The notes under the pieces were generated by a model. It ran no database searches, had not been told where the DNA came from, and worked only from the letters and a program-made list of their open reading frames with translations. The position numbers and the translations under genes are program-made. A stretch of 7,138 nt of DNA from a virus (Duplodnaviria > Heunggongvirae > Uroviricota > Caudoviricetes), in IMG/VR virus record IMGVR_UViG_2802429226_000002, positions 1 through 7,138 of that record; one strand, written 5' to 3'. Of the stretch, positions 1 through 7,138 are shown one piece after another (within the stretch, counting starts at the first letter, position 1; the number at the start of each line of letters is the position of its first letter).

Positions 1-159
1 GTGGTTGGTTATTACCCGAAATTAAGCCAGCTCGTTTCCGGCCTGATGCATCACGATATTCTGACCGGAAGCGCAAAATCTTTTGCCGATTTAAACGCGC
101 AGGTTGAGCAACTCAGCAAGCGTTGTTCAGAGGCGTTCTCCAGAGGAGCGTCTGAATGA
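1..159 (+). CDS. 3' end of an upstream early-operon gene (partial; N-terminus lies outside the window). By synteny possibly a P2 B-like or other early gene, identity not established.
   Basis: Frame 1 is open from base 1 to a TGA at 157-159 (translation ...KRCSEAFSRGASE*). The stop overlaps the ATG of the next gene (ATGA at 156-159), typical of translationally coupled phage operons. Not in the ORF track because it has no start within the window. Confidence 0.4.
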   Translation: MVGYYPKLSQLVSGLMHHDILTGSAKSFADLNAQVEQLSKRCSEAFSRGASE

Positions 160-1163
160 TTACTGATGCACGTTGCCATACTGAAAATACCATCAATGTT
201 ATTTTTGTTTCAGGTGGAAAGGACAGCCTTGCTCAGTGGCTTGTCGCTATTGAAGAAAATGTACCCATATTGCCGGTTTTTGCTGATACGGGACATGAAC
301 ATCCACAGACAATGAAATATCTGGATTATCTGGAAAAACGGCTTGGCCCAATTAAAAGAGTCAGGGCTGATTTTTCCTGCCGGATTGAATCAAAGCGCAA
401 GTTTATCCAGACCAAATGGCCTGATTTGTTGGTTAACGATTGTGGAATGTCGGAAGAAGAAGCACGCCAGCGCATCAGTTGTGCGCTGGAAATTCTCAAA
501 CCAACGGGTATCCCGTTTCTTGATTTGTGTTTGTGGAAGGGGCGTTTCCCATCAACCAAAGCCAGATTTTGCACATTTGAACTGAAACATGAGCCCGTGC
601 GTTCTCAGGTAATATTGCCTTTACTCAATGAATTTGAGGAAGTGATTAGCTGGCAGGGAGTGCGTGCTCAGGAATCGCCATCACGCGCAGCTTTACCTGT
701 CTGGGAAGAGGATGCAGACAACACCCCCGGATTGCATGTATATCGCCCGATTTTGCACTGGAAGCATGAAGATGTATTTGCAATAGCCAGAAGACATGAC
801 ATTAAGCCAAATCCGTTATATCAGCAGGGGTGTGGCCGTGTTGGTTGTATGCCATGTATTCATGTCCGTAAATCTGAACTGGCAGAAATTTTTCGCCGGT
901 GGCCGGAGGAAATAAAACGGGTTGCTGAATGGGAACGACTGGTTGCGTCGTGCTCCCGTCGGGGAAATTCCACTTTTTTCCCATCCACACATGATCCGCT
1001 ACGCGCAGAACGTCGTATTGAGATTGTAACAGTCGAGGCATACGGAATAGAAACCTACCATGACTGGACAATGACAACGCGTGGGGGTACTCAGTTTGAT
1101 TTACTGGCTTCGGCGAATGATAAAGCCGTTTGCAGTAGTGTCTATGCCGGTGTATGTGAATGA
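156..1163 (+). CDS. PP-loop ATP pyrophosphatase superfamily protein (PAPS reductase-like), 335 aa; phage accessory gene of unknown role
   Basis: N-terminal SGGKDS motif (nt 210-227) is the classic SGGxDS PP-loop of the PAPS reductase / ATP sulfurylase-like family. A Cys cluster C-x4-C-x2-C (CGRVGCMPC, nt 831-857) lies near the C-terminal third. A GAGGAG Shine-Dalgarno sits at 143-148, 7 nt upstream of the ATG. The stop overlaps the start of gene A (ATGA at 1160-1163). Confidence 0.75.
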   Translation: MITDARCHTENTINVIFVSGGKDSLAQWLVAIEENVPILPVFADTGHEHPQTMKYLDYLEKRLGPIKRVRADFSCRIESKRKFIQTKWPDLLVNDCGMSEEEARQRISCALEILKPTGIPFLDLCLWKGRFPSTKARFCTFELKHEPVRSQVILPLLNEFEEVISWQGVRAQESPSRAALPVWEEDADNTPGLHVYRPILHWKHEDVFAIARRHDIKPNPLYQQGCGRVGCMPCIHVRKSELAEIFRRWPEEIKRVAEWERLVASCSRRGNSTFFPSTHDPLRAERRIEIVTVEAYGIETYHDWTMTTRGGTQFDLLASANDKAVCSSVYAGVCE

Positions 1164-3433
1164 GTCATTCTTTCCAGGAGCAATACACCTGCGTACCTCC
1201 GTCTGCGTTTGCCGCAGGCACCGGTAAGGCGTTTACCGGTGCTTATGCATGGAATGCGCCACGCGAGGCTGTCGGGCGCGAAAGACCCCTTACACGTGAC
1301 GAGATGCGTCAGGTGCAAGGTGTTTTATCCACGATTAACCGCCTGCCTTACTTTTTGCGCTCGCTGTTTACTTCACGCTATGACTACATCCGGCGCAATA
1401 AAAGCCCGGTGCACGGGTTTTATTTCCTCACATCCACTTTTCAGCGCCGTTTATGGCCGCGTATTGAGCGCGTGAATCAGCGCCATGAAATGAACACCGA
1501 CGCGTCGTTGCTGTTTCTGGCAGAGCGTGACCATTATGCGCGTCTGCCGGGGATGAATGACAAGGAGCTGAAAAAGTTTGCCGCCCGTATCTCATCGCAG
1601 CTTTTCATGATGTATGAGGAACTCTGCGATGCATGGGTTGATGCACATGGCGAGAAAGAATCGCTGTTTACAGATGAGGCGCAGGCGCATCTGTATGGTC
1701 ATGTTGCTGGCGCTGCACGTGCTTTCAATATTTCCCCTCTCTACTGGAAAAAATACCGTAAAGGACAGATGACCACGAGGCAGGCATATTCTGCCATTGC
1801 CCGTCTGTTTAACGATGAGTGGTGGACTCATCAGCTTAAAGGCCAGCGTATGCGCTGGCATGAGGCGTTACTGATTGCTGTCGGGGAGGTCAATAAAGAC
1901 CGTTCTCCTTATGCCAGTAAACATGCCATTCGTGATGTGCGTGCGCGCCGCCAGGCAAATCTGGAATTTCTTAAATCGTGTGACCTTGAAAACAAGGAAA
2001 CCGGCGAGCGCATCGACCTTATCAGTAAGGTGATGGGCAGTATTTCTAATCCAGAAATTCGCCGGATGGAGCTGATGAACACCATCGCCGGTATTGAGCG
2101 TTACGCCGCAGCAGAGGGTGATGTGGGGATGTTTATCACGCTGACCGCGCCGTCAAAGTATCACCCGACACGTCAGGTCGGAAAAGGCGAAAGTAAAACC
2201 GTGCAGCTTAATCACGGCTGGAACGATGAGGCATTTAATCCAAAGGATGCGCAGCGTTATCTCTGCCGTATCTGGAGCCTGATGCGCACGGCATTCAAGG
2301 ATAATGATTTACAGGTCTACGGTTTGCGAGTCGTCGAGCCACACCACGACGGAACGCCGCACTGGCATATGATGCTTTTTTGTAATCCACGCCAGCGTAA
2401 CCAGATTATTGAAATCATGCGTCGCTACGCGCTCAAAGAGGATGGCGACGAAAGAGGAGCTGCGCGAAACCGTTTTCAGGCAAAACACCTTAACCGGGGC
2501 GGTGCTGCGGGATATATCGCGAAATACATTTCAAAAAACATCGACGGCTATGCACTGGATGGTCAGCTCGATAACGATACCGGCAGGCCGCTGAAAGACA
2601 CTGCCGCGGCTGTTACCGCATGGGCGTCAACGTGGCGCATTCCGCAATTTAAAACGGTTGGCCTGCCGACAATGGGGGCTTACCGTGAACTACGCAAATT
2701 GCCTCGCGGCGTCAGCATTGCTGATGAGTTTGACGAACGCGTCGAGGCTGCACGCGCTGCCGCAGACAGTGGCGATTTTGCGCTGTATATCAGCGCGCAG
2801 GGTGGGGCAAATGTCCCGCGCGATTGCCAGACTGTCAGGGTCGCCCGTAGCCCCTCGGATGACGTTAACGAGTACGAGGAAGAAGTCGAGAGAGTGGTCG
2901 GCATTTACGCGCCGCATCTCGGCGCGCGTCATATTCATATCACCAGAACGACGGACTGGCGCATTGTGCCGAAAGTTCCGGTCGTTCAGCCTTTGACTTT
3001 AAAAAGCGGCATCGCCGCGCCTCGGAGTCCTGTCAATAACTGTGGAAAGTTCACCGGCGGTGATGCTTCGTTACCGGCTCCCACACCTTCTGAACACGCC
3101 GCAGCAGTGCTTAATCTGGTTGATGACGGTGTTATCGAATGGAATGACCAGGAGGTCGTGAGGGCGCTCAGGGGCGCATTAAAACACGACATGAGAACAC
3201 CAAATCGTCAGCAAAGAAACGGAAGCCCGTTAAAACCGCATGAAATTGCGCCATCGGCCAGACTGACCCGGTCGGAACGAATGCAAATCACCCGTATCCG
3301 CGTTGACCTTGGTCAGAACGGTATCAGCCCTCAGCGATGGGAGCTTGAGGCGCTGGCGCGTGGGGCAACCGTAAATTATGAGGGGGTAAACTTCAGGTAT
3401 CCGGTAAATGATGAGTGGCCGGGATTTAATTAA
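1160..3433 (+). CDS. A: Rolling-circle replication initiation endonuclease, P2 gpA family (HUH superfamily), 757 aa
   Basis: Long ORF with an HUH motif (PHWHMML; H-W-H at nt 2360-2368) and a paired-tyrosine motif G-Y-IAK-Y-ISK (Tyr codons at 2513-2515 and 2525-2527), matching the catalytic signature known for P2 A protein. Position immediately upstream of the hotspot and cos fits the P2 gene order. Confidence 0.9.
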   Translation: MSHSFQEQYTCVPPSAFAAGTGKAFTGAYAWNAPREAVGRERPLTRDEMRQVQGVLSTINRLPYFLRSLFTSRYDYIRRNKSPVHGFYFLTSTFQRRLWPRIERVNQRHEMNTDASLLFLAERDHYARLPGMNDKELKKFAARISSQLFMMYEELCDAWVDAHGEKESLFTDEAQAHLYGHVAGAARAFNISPLYWKKYRKGQMTTRQAYSAIARLFNDEWWTHQLKGQRMRWHEALLIAVGEVNKDRSPYASKHAIRDVRARRQANLEFLKSCDLENKETGERIDLISKVMGSISNPEIRRMELMNTIAGIERYAAAEGDVGMFITLTAPSKYHPTRQVGKGESKTVQLNHGWNDEAFNPKDAQRYLCRIWSLMRTAFKDNDLQVYGLRVVEPHHDGTPHWHMMLFCNPRQRNQIIEIMRRYALKEDGDERGAARNRFQAKHLNRGGAAGYIAKYISKNIDGYALDGQLDNDTGRPLKDTAAAVTAWASTWRIPQFKTVGLPTMGAYRELRKLPRGVSIADEFDERVEAARAAADSGDFALYISAQGGANVPRDCQTVRVARSPSDDVNEYEEEVERVVGIYAPHLGARHIHITRTTDWRIVPKVPVVQPLTLKSGIAAPRSPVNNCGKFTGGDASLPAPTPSEHAAAVLNLVDDGVIEWNDQEVVRALRGALKHDMRTPNRQQRNGSPLKPHEIAPSARLTRSERMQITRIRVDLGQNGISPQRWELEALARGATVNYEGVNFRYPVNDEWPGFN
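3017..3036 (+). other. Candidate origin of replication (ori / gpA nick region) inside the A coding sequence
   Basis: In P2 the ori lies within the 3' part of gene A (established). The sequence GCGCCTCGGAGTCCTGTCAA here resembles my recollection of the P2 ori nick region. Exact site and boundaries are uncertain and from memory only. Confidence 0.3.
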
Positions 3434-3632
3434 TGCTTTGATTTTTTAGTTAGGCTGCTCTAGAATCCACGCCAGTTACCGCTTGGGGTATCCTTGCATT
3501 GCTCTTGGTATTAGCTTTATACAAAGGGTGTAAAGGCTGCTATTGGCAACAATAGTGCTGGCATGGAGATAATCTCATGTTAAAGTTAGTGAAAGTACGT
3601 CAGTACAATCGCTATCGTTTCGGTAAGTGGGA

Positions 3633-3652
3633 GACGGTGTGTGAACACCGTC
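3633..3652. terminator. Perfect 8-bp stem / 4-nt loop hairpin between convergent genes; possible weak bidirectional terminator or RNA-stabilising stem-loop
   Basis: GACGGTGT (3633-3640), loop GTGA, ACACCGTC (3645-3652). It lies about 200 nt after the A stop and about 30 nt after the stop of the - strand ATPase gene. The following T-run is weak on both strands (GTTCTTAC on +), so it is not a textbook intrinsic terminator. Confidence 0.3.
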
Positions 3653-3680
3653 GTTCTTACCCAACCCGATGATATGCGGC

Positions 3681-5900
3681 CTAAGCGGTAACGGTTTCCT
3701 CTTCCTCTTCGTCCATCATTTTCAAATAATGTTTTTCATCACCAGTCATACGAAAAATGGTTTTTAGTTGCTCCATATATTTCTCTGGAGATATATCTCC
3801 CATGTCTGTGATGTTAACTGCATCTGAATGGGAACCTCTATTAATGTATCTATAAAATGCTCTAAAATCATTATTCTTATCATCGCTAGCAAGTTTATTT
3901 AACTCTGTCTGTAATGCATCCGTTCTATGAACAAATGCGAAGTAGTATTCCAGTATATTTCTCATGATGTTAGGTATTATAACTTTATTTACCTTTCCAT
4001 CCTTCGCATCTTTTAATACTTGCCATAGGGACTGGTATTCATTCTGAATGCTCTTTTTCTCTATTTCTGTAATTATGCTATATTCATTTTTTGTTACTCG
4101 TCCAAGATAATAATCACGCTTGAATGTTCTATCTTCTTTGCTTCTAGGAGCTAATTTGATAAGTTCATGAAAGAAATAAAGATTATGTGTGAGTATTAAT
4201 GTTTTCTTTACTGCTTTGTTATTGTTGATTATTTCATGGTGAATTATTGAGGCAATATCGTACACATAATTTTGAGAGAGGCTGGATATTGGATCATCAA
4301 TAACGATAAATACATCTCGCATATCCGTATCATTCTTATCTGTCTTACCTTTACAGCATTCTAGAAAGTAGAGAAAGGTAATTAAGGTTTTTTCACCCTC
4401 GCTAAGAGATCTGTATACATCTTTATCTGTTGTGTTTTCAGAACGTGATATAATATATTTATCATTGCTCTCAGTGTGTTTTTTTATGCTAAAACCATAA
4501 ATTCCTAATAATTTTAGACGTTGATTTATAGAATCTATGGTTGCATCAATATTAGATATTTGATCGCGTAGCTCTTTGATCTTTTTGTTATTGTTATCTC
4601 CTTGTTCTTTTATGGAATTTAATTCAAGTTGATATTGTTCATAAATGATTTTATAGTCATTCTCATATTTTGAGAAAGCTTCAAACTCAGCGTTGCATAA
4701 TTCTCTTATTGCTCCCCATATTTTGTAACGTATAGACTTTTCACTATCCTTAAATTGTTTGACTTTAATATTTATTTCTTTAATTCTATTGTTGTACTCT
4801 GTTATATTATCAACTACCTTTGCTTCAAGGTCGCTATTGGATTCCAAAATAATAGATATAGATGGGTTATTGATTTTATCTAACATCAATTTTAAATTTT
4901 TGTTTGCTATTTCCTCTAATAACGCTATATGAGATGATGTTATATCTTTTTCTTTTGAGGTGATTAATTCACAAGATGAAATCTCTTGTTTTATTTTTTT
5001 TAAATTATCTATGGTAGCGGATTCATAAGACGATCTGATAATGCGTATTTGGTCAACTTTCTTGGAGTAGCTATCATCAAAGATAGATTCTATTGCTTCT
5101 AAAAATTTGTCTTTAATAGTGTCTTCTTGGCAGAATGGGCAACATGTGCCATTTAAATATAATTCCTTCCCTTTTTTCACCCAGTCAAGGTTTTGAAGTT
5201 GTTTAATTGTTTCTGACAAATAGCTATTACTTGAGTCTATAATCGGAGTGGATAAAAATTCTTTATCTTTTTCTGAAATGATATATTTTTCTAAAGGTGT
5301 AATTGATGCAGTGAATTTATCTTTGTTCTTTAAAAGAATACTATATTCTTGAGCAAGTGACTCGATATTAACGTCAGTGGTTTGAGGGGCTTTTTTAACT
5401 TGCTCATAAAATGATCTCTTGCTTCCTAACTGACCTTTCATCAAGATCTTTAAGTCAGATGATCTAAAAGGTTCTGCTTTATTCCATATTAAATCAATAT
5501 ATTCATTTTCTTTATTGTTTTTATCTTTAATTAAACGCTCAATAACGTTTTTTTTATCTTTGTATTTTGTAAGTAGGTCTTGTCTTATAGCTTCTTTTTC
5601 CAGCAATTCTTTTTCAATGTCAGCATTTTCCTTACTTAAAGTGAATACTCCTTTTTGCTCTTTTGCATTATAAAAATTATCCTCAACAAACTTGGTATTA
5701 TAAACCAATAGGCGAAAAGTATCTATGAAAGGACATTCGCATTCTTTGTAGTCCGTGTTATTTGGATTATAGAAATAATTAGATATAGTTGATTTTCCAC
5801 AACCGTTGTGTCCATAAAGTATATTAATTTTTTTTGAGAGATTAAGAGTCGTGAAGCTATCTTTCTTATAGCTGGTTATATTCTTTAATTTAAGTTCCAT
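3681..5900 (-). CDS. ABC/SMC-like (AAA_13-type) ATPase with coiled-coil insertion, CxxC motif and C-terminal effector-like domain, 739 aa; candidate single-gene anti-phage defence protein, RloC/PrrC-like (hypothesis)
   Basis: Walker A GHNGCGKST (aa 30-38, nt 5787-5813). ABC signature LSEGEK (aa 499-504, nt 4389-4406). Walker B VFIVIDDP (aa 530-537, nt 4290-4313) followed by an LTHN H-loop-like motif. About 400 aa of K/E-rich, heptad-like sequence between Walker A and the signature, with CCPFC at aa 253-257 (nt 5130-5144). C-terminal ~150 aa form a separate domain. GAGG RBS 7 nt upstream of the ATG (read on the - strand). The gene is strongly AT-rich relative to its flanks. Confidence 0.85.
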   Translation of the reverse strand: MELKLKNITSYKKDSFTTLNLSKKINILYGHNGCGKSTISNYFYNPNNTDYKECECPFIDTFRLLVYNTKFVEDNFYNAKEQKGVFTLSKENADIEKELLEKEAIRQDLLTKYKDKKNVIERLIKDKNNKENEYIDLIWNKAEPFRSSDLKILMKGQLGSKRSFYEQVKKAPQTTDVNIESLAQEYSILLKNKDKFTASITPLEKYIISEKDKEFLSTPIIDSSNSYLSETIKQLQNLDWVKKGKELYLNGTCCPFCQEDTIKDKFLEAIESIFDDSYSKKVDQIRIIRSSYESATIDNLKKIKQEISSCELITSKEKDITSSHIALLEEIANKNLKLMLDKINNPSISIILESNSDLEAKVVDNITEYNNRIKEINIKVKQFKDSEKSIRYKIWGAIRELCNAEFEAFSKYENDYKIIYEQYQLELNSIKEQGDNNNKKIKELRDQISNIDATIDSINQRLKLLGIYGFSIKKHTESNDKYIISRSENTTDKDVYRSLSEGEKTLITFLYFLECCKGKTDKNDTDMRDVFIVIDDPISSLSQNYVYDIASIIHHEIINNNKAVKKTLILTHNLYFFHELIKLAPRSKEDRTFKRDYYLGRVTKNEYSIITEIEKKSIQNEYQSLWQVLKDAKDGKVNKVIIPNIMRNILEYYFAFVHRTDALQTELNKLASDDKNNDFRAFYRYINRGSHSDAVNITDMGDISPEKYMEQLKTIFRMTGDEKHYLKMMDEEEEETVTA

Positions 5901-5936
5901 TTTAAAACCTCATCATTGCCAATGATATTGTATAAA

Positions 5937-5990
5937 TATTTAAGCTGTTTAACATGAATTATATTGCTAAACGATAAAGATCTACCTCAG
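5937..5990 (-). promoter_or_regulatory. Candidate promoter region for the ATPase gene
   Basis: On the - strand a perfect TATAAT hexamer (plus coordinates 5958-5963) lies about 58 nt upstream of the ATG at 5900. No convincing -35 was found (GGTAGA-like at 17 bp). The region is so AT-rich that chance -10-like hexamers are expected. Confidence 0.2.
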
Positions 5991-6230
5991 AAGTTTACTT
6001 TGTTCAAGCAAAATCTTTTGTTCTAAGAGATATAAAAATTTTTATTAATAGTTTGATTTTTGTTCATGGGATTTCCTTTTTTTATGTTTTTACAAAGTAA
6101 TAACTATGCATGTATCAGGTGCATGGTTTTGCATGTGTCAAAGTTATGCGTTCTCGTTGCTTTACGTCACAGCTAGCGAGGATTCAACGTACTCATGCAA
6201 CTGCATCAAAACCGACTCGTGAAGCGGGCG

Positions 6231-6249
6231 GGCGAGGCGGGGAAAGCAC
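6231..6249. other. cos: cos site: 19-nt cohesive-end sequence of P2-type phages
   Basis: GGCGAGGCGGGGAAAGCAC at 6231-6249 matches my recollection of the P2 19-nt 5'-protruding cohesive end. It is placed as expected in a prophage or circularised genome, between the right-end hotspot and the portal gene Q. Flanking sequence is GC-rich, unlike the AT-rich insert. Confidence 0.7.
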
Positions 6250-6391
6250 TGCGCGCTGGCGGTGGTGCTGATTTTATTTTTTCAGCGTCTCAGCACGTCG
6301 TAATGGCGTTTAGATTGTGCGCCGGGGCGTTGGTGTGTCTGCGGGCTGTTTTGTGCGGTGGTGAGTGTGTGAGGGCGTGATGACGGGGTGT

Positions 6392-6413
6392 AAAAAAGCC
6401 GCCCGCAGGCGGC
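6392..6413 (-). terminator. Rho-independent terminator downstream of the portal gene (- strand)
   Basis: Read on the - strand: stop TGA, 5 nt, GCCGCC-TGCG-GGCGGC hairpin (plus 6398-6413) followed directly by TTTTTT (plus 6392-6397 = AAAAAA). GC-rich 6-bp stem, 4-nt loop, U-tract. Confidence 0.65.
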
Positions 6414-6418
6414 GATGT

Positions 6419-7138
6419 TCAGCCGTTGTCAGTGTCCAGTGAGTAGTTTTTAAAGCGGATGACCTCCTGACCGAGCCAGCCGTTTATTTCCCGAATCCTG
6501 TCCTGTAACGGGATAAGCTCATTGCGGACAAAGACCTTTGCCACTTTCTCAATATCACCCAGCGACCCGACGTTCTCCGGCTTGCCACCCATCAACTGAA
6601 AGGGGATGCGGTGCGCGTCCAGCAGGTCAGCGGAGCTGGCTTTTTTGATATTAAAAAAATCGTCCTTCGTTGCCACTTCACTGAGCGGGATAATTTTGAT
6701 GCCGTCTGGCTTTCCCTGCGGTGCATAGAGAAACAGGTTTTTAAAGTTGTTGCGGCCTTTTGACTTGACCATGTTTTCGCGGAGCATTTCGATATCGTTG
6801 CGATCCTGCACGGCATCGGTGACATACATGATGTATCCGGCATGTGCGCCGTTTTCATAATACTTGCGGCGGAACAGCGTGGCTGATTCATTCAGCCACG
6901 CAGAGTTAAGGGCGCTGAGATATTCCGGCAGACCGTACAGCTCCTGATTAATATCCGGCTCCAGCAGGTGAAACACGGAGCCGGGCGCGAAAGGTGTCGG
7001 CTCGTTGAAGGACGGCACCCACCAGTAAACATCCTCCTCCACGCCACGGCGGGTATATTTTGCCGGTGAGGTTTCCAGTCTGATGACCTTACCGGTGGTG
7101 CTGTAACGCTTTTCCAGAAACGCATTACCGAACACCAG
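6419..7138 (-). CDS. Q: Portal protein, P2 gpQ-like (PBSX-family portal), 3' part only; the N-terminus lies beyond the window end
   Basis: The - strand ORF is open to the window edge (the codon at 7136-7138 is sense) and stops at 6419-6421. It sits immediately beside cos, as Q does in P2. The translation (…YGLPEYLSALNSAWLNE…NGAHAGYIMYV…) is consistent in character with phage portal proteins; family assignment is by synteny plus recollection. Confidence 0.8.
   Translation of the reverse strand: MVFGNAFLEKRYSTTGKVIRLETSPAKYTRRGVEEDVYWWVPSFNEPTPFAPGSVFHLLEPDINQELYGLPEYLSALNSAWLNESATLFRRKYYENGAHAGYIMYVTDAVQDRNDIEMLRENMVKSKGRNNFKNLFLYAPQGKPDGIKIIPLSEVATKDDFFNIKKASSADLLDAHRIPFQLMGGKPENVGSLGDIEKVAKVFVRNELIPLQDRIREINGWLGQEVIRFKNYSLDTDNG

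Follow-up and report, generated by a model that had tools for sequence, protein, structure and literature searches.

A PAPS-reductase-like PP-loop gene coupled to the replication initiator gene of a P2-like phage, with a possible role in counter-restriction

The closest described counterpart of the gene considered here is orf84 of phage 186 (CP84; NP_052288), an Eganvirus. The 186 record describes orf84 as 'not essential' and states that a single gene, A, suffices for replication; according to the same record, A translation appears to require that orf84 be translated to its end. A literature search on coliphage 186 orf84 returned nothing about its function, and the matching family, PHROG 424, bears the name 'phosphoadenosine phosphosulfate reductase'.

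Proteins with a PAPS-reductase domain are also components of bacterial defense systems; DndC, SspD and BrxP insert the sulfur in DNA phosphorothioation (PT) systems. DndC, a PP-loop enzyme, has a three-cysteine [4Fe-4S] centre and a cysteine dyad (PMC10853773). Every proven PT system requires a PAPS-domain protein together with a P-loop NTPase; Dnd and Ssp each occur in roughly 3–4% of genomes, and most hosts have neither (PMC12914056). On the phage side, Vibrio crassostreae podophage p0018 encodes a PAPS(4-175)::Dam fusion, and swapping in this fusion with a neighbouring gene led to escape from host Dnd (Piel et al.; 10.1101/2021.05.05.442762). The share of the PAPS domain itself in this escape is not separable, since two genes were swapped and the domain is fused to Dam. 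This case, known here from the preprint description, is the only one in which a phage-borne PAPS domain linked to a methyltransferase (MTase) has a phenotype, and the preprint was the single item found by a literature search on anti-Dnd and anti-Ssp functions. PAPS reductases have further been reported in Aca-regulated, putative anti-defense operons (PMC13551039).

The gene under study belongs to a 7,138-nucleotide stretch of Caudoviricetes DNA (IMG/VR record IMGVR_UViG_2802429226_000002, positions 1 to 7,138), hereafter called the window, where it occupies a P2-like early operon (Table 1). Scans of the whole window for Rfam families and tRNAs revealed no RNA elements. The encoded protein shares 76% amino acid identity with 186 orf84 over its full length, and both phages have identical gene order (DUF5405/orf83, PAPS-like gene, A) and identical 4-nt overlaps, although the two genes are only 72% identical at the DNA level. 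The P37 homologue is 82% identical to the window protein and keeps the 4-nt overlaps. Full-length similarity, synteny and the stop/start overlap thus place the gene in the 186 orf84 group and PHROG 424. The gene and its coupling to A were previously described for phage 186, and the present finding re-observes a gene that is already catalogued.

Table 1. Features of the PAPS-like gene and its surroundings (window coordinates; residue numbers refer to the PAPS-like protein).
Feature	Position	Strand	Remarks
orf83-like DUF5405 gene, 3′ end (P2 orf83 / 186 CP83 homologue)	1–159	+	Pfam DUF5405 1.2e-5; phrog_154 2e-17
SD-like AGAGGAG	142–148	+	7 nt 5′ of the PAPS-like ATG at 156; read from sequence
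PAPS-reductase-like PP-loop gene	156–1163	+	335 aa + stop; PF01507 1.2e-34; phrog_424 7e-86; phage 186 orf84 orthologue
PP-loop S19-G-G-K-D-S24	210–227	+	ATP pyrophosphatase signature; 88–94% conserved, 120 representatives
D44-T-G46 nucleotide-binding motif	285–293	+	common to CysH and APS reductases
C139-x4-K144	570–587	+	Cys and Lys each 100% conserved
Arg loop G168-V-R170-x-x-E173-S174-x-x-R177	657–686	+	~98% conserved; aligns to CysH GLRReqSqsRa
C231-M-P-C234 (CxxC)	846–857	+	100% / 98% conserved; aligns with APS-reductase [4Fe-4S]-binding CxxC
C-terminal tail C326-SSVYAGV-C334-E	1131–1160	+	flexible; C334 98%, C326 80% conserved
ATGA stop/start overlap, PAPS-like gene/gene A	1160–1163	+	read directly
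Gene A, rolling-circle replication initiator	1160–3433	+	Pfam Phage_GPA 3.4e-124
11-bp hairpin	1217–1243	+	57–84 nt into gene A; −28.1 kcal/mol, z = −2.9; kept in Wphi and P37

In contrast to its place in 186, the window gene is a rare insert in a Peduovirus (P2/Wphi-like) backbone. It was found in 44 of the 5426 complete E. coli genomes, 2236 of which match the surrounding P2-like region, and it is absent from P2, Wphi and most relatives. This distribution, together with the dispensability of 186 orf84, agrees with the view of the earlier note, drawn up from the window's letters and reading frames, that the gene lies outside the core replication functions. It is under strong purifying selection (dN/dS 0.07–0.09, about 0.08) and can be regarded as a genuine accessory gene, well conserved among phages of the P2/186 type.

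The gene is joined to its neighbours on both sides, as first noticed, and lies directly upstream of A. The TGA stop of the orf83-like gene (157–159) overlaps the start codon of the PAPS-like gene in an ATGA read directly from the sequence (156–159), and the same four letters connect its stop with the start of A. Overlaps of this kind are common in tight phage operons, and the homologues of Rivra and phiE125 overlap the MTase genes that flank them in the same way. The arrangement here exceeds chance, since it is shared by 186 and P37, recurs in 15 of 17 related loci, where (A/G)TGA joins the stop to the gpA start despite differing synonymous sites, and accompanies the low dN/dS. The C-terminal peptide S(V/I)Y(A/L)GVCE is likewise kept in 15/17 loci, and the sequence coding for this tail also serves as the region in which translation of gene A is initiated. 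Within 20 nt 5′ of the gene A start, no SD core was found. Ribosomes ending at the PAPS-like TGA probably reinitiate on the overlapping, SD-less ATG of A. Together with the 186 record, these features bear out the coupling to the replication initiator that had been claimed.

The borders of the insertion are consistent with such a role. The window is near-identical to Wphi orf83 until approximately nt 136 and re-converges with Wphi at approximately nt 1196, so that the cassette borders fall inside orf83 and A, and the first ~12 codons of A belong to the inserted cassette. The cassette would thereby restore a coupling that orf83 supplies in phages lacking the PAPS-like gene. That the gene fills a translational-coupling slot before A is better supported than the enzymatic proposal developed below. 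The hairpin early in A is a candidate polarity terminator, judging by its position, which resembles that of the annotated 186 tM1; a consensus terminator scan of 1160–1400 found no equivalent of 186 tM1.

The protein scores 120 bits against Pfam PAPS_reduct, well above the gathering threshold (22.5), and belongs to this superfamily. Its SGGKDS sequence, located at the junction of the first beta-strand and helix, is a canonical signature of PP-loop ATP pyrophosphatases, and AlphaFold2 models the fold confidently (pLDDT 93.7; 53–73 over the last 30 residues). The initial description of an SGGKDS PP-loop enzyme is thus correct: the protein is a PP-loop enzyme of the PAPS-reductase fold, predicted to use ATP. 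Structure searches retrieve APS/PAPS reductases first, followed by the Fe-S thiolases TtuA and NcsA, and LarE; among BFVD models, the matches are other viral proteins that are unnamed or called 'PAPS reductase'. The family profile also gave a weak match to 'PptA' (21fy_C), which disappeared when the single sequence was used; nothing was found on PptA in the literature. Additional Pfam domains were detected neither in the window protein nor in longer homologues, which differ by a variable insert.

Conservation was assessed over 120 diverse homologues with pairwise identity below 50%. Four cysteines (C139, C231, C234 and C334) are conserved at 98–100%, and C125 and C326 at about 80%. The C-x4-C-x2-C cluster pointed out in the earlier note is present as a string (C226/C231/C234); however, C226 (nt 831–833) is conserved in 7% of the representatives and is usually replaced with Met, which leaves C231 and C234 as its family-conserved part. 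The latter pair aligns with GCAPC in the APS reductase 7lhr and GCEPC in 2goy. In the Fe-S APS-reductase pattern CC...CxxC, the CxxC is aligned; before K144, the only conserved cysteine is C139, followed by T140, in a region outside the HMM alignments. C139 is a candidate Fe-S ligand whose equivalence to the CC..K motif of APS reductases is proposed beyond the alignment coverage. Judging from this cysteine signature, the protein probably contains an iron-sulfur centre. The common core residues are also present in short (~265 aa) homologues from Vibrio and Acinetobacter phages, which have ~26–29% identity (tblastn), and in a homologue from an IncC plasmid.

The earlier note had further related the protein to DndC-, BrxP- and QueC-like enzymes. 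Among 60 diverse family members, the PADLOC profiles of SspD and BrxP matched all 60 and that of DndC matched 49, these profiles having no curated cut-off. The SspD match in the window protein (2.7e-21) covers residues 127–282, and the BrxP profile aligns with its PAPS region alone (profile positions 212–336 of 779). DndC, SspD, BrxP and the phage family all possess the PP-loop signature and cysteines consistent with an Fe-S centre plus a sulfur relay. However, the phage protein is not a formal member of the DndC, SspD or BrxP families: it scores 21.3 bits against TIGR03183 (cut-off 290.4), with residues 132–209 alone aligned, lacks the DUF4007 domain carried by BrxP, and has its own helical insert and C-terminal subdomain, unlike all three proteins. 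In the window it is flanked by DUF5405 and gpA, with no adjacent dndA/D/E, sspB/C or brxC/Z/L; no DndD-, SspC- or BrxC-type NTPase was found in the window or among the neighbour families listed for 53 divergent loci. The DndC/BrxP-like link therefore holds as a profile relationship and fails as a family assignment. The QueC-like assignment is not borne out, with no Pfam match of the window protein to QueC (PF06508) and weak, PP-loop-only matches in a few relatives. A literature search on IbrA/IbrB returned unrelated papers only.

The window also encodes a 739-aa AAA_13 ATPase (3681–5900, minus strand), which we considered as a DndD-like partner and rejected. It matches PDC-S06 and PrrC, not DndD; it belongs to low-GC hotspot cargo and is encoded on the opposite strand; it is swapped for other cargo in prophages bearing the same PAPS-like gene, and it is present in 20 E. 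coli genomes that lack the PAPS-like gene.

Among the gene families next to the homologues, DNA MTases rank first. Genes with MTase motifs make up 26 of 292 genes at positions ±1/2 and 8 of 640 genes farther away (odds ratio 7.7, p = 4e-8), as counted over related loci that are not phylogenetically independent. An MTase lies within two genes on either side of the homologue in 24/76 loci, and a D12 Dam gene not more than three genes away in 14 loci, mostly directly upstream. Other neighbours include Mom, a dATP/dGTP diphosphohydrolase and DUF4406. Of the co-occurrences that the earlier note proposed to check, those with Dam and other MTases are seen, and that with ParB is marginal, with a ParB HTH in a few loci only. 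The window gene itself is neither fused to nor beside an MTase, unlike that of p0018. The DNA-modification or anti-restriction role first put forward as plausible gains genuine, if indirect, support from the MTase enrichment, the SspD/BrxP profile matches and the Vibrio PAPS-Dam swap, and stays a hypothesis.

Taken together, we regard the protein as an accessory early-operon PP-loop ATP pyrophosphatase with a probable Fe-S centre; a sulfur-transfer function in counter-restriction is our best inference, offered tentatively, as the odds lie somewhat against it. With ATP bound at SGGKDS and DTG, the enzyme would adenylate a substrate oxygen and release pyrophosphate. C139, C231 and C234 may coordinate a [4Fe-4S] cluster, to which C125 might contribute a fourth ligand, and the flexible C326/C334 pair could relay sulfur from a host cysteine desulfurase such as IscS. 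A nucleic acid would be the target, in all likelihood the replicating DNA of the phage itself, and the effect would be counter-restriction, for example by supplying or imitating a phosphorothioate-type self mark. Because the phage brings neither an NTPase of the DndD/SspC/BrxC type nor a DNA-recognition subunit of its own, the enzyme would have to rely on the PT machinery of the host or cooperate with DNA MTases, which lie beside its homologues or are fused to them. In its most specific form, which we consider unlikely, the hypothesis is that the partner-less enzyme writes a sulfur mark (phosphorothioate or thio-base) on replicating phage DNA, either by drawing on host components (IscS, and DndD/SspC/BrxC where present) or with DNA MTases as the module that targets it to a sequence. 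This would be a portable means to counterfeit the self mark of the host, distributed over thousands of phages and conjugative plasmids.

The same relationships could be read as mimicry. A DndC/SspD look-alike might bind the host partners of PT or BREX-4 systems (DndD/E, SspB/C, BrxC or restriction modules) and disable or misdirect them, leaving the phage DNA unmodified by it. SspD, BrxP and DndC are indeed the nearest defense proteins, partner genes are missing from the phage, and the anti-Dnd phenotype is linked to a PAPS domain (10.1101/2021.05.05.442762). However, the PP-loop, DTG, Arg loop and cysteine set are conserved at 88–100% over deep divergence, and conservation of this full set of catalytic-type residues combined with a low dN/dS is the pattern expected of an enzyme, not a binder. 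The family is also spread over hosts in which PT systems are rare, and we judge such a decoy to be rather improbable.

We are more doubtful still about an RNA-directed enzyme, which would thiolate or otherwise modify an RNA such as tRNA, as TtcA, TtuA and NcsA do, and thereby tune translation or shield tRNAs from anticodon nucleases. In these [4Fe-4S] PP-loop thiolases, the cysteine motifs occupy positions different from those in the phage protein, which also lacks their zinc fingers and RNA-binding parts; Pfam detected no RNA-binding domain. The similarity is far below that to the CysH/SspD branch, the profiles favour CysH together with SspD/BrxP/DndC, and the family is surrounded by genes for DNA methyltransferases and replication instead of genes for tRNA or translation.

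The PHROG and RefSeq names imply an auxiliary metabolic gene (AMG), namely a true APS/PAPS reductase by which the phage would enhance sulfate assimilation in the infected cell. The best matches among solved structures are CysH and APS reductases, with which the protein has in common DTG, the Arg loop and the Fe-S CxxC, and its flexible C-terminal tail carries a cysteine. Nevertheless, it falls below every curated reductase cut-off: among CysH models, it scores 67.4 bits against NF002537 (cut-off 154), 46.7 against TIGR00434 (165) and 39.8 against TIGR02057 (254), aligning at residues ~153–254 only, and it scores 53 bits against TIGR02055 (235). Its CysH score is close to its SspD score (74.5 bits). 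The canonical SGGKDS aligns to degenerate loops, SSFGIQA in CysH (1sur, 6vpu) and SFSGAED in APS reductase (2goy, 7lhr). A single cysteine precedes the conserved Lys where assimilatory APS reductases have a CC pair, and about 150 residues are without counterpart in APS/PAPS reductases. The catalytic ECGLH motif of CysH was not found in the protein, which ends in CSSVYAGVCE, with a family consensus of G-x-C-E. The locus lies amid MTase and replication genes, not sulfur genes, and enteric hosts carry their own cysH. A confident match to an ordinary CysH, which would have spoken against the original proposal, was thus not obtained, and we consider a sulfate-assimilating reductase quite improbable.

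The position of the gene could also suggest a replication helper that acts at the origin or together with gpA and might, for instance, chemically alter the DNA ends or nucleotides needed in rolling-circle replication. A gpA gene lies not more than three genes away in 23/76 loci, including homologues of only ~45% identity; a short Vibrio phage homologue is located between DUF3987 and CHC2 primase genes, and the IncC homologue is beside repA. However, P2, Wphi and most relatives use the same gpA (~97% identical DNA) without the PAPS-like gene, A alone suffices in 186, where orf84 is dispensable, and many homologues reside in phages without gpA. These observations make a helper function very improbable. 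Finally, an ORF whose main value is as a relay of translation, or a spacer, in front of gene A, with an incidental protein product, would fit the 186 record on A translation and the conserved overlap, but it is disfavoured and hardly credible given the strong purifying selection, the invariant catalytic motifs, the same coupling provided by orf83 in Wphi and P2 without the PAPS-like gene, and the persistence of homologues in phages without gene A.

In the genomes of phages and plasmids, few 'metabolic' annotations are as common as PAPS-reductase-like genes, which are routinely read as sulfur-assimilation AMGs, in no case with demonstrated activity. The canonical ATP PP-loop, the cysteine signature (C139, CxxC and the C-terminal Cys), the missing CysH catalytic motif and the tight MTase association all disfavour this reading. 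The P2/186 version offers a good experimental entry, since the phage is amenable to genetics, the gene can be dispensed with, isogenic backbones with and without it occur in nature, and E. coli serves as host. Should the counter-restriction role prove true, it would add a widespread class of anti-defense enzymes and change how such genes are scored in viromics.

The 7138-nt window comes from the end of a P2-like (Peduoviridae) phage or prophage that carries its early operon and replication genes. As the earlier note observed, it contains a PAPS-reductase-like ORF with an SGGKDS motif (residues 19–24), joined to its neighbours by ATGA overlaps at 156–159 and 1160–1163. The gene is already known as phage 186 orf84 (NP_052288; 76% identity, identical position), a member of PHROG 424. 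The 186 record annotates orf84 as 'unknown function; not essential', adds that A protein translation appears to require translation of orf84 to its end, and places the polarity terminator tM1 just inside A. The gene also occurs at 82% identity, with 4-nt overlaps on both sides, in Yersinia phage P37 and in one record named 'Peduovirus P2', and near-identical E. coli copies bear the RefSeq name 'phosphoadenosine phosphosulfate reductase family protein'.

Features of the window
Feature	Coordinates	Strand	Remarks
orf83-like DUF5405 gene, 3′ end	1–159		
PAPS-like ORF, 335 aa	156–1163	+	
Gene A	1160–3433		Pfam Phage_GPA, 3.4e-124
Perfect 11-bp hairpin (GGCACCGGUAA/UUACCGGUGCU)	1217–1243	+	57–84 nt into gene A
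Non-coding stretch	3434–3680		
Sigma-70-like site	3438–3466	+	
AAA_13 ATPase, 739 aa	3681–5900	−	low GC
Non-coding stretch	5901–6418		
Portal gene, partial	6419–7135	−	

In this backbone the PAPS-like gene forms an uncommon cassette. It was found in 44 of 5426 complete E. coli genomes, the surrounding P2-like region being matched in 2236, and is absent from P2, Wphi and most relatives, where orf83 overlaps A directly. The DNA on both sides shares ~97% identity with Wphi, P2 and numerous Yersinia and Escherichia peduoviruses. Alignment to Wphi shows replacement of nt ~137–1195, comprising the last orf83 codons, the entire PAPS-like gene and A up to about codon 12; the cassette rebuilds both coupling junctions.

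A Shine-Dalgarno-like AGAGGAG lies 7 nt upstream of the ATG of the PAPS-like gene; no such core occurs in the 20 nt preceding the ATG of A (GTCTATGCCGGTGTATGTGA). In 15 of 17 related loci with gpA directly downstream, an in-frame start codon (ATG or GTG) overlaps the TGA; synonymous sites vary in the preceding codons, and the encoded S(V/I)Y(A/L)GVCE is kept. The hairpin inside A (−28.1 kcal/mol in context, z = −2.9) is retained in Wphi and P37, and its position matches the annotated tM1 of 186. Because of this SD-less start, recurrent overlap and tM1-like hairpin, we consider the coupling real and conserved. Yet it belongs to the slot: orf83 takes this part in phages without the PAPS-like gene, and distant homologues, too, are linked to neighbouring methyltransferases by 4-nt overlaps.

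Searching the library gave 310 cluster representatives with E ≤ 1e-30; among the best 150 by score, the 120 of at least 290 aa (pairwise identity <50%) were aligned. SGGKDS and DTG are 88–94% conserved in these representatives, C139, K144 and C231 100%, C234 and the penultimate C334 98%, R170, E173, S174 and R177 96–98%, and C125 and C326 ~80%. The C226-x4-C231-x2-C234 string pointed out earlier is present, but is not the conserved unit, since C226 is kept in only 7% (mostly Met). In profile alignments with PDB sequences, SGGKDS corresponds to SSFGIQA of CysH and SFSGAED of APS reductase, and RVGCxPC to SIGCEPC, the [4Fe-4S]-binding segment in APS reductase; PAPS reductases lack Cys at this position. 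The C-terminal tail, as modelled, resembles that of sulfonucleotide reductases, which is mobile and catalytic, although the phage protein lacks their ECGLH motif; the structure model has low confidence only over the C-terminal 20–30 residues, which hold C326 and C334.

Defence-system profiles matched the protein (SspD 2.7e-21, BrxP 8e-13, DndC 1e-7), and 60 of 60 diverse family members matched both SspD and BrxP. The curated DndC model rejected membership (21 bits; cut-off 290), and Pfam gave no hit for the QueC-like assignment suggested earlier. In its logic, the closest published case is DndC, described as a PP-loop ATP pyrophosphatase that combines a three-Cys [4Fe-4S] centre with a Cys dyad (PMC10853773).

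The core is shared by short (~265 aa) homologues from Vibrio and Acinetobacter phages and by one from an IncC plasmid; the short phage and IncC proteins lack a helical insert (about residues 85–128) and much of the C-terminal subdomain. On IncC plasmid NZ_CP065118.1 (L088, 4494–5609), a ~26% identical 371-aa PAPS-reductase-family gene lies beside repA and shares the C139-type Cys, the CxxC and the near-C-terminal Cys with the phage family; such distant genes occur on about 1050 IncC or related conjugative plasmids. Vibrio phage 1.047.O (L092, 344–4168) has the order CP83/DUF5405-like, DUF3987, 265-aa PAPS-like, CHC2 primase. As this phage is unrelated, the pairing of DUF5405 and PAPS-like genes by replication genes recurs beyond P2-like phages. 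Family profile A2 also weakly matched PDB 21fy_C 'PptA' (270 aa; E 1.8e-5) at NPLY..RVGCxPC, and PptA may be a solved relative of the clade. The match was not reproduced with the single sequence and is absent from the fold-search lists, and we found no PptA literature.

DNA methyltransferases are the commonest neighbour family of the homologues (76 IMG/VR loci). In the divergent loci, D12, C5, N6_N4 and MT-A70 together account for ~23 of the 201 genes at positions ±1 and ±2; motif-defined methyltransferases make up 26 of 292 genes at ±1/2 versus 8 of 640 at greater distances within those loci (odds ratio 7.7, p = 4e-8, the loci being related to one another). In 14 loci, many of them P2/186-like, D12 Dam is no more than three genes away, usually immediately upstream; in phiE125 and Rivra, methyltransferases flank the distant homologue and are joined to it by 4-nt overlaps. 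Mom, dATP/dGTP diphosphohydrolase and DUF4406 appear once each, and the ParB lead of the earlier note needs correcting.

We tentatively favour, at somewhat under even probability, an early-expressed Fe-S PP-loop ATP pyrophosphatase that acts on nucleic acid, serving sulfur transfer and counter-restriction; the DNA-modification or anti-restriction reading proposed earlier is partly supported. Targeting would probably proceed via host components or methyltransferases, and on this view the gene also has a second, mechanical role as the ribosome-delivery ORF for gene A. In a Vibrio podophage, an N-terminal PAPS domain is fused to Dam, and when this fusion and the gene beside it were both swapped into a sensitive phage, that phage escaped host Dnd (10.1101/2021.05.05.442762); Aca-regulated, putative anti-defence operons also include PAPS reductases (PMC13551039).

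All four proven phosphorothioation systems require a PAPS-domain protein and a P-loop NTPase (PMC12914056), whereas the phage gene lacks the NTPase partner, and no Dnd, Ssp or Brx partner families appear among the listed neighbour families. A decoy or poison subunit of host phosphorothioation systems is an unlikely alternative, and an RNA thiolase slightly more so. Phage PAPS-reductase homologues are repeatedly described in the literature as of unknown function or as sulfur auxiliary metabolic genes; a true (P)APS reductase of this kind is improbable here, and the curated CysH (67 bits; cut-off 154) and APS reductase (53 bits; cut-off 235) models rejected membership. In 23 loci, with homologues down to ~45% identity among them, gpA is at most three genes away; even so, we give a replication helper still poorer prospects. 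A mere coupling spacer is very improbable for a gene under strong purifying selection (dN/dS 0.07–0.09 versus P37, 186 and the comparison sequence L029).

Cargo in the interval from A to the portal gene varies independently: AAA_13 in the window and, in prophages with the same PAPS-like gene, an Old-like nuclease in one and ASCH/DUF3850, a C5 methyltransferase and DUF262/HEPN in another. The AAA_13 protein (Pfam 4.6e-102) hits PDC-S06, a candidate defence family of PADLOC (4e-253), and is PrrC-like in its C-terminal region (2.4e-14); GC content is 27–31% in the gene versus ~50% in the flanking DNA. The gene has the look of defence cargo gained by horizontal transfer, possibly a system of the anticodon-nuclease type. 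The two non-coding stretches bordering this insert, the first of which holds the sigma-70-like site, gave no Rfam family or tRNA; over 6001–6500 the GC skew, at 0.21, is unusually high. In L008 (4532–6823 and 7298–8407), an IMG/VR contig with a 99% identical PAPS gene, a C5 DNA methyltransferase takes the place of AAA_13 in this hotspot, and gpA is split into two ORFs, which may reflect a frameshift, pseudogene or assembly error.

The biochemical function of the PAPS-like gene is experimentally accessible in this phage system.

Follow-up and report, generated by a model that had tools for sequence, protein, structure and literature searches.

The gpA-cos hotspot of P2 is occupied, in the 7,138-nucleotide stretch of viral DNA analysed here (the window), by what is likely a horizontally acquired defence cassette with an RloC-family anticodon nuclease as its main gene. 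The architecture of the protein, its conserved catalytic and switch motifs, the location of the gene and its foreign base composition are directly established. That the hotspot exists, that its content turns over and that an RloC-like AAA_13 gene occurs there has already been published and catalogued, and this headline finding is thus correct but already known, because Rousset et al. 2022 list an RloC-like system as number 5 of the hotspot. What seems to have gone unremarked before is a small ORF, enclosed in a folded RNA, which accompanies the nuclease gene.

Cargo at the gpA-cos hotspot

The sequence-only reading had placed the cargo at the P2 A-to-cos hotspot, and both flanks bear this out. 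To the left lies replication gene A (1160–3433, plus strand; Pfam Phage_GPA, E 3.4e-124), which shares approximately 95–97% nucleotide identity with P2-like phages by BLASTN, and to the right the 3' part of portal gene Q (6419–7135, minus strand; Pfam Phage_portal, and an annotated portal protein in relatives). The P2 cohesive-end 19-mer GGCGAGGCGGGGAAAGCAC is matched exactly at 6231–6249 on the plus strand, which occurred by chance in none of 200 shuffles; in P2 (NC_001895), the cosR annotation corresponds to the last 19 bases. By BLASTN, similarity to four compared P2-like phages ends between 3255 and 3427 (at 3426/3427 in three of the four) and returns at 6189–6196 in three of them, while in the fourth a 65-bp match (6193–6257) precedes continuous similarity from 6495. 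These breakpoints and the GC values define a cargo block at 3428–6188 (assigned to neither strand; 2.76 kb, GC 31.2%) that is without counterpart in the compared phages, and the ORF list and Pfam place only phage genes in the rest of the window. The block lies between gpA and gpQ beside cos, at a position whose content differs among otherwise near-identical P2-like phages: relatives carry cdtABC, retron Ec48, Dcm with paraMORC3, DUF4238 or Fic at the same site. Both the hotspot and the variability of its cargo have been documented (PMC9122126). That the cargo stands in place of tin and old is likewise correct, since P2 itself has orf91, tin and old here, and BLASTP comparison of the large cargo protein with Old (E 1.0, P-loop only) and with Tin (E 0.88) gave no significant match.

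The large gene had been judged by eye to be far more AT-rich than its surroundings, and the computed values agree. In a sliding window, GC drops from about 0.50–0.60 to 0.27–0.33 over roughly 3750–6150; per region, the nuclease gene has a GC of 30.0% and a GC3 of 26.8%, compared to a GC of 52.0% for the phage backbone and a GC3 of 55.3% in A and 65.7% in Q. The foreign GC supports the proposed horizontal acquisition. The two junctions, described earlier as non-coding, turned out to differ. The region 5' of the nuclease gene (5901–6188, minus strand) is AT-rich at 29.5% GC; it is found in 20 E. coli genomes and only together with this nuclease allele, and contains a promoter-like site at 5951–5922, which comes from a consensus scan only and is not above shuffle expectation. 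The left segment, 3434–3680, is not AT-rich (44.9% GC) and holds the small ORF and most of the RNA described below. We considered whether this left segment could be P2 backbone or a remnant of orf91, and rejected this, as similarity to other P2-like phages breaks off at 3426/3427 and the segment accompanies the nuclease gene at chromosomal sites outside P2.

An RloC-like anticodon nuclease

As read from the sequence initially, the ORF list contains one big gene on the minus strand (3681–5900, 739 aa), convergent with gene A. Pfam, PADLOC, an AF2 model and individual motifs together describe its product as an ABC ATPase head with a zinc-hook coiled coil and a C-terminal RNase region of the PrrC/RloC type. 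The Pfam family AAA_13 covers its full length (E 4.6e-102), the PADLOC profile PDC-S06 (PDLC04886) gives a full-length match (E 4.4e-253; residues 2–732 against 4–725 of 727), and the PADLOC PrrC profile matches residues 454–734 (E 2.4e-14), whereas the NCBIfam profile search returned no family and the PDB sequence search no match. The AF2 model has a pLDDT of 83, and the folds that match it best are Rad50 and SMC heads.

The individual motifs were assessed in 37 homologues. The Walker A motif GHNGCGKST (aa 30–38; 5787–5813, minus strand) is invariant at G30, N32, G35 and K36, and the CPFC zinc-hook motif (aa 254–257; 5130–5141, minus strand) at C254, F256 and C257, with residues 249–263 around it modelled as a non-helical stretch between long helices. 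Invariant columns are also found in the ABC signature LSEGE (499–503), the Walker B motif IVIDDP (532–537) and the switch His572 (together spanning 4185–4406, minus strand), while all four residues of the anticodon-nuclease motif R647-x3-E651-x39-S690-H691 (3828–3962, minus strand) are invariant. RloC has been defined by Arg-X3-Glu-X36-52-His, often with a Ser preceding the His (PMC2610378), and the motif found here fits this definition, including the Ser. With its ABC motifs, a CX2C coiled coil splitting the head, and the R-E-H motif, the protein shows the full set of RloC sequence features, and by architecture and motifs it is an RloC-family anticodon nuclease, with tRNA cleavage as its predicted activity. 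Motif by motif, this makes a case that an abundant P2 cargo would be a genuine RloC-type tRNA nuclease: the RloC-like gene occurs in approximately 1.7% of the complete E. coli genomes considered here, and Rousset et al. 2022 count it at 420 of 18,150 hotspot loci.

Given that the model most resembles Rad50 and SMC heads, one could also read the protein as a Rad50/SbcC-like repair or SMC-type ATPase devoid of RNase activity. We regard this as extremely improbable: the C-terminal region, which is absent from Rad50 and SbcC (PMC2610378), matches the PrrC profile and carries the invariant R-E-H triad, and the ORF list contains no Mre11/SbcD-like partner gene within the window.

The early suggestion of a probable defence system is supported by the full-length match to a PADLOC candidate and by the agreement with the RloC sequence definition; a defensive activity of this RloC-like subfamily is what homology would predict. 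The biochemistry and anti-phage phenotype that we infer for the cassette would, by analogy, be as follows. The protein, a Rad50-like head that is split by the CPFC coiled coil and fused to a PrrC/RloC-type (putatively HEPN) RNase, would remain silent as long as the lysogen is undisturbed, as in characterised RloC. [quoted passage not shown]

A small gene inside a structured RNA

The cargo had been described as a single gene. This is not the case, because a 31-aa ORF and a structured RNA travel with the large one. The small ORF, MLKLVKVRQYNRYRFGKWETVCEHRRSYPTR, is located at 3577–3672 on the plus strand, convergent with the nuclease gene, and encodes a basic, hydrophilic peptide (pI 10.6, GRAVY -1.21) that matches phrog_21154 (E 4.4e-9). 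Around it, folding energy and covariation outline a structured RNA of about 220 nt (3475–3692, plus strand), closed by a stem pairing 3475–3487 with 3680–3692, which is 96% paired and has compensatory changes in 6 of its 13 pairs. The predicted fold of the same strand further includes hairpins at 3515–3535 and 3540–3555 (the latter with a GCAA loop) and a hairpin at 3562–3579 that holds the ribosome-binding site and start codon of the small ORF. With its 3' arm, the closing stem reaches into the nuclease gene and covers the stop codon and the three codons before it. Compensatory changes were found in 15 pairs, compared to 7.3 in shuffles (0 of 500 reaching this), and the G-U pairs favour the plus strand. 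A promoter-like site, TTGATT-17-TAGAAT (3438–3466, plus strand; consensus scan), ends 9 nt upstream of where the closing stem begins, and its TTGAT and TAGAAT/TAAAAT boxes are kept across the alignment.

An Rfam search of 3380–3760 returned nothing above threshold. The nearest candidate, the retron-like RT-6 (19 bits against a gathering threshold of 46.7, E 0.08), was rejected because it matched only one hairpin and there is no reverse transcriptase gene in the window. We likewise rejected an integron attC-like site as an explanation for the inverted repeat, since the G-U pairs and compensatory changes indicate pairing in a plus-strand RNA; this reading is further weakened by other hotspot cargoes that have no inverted repeat.

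Since the fold is stable on both strands (plus strand, MFE -89.7 kcal/mol, z -6.2; minus strand, -69.2, z -4.4), its 3' arm covers the nuclease stop codon, and the 5' UTR is conserved to the same degree as the coding part, the 31-aa ORF might be untranslated and 3475–3692 might act as a non-coding RNA, a bidirectional terminator or a 3'-end stabiliser of the nuclease mRNA. We find this very unlikely in view of the coding signal: variable columns are distributed as 6, 8 and 21 over codon positions 1, 2 and 3, synonymous exceed non-synonymous codon changes in 15 of 15 pairs, and the GGAG, the ATG and the ORF are intact in 36 of 36 loci, among them versions from Vibrio and Pseudomonas with 55–66% nucleotide identity. 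In addition, 14 database representatives are all short proteins sharing the same motif, and the G-U preference again points to the plus strand.

The ORF/RNA element adjoins the ATPase gene in all these 36 loci and in every relative examined down to about 36% identity, in Escherichia, Yersinia, Serratia, Xenorhabdus, Vibrio and Pseudomonas, in both P2 and non-P2 contexts and in both orientations. It is undetectable beside 79 more distant homologue loci among the matches listed, and beside the locus L127. The contig matches listed were for the most part distant relatives, with identities of 36% or below. Of the 31 IMG/VR pattern matches, seven were due to chance and had neither peptide nor ATPase. 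Beyond the clade, relatives of the peptide also follow HTH_31 and Peptidase_M78 gene pairs at three loci (L129, L130 and L132), and one lies between recombinase genes (L133); a covariance model of the RNA matches L133 at full length, with a closing stem that differs in sequence, and has a further match in L130.

How, then, might the small gene relate to the nuclease? As a leading guess, and a tentative one, we infer that it modulates the enzyme, either restraining it in the manner of an antitoxin or relaying the trigger. A competing possibility, in which we place somewhat less belief, is that the RNA is an autonomous module sharing the cassette, such as a tightly locked small-toxin mRNA of the type I toxin-antitoxin kind or an independent moron, acting on a conserved host target rather than on the nuclease. 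The other partners of the peptide relatives and the covariance-model matches would fit such autonomy, as would the promoter-like site of its own, a peptide that evolves slower than the ATPase, and an end pairing and SD/AUG sequestration that recall hok-type mRNAs. The unbroken linkage across the clade argues against it, as does the fact that the peptide is unlike typical membrane-active type I toxins and that no antisense RNA gene was identified for the small ORF. Returning to modulation, a bolder version, rather unlikely in our estimate, would have the 31-aa protein and its locked mRNA constitute an obligatory second component of the nuclease (a brake or an infection-reporting relay), drawn from a portable regulator family that also serves XRE and M78-peptidase modules. 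If true, this would reveal an unrecognised class of small-protein partners shared between conflict systems, and give a 'single-gene' defence family a second component.

One could also speculate that the cassette serves chiefly as an addiction or toxin-antitoxin module stabilising the prophage, and not primarily against phages: the nuclease would be the toxin, and the small protein or its RNA the antitoxin. Expression of RloC is toxic and self-limiting (PMC2610378), and the two convergent genes have overlapping 3' ends and are strictly co-inherited. We nevertheless hold it to be improbable, since validated defence systems are enriched at the P2 hotspot (PMC9122126), the biology of PrrC and RloC revolves around phage infection and DNA damage (PMC2610378), and the Pseudomonas loci have the small gene and the nuclease gene neither overlapping nor convergent. 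Addiction and defence are in any case compatible rather than mutually exclusive roles.

PGAP leaves the small gene and the RNA unannotated in the relatives examined, and both the Rousset et al. 2022 and PDC-S06 catalogues describe a single protein, with small gene and RNA absent. Automated annotation and defence catalogues thus overlook a conserved element that always accompanies this clade. Should the nuclease be controlled by this element, clones of the nuclease gene by itself could mislead, through toxicity or null phenotypes, and the model in which RloC needs no external silencer would fail for this clade.

Relation to known systems

The closest characterised relative is RloC of Geobacillus kaustophilus and Acinetobacter baylyi (Davidov & Kaufmann 2008; Klaiman et al. 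2012, 2013), which shares the ABC motifs, the CxxC coiled coil and the C-terminal Arg-X3-Glu-X39-(Ser)His, is of similar size (about 800 residues against 739) and is also found on mobile elements. Identity to database proteins labelled RloC-type is only about 26–28%, and whereas descriptions of RloC present it as self-contained, the switch being internal, here a conserved 31-aa gene and a structured RNA lie alongside. At the level of the locus, system number 5 of Rousset et al. 2022 ('AAA_13, RloC-like', Table S5B) is the same family at the same site: its example sequence is visibly homologous to the 739-aa protein, and WP_000423308/9 in their table is an approximately 65%-identical allele that we found at two loci (L006 and L007) and in APEC O1. 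Their file of cloned systems has no AAA_13 entry. The family probably corresponds to the APECO1_4465 ABC-HEPN group (Anantharaman et al. 2013).

PrrC, encoded in the E. coli prr locus, has in common with the protein an N-terminal ABC ATPase domain and, at the C-terminus, a homologous RNase that carries the R-x3-E...H triad. It lacks the coiled-coil/zinc-hook insert, which amounts to about 360 residues here, and is silenced by the surrounding type Ic restriction-modification locus, while the window contains no hsd genes.

In hok-type mRNAs of type I toxin-antitoxin systems, a short ORF is embedded in a highly structured transcript, with the 5' end paired to the 3' end and the SD and AUG sequestered. 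The 3475–3692 RNA resembles them in its end pairing and SD/AUG hairpin, with no relation in sequence. The hok-type toxin is a membrane peptide, whereas the present one is basic and hydrophilic; of the features of a type I system, the structured mRNA is thus present, and a hydrophobic peptide and an antisense RNA are not found.

Finally, P2 Old occupies the same hotspot in the same orientation (from the cos side towards A), and both proteins couple an ABC ATPase sensor to a nuclease. The effectors differ, Old having a TOPRIM domain and no long coiled coil, and the 739-aa protein a PrrC/RloC-type RNase; among the PADLOC matches there were no Old, Gabija or PARIS models. According to a 2026 preprint, Old is an abortive tRNase, and the two cargoes may be functional analogues. 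Since the RloC-like cargo replaces Old, another reported ATPase-coupled tRNase, tRNA-targeting effectors may therefore be interchangeable at one locus.

Extent and composition of the cargo

We delimited the cargo by base composition and by BLASTN alignment to four P2-like phages that carry other cargo. In the sliding profile of the window, GC is ~0.50-0.60 up to ~3450, 0.27-0.33 over ~3750-6150 and 0.55 from 6150 on. The 739-aa ORF (3681-5900, - strand) has a GC content of 30.0% (GC3 26.8%) and the region upstream of it (5901-6188) one of 29.5%, against 52.0% for the backbone of the window, 53.5% (GC3 55.3%) for gene A and 52.4% (GC3 65.7%) for gene Q. The left breakpoint falls at 3426/3427 in three of the four phages and at 3255 in pro483, and similarity returns at 6189-6196 in three of the four; in pro147, the right side is matched over no more than 65 bp (6193-6257) until unbroken similarity sets in at 6495. 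Pfam identifies the flanking genes as replication gene A of P2 (Phage_GPA, E 3.4e-124) and the portal gene, and the P2 cohesive-end 19-mer is matched exactly at 6231-6249, where none would be expected by chance. In the reference P2 record, A is followed by orf91, tin and old and then by cosR, with the start of the old-tin transcript on the cos side. P2 Old and Tin gave no significant BLASTP match to the 739-aa protein. From breakpoints and composition, the sequence-only reading, which had placed an AT-rich cargo between A and cos and recognised neither tin nor old in the translation, was thus accurate in its coordinates and GC estimate. Its view of the segment as hotspot cargo, plausibly for defence, proved essentially right, with a match to a catalogued RloC-like system.

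Between cos and Q, a GC-rich stretch contains a 61-aa ORF (6195-6380, + strand), whose counterpart in two of the compared phages is a hypothetical protein (L002 5740-5901, L004 6311-6472), and a strong terminator-like hairpin follows Q (6398-6413, - strand); both are backbone, not cargo. A second variable site lies at the orf83/A junction, where a 1,055-bp segment (138-1192) takes the place of the ~35 bp found in P2 and most relatives. Its 335-aa gene (156-1163, + strand) encodes a PAPS-reductase domain (Pfam PF01507, E 1.2e-34; phrog_424; weak DndC-like match); some 'Peduovirus P2' records and Yersinia phage P37 carry the gene as well. DNA modification and anti-defence are possibilities for its role in a P2-like phage.

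A small gene and a structured RNA at the left junction

The cargo had also been described as a single gene with non-coding junctions. On the left this does not hold: 3428-3692 contains a conserved small gene and a structured RNA, which make the junction a second part of the cargo. The segment 3428-3680 (45% GC) is 82-86% identical between E. coli alleles whose ATPases share only ~52-65% of residues, and it adjoins the ATPase gene in all three divergent-allele E. coli loci inspected. Its 31-aa ORF (3577-3672, + strand) encodes MLKLVKVRQYNRYRFGKWETVCEHRRSYPTR, with a pI of 10.6. Across 15 enterobacterial copies, the variable columns at codon positions 1, 2 and 3 number 6, 8 and 21. In a pairwise comparison, synonymous exceed non-synonymous codon changes in 15 of 15 pairs. 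The GGAG and ATG are conserved, and the ORF is intact in all loci, including the Vibrio and Pseudomonas versions. The product matches phrog_21154 (E 4.4e-9), a family of unknown function, and no Pfam family; databases list it only as "hypothetical protein", and the inspected genomes carry no PGAP annotation for it. A representative library of 1.84 billion proteins yielded only 14 short matching proteins, which have in common the motif V-x-V-R-x-Y-x-R-x-R-F-G-x-W-E-x-V-C-x-H-x-R-S-x-P.

The + strand of 3470-3700 folds at -89.7 kcal/mol (z -6.2) and the - strand more weakly (-69.2 kcal/mol, z -4.4); conserved G-U pairs of the RNA element become C-A mismatches if read on the other strand. On the + strand, the fold comprises a 13-bp closing stem (3475-3487 paired with 3680-3692), two leader hairpins (3515-3535 and 3540-3555, the latter capped by a GCAA loop), a hairpin containing both GGAG and AUG (3562-3579), and further helices inside the ORF. 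Covariation was assessed in 17 distinct sequences from six genera, using 500 column shuffles and slid controls. In this set 90% of cells are paired, and both-sided changes occur in 15 of 57 pairs, compared with 7.3 in the shuffles (0 of 500 as high) and 5-8 in the slid controls. Pairing reaches 96% in the closing stem, where 6 of the 13 pairs are compensatory, and 100% in the first leader hairpin. Rfam returned nothing above threshold for this RNA. A promoter-like TTGATT-17-TAGAAT, a consensus match only, stops 9 nt short of the closing stem's 5' arm. With a promoter-like site, a structured RNA and an ORF under purifying selection, the small element is a real, expressed-looking unit.

The nuclease gene ends within the 3' arm of the closing stem (3680-3692), which takes in its final three codons (V-T-A) and its stop (3681-3692); most enterobacterial alleles show 90-100% identity here (75% in Serratia fonticola). 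With codons and stop embedded in the stem arm, the nuclease C-terminus and the RNA closing stem constrain each other. The 3' ends of the two convergent transcripts could pair with each other.

Linkage to the nuclease gene and possible role of the small element

A peptide HMM places the small ORF next to the ATPase gene at 36 loci (E 7e-9 to 4e-24). Of the loci retrieved with ATPase-containing sequence at an identity of at least 36%, 9 of 9 have it, and an IMG/VR DNA-pattern scan that used no ATPase input gave 24 true matches, all with an adjacent ATPase (35-99% identity). In the 79 more distant ATPase loci listed (L010-L088) and in L127, peptide HMM and covariance model alike found no match, and the small element was not found with other P2-hotspot cargoes (L002-L005 and P2 itself). 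These sequence searches show the small element to be co-inherited with this nuclease clade. The two genes are convergent in Enterobacterales, Xenorhabdus and Vibrio, and co-directional in Pseudomonas, where ~280 nt separate the end of the ATPase gene from the start of the small ORF.

Nuclease homologues occupy the P2 hotspot also in prophages of Yersinia ruckeri and Serratia fonticola; in Serratia marcescens, Xenorhabdus, Vibrio and Pseudomonas they lie at non-P2 sites in the chromosome. Among complete E. coli genomes, 94 of 5,426 have the shared 253-bp left flank, and at least three diverged nuclease alleles occur at the one hotspot, among them the window type (~20 genomes), the APEC O1 type (~44) and the O157/RM14723 type (~52% identity); in all of them the small gene is retained, at 84-100% identity. 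RM14723 offers an example of cassette decay (L008 3421-4467, 4711-6919): an IS481-family transposase has inserted downstream of gene A, ahead of the small-ORF element, and the annotation gives the ATPase gene as frameshifted.

The linkage holds without exception through several genera and genomic contexts and through an inversion; this, together with the known toxicity of RloC, suggests a functional partnership, and we tentatively regard the small element as a partner of the nuclease, with a confidence that stops short of even. It could instead be an autonomous module, which we consider only slightly less likely: it evolves more slowly than the ATPase, has a hok-like locked-mRNA design, and belongs to a peptide family that is not exclusive to the RloC-like nuclease. 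More distant members lie directly downstream of an HTH_31 (XRE) and Peptidase_M78 (ImmA/IrrE) pair on three unrelated contigs (L129 946-1104, L130 4001-4105, L132 2209-2292), the contexts being a Mu-like prophage, a short metagenomic contig and a Ralstonia Peduoviridae phage; we know of no description of this recurring three-gene arrangement. A further relative (L133 2685-2882) is flanked by two recombinase genes, one for a large serine recombinase and one for a resolvase/invertase. The covariance model matches there at full length and still aligns the closing stem, although its sequence is entirely different, which suggests that the end-paired RNA design belongs to the small-gene module as such. 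Beside partnership and autonomy, the rest of our confidence goes to other roles.

The predicted nuclease and its catalogued relatives

Pfam AAA_13 spans the entire 739-aa protein (E 4.6e-102), and PADLOC gave an end-to-end match to candidate family PDC-S06 (E 4.4e-253) and a partial one to the PrrC model (residues 454-734, E 2.4e-14); NCBIfam, and the PDB searched by sequence, gave no match. PrrC itself was ruled out as its identity because a zinc-hook insert is present and linked hsd genes are absent. In an alignment of 37 homologues (20-70% identity), the invariant residues comprise Walker A (G30, N32, G35, K36), the CPFC zinc hook (C254, F256, C257), the ABC signature (L499-S-E-G-E503), Walker B (D535-D-P537), the switch histidine (H572) and the RNase motif (R647, E651, S690, H691). 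The AlphaFold model (pLDDT 83) has a split ATPase head and long helices from ~residue 90 to 446, with the CPFC at a non-helical apex; by structure it is matched best by the heads of Rad50 and SMC proteins and next by the ATPases of the retron, PARIS and Lamassu systems. These analyses establish the architecture of the protein and the conservation of its motifs, as well as the gene's position and foreign composition. Among distant homologues, P0067 is labelled "wobble nucleotide-excising tRNase" by JGI, and Streptococcus prophage records use "translation-disabling ACNase". We file the protein as a predicted RloC-family ABC-HEPN anticodon nuclease.

Its trigger, tRNA targets and phenotype we infer by analogy. 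According to the RloC literature, the RNase stays silent until a DNA-dependent ATPase/zinc-hook switch is triggered, activation in vivo is brought about by agents causing DNA double-strand breaks, and the wobble nucleotide of certain tRNAs is excised, a lesion that phage tRNA-repair enzymes should be unable to reverse. A prophage-borne RloC-like copy would most naturally be read as protecting its lysogen, by an abortive response, from phages that superinfect it.

The gpA-gpQ region is a diversity hotspot, with 18,150 loci in 1,650 arrangements (Rousset et al., PMC9122126). System #5 in Table S5B of that study, "AAA_13", is a single protein with 420 occurrences and the note "RloC-like"; its sequence is visibly homologous to the 739-aa protein, and the entry is absent from the authors' file of cloned systems. 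WP_000423308 and WP_000423309 in their locus table are the ~65%-identical allele of E. coli HS13-1, 602354 and APEC O1. Anantharaman et al. (2013) described the APECO1_4465 group as ABC-HEPN proteins found in prophages; APEC O1 has the family of the 739-aa protein at the P2 hotspot, and this family probably corresponds to that group. A 2025 preprint treated an E. coli PDC-S06 ATPase, predicted by PADLOC to be antiphage, as a likely true positive outside known systems. The nuclease gene is already catalogued as an RloC-like system, at a well-known hotspot and with a predicted function; what is added here is a conserved small-gene/RNA companion missed by current defence catalogues and annotation pipelines, and a motif-level test of membership among RloC-like nucleases. 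By the definition of Davidov and Kaufmann (PMC2610378), RloC proteins share their ABC ATPase motifs with PrrC, have a coiled-coil insert that resembles Rad50 and bears a CX2C zinc hook, and end in a domain with Arg-X3-Glu-X36-52-His, in which the His is often preceded by Ser; in the 739-aa protein the Glu-His spacing is x39, and a Ser precedes the His.

Follow-up and report, generated by a model that had tools for sequence, protein, structure and literature searches.

What is encoded by the large gene at a phage defence hotspot of a P2-like Escherichia coli prophage, and would its product act alone? Here, the question was addressed for a window of 7,138 nucleotides, that is, the whole stretch of viral DNA that was analysed, in which a 739-codon open reading frame with its stop codon (3681..5900, minus strand) is flanked by gpA and the portal gene of the prophage. 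An earlier note had read this gene as RloC-like, and that reading was borne out by family profiles, by the Arg-X3-Glu-X36-52-(Ser)His triad and by the predicted structure of the ATPase head. On this evidence, the gene very probably encodes an RloC-family anticodon nuclease carried by the prophage as defence cargo, with activities predicted from its relatives. In addition, a structured RNA containing a small open reading frame was found at the 3′ end of the gene.

The locus and its cargo gene

The P2 hotspot has been described previously (PMC9519451, PMC9122126). In the window, positions 3434 to 6190, between the stop codon of gpA and the conserved cos region, make up the variable part of P2 defence hotspot #1, in which the cargo lies. 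This region is poor in G+C (0.27 to 0.38) compared with the flanks (about 0.5), and in P2-like phages that carry other cargo, similarity is limited to the sequence from about 6105 to 6195 onward. The defence hotspot context proposed in the earlier note was correct, the gene occupying the gpA-portal interval of a P2-like prophage. The window and the 18 kb surrounding an identical allele contained no hsd genes, and the relatives in Serratia and Vibrio are solitary genes. Neither a tRNA gene nor an Rfam family was detected in the window.

Cargo of this type has been reported at the same site. In Table S5B of Rousset et al. (2022), an AAA_13 "RloC-like" gene is listed as P2-hotspot cargo #5 with 420 occurrences, so that the presence of such a gene here was already known. 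The representative in that table is 48% identical to the 739-aa protein over aa 1 to 399. In E. coli APEC O1, this P2 slot is taken by a closer allele (WP_000423308, 65% identical). Klaiman et al. (2012) mention an "E. coli APECO1 RloC", and APECO1_4465 is the candidate for the APEC O1 gene found at this slot. The 739-aa protein shares the gpA-portal locus, the family and the architecture with system #5 and with the APEC O1 protein but is a distinct allele. It was present in 20 to 21 of 5,426 complete E. coli genomes, and all alleles together occurred in 106 of them (about 2%). No AAA_13 entry was found in Table S2 of Rousset et al., which gives the systems tested for defence activity. Likewise, literature searches returned no phage-challenge or biochemical study of the 739-aa protein or its enterobacterial clade, and no phage-challenge test of any RloC.

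Sequence motifs, family and predicted structure

RloC is a wobble-nucleotide-excising anticodon nuclease (Davidov & Kaufmann 2008; Klaiman et al. 2012, 2013), with a published size range of 658 to 897 aa, roughly twice that of PrrC. At 739 aa the protein lies within this range, and its parts follow the RloC order, first an ABC ATPase head, which a helical insert divides in two, and then a predicted anticodon-nuclease domain of the PrrC/RloC type, putatively of the HEPN class, at the C terminus. The Walker A motif or P-loop, GHNGCGKST (aa 30 to 38; 5787..5813, minus strand), was conserved in 60 to 61 of 61 relatives. After a gap of 460 residues comes the C-terminal ATPase half (4182..4406, minus strand), with the signature LSEGEK (aa 499 to 504), the Walker B motif FIVIDDP (aa 531 to 537), the D-loop SSLS (aa 539 to 542) and the H-loop LTHN (aa 570 to 573). 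The only CxxC of the protein, CPFC (aa 254 to 257; 5130..5141, minus strand), is a putative zinc hook in a predicted loop (aa 249 to 263) of the insert. When checked against the translation, the positions given in the earlier note for GHNGCGKST (30 to 38), LSEGEK (499 to 504) and VFIVIDDP (530 to 537) were exact, its estimate for the distance from Walker A to the signature (about 460 residues) agreed with the measured gap, and its CxxC was real and conserved in the homologue alignments.

The RloC/PrrC signature has been defined as Arg-X3-Glu-X36-52-(Ser)His, with Ser often preceding the His (Davidov & Kaufmann 2008), and in Geobacillus kaustophilus RloC the equivalents of the triad, R692, E696 and H737, are essential. 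In the 739-aa protein, the predicted anticodon-nuclease triad reads R647-x3-E651-x39-S690-H691 (NIMRNILE and RGSHS; 3828..3962, minus strand). Thus, all of the sequence features of RloC were found together, namely, the ATPase motifs, the CxxC insert, the C-terminal triad, the size and the absence of a linked restriction-modification locus. Carriage on a mobile element and a low-G+C, rare-codon gene are further points of likeness.

Profile searches gave a consistent result. Pfam AAA_13 matched nearly the full length (aa 16 to 716, E 4.6e-102) and the PADLOC PrrC model matched the C-terminal part (aa 454 to 734, E 2.4e-14), as the earlier note had predicted. The PADLOC candidate family PDC-S06 (840 bits, E 4e-253) and PHROG 2801 (1193 bits) also matched, and no NCBIfam family was found for the protein. 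Current databases label the relatives only as "AAA family ATPase" (RefSeq), as "PDC-S06" (PADLOC) or as of "unknown function" (PHROGs).

Conservation was scored on an alignment of 25 homologues and on a broader one of 61 sequences, with 60 further relatives from many phyla. Among the 25 homologues, invariant residues were G30, N32, G35 and K36 in Walker A; C254, F256 and C257 in the zinc hook; L499 to E503, D535, D536, P537, T571 and H572 in the C-terminal ATPase half, which were conserved in the 60 relatives; and N644, R647, E651, S690 and H691 in the C-terminal domain. In the broader alignment, the CxxC was present in 58 of the 61 sequences and the R/E/S/H residues of the nuclease motif in 53 to 57. 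The relatives that bear the names "wobble nucleotide-excising tRNase" or "translation-disabling ACNase" are about 26 to 28% identical to the 739-aa protein, and the RloCs of G. kaustophilus and Acinetobacter baylyi were not among the 80 loci listed in the genome-contig scan for relatives. The links to these two enzymes are indirect, through the names of such relatives, the "E. coli APECO1 RloC" of Klaiman et al. (2012) and the "RloC-like" label of Rousset et al. (2022).

The structure predicted by AlphaFold was examined for the arrangement of these parts. In the model, an ABC ATPase head of the Rad50/SMC type is built from aa 1 to 90 and about 450 to 585, so that the N- and C-terminal halves reassemble, as anticipated in the earlier note. 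The insert between them, about 360 residues long and helical, carries the invariant CPFC, and the C-terminal domain, which holds the PrrC/RloC triad (Arg-x3-Glu...Ser-His, invariant), is modelled as all-helical. The insert is nearly all helical in the prediction, with long helices at aa 90 to 141, 276 to 309, 315 to 344, 356 to 381, 383 to 401 and 403 to 446, and the segment N-terminal to the CxxC (aa 143 to 262) consists of short helices with no single continuous coiled coil. A crude heptad score exceeded the 99th percentile of shuffles only at about aa 340 to 450 (9.4% of windows versus 0.9% in shuffles). The earlier description of a mostly charged, heptad-like stretch held in part: 34% of the residues at aa 81 to 490 are K, R, D or E, but the heptad signal was confined to that one part, and the insert is not a uniform coiled coil. 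A single-sequence search of PDB chains gave no matches and a profile search returned only P-loops and generic coiled coils, so the PDB offered no structure of RloC or PrrC to compare with.

Two known systems share parts of this architecture. PrrC, the tRNA-Lys anticodon nuclease of the EcoprrI locus, has the LSEGE signature, the DDP Walker B and the C-terminal nuclease triad, but it is half the size (about 341 to 416 aa), lacks the coiled-coil/zinc-hook insert and always occurs in a type Ic hsd locus by which it is silenced. The gene studied here, with 739 codons, a 460-residue stretch separating Walker A from the signature, and no hsd locus, was therefore not assigned to PrrC proper. The predicted head fold matches the Rad50 type, but relative to Rad50, SbcC and SMC proteins, the 739-aa protein has no Mre11/SbcD partner, a much shorter insert, a predicted nuclease domain fused at the C terminus and DDP in Walker B rather than the usual D-E. 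Judged by its sequence, the 739-aa protein belongs to the known RloC family as an ordinary representative, and by analogy with that family it would have tRNase and anti-phage activity.

A convergent RNA element and a 31-codon open reading frame

The gammaproteobacterial relatives differ from the RloCs described in the literature searched in what lies next to the gene. From a 16-locus alignment analysed with RNAalifold, a structured RNA element of 218 nt (3475..3692, plus strand) was delineated that is convergent with rloC. Its long-range stem P1 pairs 3475-3487 with 3680-3692 and covers the rloC stop codon and the last three codons; it is followed by the hairpins P2 (3515-3535) and P3 (3539-3556), the latter with a GCAA loop. 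Inside the element lies a very basic open reading frame of 31 codons, MLKLVKVRQYNRYRFGKWETVCEHRRSYPTR (3577..3672, plus strand), which is preceded by a GGAG Shine-Dalgarno sequence (3565-3568).

Across the 16 loci, 97% of the cells in P1 and P2 were paired, and nine pairs showed compensatory changes. This pairing was matched by 0 of 500 shuffles, and slid controls reached 31 to 50%. P3 was judged by per-sequence folding rather than by column counts, because MAFFT had shifted it by one column in the non-enteric sequences. P1, P2 and P3 were all kept in 16/16 sequences. In the alignment, the helices of the element covary. For the 31-codon frame, pN/pS was 0.0 to 0.5 in frame versus at least 0.7 in the other frames, the pattern of a coding sequence under purifying selection. 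Rfam holds no family for the element, and the best result of a permissive scan of 3400 to 3760 was RT-6, at 19 bits versus a cut-off of 46.7. The peptide matched PHROG 21154 (E 4e-9) and no Pfam family, and the annotation of public assemblies includes the frame as a gene next to the AAA_13 gene.

The element and its frame adjoin all 16 examined RloC relatives of at least 36% identity, whether these lie in P2 prophages or on unrelated chromosomal islands, and the peptide gene encodes 31 to 34 aa throughout the gammaproteobacterial clade. The element and the peptide gene probably belong to the rloC module, for example, as a regulator or an antitoxin-like partner. A more specific proposal, which we advance tentatively, is that in the gammaproteobacterial clade of RloC, to which all P2-hotspot alleles belong, RloC and an RNA of about 220 nt encoding a basic peptide form one conserved module, in which the RNA and/or the peptide controls the nuclease as antitoxin, decoy or infection sensor.

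Such a two-part system would mean that an internal switch is not the sole control of the nuclease in this clade, which would be silenced or regulated by the convergent RNA, the 31-aa basic peptide or both. Besides the constant association, the covarying helices and the selection on the peptide, it is favoured by the higher nucleotide identity of the element (84 to 86%, versus about 70% for rloC). The overlap of P1 with the 3′ end of rloC also resembles the layout of some type I toxin-antitoxin systems, in which a convergent antitoxin RNA overlaps the 3′ end of the toxin gene. However, the element of the two Pseudomonas loci runs in the same direction as rloC and lies about 300 nt downstream of it, so that antisense overlap is not universal. 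More distant RloC relatives have no detectable copy, and no partner takes part in the regulation of G. kaustophilus RloC. Furthermore, related peptide genes occur beside genes other than rloC: the neighbour of one (P0088) is a DUF4145 (HEPN) gene on two contigs, whereas a third contig has transposase genes there, and another (P0089) is located within a phage-like element, close to an integrase. Hence, the element may be common to mobile islands in general. On balance, control by a companion RNA or peptide is a serious possibility with somewhat less than an even chance of being right.

Alternative functions, proposed mechanism and implications

A second alternative keeps the RloC-like build but assigns it another target or trigger, such as cleavage of mRNA, rRNA or other tRNAs without wobble excision, or sensing of a phage protein. 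The low identity to the relatives named RloC or ACNase leaves room for this, substrate range differs even among characterised RloCs, and the middle of the insert (aa 143 to 262) departs from a plain coiled coil in the prediction. However, the triad, the ATPase motifs and the zinc hook are strictly conserved family-wide and nothing in the sequence hints at another substrate, which makes this reading unlikely. The last alternative, that the protein is some other SMC-like defence ATPase, was weighed in the earlier note, and sequence comparison leaves it extremely improbable and effectively refuted: matches to such families cover only aa 1 to 45 around the P-loop (Lamassu LmuB, aa 1 to 42; AriA for the OLD/Gabija/PARIS type, P-loop only; Pfam SMC_N for plain SMC or SbcC, score 20 against a cut-off of 40), the window contains no second large gene and neither a partner nor a domain of the LmuA, TOPRIM, HNH or SbcD/Mre11 kind, and AAA_13 with a PrrC-type C terminus accounts for the full length.

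For the preferred reading, an RloC-type anticodon nuclease, a mechanism can be proposed from the biochemistry of the G. kaustophilus and A. baylyi enzymes (GkaRloC and AbaRloC), the only two for which wobble-nucleotide excision, the DNA-dependent ATPase switch and zinc responsiveness are known. In a resting dimer, the zinc hook and the ATPase region would hold the nuclease silent. DNA ends or breaks arising from infection by another phage would bind the head and lead to ATP hydrolysis, and the freed nuclease would then cut tRNA anticodon loops and excise the wobble nucleotide. Translation would stop and the infection would abort, protecting the lysogen population, and no linked restriction-modification partner would be needed.

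The main result is one of annotation: by their sequences, the proteins of the P2 hotspot now labelled "AAA family ATPase" or PDC-S06 are to be read as predicted RloC-type anticodon nucleases. The presence of the RloC gene itself was already known. The structured RNA and the 31-codon frame are not mentioned in the RloC literature searched, and no publication came up in a full-text search for the peptide by sequence, accession or PHROG number. The E. coli/P2 locus offers a genetically tractable model for the RloC defence family. The companion RNA, if functional, would be a new RNA motif among defence-associated RNAs, and together with the micropeptide gene it would change the view of how RloC is regulated.

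The 739-aa protein and the RloC family

The ORF at 3681-5900 (-) encodes a 739-aa protein for which the earlier note had proposed an RloC-like layout. Translation reproduced every residue it named, namely, Walker A (GHNGCGKST, aa 30-38), the signature (LSEGEK, aa 499-504), and Walker B (VFIVIDDP, aa 530-537), and also gave the sole CxxC of the protein (CPFC, aa 254-257), SSLS (aa 539-542), and LTHN (aa 570-573). When homologues were aligned (25 sequences, 20-70% identity), G30, N32, G35, K36, L499-E503, D535, D536, P537, T571, and H572 were invariant in the ATPase, as were C254, F256, and C257 in the insert and N644, R647, E651, S690, and H691 in the C-terminal domain. Another 60 relatives, spread over many phyla (Proteobacteria, Bacteroidota, Firmicutes, Actinobacteria, Chlorobi, Nitrospirota, and others), retain the same motifs.

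Profile searches returned the AAA_13/RloC/PrrC-type matches that had been expected. Pfam AAA_13 matched end to end (E 4.6e-102), PADLOC candidate family PDC-S06 matched with E 4e-253, the PADLOC PrrC model covered aa 454-734 (E 2.4e-14), and PHROG 2801 ("unknown function") matched over the full length. The PADLOC models for LmuB, mad, and HEC reached no further than the P-loop. As defined by Davidov & Kaufmann (2008), an RloC protein of 658-897 aa combines PrrC-like ABC motifs, a helical insert that resembles that of Rad50 and bears a central CX2C, and a C-terminal Arg-X3-Glu-X36-52-His in which Ser often precedes His; the same authors showed its counterparts R692, E696, and H737 to be essential in Geobacillus kaustophilus RloC. 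In the window protein the motif reads R647-x3-E651-x39-S690-H691, and none of the four residues varies among the 25 aligned sequences. In their source records, one relative is named "wobble nucleotide-excising tRNase" and the Streptococcus phage relatives "translation-disabling ACNase." The RloC-like layout is thus supported by profiles, invariant motifs, and the published definition, and we assign the protein to the RloC family with high confidence.

The earlier note's picture of an insert made up largely of charged, heptad-like sequence held in part. The insert is charge-rich and predicted to be almost all helical, but in a simple heptad score only about aa 340-450 stood above the 99th percentile of shuffles; short helices were predicted over aa 143-262. 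In the full-length AlphaFold model, the sole internal segment with a pLDDT of <50 was the RGSHSDA loop with the predicted catalytic Ser-His (aa 688-694, nt 3819-3839), which is compatible with a mobile active-site loop.

Prophage setting and proposed mechanism

The window comes from a P2-like (Peduovirus) prophage of Escherichia coli. The replication endonuclease gpA lies at 1160-3433 (+; Pfam Phage_GPA, E 3e-124) and the portal protein, represented by its C-terminal part, at 6419-7135 (-). A 19-nt sequence, GGCGAGGCGGGGAAAGCAC, which we take to be the P2 cohesive end (cos), was matched exactly at 6231-6249 (+). Between gpA and cos is a low-G+C island (0.27-0.38 versus about 0.5 in the flanks) of which the rloC-like gene is the only large gene; conserved P2 backbone starts again at about 6105-6195, where the cargo region ends on its right side. 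In E. coli E7-1N7, a complete P2-like prophage adjoining yegR has the same arrangement, and there the gene bears no annotation beyond "AAA family ATPase." No hsd genes were found near the rloC-like gene, and its Serratia and Vibrio relatives are solitary genes. The defence-hotspot location given in the earlier note was borne out: the gene occupies the position, between replication endonuclease and portal protein, described as P2 defence hotspot #1 (PMC9519451; PMC9122126).

Just upstream of gpA, the ORF at 156-1163 (+) encodes a 335-aa PAPS-reductase-like protein (Pfam PAPS_reduct, E 1e-34; PHROG 424, "moron") that in PADLOC is weakly similar to SspD, BrxP, and DndC. Twenty E. coli prophages sharing the rest of the window (85% coverage) lacked this ORF and carried a DUF5405 gene instead. 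Variable cargo apparently has a second slot at this site.

This kind of system is already known, since the RloC family at the P2 hotspot is already in the literature. An AAA_13 "RloC-like" protein is among the P2-hotspot systems of Rousset et al. (2022, Table S5B), and the window protein is 48% identical to its representative over aa 1-399. It is 65% identical to WP_000423308 of E. coli APEC O1, which occupies the same slot; "E. coli APECO1 RloC" was used by Klaiman et al. (2012, Figure 8), and Anantharaman et al. (2013) noted that ABC-HEPN proteins of this type, exemplified by RloC and APECO1_4465, are carried by prophages. Among 5,426 complete E. coli genomes, the exact allele was found in 20-21, and 106 genomes in total were found when relatives at about 70% nucleotide identity were included. 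A copy with 64% identity is found in one isolated phage, Enterobacter phage ENT4.

The architecture is read from the sequence and the predicted structure, and for its mechanism we infer from the RloC proteins of G. kaustophilus and Acinetobacter baylyi. In these, the zinc hook and the DNA-dependent ATPase act as an internal switch: the nuclease is activated by zinc-hook mutations and unleashed by ATP hydrolysis, which is stimulated by DNA, preferably DNA ends. [quoted passage not shown] In vivo, RloC is activated by double-strand-break inducers. By analogy, the putative nuclease of the window protein would be under the same internal switch, and DNA-stimulated ATP hydrolysis would unleash it to excise the wobble nucleotide. 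For a prophage-borne copy, the natural reading would be that it defends the lysogen against other phages by abortive infection; literature searches turned up no phage-challenge data for any RloC. The whole explanation, in which the P2 defence hotspot carries an anticodon nuclease of the RloC family that acts by this mechanism, is considered quite likely.

A conserved RNA and small ORF beside rloC

The segment from the gpA stop to the rloC stop (3460-3680, 221 bp) was 84-86% identical between alleles, whereas the rloC genes were only about 70% identical. It was present in 94 genomes, without RefSeq annotation, and lay directly 3' of an rloC allele wherever coordinates were compared. It contains a 31-codon basic ORF, MLKLVKVRQYNRYRFGKWETVCEHRRSYPTR, at 3577-3672 (+), preceded by GGAG and convergent with rloC. 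The pN/pS was 0.0-0.5 in frame versus at least 0.7 in the other frames; the ORF is under purifying selection. Pfam did not match the peptide, and only PHROG 21154 (function unknown) did.

A conserved RNA structure surrounds this ORF. Its long-range stem P1 (3475-3487 with 3680-3692, +) encloses the ORF, and the 3' arm of P1 spans the rloC stop codon and last three codons. Two hairpins, P2 (3515-3535, +) and P3 (3539-3556, +; GCAA loop), precede the ORF. All three helices covary and were retained in 16 of 16 sequences despite extensive sequence change. For P1 and P2, standard pairs were found in 97% of cells across the 16 sequences, with changes on both sides in nine pairs (27 cells); these values were reached by none of 500 shuffles, and in slid controls the paired share of cells was 31-50%. 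The frequency of G-U pairs speaks for the + strand as that of the structured RNA. A promoter-like site, with a -10 box (TAGAAT) ending at 3466, lies just upstream of P1, and a similar box is present in the alignment. No Rfam family matched the element.

Among RloC relatives with an identity of 36% or more, all 16 that were examined had the peptide gene and its RNA element beside them: four E. coli alleles, phage ENT4, three Serratia, Yersinia, Klebsiella, Xenorhabdus, Neptuniibacter, two Vibrio, and two Pseudomonas. Some of these loci are non-P2 contexts; beside more distant relatives no copy of the gene was detected. It was convergent with rloC at 14 loci and co-directional, about 300 nt downstream, at the two Pseudomonas loci. 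In E. coli MS 198-1 (NZ_CP146687.1, 5052758-5054666, hit H125), IS5 interrupts the rloC relative and the adjacent small-RNA segment is kept.

A set of 1.84 billion representative proteins yielded only 14 cluster representatives of the peptide family, all of 31-96 aa. In P0089, P0091, P0096, P0097, and P0099, a C-terminal extension ends in QLSLF, LSFDF, LKLVF, or LAFDFF; the RloC-linked copies are without it. We take these ends to resemble the beta-sliding-clamp-binding motif QL[SD]LF. Among loci L103 (3151-4099), L104 (2065-3013), and L002 (10231-11289), peptide relatives also lie beside DUF4145 (HEPN-family) genes; representative P0088 adjoins such a gene on two contigs, and on a third its neighbours are transposase genes. 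Like the rloC-linked ORF, the P0088 gene lies between the arms of an inverted repeat; at L103 the repeat around the peptide gene is a different one, GAGGCTCCTT ... AAGGAGCCTC. Because of this bracketing at L103 and the adjoining DUF4145 genes, a small ORF within a closing stem may be a wider feature of islands carrying HEPN genes. What merits follow-up is the conserved RNA with its micropeptide. The most interesting interpretation compatible with the evidence is that this companion may serve this RloC clade as a regulatory or antitoxin-like partner.

What the first reader, a model, noticed from the sequence alone, without database searches (positions are those of the whole stretch)
5130..5144. 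CCPFC motif in the middle of the coiled-coil: candidate zinc hook
A CxxC (C254-P-F-C257, preceded by C253) sits near the middle of the predicted coiled-coil, embedded in ...KELYLNGTCCPFCQEDTIKDKF.... Rad50 and RloC have a CxxC zinc hook at the coiled-coil apex that mediates dimerisation or DNA-damage sensing. This is the strongest single-site argument for the RloC-like assignment.
Basis: inference. Interest (0 to 1): 0.55.

Follow-up and report, generated by a model that had tools for sequence, protein, structure and literature searches.

The report
RloC-type zinc-hook motif, prophage tRNase
The CPFC motif is real and is the invariant Cys-x-x-Cys "zinc hook" of the already described RloC family of anticodon nucleases, here carried as a single defence-type gene in the variable slot of a P2-like prophage, so it is a correct call but not a new kind of thing.

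Summary
Observation confirmed. Bases 5130-5144 (minus strand) encode C253-C254-P255-F256-C257 of a 739-aa ORF (3681-5900).

A CxxC alone is weak evidence: 11% of shuffles of this protein contain one. But C254 and C257 are invariant in 395/395 full-length homologues, down to about 20% identity. C253 is not conserved.

The protein meets every sequence criterion that defined RloC (Davidov & Kaufmann 2008):
- ABC-ATPase motifs
- a helical insert carrying CX2C
- an R647-x3-E651-x38-S690-H691 nuclease triad
- a length of 739 aa

The family profile aligns CPFCQ onto the mutagenised CAFCGN hook (C291) of Geobacillus RloC. A profile of the hook region ranks the two Pyrococcus Rad50 zinc-hook crystal structures first among all PDB sequences, with CPFC on CPVC.

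The gene sits alone between gpA and the cos site/portal gene, in the known P2 defence hotspot. The 2008 paper's table already lists a 738-aa E. coli RloC flanked by phage replication-initiation and capsid genes.

One refinement: covariation shows the stalk's two strands pairing out to about 217/351. The CxxC lies in a roughly 60-residue lobe (218-281) at that distal end, followed by an extra helical hairpin. This is not a simple Rad50-style turn.

Zn binding, dimerisation and tRNase activity were not testable. Verdict: new member of a known kind, low-to-moderate interest.

The parts
3681..5900 (-). Complete ORF (739 aa plus stop) for an RloC-family ABC-ATPase/anticodon-nuclease. GC is 30% against about 51% in the flanks.
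   Evidence: Pfam AAA_13 over the full length, E 4.6e-102. PADLOC PDC-S06 E 4.4e-253 and PrrC HMM on aa 454-734 E 2.4e-14. Identical to WP_105288656.1, annotated only as 'AAA family ATPase'.
5130..5144 (-). C253-C254-P255-F256-C257. C254-x-x-C257 is the family's invariant CX2C ('zinc hook') motif. C253 is not conserved.
   Evidence: 395/395. Aligned to GkaRloC C291-A-F-C294 and to the Pfu Rad50 CPVC hook.
5058..5249 (-). CxxC lobe, aa 218-281: short helices 227-235 and 238-248, the loop 249-263 carrying CPFC, and helix 264-273. It contains the conserved I232, W240, G244, F256, Q258 and F274. Its base is closed by the covarying pair 218-281.
   Evidence: AF2 secondary structure. Conservation. 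Pair 218-281 is the top DCA pair, z 20.8, with K-D to E/T-K charge swaps. The local antiparallel band has z 2.1, p 0.03.
5250..5642 (-). Outgoing (N-terminal) arm of the stalk, aa 87-217. It includes the long helix 90-141 and a short excursion at 154-176.
   Evidence: AF2. The antiparallel covariation bands 87-153/394-450 (z 6.6, 0 of 3000 null bands reach it) and 177-217/351-397 (z 3.5, p 0.007).
4851..5057 (-). Extra helical hairpin, aa 282-350 (helices 276-309 and 315-344), between the CxxC lobe and the returning arm.
   Evidence: AF2. Covariation pairs 285-339, 285-343, 216-339, 328-355 and 313-369. Support is marginal (band p 0.035-0.09).
4503..4850 (-). Returning (C-terminal) arm of the stalk, aa 351-466 (helices 356-381, 383-401, 403-448, 451-464).
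   Evidence: Salt-bridge-type covariation at 196-381 and 182-390.
5790..5813 (-). Walker A / P-loop G30-H-N-G-C-G-K36-S.
   Evidence: G30, N32, G35 and K36 are invariant.
4392..4406 (-). ABC signature L499-S-E-G-E503.
   Evidence: Invariant or near-invariant.
4278..4310 (-). Walker B / D-loop FIVIDDPISSL (D535, D536).
4185..4187 (-). Switch ('linchpin') histidine H572.
   Evidence: Invariant.
3684..4055 (-). C-terminal PrrC/RloC-type anticodon-nuclease domain (about aa 616-739) with the triad R647 (nt 3960-3962), E651 (3948-3950) and S690-H691 (3828-3833).
   Evidence: The motif R-x3-E-x38-S-H fits the published RloC pattern R-X3-E-X36-52-H, 'Ser often precedes His'. Conservation. PrrC HMM match.
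5908..5951 (-). Likely expression signals: GAGG Shine-Dalgarno at 5908-5911, 7 nt before the ATG, and a sigma-70-like TAAACA-18-TATCAT at 5951-5922.
   Evidence: These are consensus matches only.
6231..6249 (+). Context: exact 19-nt P2 cos sequence GGCGAGGCGGGGAAAGCAC. Together with gpA (1160-3433, +) and the portal gene (6419-7135, -) it places the gene in the P2 gpA-gpQ hotspot.
   Evidence: The hotspot is described in PMC9122126. That this 19-mer is the P2 cos sequence is my recollection.

Best explanation
The ORF encodes a member of the RloC family: an ABC-ATPase head split by a long helical stalk, fused to a C-terminal PrrC-type (HEPN-like) anticodon nuclease. C254-P-F-C257 is the family's invariant CX2C 'zinc hook'. 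Shown here: the motif and its absolute conservation, its homology to the hook of G. kaustophilus RloC and its profile-level resemblance to the Rad50 hook, the presence of all RloC sequence hallmarks, an antiparallel stalk whose distal end carries the CxxC lobe, and solo carriage in the cos-proximal gpA-gpQ hotspot of a P2-like prophage. Inferred from published RloC work (PMC2610378, PMC3458546, PMC3874168): the protein dimerises through its ATPase heads. Two CxxC motifs, two thiolates each, jointly bind one Zn2+, within a dimer or between dimers. This hooked state keeps the nuclease silent. DNA ends or breaks produced during phage attack stimulate the ATPase, which releases the nuclease. The nuclease cuts tRNA anticodon loops and excises the wobble nucleotide, halting translation and aborting infection of the lysogen. 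The hook would therefore be a regulatory latch, not only a structural tether.
For: - Motif and coordinates.
- Invariance: C254 and C257 in 395/395 homologues.
- No other cis ligand: no other invariant Cys or His lies in the insert. Only C54 in the head is conserved, in 309/395. A two-ligand site needs partners in trans, as in a hook.
- Link to GkaRloC: hhalign against the GkaRloC Fig. S1 segment gives probability 95%, E 3.8e-8, with CPFCQ on CAFCGN. The hook-to-Walker-B spacing is 281 residues in both proteins (GkaRloC K44/C291/D572; K36/C254/D535 here).
- Link to Rad50: the hook-region profile puts the Rad50 hook crystals 1L8D and 6ZFF first in the PDB.
- RloC hallmarks: Walker A, signature, Walker B, H572 and R647-x3-E651-x38-S690-H691; PrrC HMM E 2.4e-14; AAA_13 over the full length.
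- Stalk: covariation z 6.6.
- Context. Table S1 of PMC2610378 lists a 738-aa E. coli APEC O1 RloC flanked by 'Phage replication initiation, Capsid'.
- Experiments on GkaRloC: hook mutations hyperactivate the nuclease, Zn2+ inhibits the wild type but not the mutant, and C291G uncouples the nuclease from the DNA-dependent ATPase.
Against: - No Zn binding, dimerisation, tRNA cleavage or phage-defence measurement exists for this protein or its enterobacterial clade.
- No experimental RloC or PrrC structure was detectable in the PDB, so even in the family the 'hook' is a model by analogy.
- The architecture is not a plain Rad50-like hairpin. The stalk register (i+j about 540-575) is not centred on the motif, and a simple hairpin centred on CPFC gets no covariation support (z 0.3). 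About 70 extra helical residues follow the lobe.
- The lobe has the lowest pLDDT of the insert (64-79). The isolated fragment model was poor and gave no Foldseek hits.
- The tool gives no model coordinates, so exposure of the cysteines could not be checked.
- The Rad50-hook hit is marginal (E 0.005-0.007) and part of its score comes from the following helix.
Confidence: 0.8

Rival explanations
1. The CxxC is an intramolecular structural zinc knuckle. It stabilises the small apical lobe (218-281) with two further ligands from the same chain, for example C54 of the ATPase head or backbone, carboxylate or water ligands. It does not bridge two protomers.
For: The motif lies in a compact lobe with a conserved aromatic mini-core (I232, W240, F256, F274) and not at a bare helix-turn-helix. 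C54 is conserved in 309/395 homologues. A few lobe-to-head covariation pairs rank high: 285-538, 11-248, 24-270, 39-223 and 34-278, at ranks 17-38.
Against: No second invariant Cys or His exists anywhere in the insert. C54 is Ser in 27 sequences and gapped in 38, and C56 is confined to the clade at or above 53% identity, while the CxxC never varies. The lobe-head pairs are conservative L/I/V and Y/F swaps of the kind phylogeny produces. The head is separated from the lobe by a stalk of at least 65 paired residues per strand.
Confidence: 0.13
2. The CP[F/Y]C is a redox-active dithiol/disulfide switch, like the CPYC motif of glutaredoxins. It would sense oxidative or thiol stress rather than bind zinc.
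For: CPFC and CPYC (27 homologues have Y at position 256) match the glutaredoxin active-site pattern; that pattern is my own recollection. A thioltransferase (1KTE) appears as a weak hit of the hook profile, E 0.52.
Against: The surrounding region is all-helical, with none of the strands of a thioredoxin fold. The better PDB hits are Rad50 hooks. In GkaRloC the motif's phenotype is Zn2+-responsive.
Confidence: 0.05
3. The motif is a chance CxxC with no specific role.
For: 11% of shuffles of this 10-Cys protein contain a CxxC.
Against: It is invariant in 395/395 homologues across many phyla, while the neighbouring C253 and the other cysteines vary.
Confidence: 0.01

Closest known systems
RloC (Geobacillus kaustophilus GkaRloC, Acinetobacter baylyi AbaRloC; Davidov & Kaufmann 2008; Klaiman et al. 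2012, 2014)
   Same: The domain order matches: ABC-ATPase head split by a helical insert with an invariant W-x3-G...C-x-F-C motif, followed by a C-terminal nuclease with R-x3-E...S-H. The size falls within 658-897 aa. It is a solo gene with no linked type I R-M system. The profile aligns to the GkaRloC hook region. The original Fig. S1 already contains a CPFCQ-type sequence, Q369M3, and Table S1 lists a P2-prophage-flanked E. coli orthologue.
   Different: This is a different sub-clade: CPFCQ versus CAFCGN, and only about 15% identity over the region aligned to GkaRloC. It is prophage-borne, in the P2 gpA-gpQ hotspot. There is no biochemical or genetic data for this clade. Public records annotate it only as 'AAA family ATPase', and PADLOC calls it the candidate system PDC-S06.
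Rad50 / SbcC zinc hook (P. furiosus Rad50 hook, PDB 1L8D and 6ZFF)
   Different: In Rad50 the CxxC is the direct turn between the two long coiled-coil helices; that description comes from the RloC papers. Here the stalk strands pair out to about 217/351, and the CxxC sits in a 60-residue lobe followed by a further helical hairpin. There is no Mre11/SbcD partner gene. The protein carries a fused RNase domain. The stalk is much shorter.
PrrC anticodon nuclease
   Same: A homologous ABC-ATPase plus C-terminal nuclease with the Arg-Glu-His triad. The PADLOC PrrC HMM matches aa 454-734.
   Different: PrrC (341-416 aa) lacks the coiled-coil/CxxC insert and is always embedded in a type Ic hsd locus. 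Neither applies here.
P2 Old and other ABC-ATPase + nuclease abortive-infection proteins of the same hotspot (Old, PARIS AriA/B, Lamassu LmuB)
   Same: The same genomic slot as old/tin in P2. The logic is the same: an ABC-ATPase sensor coupled to a nuclease effector, with tRNA as a recurrent target. LmuB is a CxxC-bearing SMC-like relative, and RloC appears among its homologues.
   Different: The effector is different (a PrrC-type RNase, not TOPRIM or Cap4). It is a single polypeptide. It belongs to a different ATPase subfamily (AAA_13).

Membership tests
RloC | [quoted passage not shown] | tested here: met
RloC | A largely alpha-helical insert splitting the ATPase domain, interrupted by a loop with a conserved CX2C. 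| tested here: met
   The insert spans about aa 87-466 and is helical in AF2, with CPFC in loop 249-263. CX2C is present in 395/395 homologues. It is aligned to the GkaRloC hook.
RloC | C-proximal Arg-X3-Glu-X36-52-His motif, with Ser often preceding His (the catalytic ACNase triad). | tested here: met
   R647-x3-E651-x38-S690-H691. R is present in 393/395, E in 380/395 and H in 364/395.
RloC | Length 658-897 aa, about twice that of PrrC. | tested here: met
   739 aa.
RloC | The insert folds into an antiparallel coiled coil with the CX2C at its apex. | tested here: inconclusive
   An antiparallel stalk is supported (bands z 6.6 and z 3.5), and the CxxC lies in the region beyond its distal end.
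RloC | Zn2+ binding by the hook and Zn-responsive regulation of the nuclease. | not testable with these tools
   Known only for GkaRloC.
RloC | tRNA anticodon-loop cleavage with excision of the wobble nucleotide, and a DNA-dependent ATPase. | not testable with these tools
   Biochemical properties of GkaRloC and AbaRloC.
Rad50/SbcC | ABC head, very long two-helix antiparallel coiled coil and apical CxxC hook, acting with an Mre11/SbcD nuclease partner in DNA repair. | tested here: not met
   No Mre11/SbcD-like neighbour: the gene is solo between gpA and cos/portal. The protein has a fused RNase domain. The stalk is short and has an elaborated cap. Only the head fold and the hook motif resemble Rad50.
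PrrC | A protein of about 340-420 aa without a coiled-coil insert, embedded in a type Ic R-M (hsd) locus. | tested here: not met
   739 aa with a roughly 380-aa insert, and no hsd genes in the window or in related prophages.
P2 gpA-gpQ hotspot cargo (Rousset et al. 2022) | Located between replication gene A and portal gene Q, next to cos, in a P2-like prophage. | tested here: met
   Phage_GPA ORF at 1160-3433, portal ORF at 6419-7135, and the exact cos 19-mer at 6231-6249. The same slot is seen in E. coli E7-1N7 and for the 64%-identical P0030. The hotspot is defined in PMC9122126.

The most novel reading that the evidence does not exclude
The RloC 'zinc hook' may not be a Rad50-like tip. It could be a compact CxxC lobe capping a distal four-helix segment. 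The stalk could bend at the 154-176 excursion, like an SMC elbow, so that the lobe docks on the ATPase active-site region (Walker A residue 34, D-loop residue 538, residue 575) of its own or a partner head. Zn binding would then latch the ATPase and nuclease directly. This would explain why hook mutations uncouple the nuclease from the ATPase.
Probability: 0.1. Interest if true: 0.55.

Novelty: new member of a known kind. Interest (0 to 1): 0.25.

Why it matters
The finding gives a functional name to a gene that public records carry only as "AAA family ATPase". About 417 near-identical sequences fall in its 90% cluster, and the same slot holds alleles 64-70% identical. PADLOC lists the family only as an unvalidated candidate system (PDC-S06).

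The practical prediction is that P2-like prophages can arm their E. coli, Salmonella and related hosts with a tRNA-cutting abortive-infection enzyme.

The absolute conservation of the two cysteines exceeds that of the nuclease histidine. This marks the hook as the key regulatory element and the obvious site for mutagenesis. It does not open a new class of system: the motif, its proposed role and a P2-flanked E. coli orthologue were all described in 2008.

Tried and rejected
- AF2 of the isolated hook fragment (aa 222-312) gave pLDDT 76, with the hook loop at 59-72, and Foldseek against the PDB found nothing. This was uninformative.
- A crude heptad score did not discriminate.
- A second database search, using a 150-sequence alignment, returned only 9 new proteins. 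Depth for covariation came from locus scans instead.
- An apparent covariation band pairing 140-170 with 225-253 was seen with 228 sequences. It would have put the hook beside the stalk, but it vanished with 395 sequences (z 0.1) and was dropped.
- C54/C56 ('CECPF') as the other half of a four-Cys site was rejected. C56 is clade-specific, and C54 is Ser or absent in a substantial minority of homologues (65 of 395).
- Lobe-to-head covariation pairs were inspected and judged possibly phylogenetic. They are kept only as the low-probability novel case.
- I searched for a solved RloC or PrrC structure and for papers linking RloC to the P2 hotspot. None was found.
Full report
**What is there**

The window is the cos-proximal end of a P2-like prophage. 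Its features, in order:
- a PAPS-reductase-domain ORF (156-1163, +)
- replication gene A (1160-3433, +; Pfam Phage_GPA, E 3.4e-124)
- a 739-aa ORF on the minus strand (3681-5900)
- the exact 19-nt P2 cos sequence (6231-6249; that this 19-mer is the P2 cos sequence is my recollection)
- the 3' part of the portal gene Q (6419-7135, -)

The 739-aa gene has 30% GC against about 51% in its neighbours, so it looks like a horizontally acquired moron. The same arrangement, integrase...gpA - AAA ATPase - portal - terminase, is annotated in E. coli E7-1N7. A 64%-identical allele occupies the same slot. The interval between gpA and gpQ is the published P2 defence hotspot, which holds old and tin in P2 itself (PMC9122126).

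**The observation**

A CxxC is not improbable by itself: 11% of shuffles of this protein contain one. The signal is evolutionary.

I assembled 395 full-length homologues from four sources:
- 88 from the word-indexed search
- 150 representatives at 50% identity or less
- 9 from a second search
- 169 ORFs recovered from genome, metagenome and viral contigs

Conservation of the motif in that alignment:

| Position | Conservation in 395 homologues |
|---|---|
| C254 | 395 |
| C257 | 395 |
| P255 | 381 |
| F256 | F 362, Y 27, L 6 |
| W240 | 392 |
| G244 | 390 |

C253 is not conserved.

In the first 82-sequence alignment only 23 columns are invariant. Three of them are C254, F256 and C257, and most of the rest are ATPase motif residues or the nuclease R647 and S690-H691. 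The two cysteines are more conserved than the nuclease histidine, which is present in 364/395.

**What the protein is**

Pfam AAA_13 matches end to end (E 4.6e-102). PADLOC assigns it to the candidate single-gene system PDC-S06 (E 4.4e-253), and the PrrC model matches aa 454-734 (E 2.4e-14).

Davidov & Kaufmann (2008, PMC2610378) defined RloC by four sequence features:
- PrrC-like ABC-ATPase motifs
- a helical insert with a central loop bearing CX2C
- a C-proximal Arg-X3-Glu-X36-52-His motif, often Ser-His
- a length of 658-897 aa

All four are met:
- GxNGxGK36
- LSEGE503
- DD536
- H572
- the insert at about aa 87-466 with CPFC
- R647-x3-E651-x38-S690-H691
- a length of 739 aa

The link to the experimentally studied protein is direct. 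Aligning the family profile to the G. kaustophilus RloC segment printed in the paper's Fig. S1 gives hhalign probability 95%, E 3.8e-8, and places DWVKxG...CPFCQ on EWVREGLGLHKGLECAFCGN. That is the only CxxC in the segment, and it is the C291 hook mutated by Klaiman et al.. The spacing from hook to Walker B is 281 residues in both proteins.

The same figure already contains a CPFCQ-type sequence. Table S1 lists a 738-aa E. coli APEC O1 orthologue flanked by 'Phage replication initiation, Capsid'. That is almost certainly the same P2 slot, though I did not verify this by sequence.

Public records for this exact protein (WP_105288656.1) say only 'AAA family ATPase'. One homologue at 28% identity is named 'wobble nucleotide-excising tRNase' by JGI.

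**Resemblance to the Rad50 hook**

I built a profile of aa 222-312 from 27 diverse homologues and searched it against all 177,635 distinct PDB sequences. The top two hits are the two crystal structures of the Pyrococcus furiosus Rad50 zinc hook, 1L8D (E 0.0051) and 6ZFF (E 0.007). The alignment sets CPFC on CPVC and continues into the following helix.

**Is the motif at a coiled-coil apex?**

The structure tool returns no coordinates, so I used two indirect routes.

The first was AF2 secondary structure:
- long helices at 90-141 and 403-448
- shorter helices in between
- CPFC in a 15-residue loop (249-263) between helices 238-248 and 264-273
- helices 276-309, 315-344 and 356-401 following

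The second was mean-field direct-coupling analysis that I ran on the 395-sequence alignment (Meff 334). The method recovers ordinary intradomain contacts in the ATPase head, which gives some confidence in it. Band tests:

| Band tested | Result |
|---|---|
| Residues 87-153 with 394-450 (i+j about 537-548) | z 6.6; 0 of 3000 random bands reach it |
| Residues 177-217 with 351-397 (i+j about 566-577) | z 3.5, p 0.007 |
| Local hairpin 223-251 with 254-277 | z 2.1, p 0.03 (marginal) |
| Single long hairpin centred on the CPFC | z 0.3 (no support) |

The second band includes the charge-swapping pairs 196-381 and 182-390. The strongest coupling in the whole protein is 218-281 (z about 20), with K-D changing to E/T-K. 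Pairs 216-339 and 239-347 follow.

My reading is as follows:
- The two-stranded stalk runs out to about 217/351.
- The 133 residues in between form a CxxC lobe (218-281) followed by an extra helical hairpin (282-350).
- The lobe is closed at its base by the 218-281 contact, and the motif lies near its centre.
- The extra hairpin packs back on the distal stalk.

The motif is therefore topologically apical and sits at a local turn, not inside a head or nuclease domain. But it is not the bare Rad50-type turn between the two long helices.

The lobe carries a conserved aromatic mini-core (I232, W240, F256, F274) and has the lowest pLDDT of the insert. That is what one might expect of a metal- or partner-dependent element. 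Orientation and exposure remain open.

**Mechanism**

Shown here:
- the motif, its conservation and its homology
- the domain architecture and stalk
- the genomic context

Inferred from GkaRloC and AbaRloC experiments:
- The heads dimerise.
- Two CxxC motifs share one Zn2+. This fits the fact that no second invariant Cys or His exists in cis.
- The hooked state silences the nuclease.
- DNA ends or breaks drive the ATPase, which unleashes the nuclease.
- tRNA anticodon loops are cut with excision of the wobble base, a lesion that is hard for T4 Pnk/Rnl1 to repair.
- Translation stops and the infection aborts.

In a P2 lysogen this would protect the prophage's host population, as old and tin do in the same slot.

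**Rivals**

- An intramolecular zinc knuckle, possibly using C54, is disfavoured because C54 and C56 are not co-conserved with the motif.
- A glutaredoxin-like redox CPYC/CPFC switch is disfavoured by the all-helical context and by the Zn-responsive phenotype of GkaRloC.
- Chance is excluded by the conservation.
- A handful of lobe-to-head couplings (285-538, 34-278, 24-270, 11-248, 39-223) hint at a fold-back contact with the ATPase site. They are conservative substitutions that phylogeny could produce, so I keep this only as the low-probability novel reading.

**Verdict**

The feature is the known RloC zinc-hook motif in a prophage-borne member of a large family: at least 4,082 clusters at 50% identity score E <= 1e-30. 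The family spans Proteobacteria, Firmicutes, Bacteroidota, Actinobacteria, Chloroflexi, Planctomycetes and Saccharibacteria.

Novelty is 'new member of a known kind'. Interest is low to moderate. The value lies in correct naming, in a clear mutagenesis target, and in the refined picture of the hook as a CxxC lobe on an elaborated stalk tip.

Noticed in passing
window 156-1163 (+): A 335-aa PAPS-reductase-domain ORF lies immediately upstream of gpA, and its stop overlaps the gpA ATG. It matches Pfam PAPS_reduct at E 1.2e-34, the PAPS-reductase cores of the PADLOC models SspD (E 2.7e-21), BrxP and DndC, and phrog_424. Only 44 of 5,426 complete E. coli genomes carry at least 80% of this stretch; other P2-like prophages have a DUF5405 gene in this position. 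It may be a second variable slot with a DNA-modification or anti-defence moron.
   Followed up: partly
window 6231-6249 (+): An exact copy of the 19-nt P2 cohesive-end (cos) sequence GGCGAGGCGGGGAAAGCAC (0 matches in 200 shuffles). It confirms that the gene lies in the cos-proximal hotspot. That this 19-mer is the P2 cos sequence is my recollection.
   Followed up: yes
homologues on loci L099, L107, L134-L155 and others (mostly IMG/VR viral contigs): 31 of 395 homologues lack the Ser-His of the nuclease triad; the aligned region reads IS-DG and similar. Those inspected have a CPYCQQ-type hook (one CPFCQQ) and keep the CxxC, Walker A/B and R-x3-E. They may have a shifted or alternative catalytic residue, or a non-nuclease effector role.
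   Followed up: partly
window 5733-5741 (-), aa 54-56 'CEC': A second cysteine pair sits in the ATPase head, in the peptide 'ECECPF', which echoes 'CCPFC'. C54 is conserved in 309/395 homologues (Ser in 27). C56 occurs only in the enterobacterial clade at or above 53% identity. Their role is unknown, and they are not co-conserved with the hook.
   Followed up: partly
aa pairs 285-538, 11-248, 24-270, 39-223, 34-278 of the ORF: Covariation pairs link the CxxC lobe to residues around the ATP site (Walker A residue 34, D-loop residue 538). They rank 17-38 of about 270,000 pairs. All are conservative L/I/V or Y/F exchanges, so they may be phylogenetic artefacts. Otherwise they would suggest a lobe-head contact.
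   Followed up: partly
window 3633-3652: An inverted repeat GACGGTG-N6-CACCGTC lies about 30 nt past the stop codon of the minus-strand gene, in the 247-nt gap between the convergent gpA and the RloC-like gene. There is no T-run after it. It may be a bidirectional terminator or a regulatory hairpin.
   Followed up: no
protein clusters P0046, P0042, P0044: Truncated alleles of the same family (536-559 aa, covering about 73-75% of the query) are very common in E. coli; cluster P0046 has 1,244 member sequences. Many prophages may therefore carry decayed copies.
   Followed up: no
whole ORF 3681-5900: The exact protein is WP_105288656.1, found in 'unclassified Escherichia', with near-identical copies in E. 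coli and Salmonella Infantis. All are annotated only as 'AAA family ATPase'. Full-length DNA matches occur in 21 of 5,426 complete E. coli genomes.
   Followed up: yes

Follow-up and report, generated by a model that had tools for sequence, protein, structure and literature searches.

A predicted RloC-type anticodon nuclease between the replication endonuclease and portal genes of a P2-like Escherichia prophage

A stretch of 7,138 nucleotides of tailed-phage DNA (IMG/VR record IMGVR_UViG_2802429226_000002, hereafter the window) carries a gene for an ABC-type ATPase whose chain continues well beyond the ATPase itself. What is this C-terminal extension for? An initial annotation had tentatively proposed an anticodon-nuclease effector of the PrrC/RloC type, built around an Arg-Glu-His triad. 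The locus therefore raises two questions, namely whether the extension looks like an anticodon nuclease at all and, if so, to which of the two families the protein belongs.

Translation of positions 3681-5900 on the minus strand yields a 739-residue protein, WP_105288656.1, whose C-terminal end reads DEKHYLKMMDEEEEETVTA before the stop codon (Table 1). A GAGG Shine-Dalgarno sequence lies 7 nt 5' of the ATG. The sigma-70-like element further upstream is only a promoter candidate, because such sites are no more numerous in the region than expected from shuffled sequence. The G+C content of the gene is about 30%, as against about 52% in the flanks, and the open reading frame list contains no partner gene in this low-G+C insert, that is, no frame of at least 50 residues besides those nested inside the main gene. 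The surroundings are those of a P2-like prophage: the gene is flanked by the replication endonuclease gene (gpA) and the portal gene, with cos nearby. The gene was most likely gained by horizontal transfer, as a moron in the variable gpA-gpQ hotspot that lies beside cos in this P2-like Escherichia prophage. Neither the window nor the two annotated E. coli loci contain hsd genes. Among 5426 complete E. coli genomes, 20 carry the window's allele at at least 95% identity, and a further 86 have matches at 60-80% identity, some of them only partial.

Table 1. Features of the RloC-like gene and its product, in window positions
Feature	Position	Strand	Residues and basis
Complete RloC-like gene	3681..5900	-	739 aa plus stop; ORF list, composition, profile matches
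Sigma-70-like promoter candidate	5922..5951	-	22-51 nt upstream of ATG; 9/12 matches, weak
N-terminal lobe of ABC ATPase head	5637..5900	-	aa 1-88; beta/alpha lobe in AF2 model
Walker A, GHNGCGKS	5790-5813	-	aa 30-37; motif search; G30 and K36 invariant (36 homologues)
Helical (coiled-coil type) insert splitting the ATPase head	4512..5636	-	aa 89-463, ~375 residues; AF2 model
Zinc-hook motif, C254-P-F-C257	5130..5141	-	non-helical loop aa 248-262 in the model, near the middle of the insert
C-terminal lobe motifs of ABC ATPase	4185..4406	-	motif search and alignment
Signature, LSEGE	4392-4406	-	aa 499-503; S500 and E503 invariant (36 homologues)
Walker B/D-loop, VFIVIDDPISS	4281-4313	-	aa 530-540; D535 and D536 invariant (36 homologues)
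H-loop, H572 (LTHNLYFF)	4185-4187	-	invariant in 36 homologues
Predicted C-terminal anticodon-nuclease (divergent HEPN-type) domain	3684..4148	-	aa ~585-739
Putative catalytic motif, first half, R647-N648-I-L-E651	3948..3962	-	by homology to PrrC/RloC
Putative catalytic motif, second half, R684-x2-N687-x2-S690-H691	3828..3851	-	by homology

The ABC ATPase head of the protein is Rad50-like, and a helical insert with an invariant CPFC zinc hook divides it in two. An AF2 model of the full-length chain (pLDDT 83.8, falling below 50 in the stretch 690-698 around the candidate histidine) contains long helices at residues 89-140, 263-308, 314-343, 355-400 and 402-447 of the insert, and its best fold matches in the PDB were Rad50 (7zr1, 9q9m and 5da9) and SMC heads with coiled coil. 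Conservation was read from an alignment of 36 full-length homologues at 20-70% identity, which has 30 invariant columns in total. C254 and C257 are present in all 36, and a CxxC was found in 67 out of 67 further homologues. With H572 as the H-loop histidine, about 155 residues remain after the ATPase, in agreement with the earlier description of a C-terminal extension of about 150 residues closed by an acidic tail, DEEEEETVTA.

The extension consists of a beta-hairpin, seven helices and the acidic tail, and we infer from sequence homology that it is a tRNA-cleaving anticodon nuclease. The three residues of the proposed triad lie in the translation exactly where the initial annotation had placed them, R647 and E651 in MRNILE (codons 3960-3962 and 3948-3950) and H691 in NRGSHSD (codon 3828-3830). 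An R-x3-E by itself is unremarkable, since it occurs four times in the 739-residue protein; what lifts the triad above chance is its conservation across homologues. All three residues are invariant in the 36 homologues, down to 20% identity, and the only other positions of the domain to share this property are N644 and S690. N687 is retained in 32 and N648 in 22 of the 36. A pattern of the form R-x3-E-x(32-58)-[ST]H was found within the final 30% of the chain in 55 of the 67 further homologues, which belong to other species and came from a scan of genome contigs (Geobacillus kaustophilus and Acinetobacter baylyi are not among the 80 loci listed). R684-x6-H691 has the Rx4-6H form of HEPN active sites, as Rx6H, with the histidine invariant and the arginine in 23 of the 36 homologues. 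This limited conservation of R684 is an observation that counts against an RloC reading.

Profile searches separate the two candidate families further. Pfam AAA_13 matches residues 16-716 (E=4.6e-102), and the protein matches the PADLOC candidate family PDC-S06 with E=4.4e-253. In a full-length search the PADLOC PrrC model also matches residues 454-734 (E=2.4e-14). When the C-terminal domain was searched in isolation, as the initial annotation had suggested, the outcome was split: the last 150 residues match the C-terminal part of AAA_13 (E=1.7e-19), whereas neither the last 150 nor the last 179 residues match the PrrC model at E<=10. The full-length PrrC match is therefore due to the ATPase part, and the link to PrrC rests on that part together with short motifs. 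Other effector folds had been raised for the domain, namely HEPN, TOPRIM and peptidase; Pfam returned only AAA_13 as significant. HEPN had moreover been set against the anticodon nuclease as a competing reading, which does not hold: PMC3710099 counts the nuclease domain of PrrC and RloC among the divergent HEPN domains, so that the two are not alternatives. A fold search with the C-terminal domain gave no strong enzyme match, the full-length chain gave only a chance hit among PDB sequences (1ve3, E=0.05) and no solved RloC or PrrC relative, and NCBIfam models matched at noise level only. The protein and its relatives are currently labelled 'AAA family ATPase' in RefSeq, the unnamed candidate PDC-S06 in PADLOC, and PHROG 2801 of unknown function.

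The published definition of RloC (PMC2610378) combines ABC motifs, a coiled-coil/zinc-hook insert and the C-terminal motif R-X3-E-X36-52-H, often with a serine before the histidine, in a protein of 658-897 residues. Each of these features is found in the window protein: the ABC motifs GHNGCGKS, LSEGE, VFIVIDDP and H572; a coiled-coil/CXXC insert that splits the head (residues 89-463, with C254-P-F-C257); and R647-X3-E651-X39-H691 with S690, all four residues invariant. At 739 residues it is a single polypeptide of fitting size, and with gpA and the portal gene as neighbours it has no restriction-modification linkage. The interval between the glutamate and the histidine, noted at the outset as longer than in PrrC, is indeed X39 against X31 in PrrC, and the doubt that this had cast is removed by the RloC range, within which X39 with a preceding serine falls; GkaRloC itself has X40. 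In GkaRloC the R692A, E696A and H737A mutations each abolish nuclease activity (PMC2610378), and R692 and E696 correspond to R647 and E651. RloC and the window protein are each encoded by one gene that is not linked to restriction-modification genes, and they share a Rad50-like fold, which for the window protein is predicted here. They differ in that the window protein is encoded on a temperate phage and the characterised RloC in a chromosomal locus, and identity to the characterised GkaRloC and AbaRloC, to which the protein was likened through published motif descriptions, is probably only about 20-25%.

One rival reading is a PrrC-type nuclease, which would be silenced by a type I restriction-modification system, freed by a phage anti-restriction protein, and would nick tRNA-Lys once, on the 5' side of its wobble base. 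PrrC of E. coli CT196 also has an ABC ATPase with the nuclease placed C-terminal to it, and the six residues of EcoPrrC found to be essential by mutagenesis, R320, N321, E324, R349, N352 and H356 (PMC3025547), correspond to R647, N648, E651, R684, N687 and H691 of the window protein. The local spacing of RNxxE and RxxNxxxH is identical, R647-N648-I-L-E651 aligning with R320-N321-x-x-E324 and R684 to H691 with R349-x2-N352-x3-H356; the full-length match to the PADLOC PrrC model points the same way. However, none of the features that set PrrC apart is found in the window protein. PrrC has about 400 residues and lacks a coiled-coil/zinc-hook insert, whereas the window protein has 739 with some 375 in an insert foreign to PrrC. 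The prrC gene invariably lies inside a type Ic hsd locus, which silences its product, whereas the window gene sits between gpA and the portal gene with no hsd gene nearby. The PrrC triad, R320-X3-E324-X31-H356, has the shorter interval, and the PrrC model finds no match in the C-terminal domain when this is searched by itself. A LARP motif of PrrC is reported absent from RloC, and RloC of Acinetobacter functions without a restriction-modification partner (PMC3874168). We consider a PrrC-type nuclease very unlikely. The insert, the lack of linked hsd genes and the failure of the isolated C-terminus to match the PADLOC PrrC model place the protein with RloC rather than with PrrC. Of the original proposal, the RloC half stands, with every sequence feature of that family present, and the PrrC half is given up on the insert, the hsd genes and the profile. 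On the evidence of its sequence, the 739-residue protein is very probably an RloC orthologue, a single-protein abortive-infection defence carried in a hotspot of P2-like prophages.

Two further readings leave the ATPase assignment intact and concern the C-terminal domain and its function. Given that the best matches among solved structures are Rad50 and SMC heads, and that the fold search with the C-terminal domain found no strong enzyme match, the protein could be a Rad50/SbcC-like DNA-binding ATPase without a nuclease of its own, in which the C-terminal domain binds protein or nucleic acid and R/E/H are structural residues. Rad50 and SbcC, however, have no such C-terminal domain, the slot contains no partner nuclease gene, and mutations at the counterparts of the five invariant C-terminal residues abolish nuclease activity in GkaRloC and toxicity in EcoPrrC; we give this reading almost no credence. 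Alternatively, the protein may belong to a sister group of ABC-HEPN abortive-infection RNases (the 'APECO1_4465' group) that has the RloC architecture with another target or trigger: other tRNAs, mRNA or rRNA might be cut, and a phage protein or replication intermediate might be sensed rather than double-strand breaks. PMC3710099 lists the prophage APEC O1 group apart from the RloC-like and PrrC-like groups, PADLOC and PHROG file the protein as uncharacterised, identity to clades annotated RloC is only 20-30%, and the ABC-ATPase tRNase Old, which P2 carries in this slot, has a trigger logic of its own (bioRxiv 10.64898/2026.07.10.737580). Yet every RloC-defining sequence feature is present and invariant, the APEC O1 orthologue was apparently included by the authors who defined RloC, and no sequence feature indicates a different substrate. 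Membership of such a sister group appears improbable. It is conceivable, if still unlikely, that the Enterobacteriaceae prophage clade (APEC O1 type, PDC-S06) is a functionally distinct offshoot of RloC itself, which its P2 host phage has tuned to a trigger or target other than that of the chromosomal RloCs. The zinc hook and the R/E/H site would be retained in such an offshoot. Like P2 Old, it might respond to the DNA ends or replication intermediates of competing phages, and it might cut a different set of tRNAs. If this were the case, unrelated ABC-ATPase tRNases would substitute for each other in the gpA-gpQ slot.

For the preferred assignment to RloC, a mechanism can be sketched by analogy with the Geobacillus and Acinetobacter proteins. 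A wobble-excising activity that depends on ATP hydrolysis and linear DNA for its activation is known only for GkaRloC and AbaRloC; the papers characterising RloC are those of Davidov & Kaufmann (2008) and Klaiman et al. (2012, 2014). As long as the lysogen is at rest, the zinc hook and the coiled coil would keep the nuclease silent. Once a superinfecting phage produced DNA ends or breaks, the head would bind DNA and hydrolyse ATP in a single round, and this would turn the nuclease on. The C-terminal domain would then cut the tRNA anticodon loop by metal-independent transesterification, with R647, E651 and H691 as the active site and N648, R684 and N687 assisting. The first cut would fall 3' and the second 5' of the wobble nucleotide, which would thereby be excised. 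Because wobble excision is beyond repair by phage kinase and ligase, translation would stop and the infection would abort.

The protein is already catalogued and is nothing new in kind: the definition of RloC dates from 2008, the assignment of its nuclease domain to the HEPN superfamily from 2013, and the tabulation of RloC in the P2 gpA-gpQ hotspot from 2022. The discovery value is accordingly small, and the practical value lies in annotation. The sequence features justify the name 'RloC-like anticodon nuclease' for WP_105288656.1 and its relatives. E. coli with its phage collection would also offer a handy natural system; by their own account, the RloC authors had lacked a natural host with infecting phages.

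In the literature we found no published evidence of a P2-borne RloC protecting against phage or cutting tRNA; nor did a search for RloC structures and for recent functional work on the prophage-borne proteins turn up either. Close relatives have nevertheless been recorded. The 738-residue protein WP_000423308.1 of E. coli APEC O1 occupies the same gpA-portal slot of a P2-like prophage, is 65% identical over its full length and about 85% in the C-terminal domain, and has all motifs identical; the two alleles differ, with 70% identity at the DNA level. From organism, length and flanking genes we infer that it is entry 51 (YP_852004) of the 2008 RloC table (Table S1), an E. coli APEC O1 protein of 738 residues flanked by 'phage replication initiation, capsid'. 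One source names the APEC O1 sequence 'wobble nucleotide-excising tRNase'. It is probably also the 'APECO1_4465' prototype of the prophage ABC-HEPN group of Anantharaman et al. (2013), who set that group beside the RloC and PrrC groups and not inside RloC (PMC3710099).

Rousset et al. (2022, Table S5B), who surveyed the gpA-gpQ hotspot of P2, list 420 loci of their system #5, an AAA_13 protein described as 'RloC-like'; the authors note the resemblance to RloC and report no defence phenotype for the system. Its architecture is the same, with one AAA_13 gene in the gpA-gpQ interval of E. coli P2-like prophages and CPFC in the sequence given, and the window carries another allele of it, as the representative is only 48% identical to the window protein over its first 399 residues, the part shown. 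In phage P2 itself the same slot holds Old, an ABC ATPase joined to a TOPRIM tRNase and encoded together with tin. P2 Old follows the logic predicted for the window protein, in that one polypeptide combines an ABC-ATPase sensor with an RNase effector and brings about abortive infection. Its effector fold is unrelated, TOPRIM as against HEPN-type, and it has no zinc-hook insert, so that the two effectors are analogues and not homologues.

The initial annotation proposed that R647, E651 and H691, near the C-terminus of the 739-aa RloC-like protein, form a PrrC/RloC-type anticodon nuclease site. Translation confirmed their codons (3960-3962, 3948-3950 and 3828-3830, respectively), the local sequences MRNILE and NRGSHSD and the tail DEEEEETVTA; with H572 as the H-loop histidine, about 155 residues follow the ATPase. 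Because the protein contains R-x3-E four times, the pattern alone is uninformative and conservation is the deciding test. We collected 88 homologues and aligned the 36 full-length ones, which range from 70% to 20% identity. Thirty columns are invariant, including the ATPase-motif positions G30, K36, S500, E503, D535, D536 and H572 as well as the cysteines C254 and C257. The invariant residues of the C-terminal domain are exactly N644, R647, E651, S690 and H691; conservation of R/E/H, which the annotation had set as a test, thus holds in 36/36 homologues. N687, R684 and N648 are kept in 32/36, 23/36 and 22/36, respectively. In 67 further homologues from genomes of other species, a CxxC always stands at the equivalent position, and 55 of them carry R-x3-E-x(32-58)-[ST]H within the last 30% of the protein. 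Conservation in both sets indicates that the R/E/H observation is real and far beyond chance. An E-C-E-C pair (YKECECPF, aa 53-56, 5733-5744 on the minus strand) adjoins the ATPase N-lobe and an extra cysteine, C253, immediately precedes the CPFC zinc hook; the cysteine at the first of these extra positions is the majority residue among homologues.

Davidov and Kaufmann defined RloC, which is distantly homologous to the anticodon nuclease PrrC, by four features (PMC2610378). These are the ABC ATPase motifs; a Rad50-like coiled-coil/zinc-hook (CXXC) insert that splits the ATPase; a C-terminal R-X3-E-X36-52-H, often with Ser before His; and a size of 658-897 aa together with only rare linkage to a restriction-modification locus. 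With R647-X3-E651-X39-S690-H691, CPFC, intact ABC motifs and a length of 739 aa, the present protein agrees with RloC on each point. The E-to-H spacing is indeed longer than that of PrrC (X39 versus X31), and this feature, which had made the first reading tentative, is the very difference between RloC and PrrC. The proposed anticodon nuclease is thus supported and, at the sequence level, sharpened to RloC. In Geobacillus kaustophilus RloC (GkaRloC) the triad is R692/E696/H737 (X40), and alanine mutants of each residue lack nuclease activity and toxicity (PMC2610378). The protein matches Pfam AAA_13 over its whole length (residues 16-716, E=4.6e-102) and also matches the unnamed PADLOC candidate family PDC-S06 (E=4.4e-253); when isolated, its C-terminal 150 residues still align with the final 120 positions of AAA_13 (E=1.7e-19). 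A C-terminal-domain profile run against 1.84 billion proteins identified 2013 cluster representatives. In the best 150 of these the domain is always C-terminal and therefore travels with this architecture; most measure ~720-760 aa, and those that are shorter probably represent fragments.

The full-length AlphaFold model (pLDDT 83.8) has four parts, listed in the table. Among solved structures it is closest to Rad50 in Mre11-Rad50 complexes and to SMC heads; the ATPases of four defence systems, retron, Lamassu, PARIS and Septu, come next. A model of aa 578-739 (pLDDT 83.6) predicts a beta-hairpin and then seven helices, placing R647 and E651 on one long helix and S690 and H691 in a short inter-helix segment of lower confidence. 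Foldseek with this domain model returned no significant match. R684-x6-H691 conforms to the Rx4-6H pattern of HEPN domains. Anantharaman et al. assigned the PrrC and RloC nuclease domains to the HEPN superfamily (PMC3710099), and the predicted C-terminal fold is compatible with that assignment without proving it.

Some features recall PrrC itself. Alanine scanning of E. coli PrrC found R320, N321, E324, R349, N352 and H356 essential (PMC3025547), and R647-N648-x-x-E651 with R684-x-x-N687-x-x-x-H691 reproduces the PrrC local spacing in both halves. With the PADLOC PrrC model, the full-length protein gives a match over aa 454-734 (E=2.4e-14) and the isolated C-terminal 150 residues give none. 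A PrrC-type mechanism is nevertheless unlikely, because the hsd locus is absent, the helical insert is present, and neither the E-to-H spacing nor the profile fits. The identity of the invariant residues makes a protein that is solely a DNA-binding ATPase very unlikely. A sister clade whose function has diverged towards a different trigger or target has a low but appreciable probability.

The gene for this putative RloC-type nuclease lies in a P2-like prophage, of which the window is part. It is the single long ORF listed between gpA and the portal gene, and G+C is ~30% around it versus ~52% on both sides. Complete E. coli genomes are annotated with the same gene order; in NZ_CP134805, for instance, it runs from integrase through C, cox, B and the replication endonuclease to an 'AAA family ATPase', which is followed by portal, terminase, scaffold and capsid. 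The sequence GGCGAGGCGGGGAAAGCAC, the 19-base cohesive end (cos) of phage P2, has one exact match (6231-6249, plus strand) between the RloC-like ORF and the portal gene, with a chance expectation of none. This position agrees with the 'cos-proximal hotspot' described by Rousset et al. (PMC9122126).

Features of the window and predicted parts of the RloC-like protein
Feature	Position	Strand	Basis
PAPS-reductase-family gene	156-1163	+	PHROG 424 match
Replication endonuclease gpA	1160-3433	+	Pfam Phage_GPA, E=3.4e-124
RloC-like ORF, 739 aa, between gpA and portal gene	3681-5900	-	ORF listing
Portal gene end	6419-7135	-	Phage_portal
N-terminal ATPase lobe	aa 1-88		full-length AlphaFold model
Long helical insert	aa 89-463		full-length AlphaFold model; CPFC in loop 248-262
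Second ATPase lobe	aa 470-581		full-length AlphaFold model
Helical C-terminal domain	after second ATPase lobe		full-length AlphaFold model

The stop codon of the PAPS-reductase-family gene overlaps the gpA start (ATGA, 1160-1163); the gene matches PHROG 424, and in PADLOC it bears a weak resemblance to SspD, BrxP and DndC. It is missing from the 20 E. coli genomes sharing the remainder of the window and occurs at the equivalent site, between a DUF5405 gene and gpA, in 44/5426 genomes. With this patchy presence it appears to be another variable cargo gene of P2-like phages, independent of the first, and it might function in DNA modification or anti-defence. A spacer of normal G+C, which separates gpA from the RloC-like 3' end, holds a candidate 31-codon ORF, MLKLVKVRQYNRYRFGKWETVCEHRRSYPTR (3578-3673, plus strand), without annotation in the E. 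coli records examined. A hairpin rich in G+C, with a T run behind it (GCCGCCTGCGGGCGGC TTTTTT; 6398-6413, minus strand), directly follows the stop codon of the portal gene; it probably terminates the late P-Q transcript and would insulate the RloC-like gene downstream.

The RloC-like protein is already catalogued in three sources. Orthologue 51 in Table S1 of the 2008 RloC paper is a 738-aa protein of Escherichia coli APEC O1 (YP_852004) flanked by phage replication initiation and capsid (PMC2610378). On the APEC O1 chromosome (925932-928148), a 738-aa 'AAA family ATPase', probably the listed orthologue judging by organism, length and flanking genes, lies between P2-like prophage replication endonuclease and portal genes; it shares 65% full-length identity and identical C-terminal motifs with the 739-aa protein, and one public source names its exact sequence 'wobble nucleotide-excising tRNase'. 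Anantharaman et al. described a prophage-borne ABC-HEPN group with its prototype in APEC O1 (PMC3710099). Rousset et al. surveyed the gpA-gpQ hotspot, the variable slot between the gpA and portal genes, in E. coli P2-like prophages; their system #5, 'AAA_13', was counted 420 times and is noted as 'RloC-like' (PMC9122126). Its representative is 48% identical to the 739-aa protein over the 399 residues given. That paper reports no defence phenotype for system #5, and 'AAA_13' and 'RloC' are both absent from what are presumably its tables of tested systems. The exact protein, WP_105288656.1, is annotated only as 'AAA family ATPase'. Homologues occur in 106/5426 complete E. coli genomes: the window's allele at 95% identity or higher in 20, and 60-80% matches, some partial, in 86. 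Slot alleles show ~99%, ~70% and ~68.7% DNA identity, and in mosaic alleles only 53% of the gene aligns. The NZ_CP146687 copy is interrupted by IS5, and some copies are annotated as two ORFs. Between alleles, the C-terminal nuclease domain (~85% aa identity) is far better kept than the coiled-coil insert (~50-55%). The remaining value of the protein lies in improved annotation and in an easy experimental system.

The analysis itself reveals the architecture and the conserved residues; the most likely mechanism is inferred from the biochemistry of GkaRloC and Acinetobacter baylyi RloC (AbaRloC) (PMC3458546, PMC3874168). The resting protein would be silenced via the zinc hook. The nuclease would be turned on when the protein binds linear DNA (DNA ends) and its Rad50-like head hydrolyses ATP, and would stay active as long as the protein remains DNA-bound. 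Two cuts by the nuclease, the first 3' and the second 5' of the wobble nucleotide, would excise this nucleotide. Wobble excision was proposed to defeat phage tRNA repair. The gene features fit a prophage-expressed abortive-infection gene acting against competing phages: it is low in G+C, cos-adjacent and located in the slot occupied by old and tin in P2, and it lies downstream of the terminator-like hairpin that follows the portal gene, with a Shine-Dalgarno and a weak candidate promoter-like site of its own. The P2 protein Old, whose gene occupies this slot, was recently described as an ABC-ATPase/TOPRIM tRNase (bioRxiv 10.64898/2026.07.10.737580), which makes Old and the RloC-like protein functional analogues.
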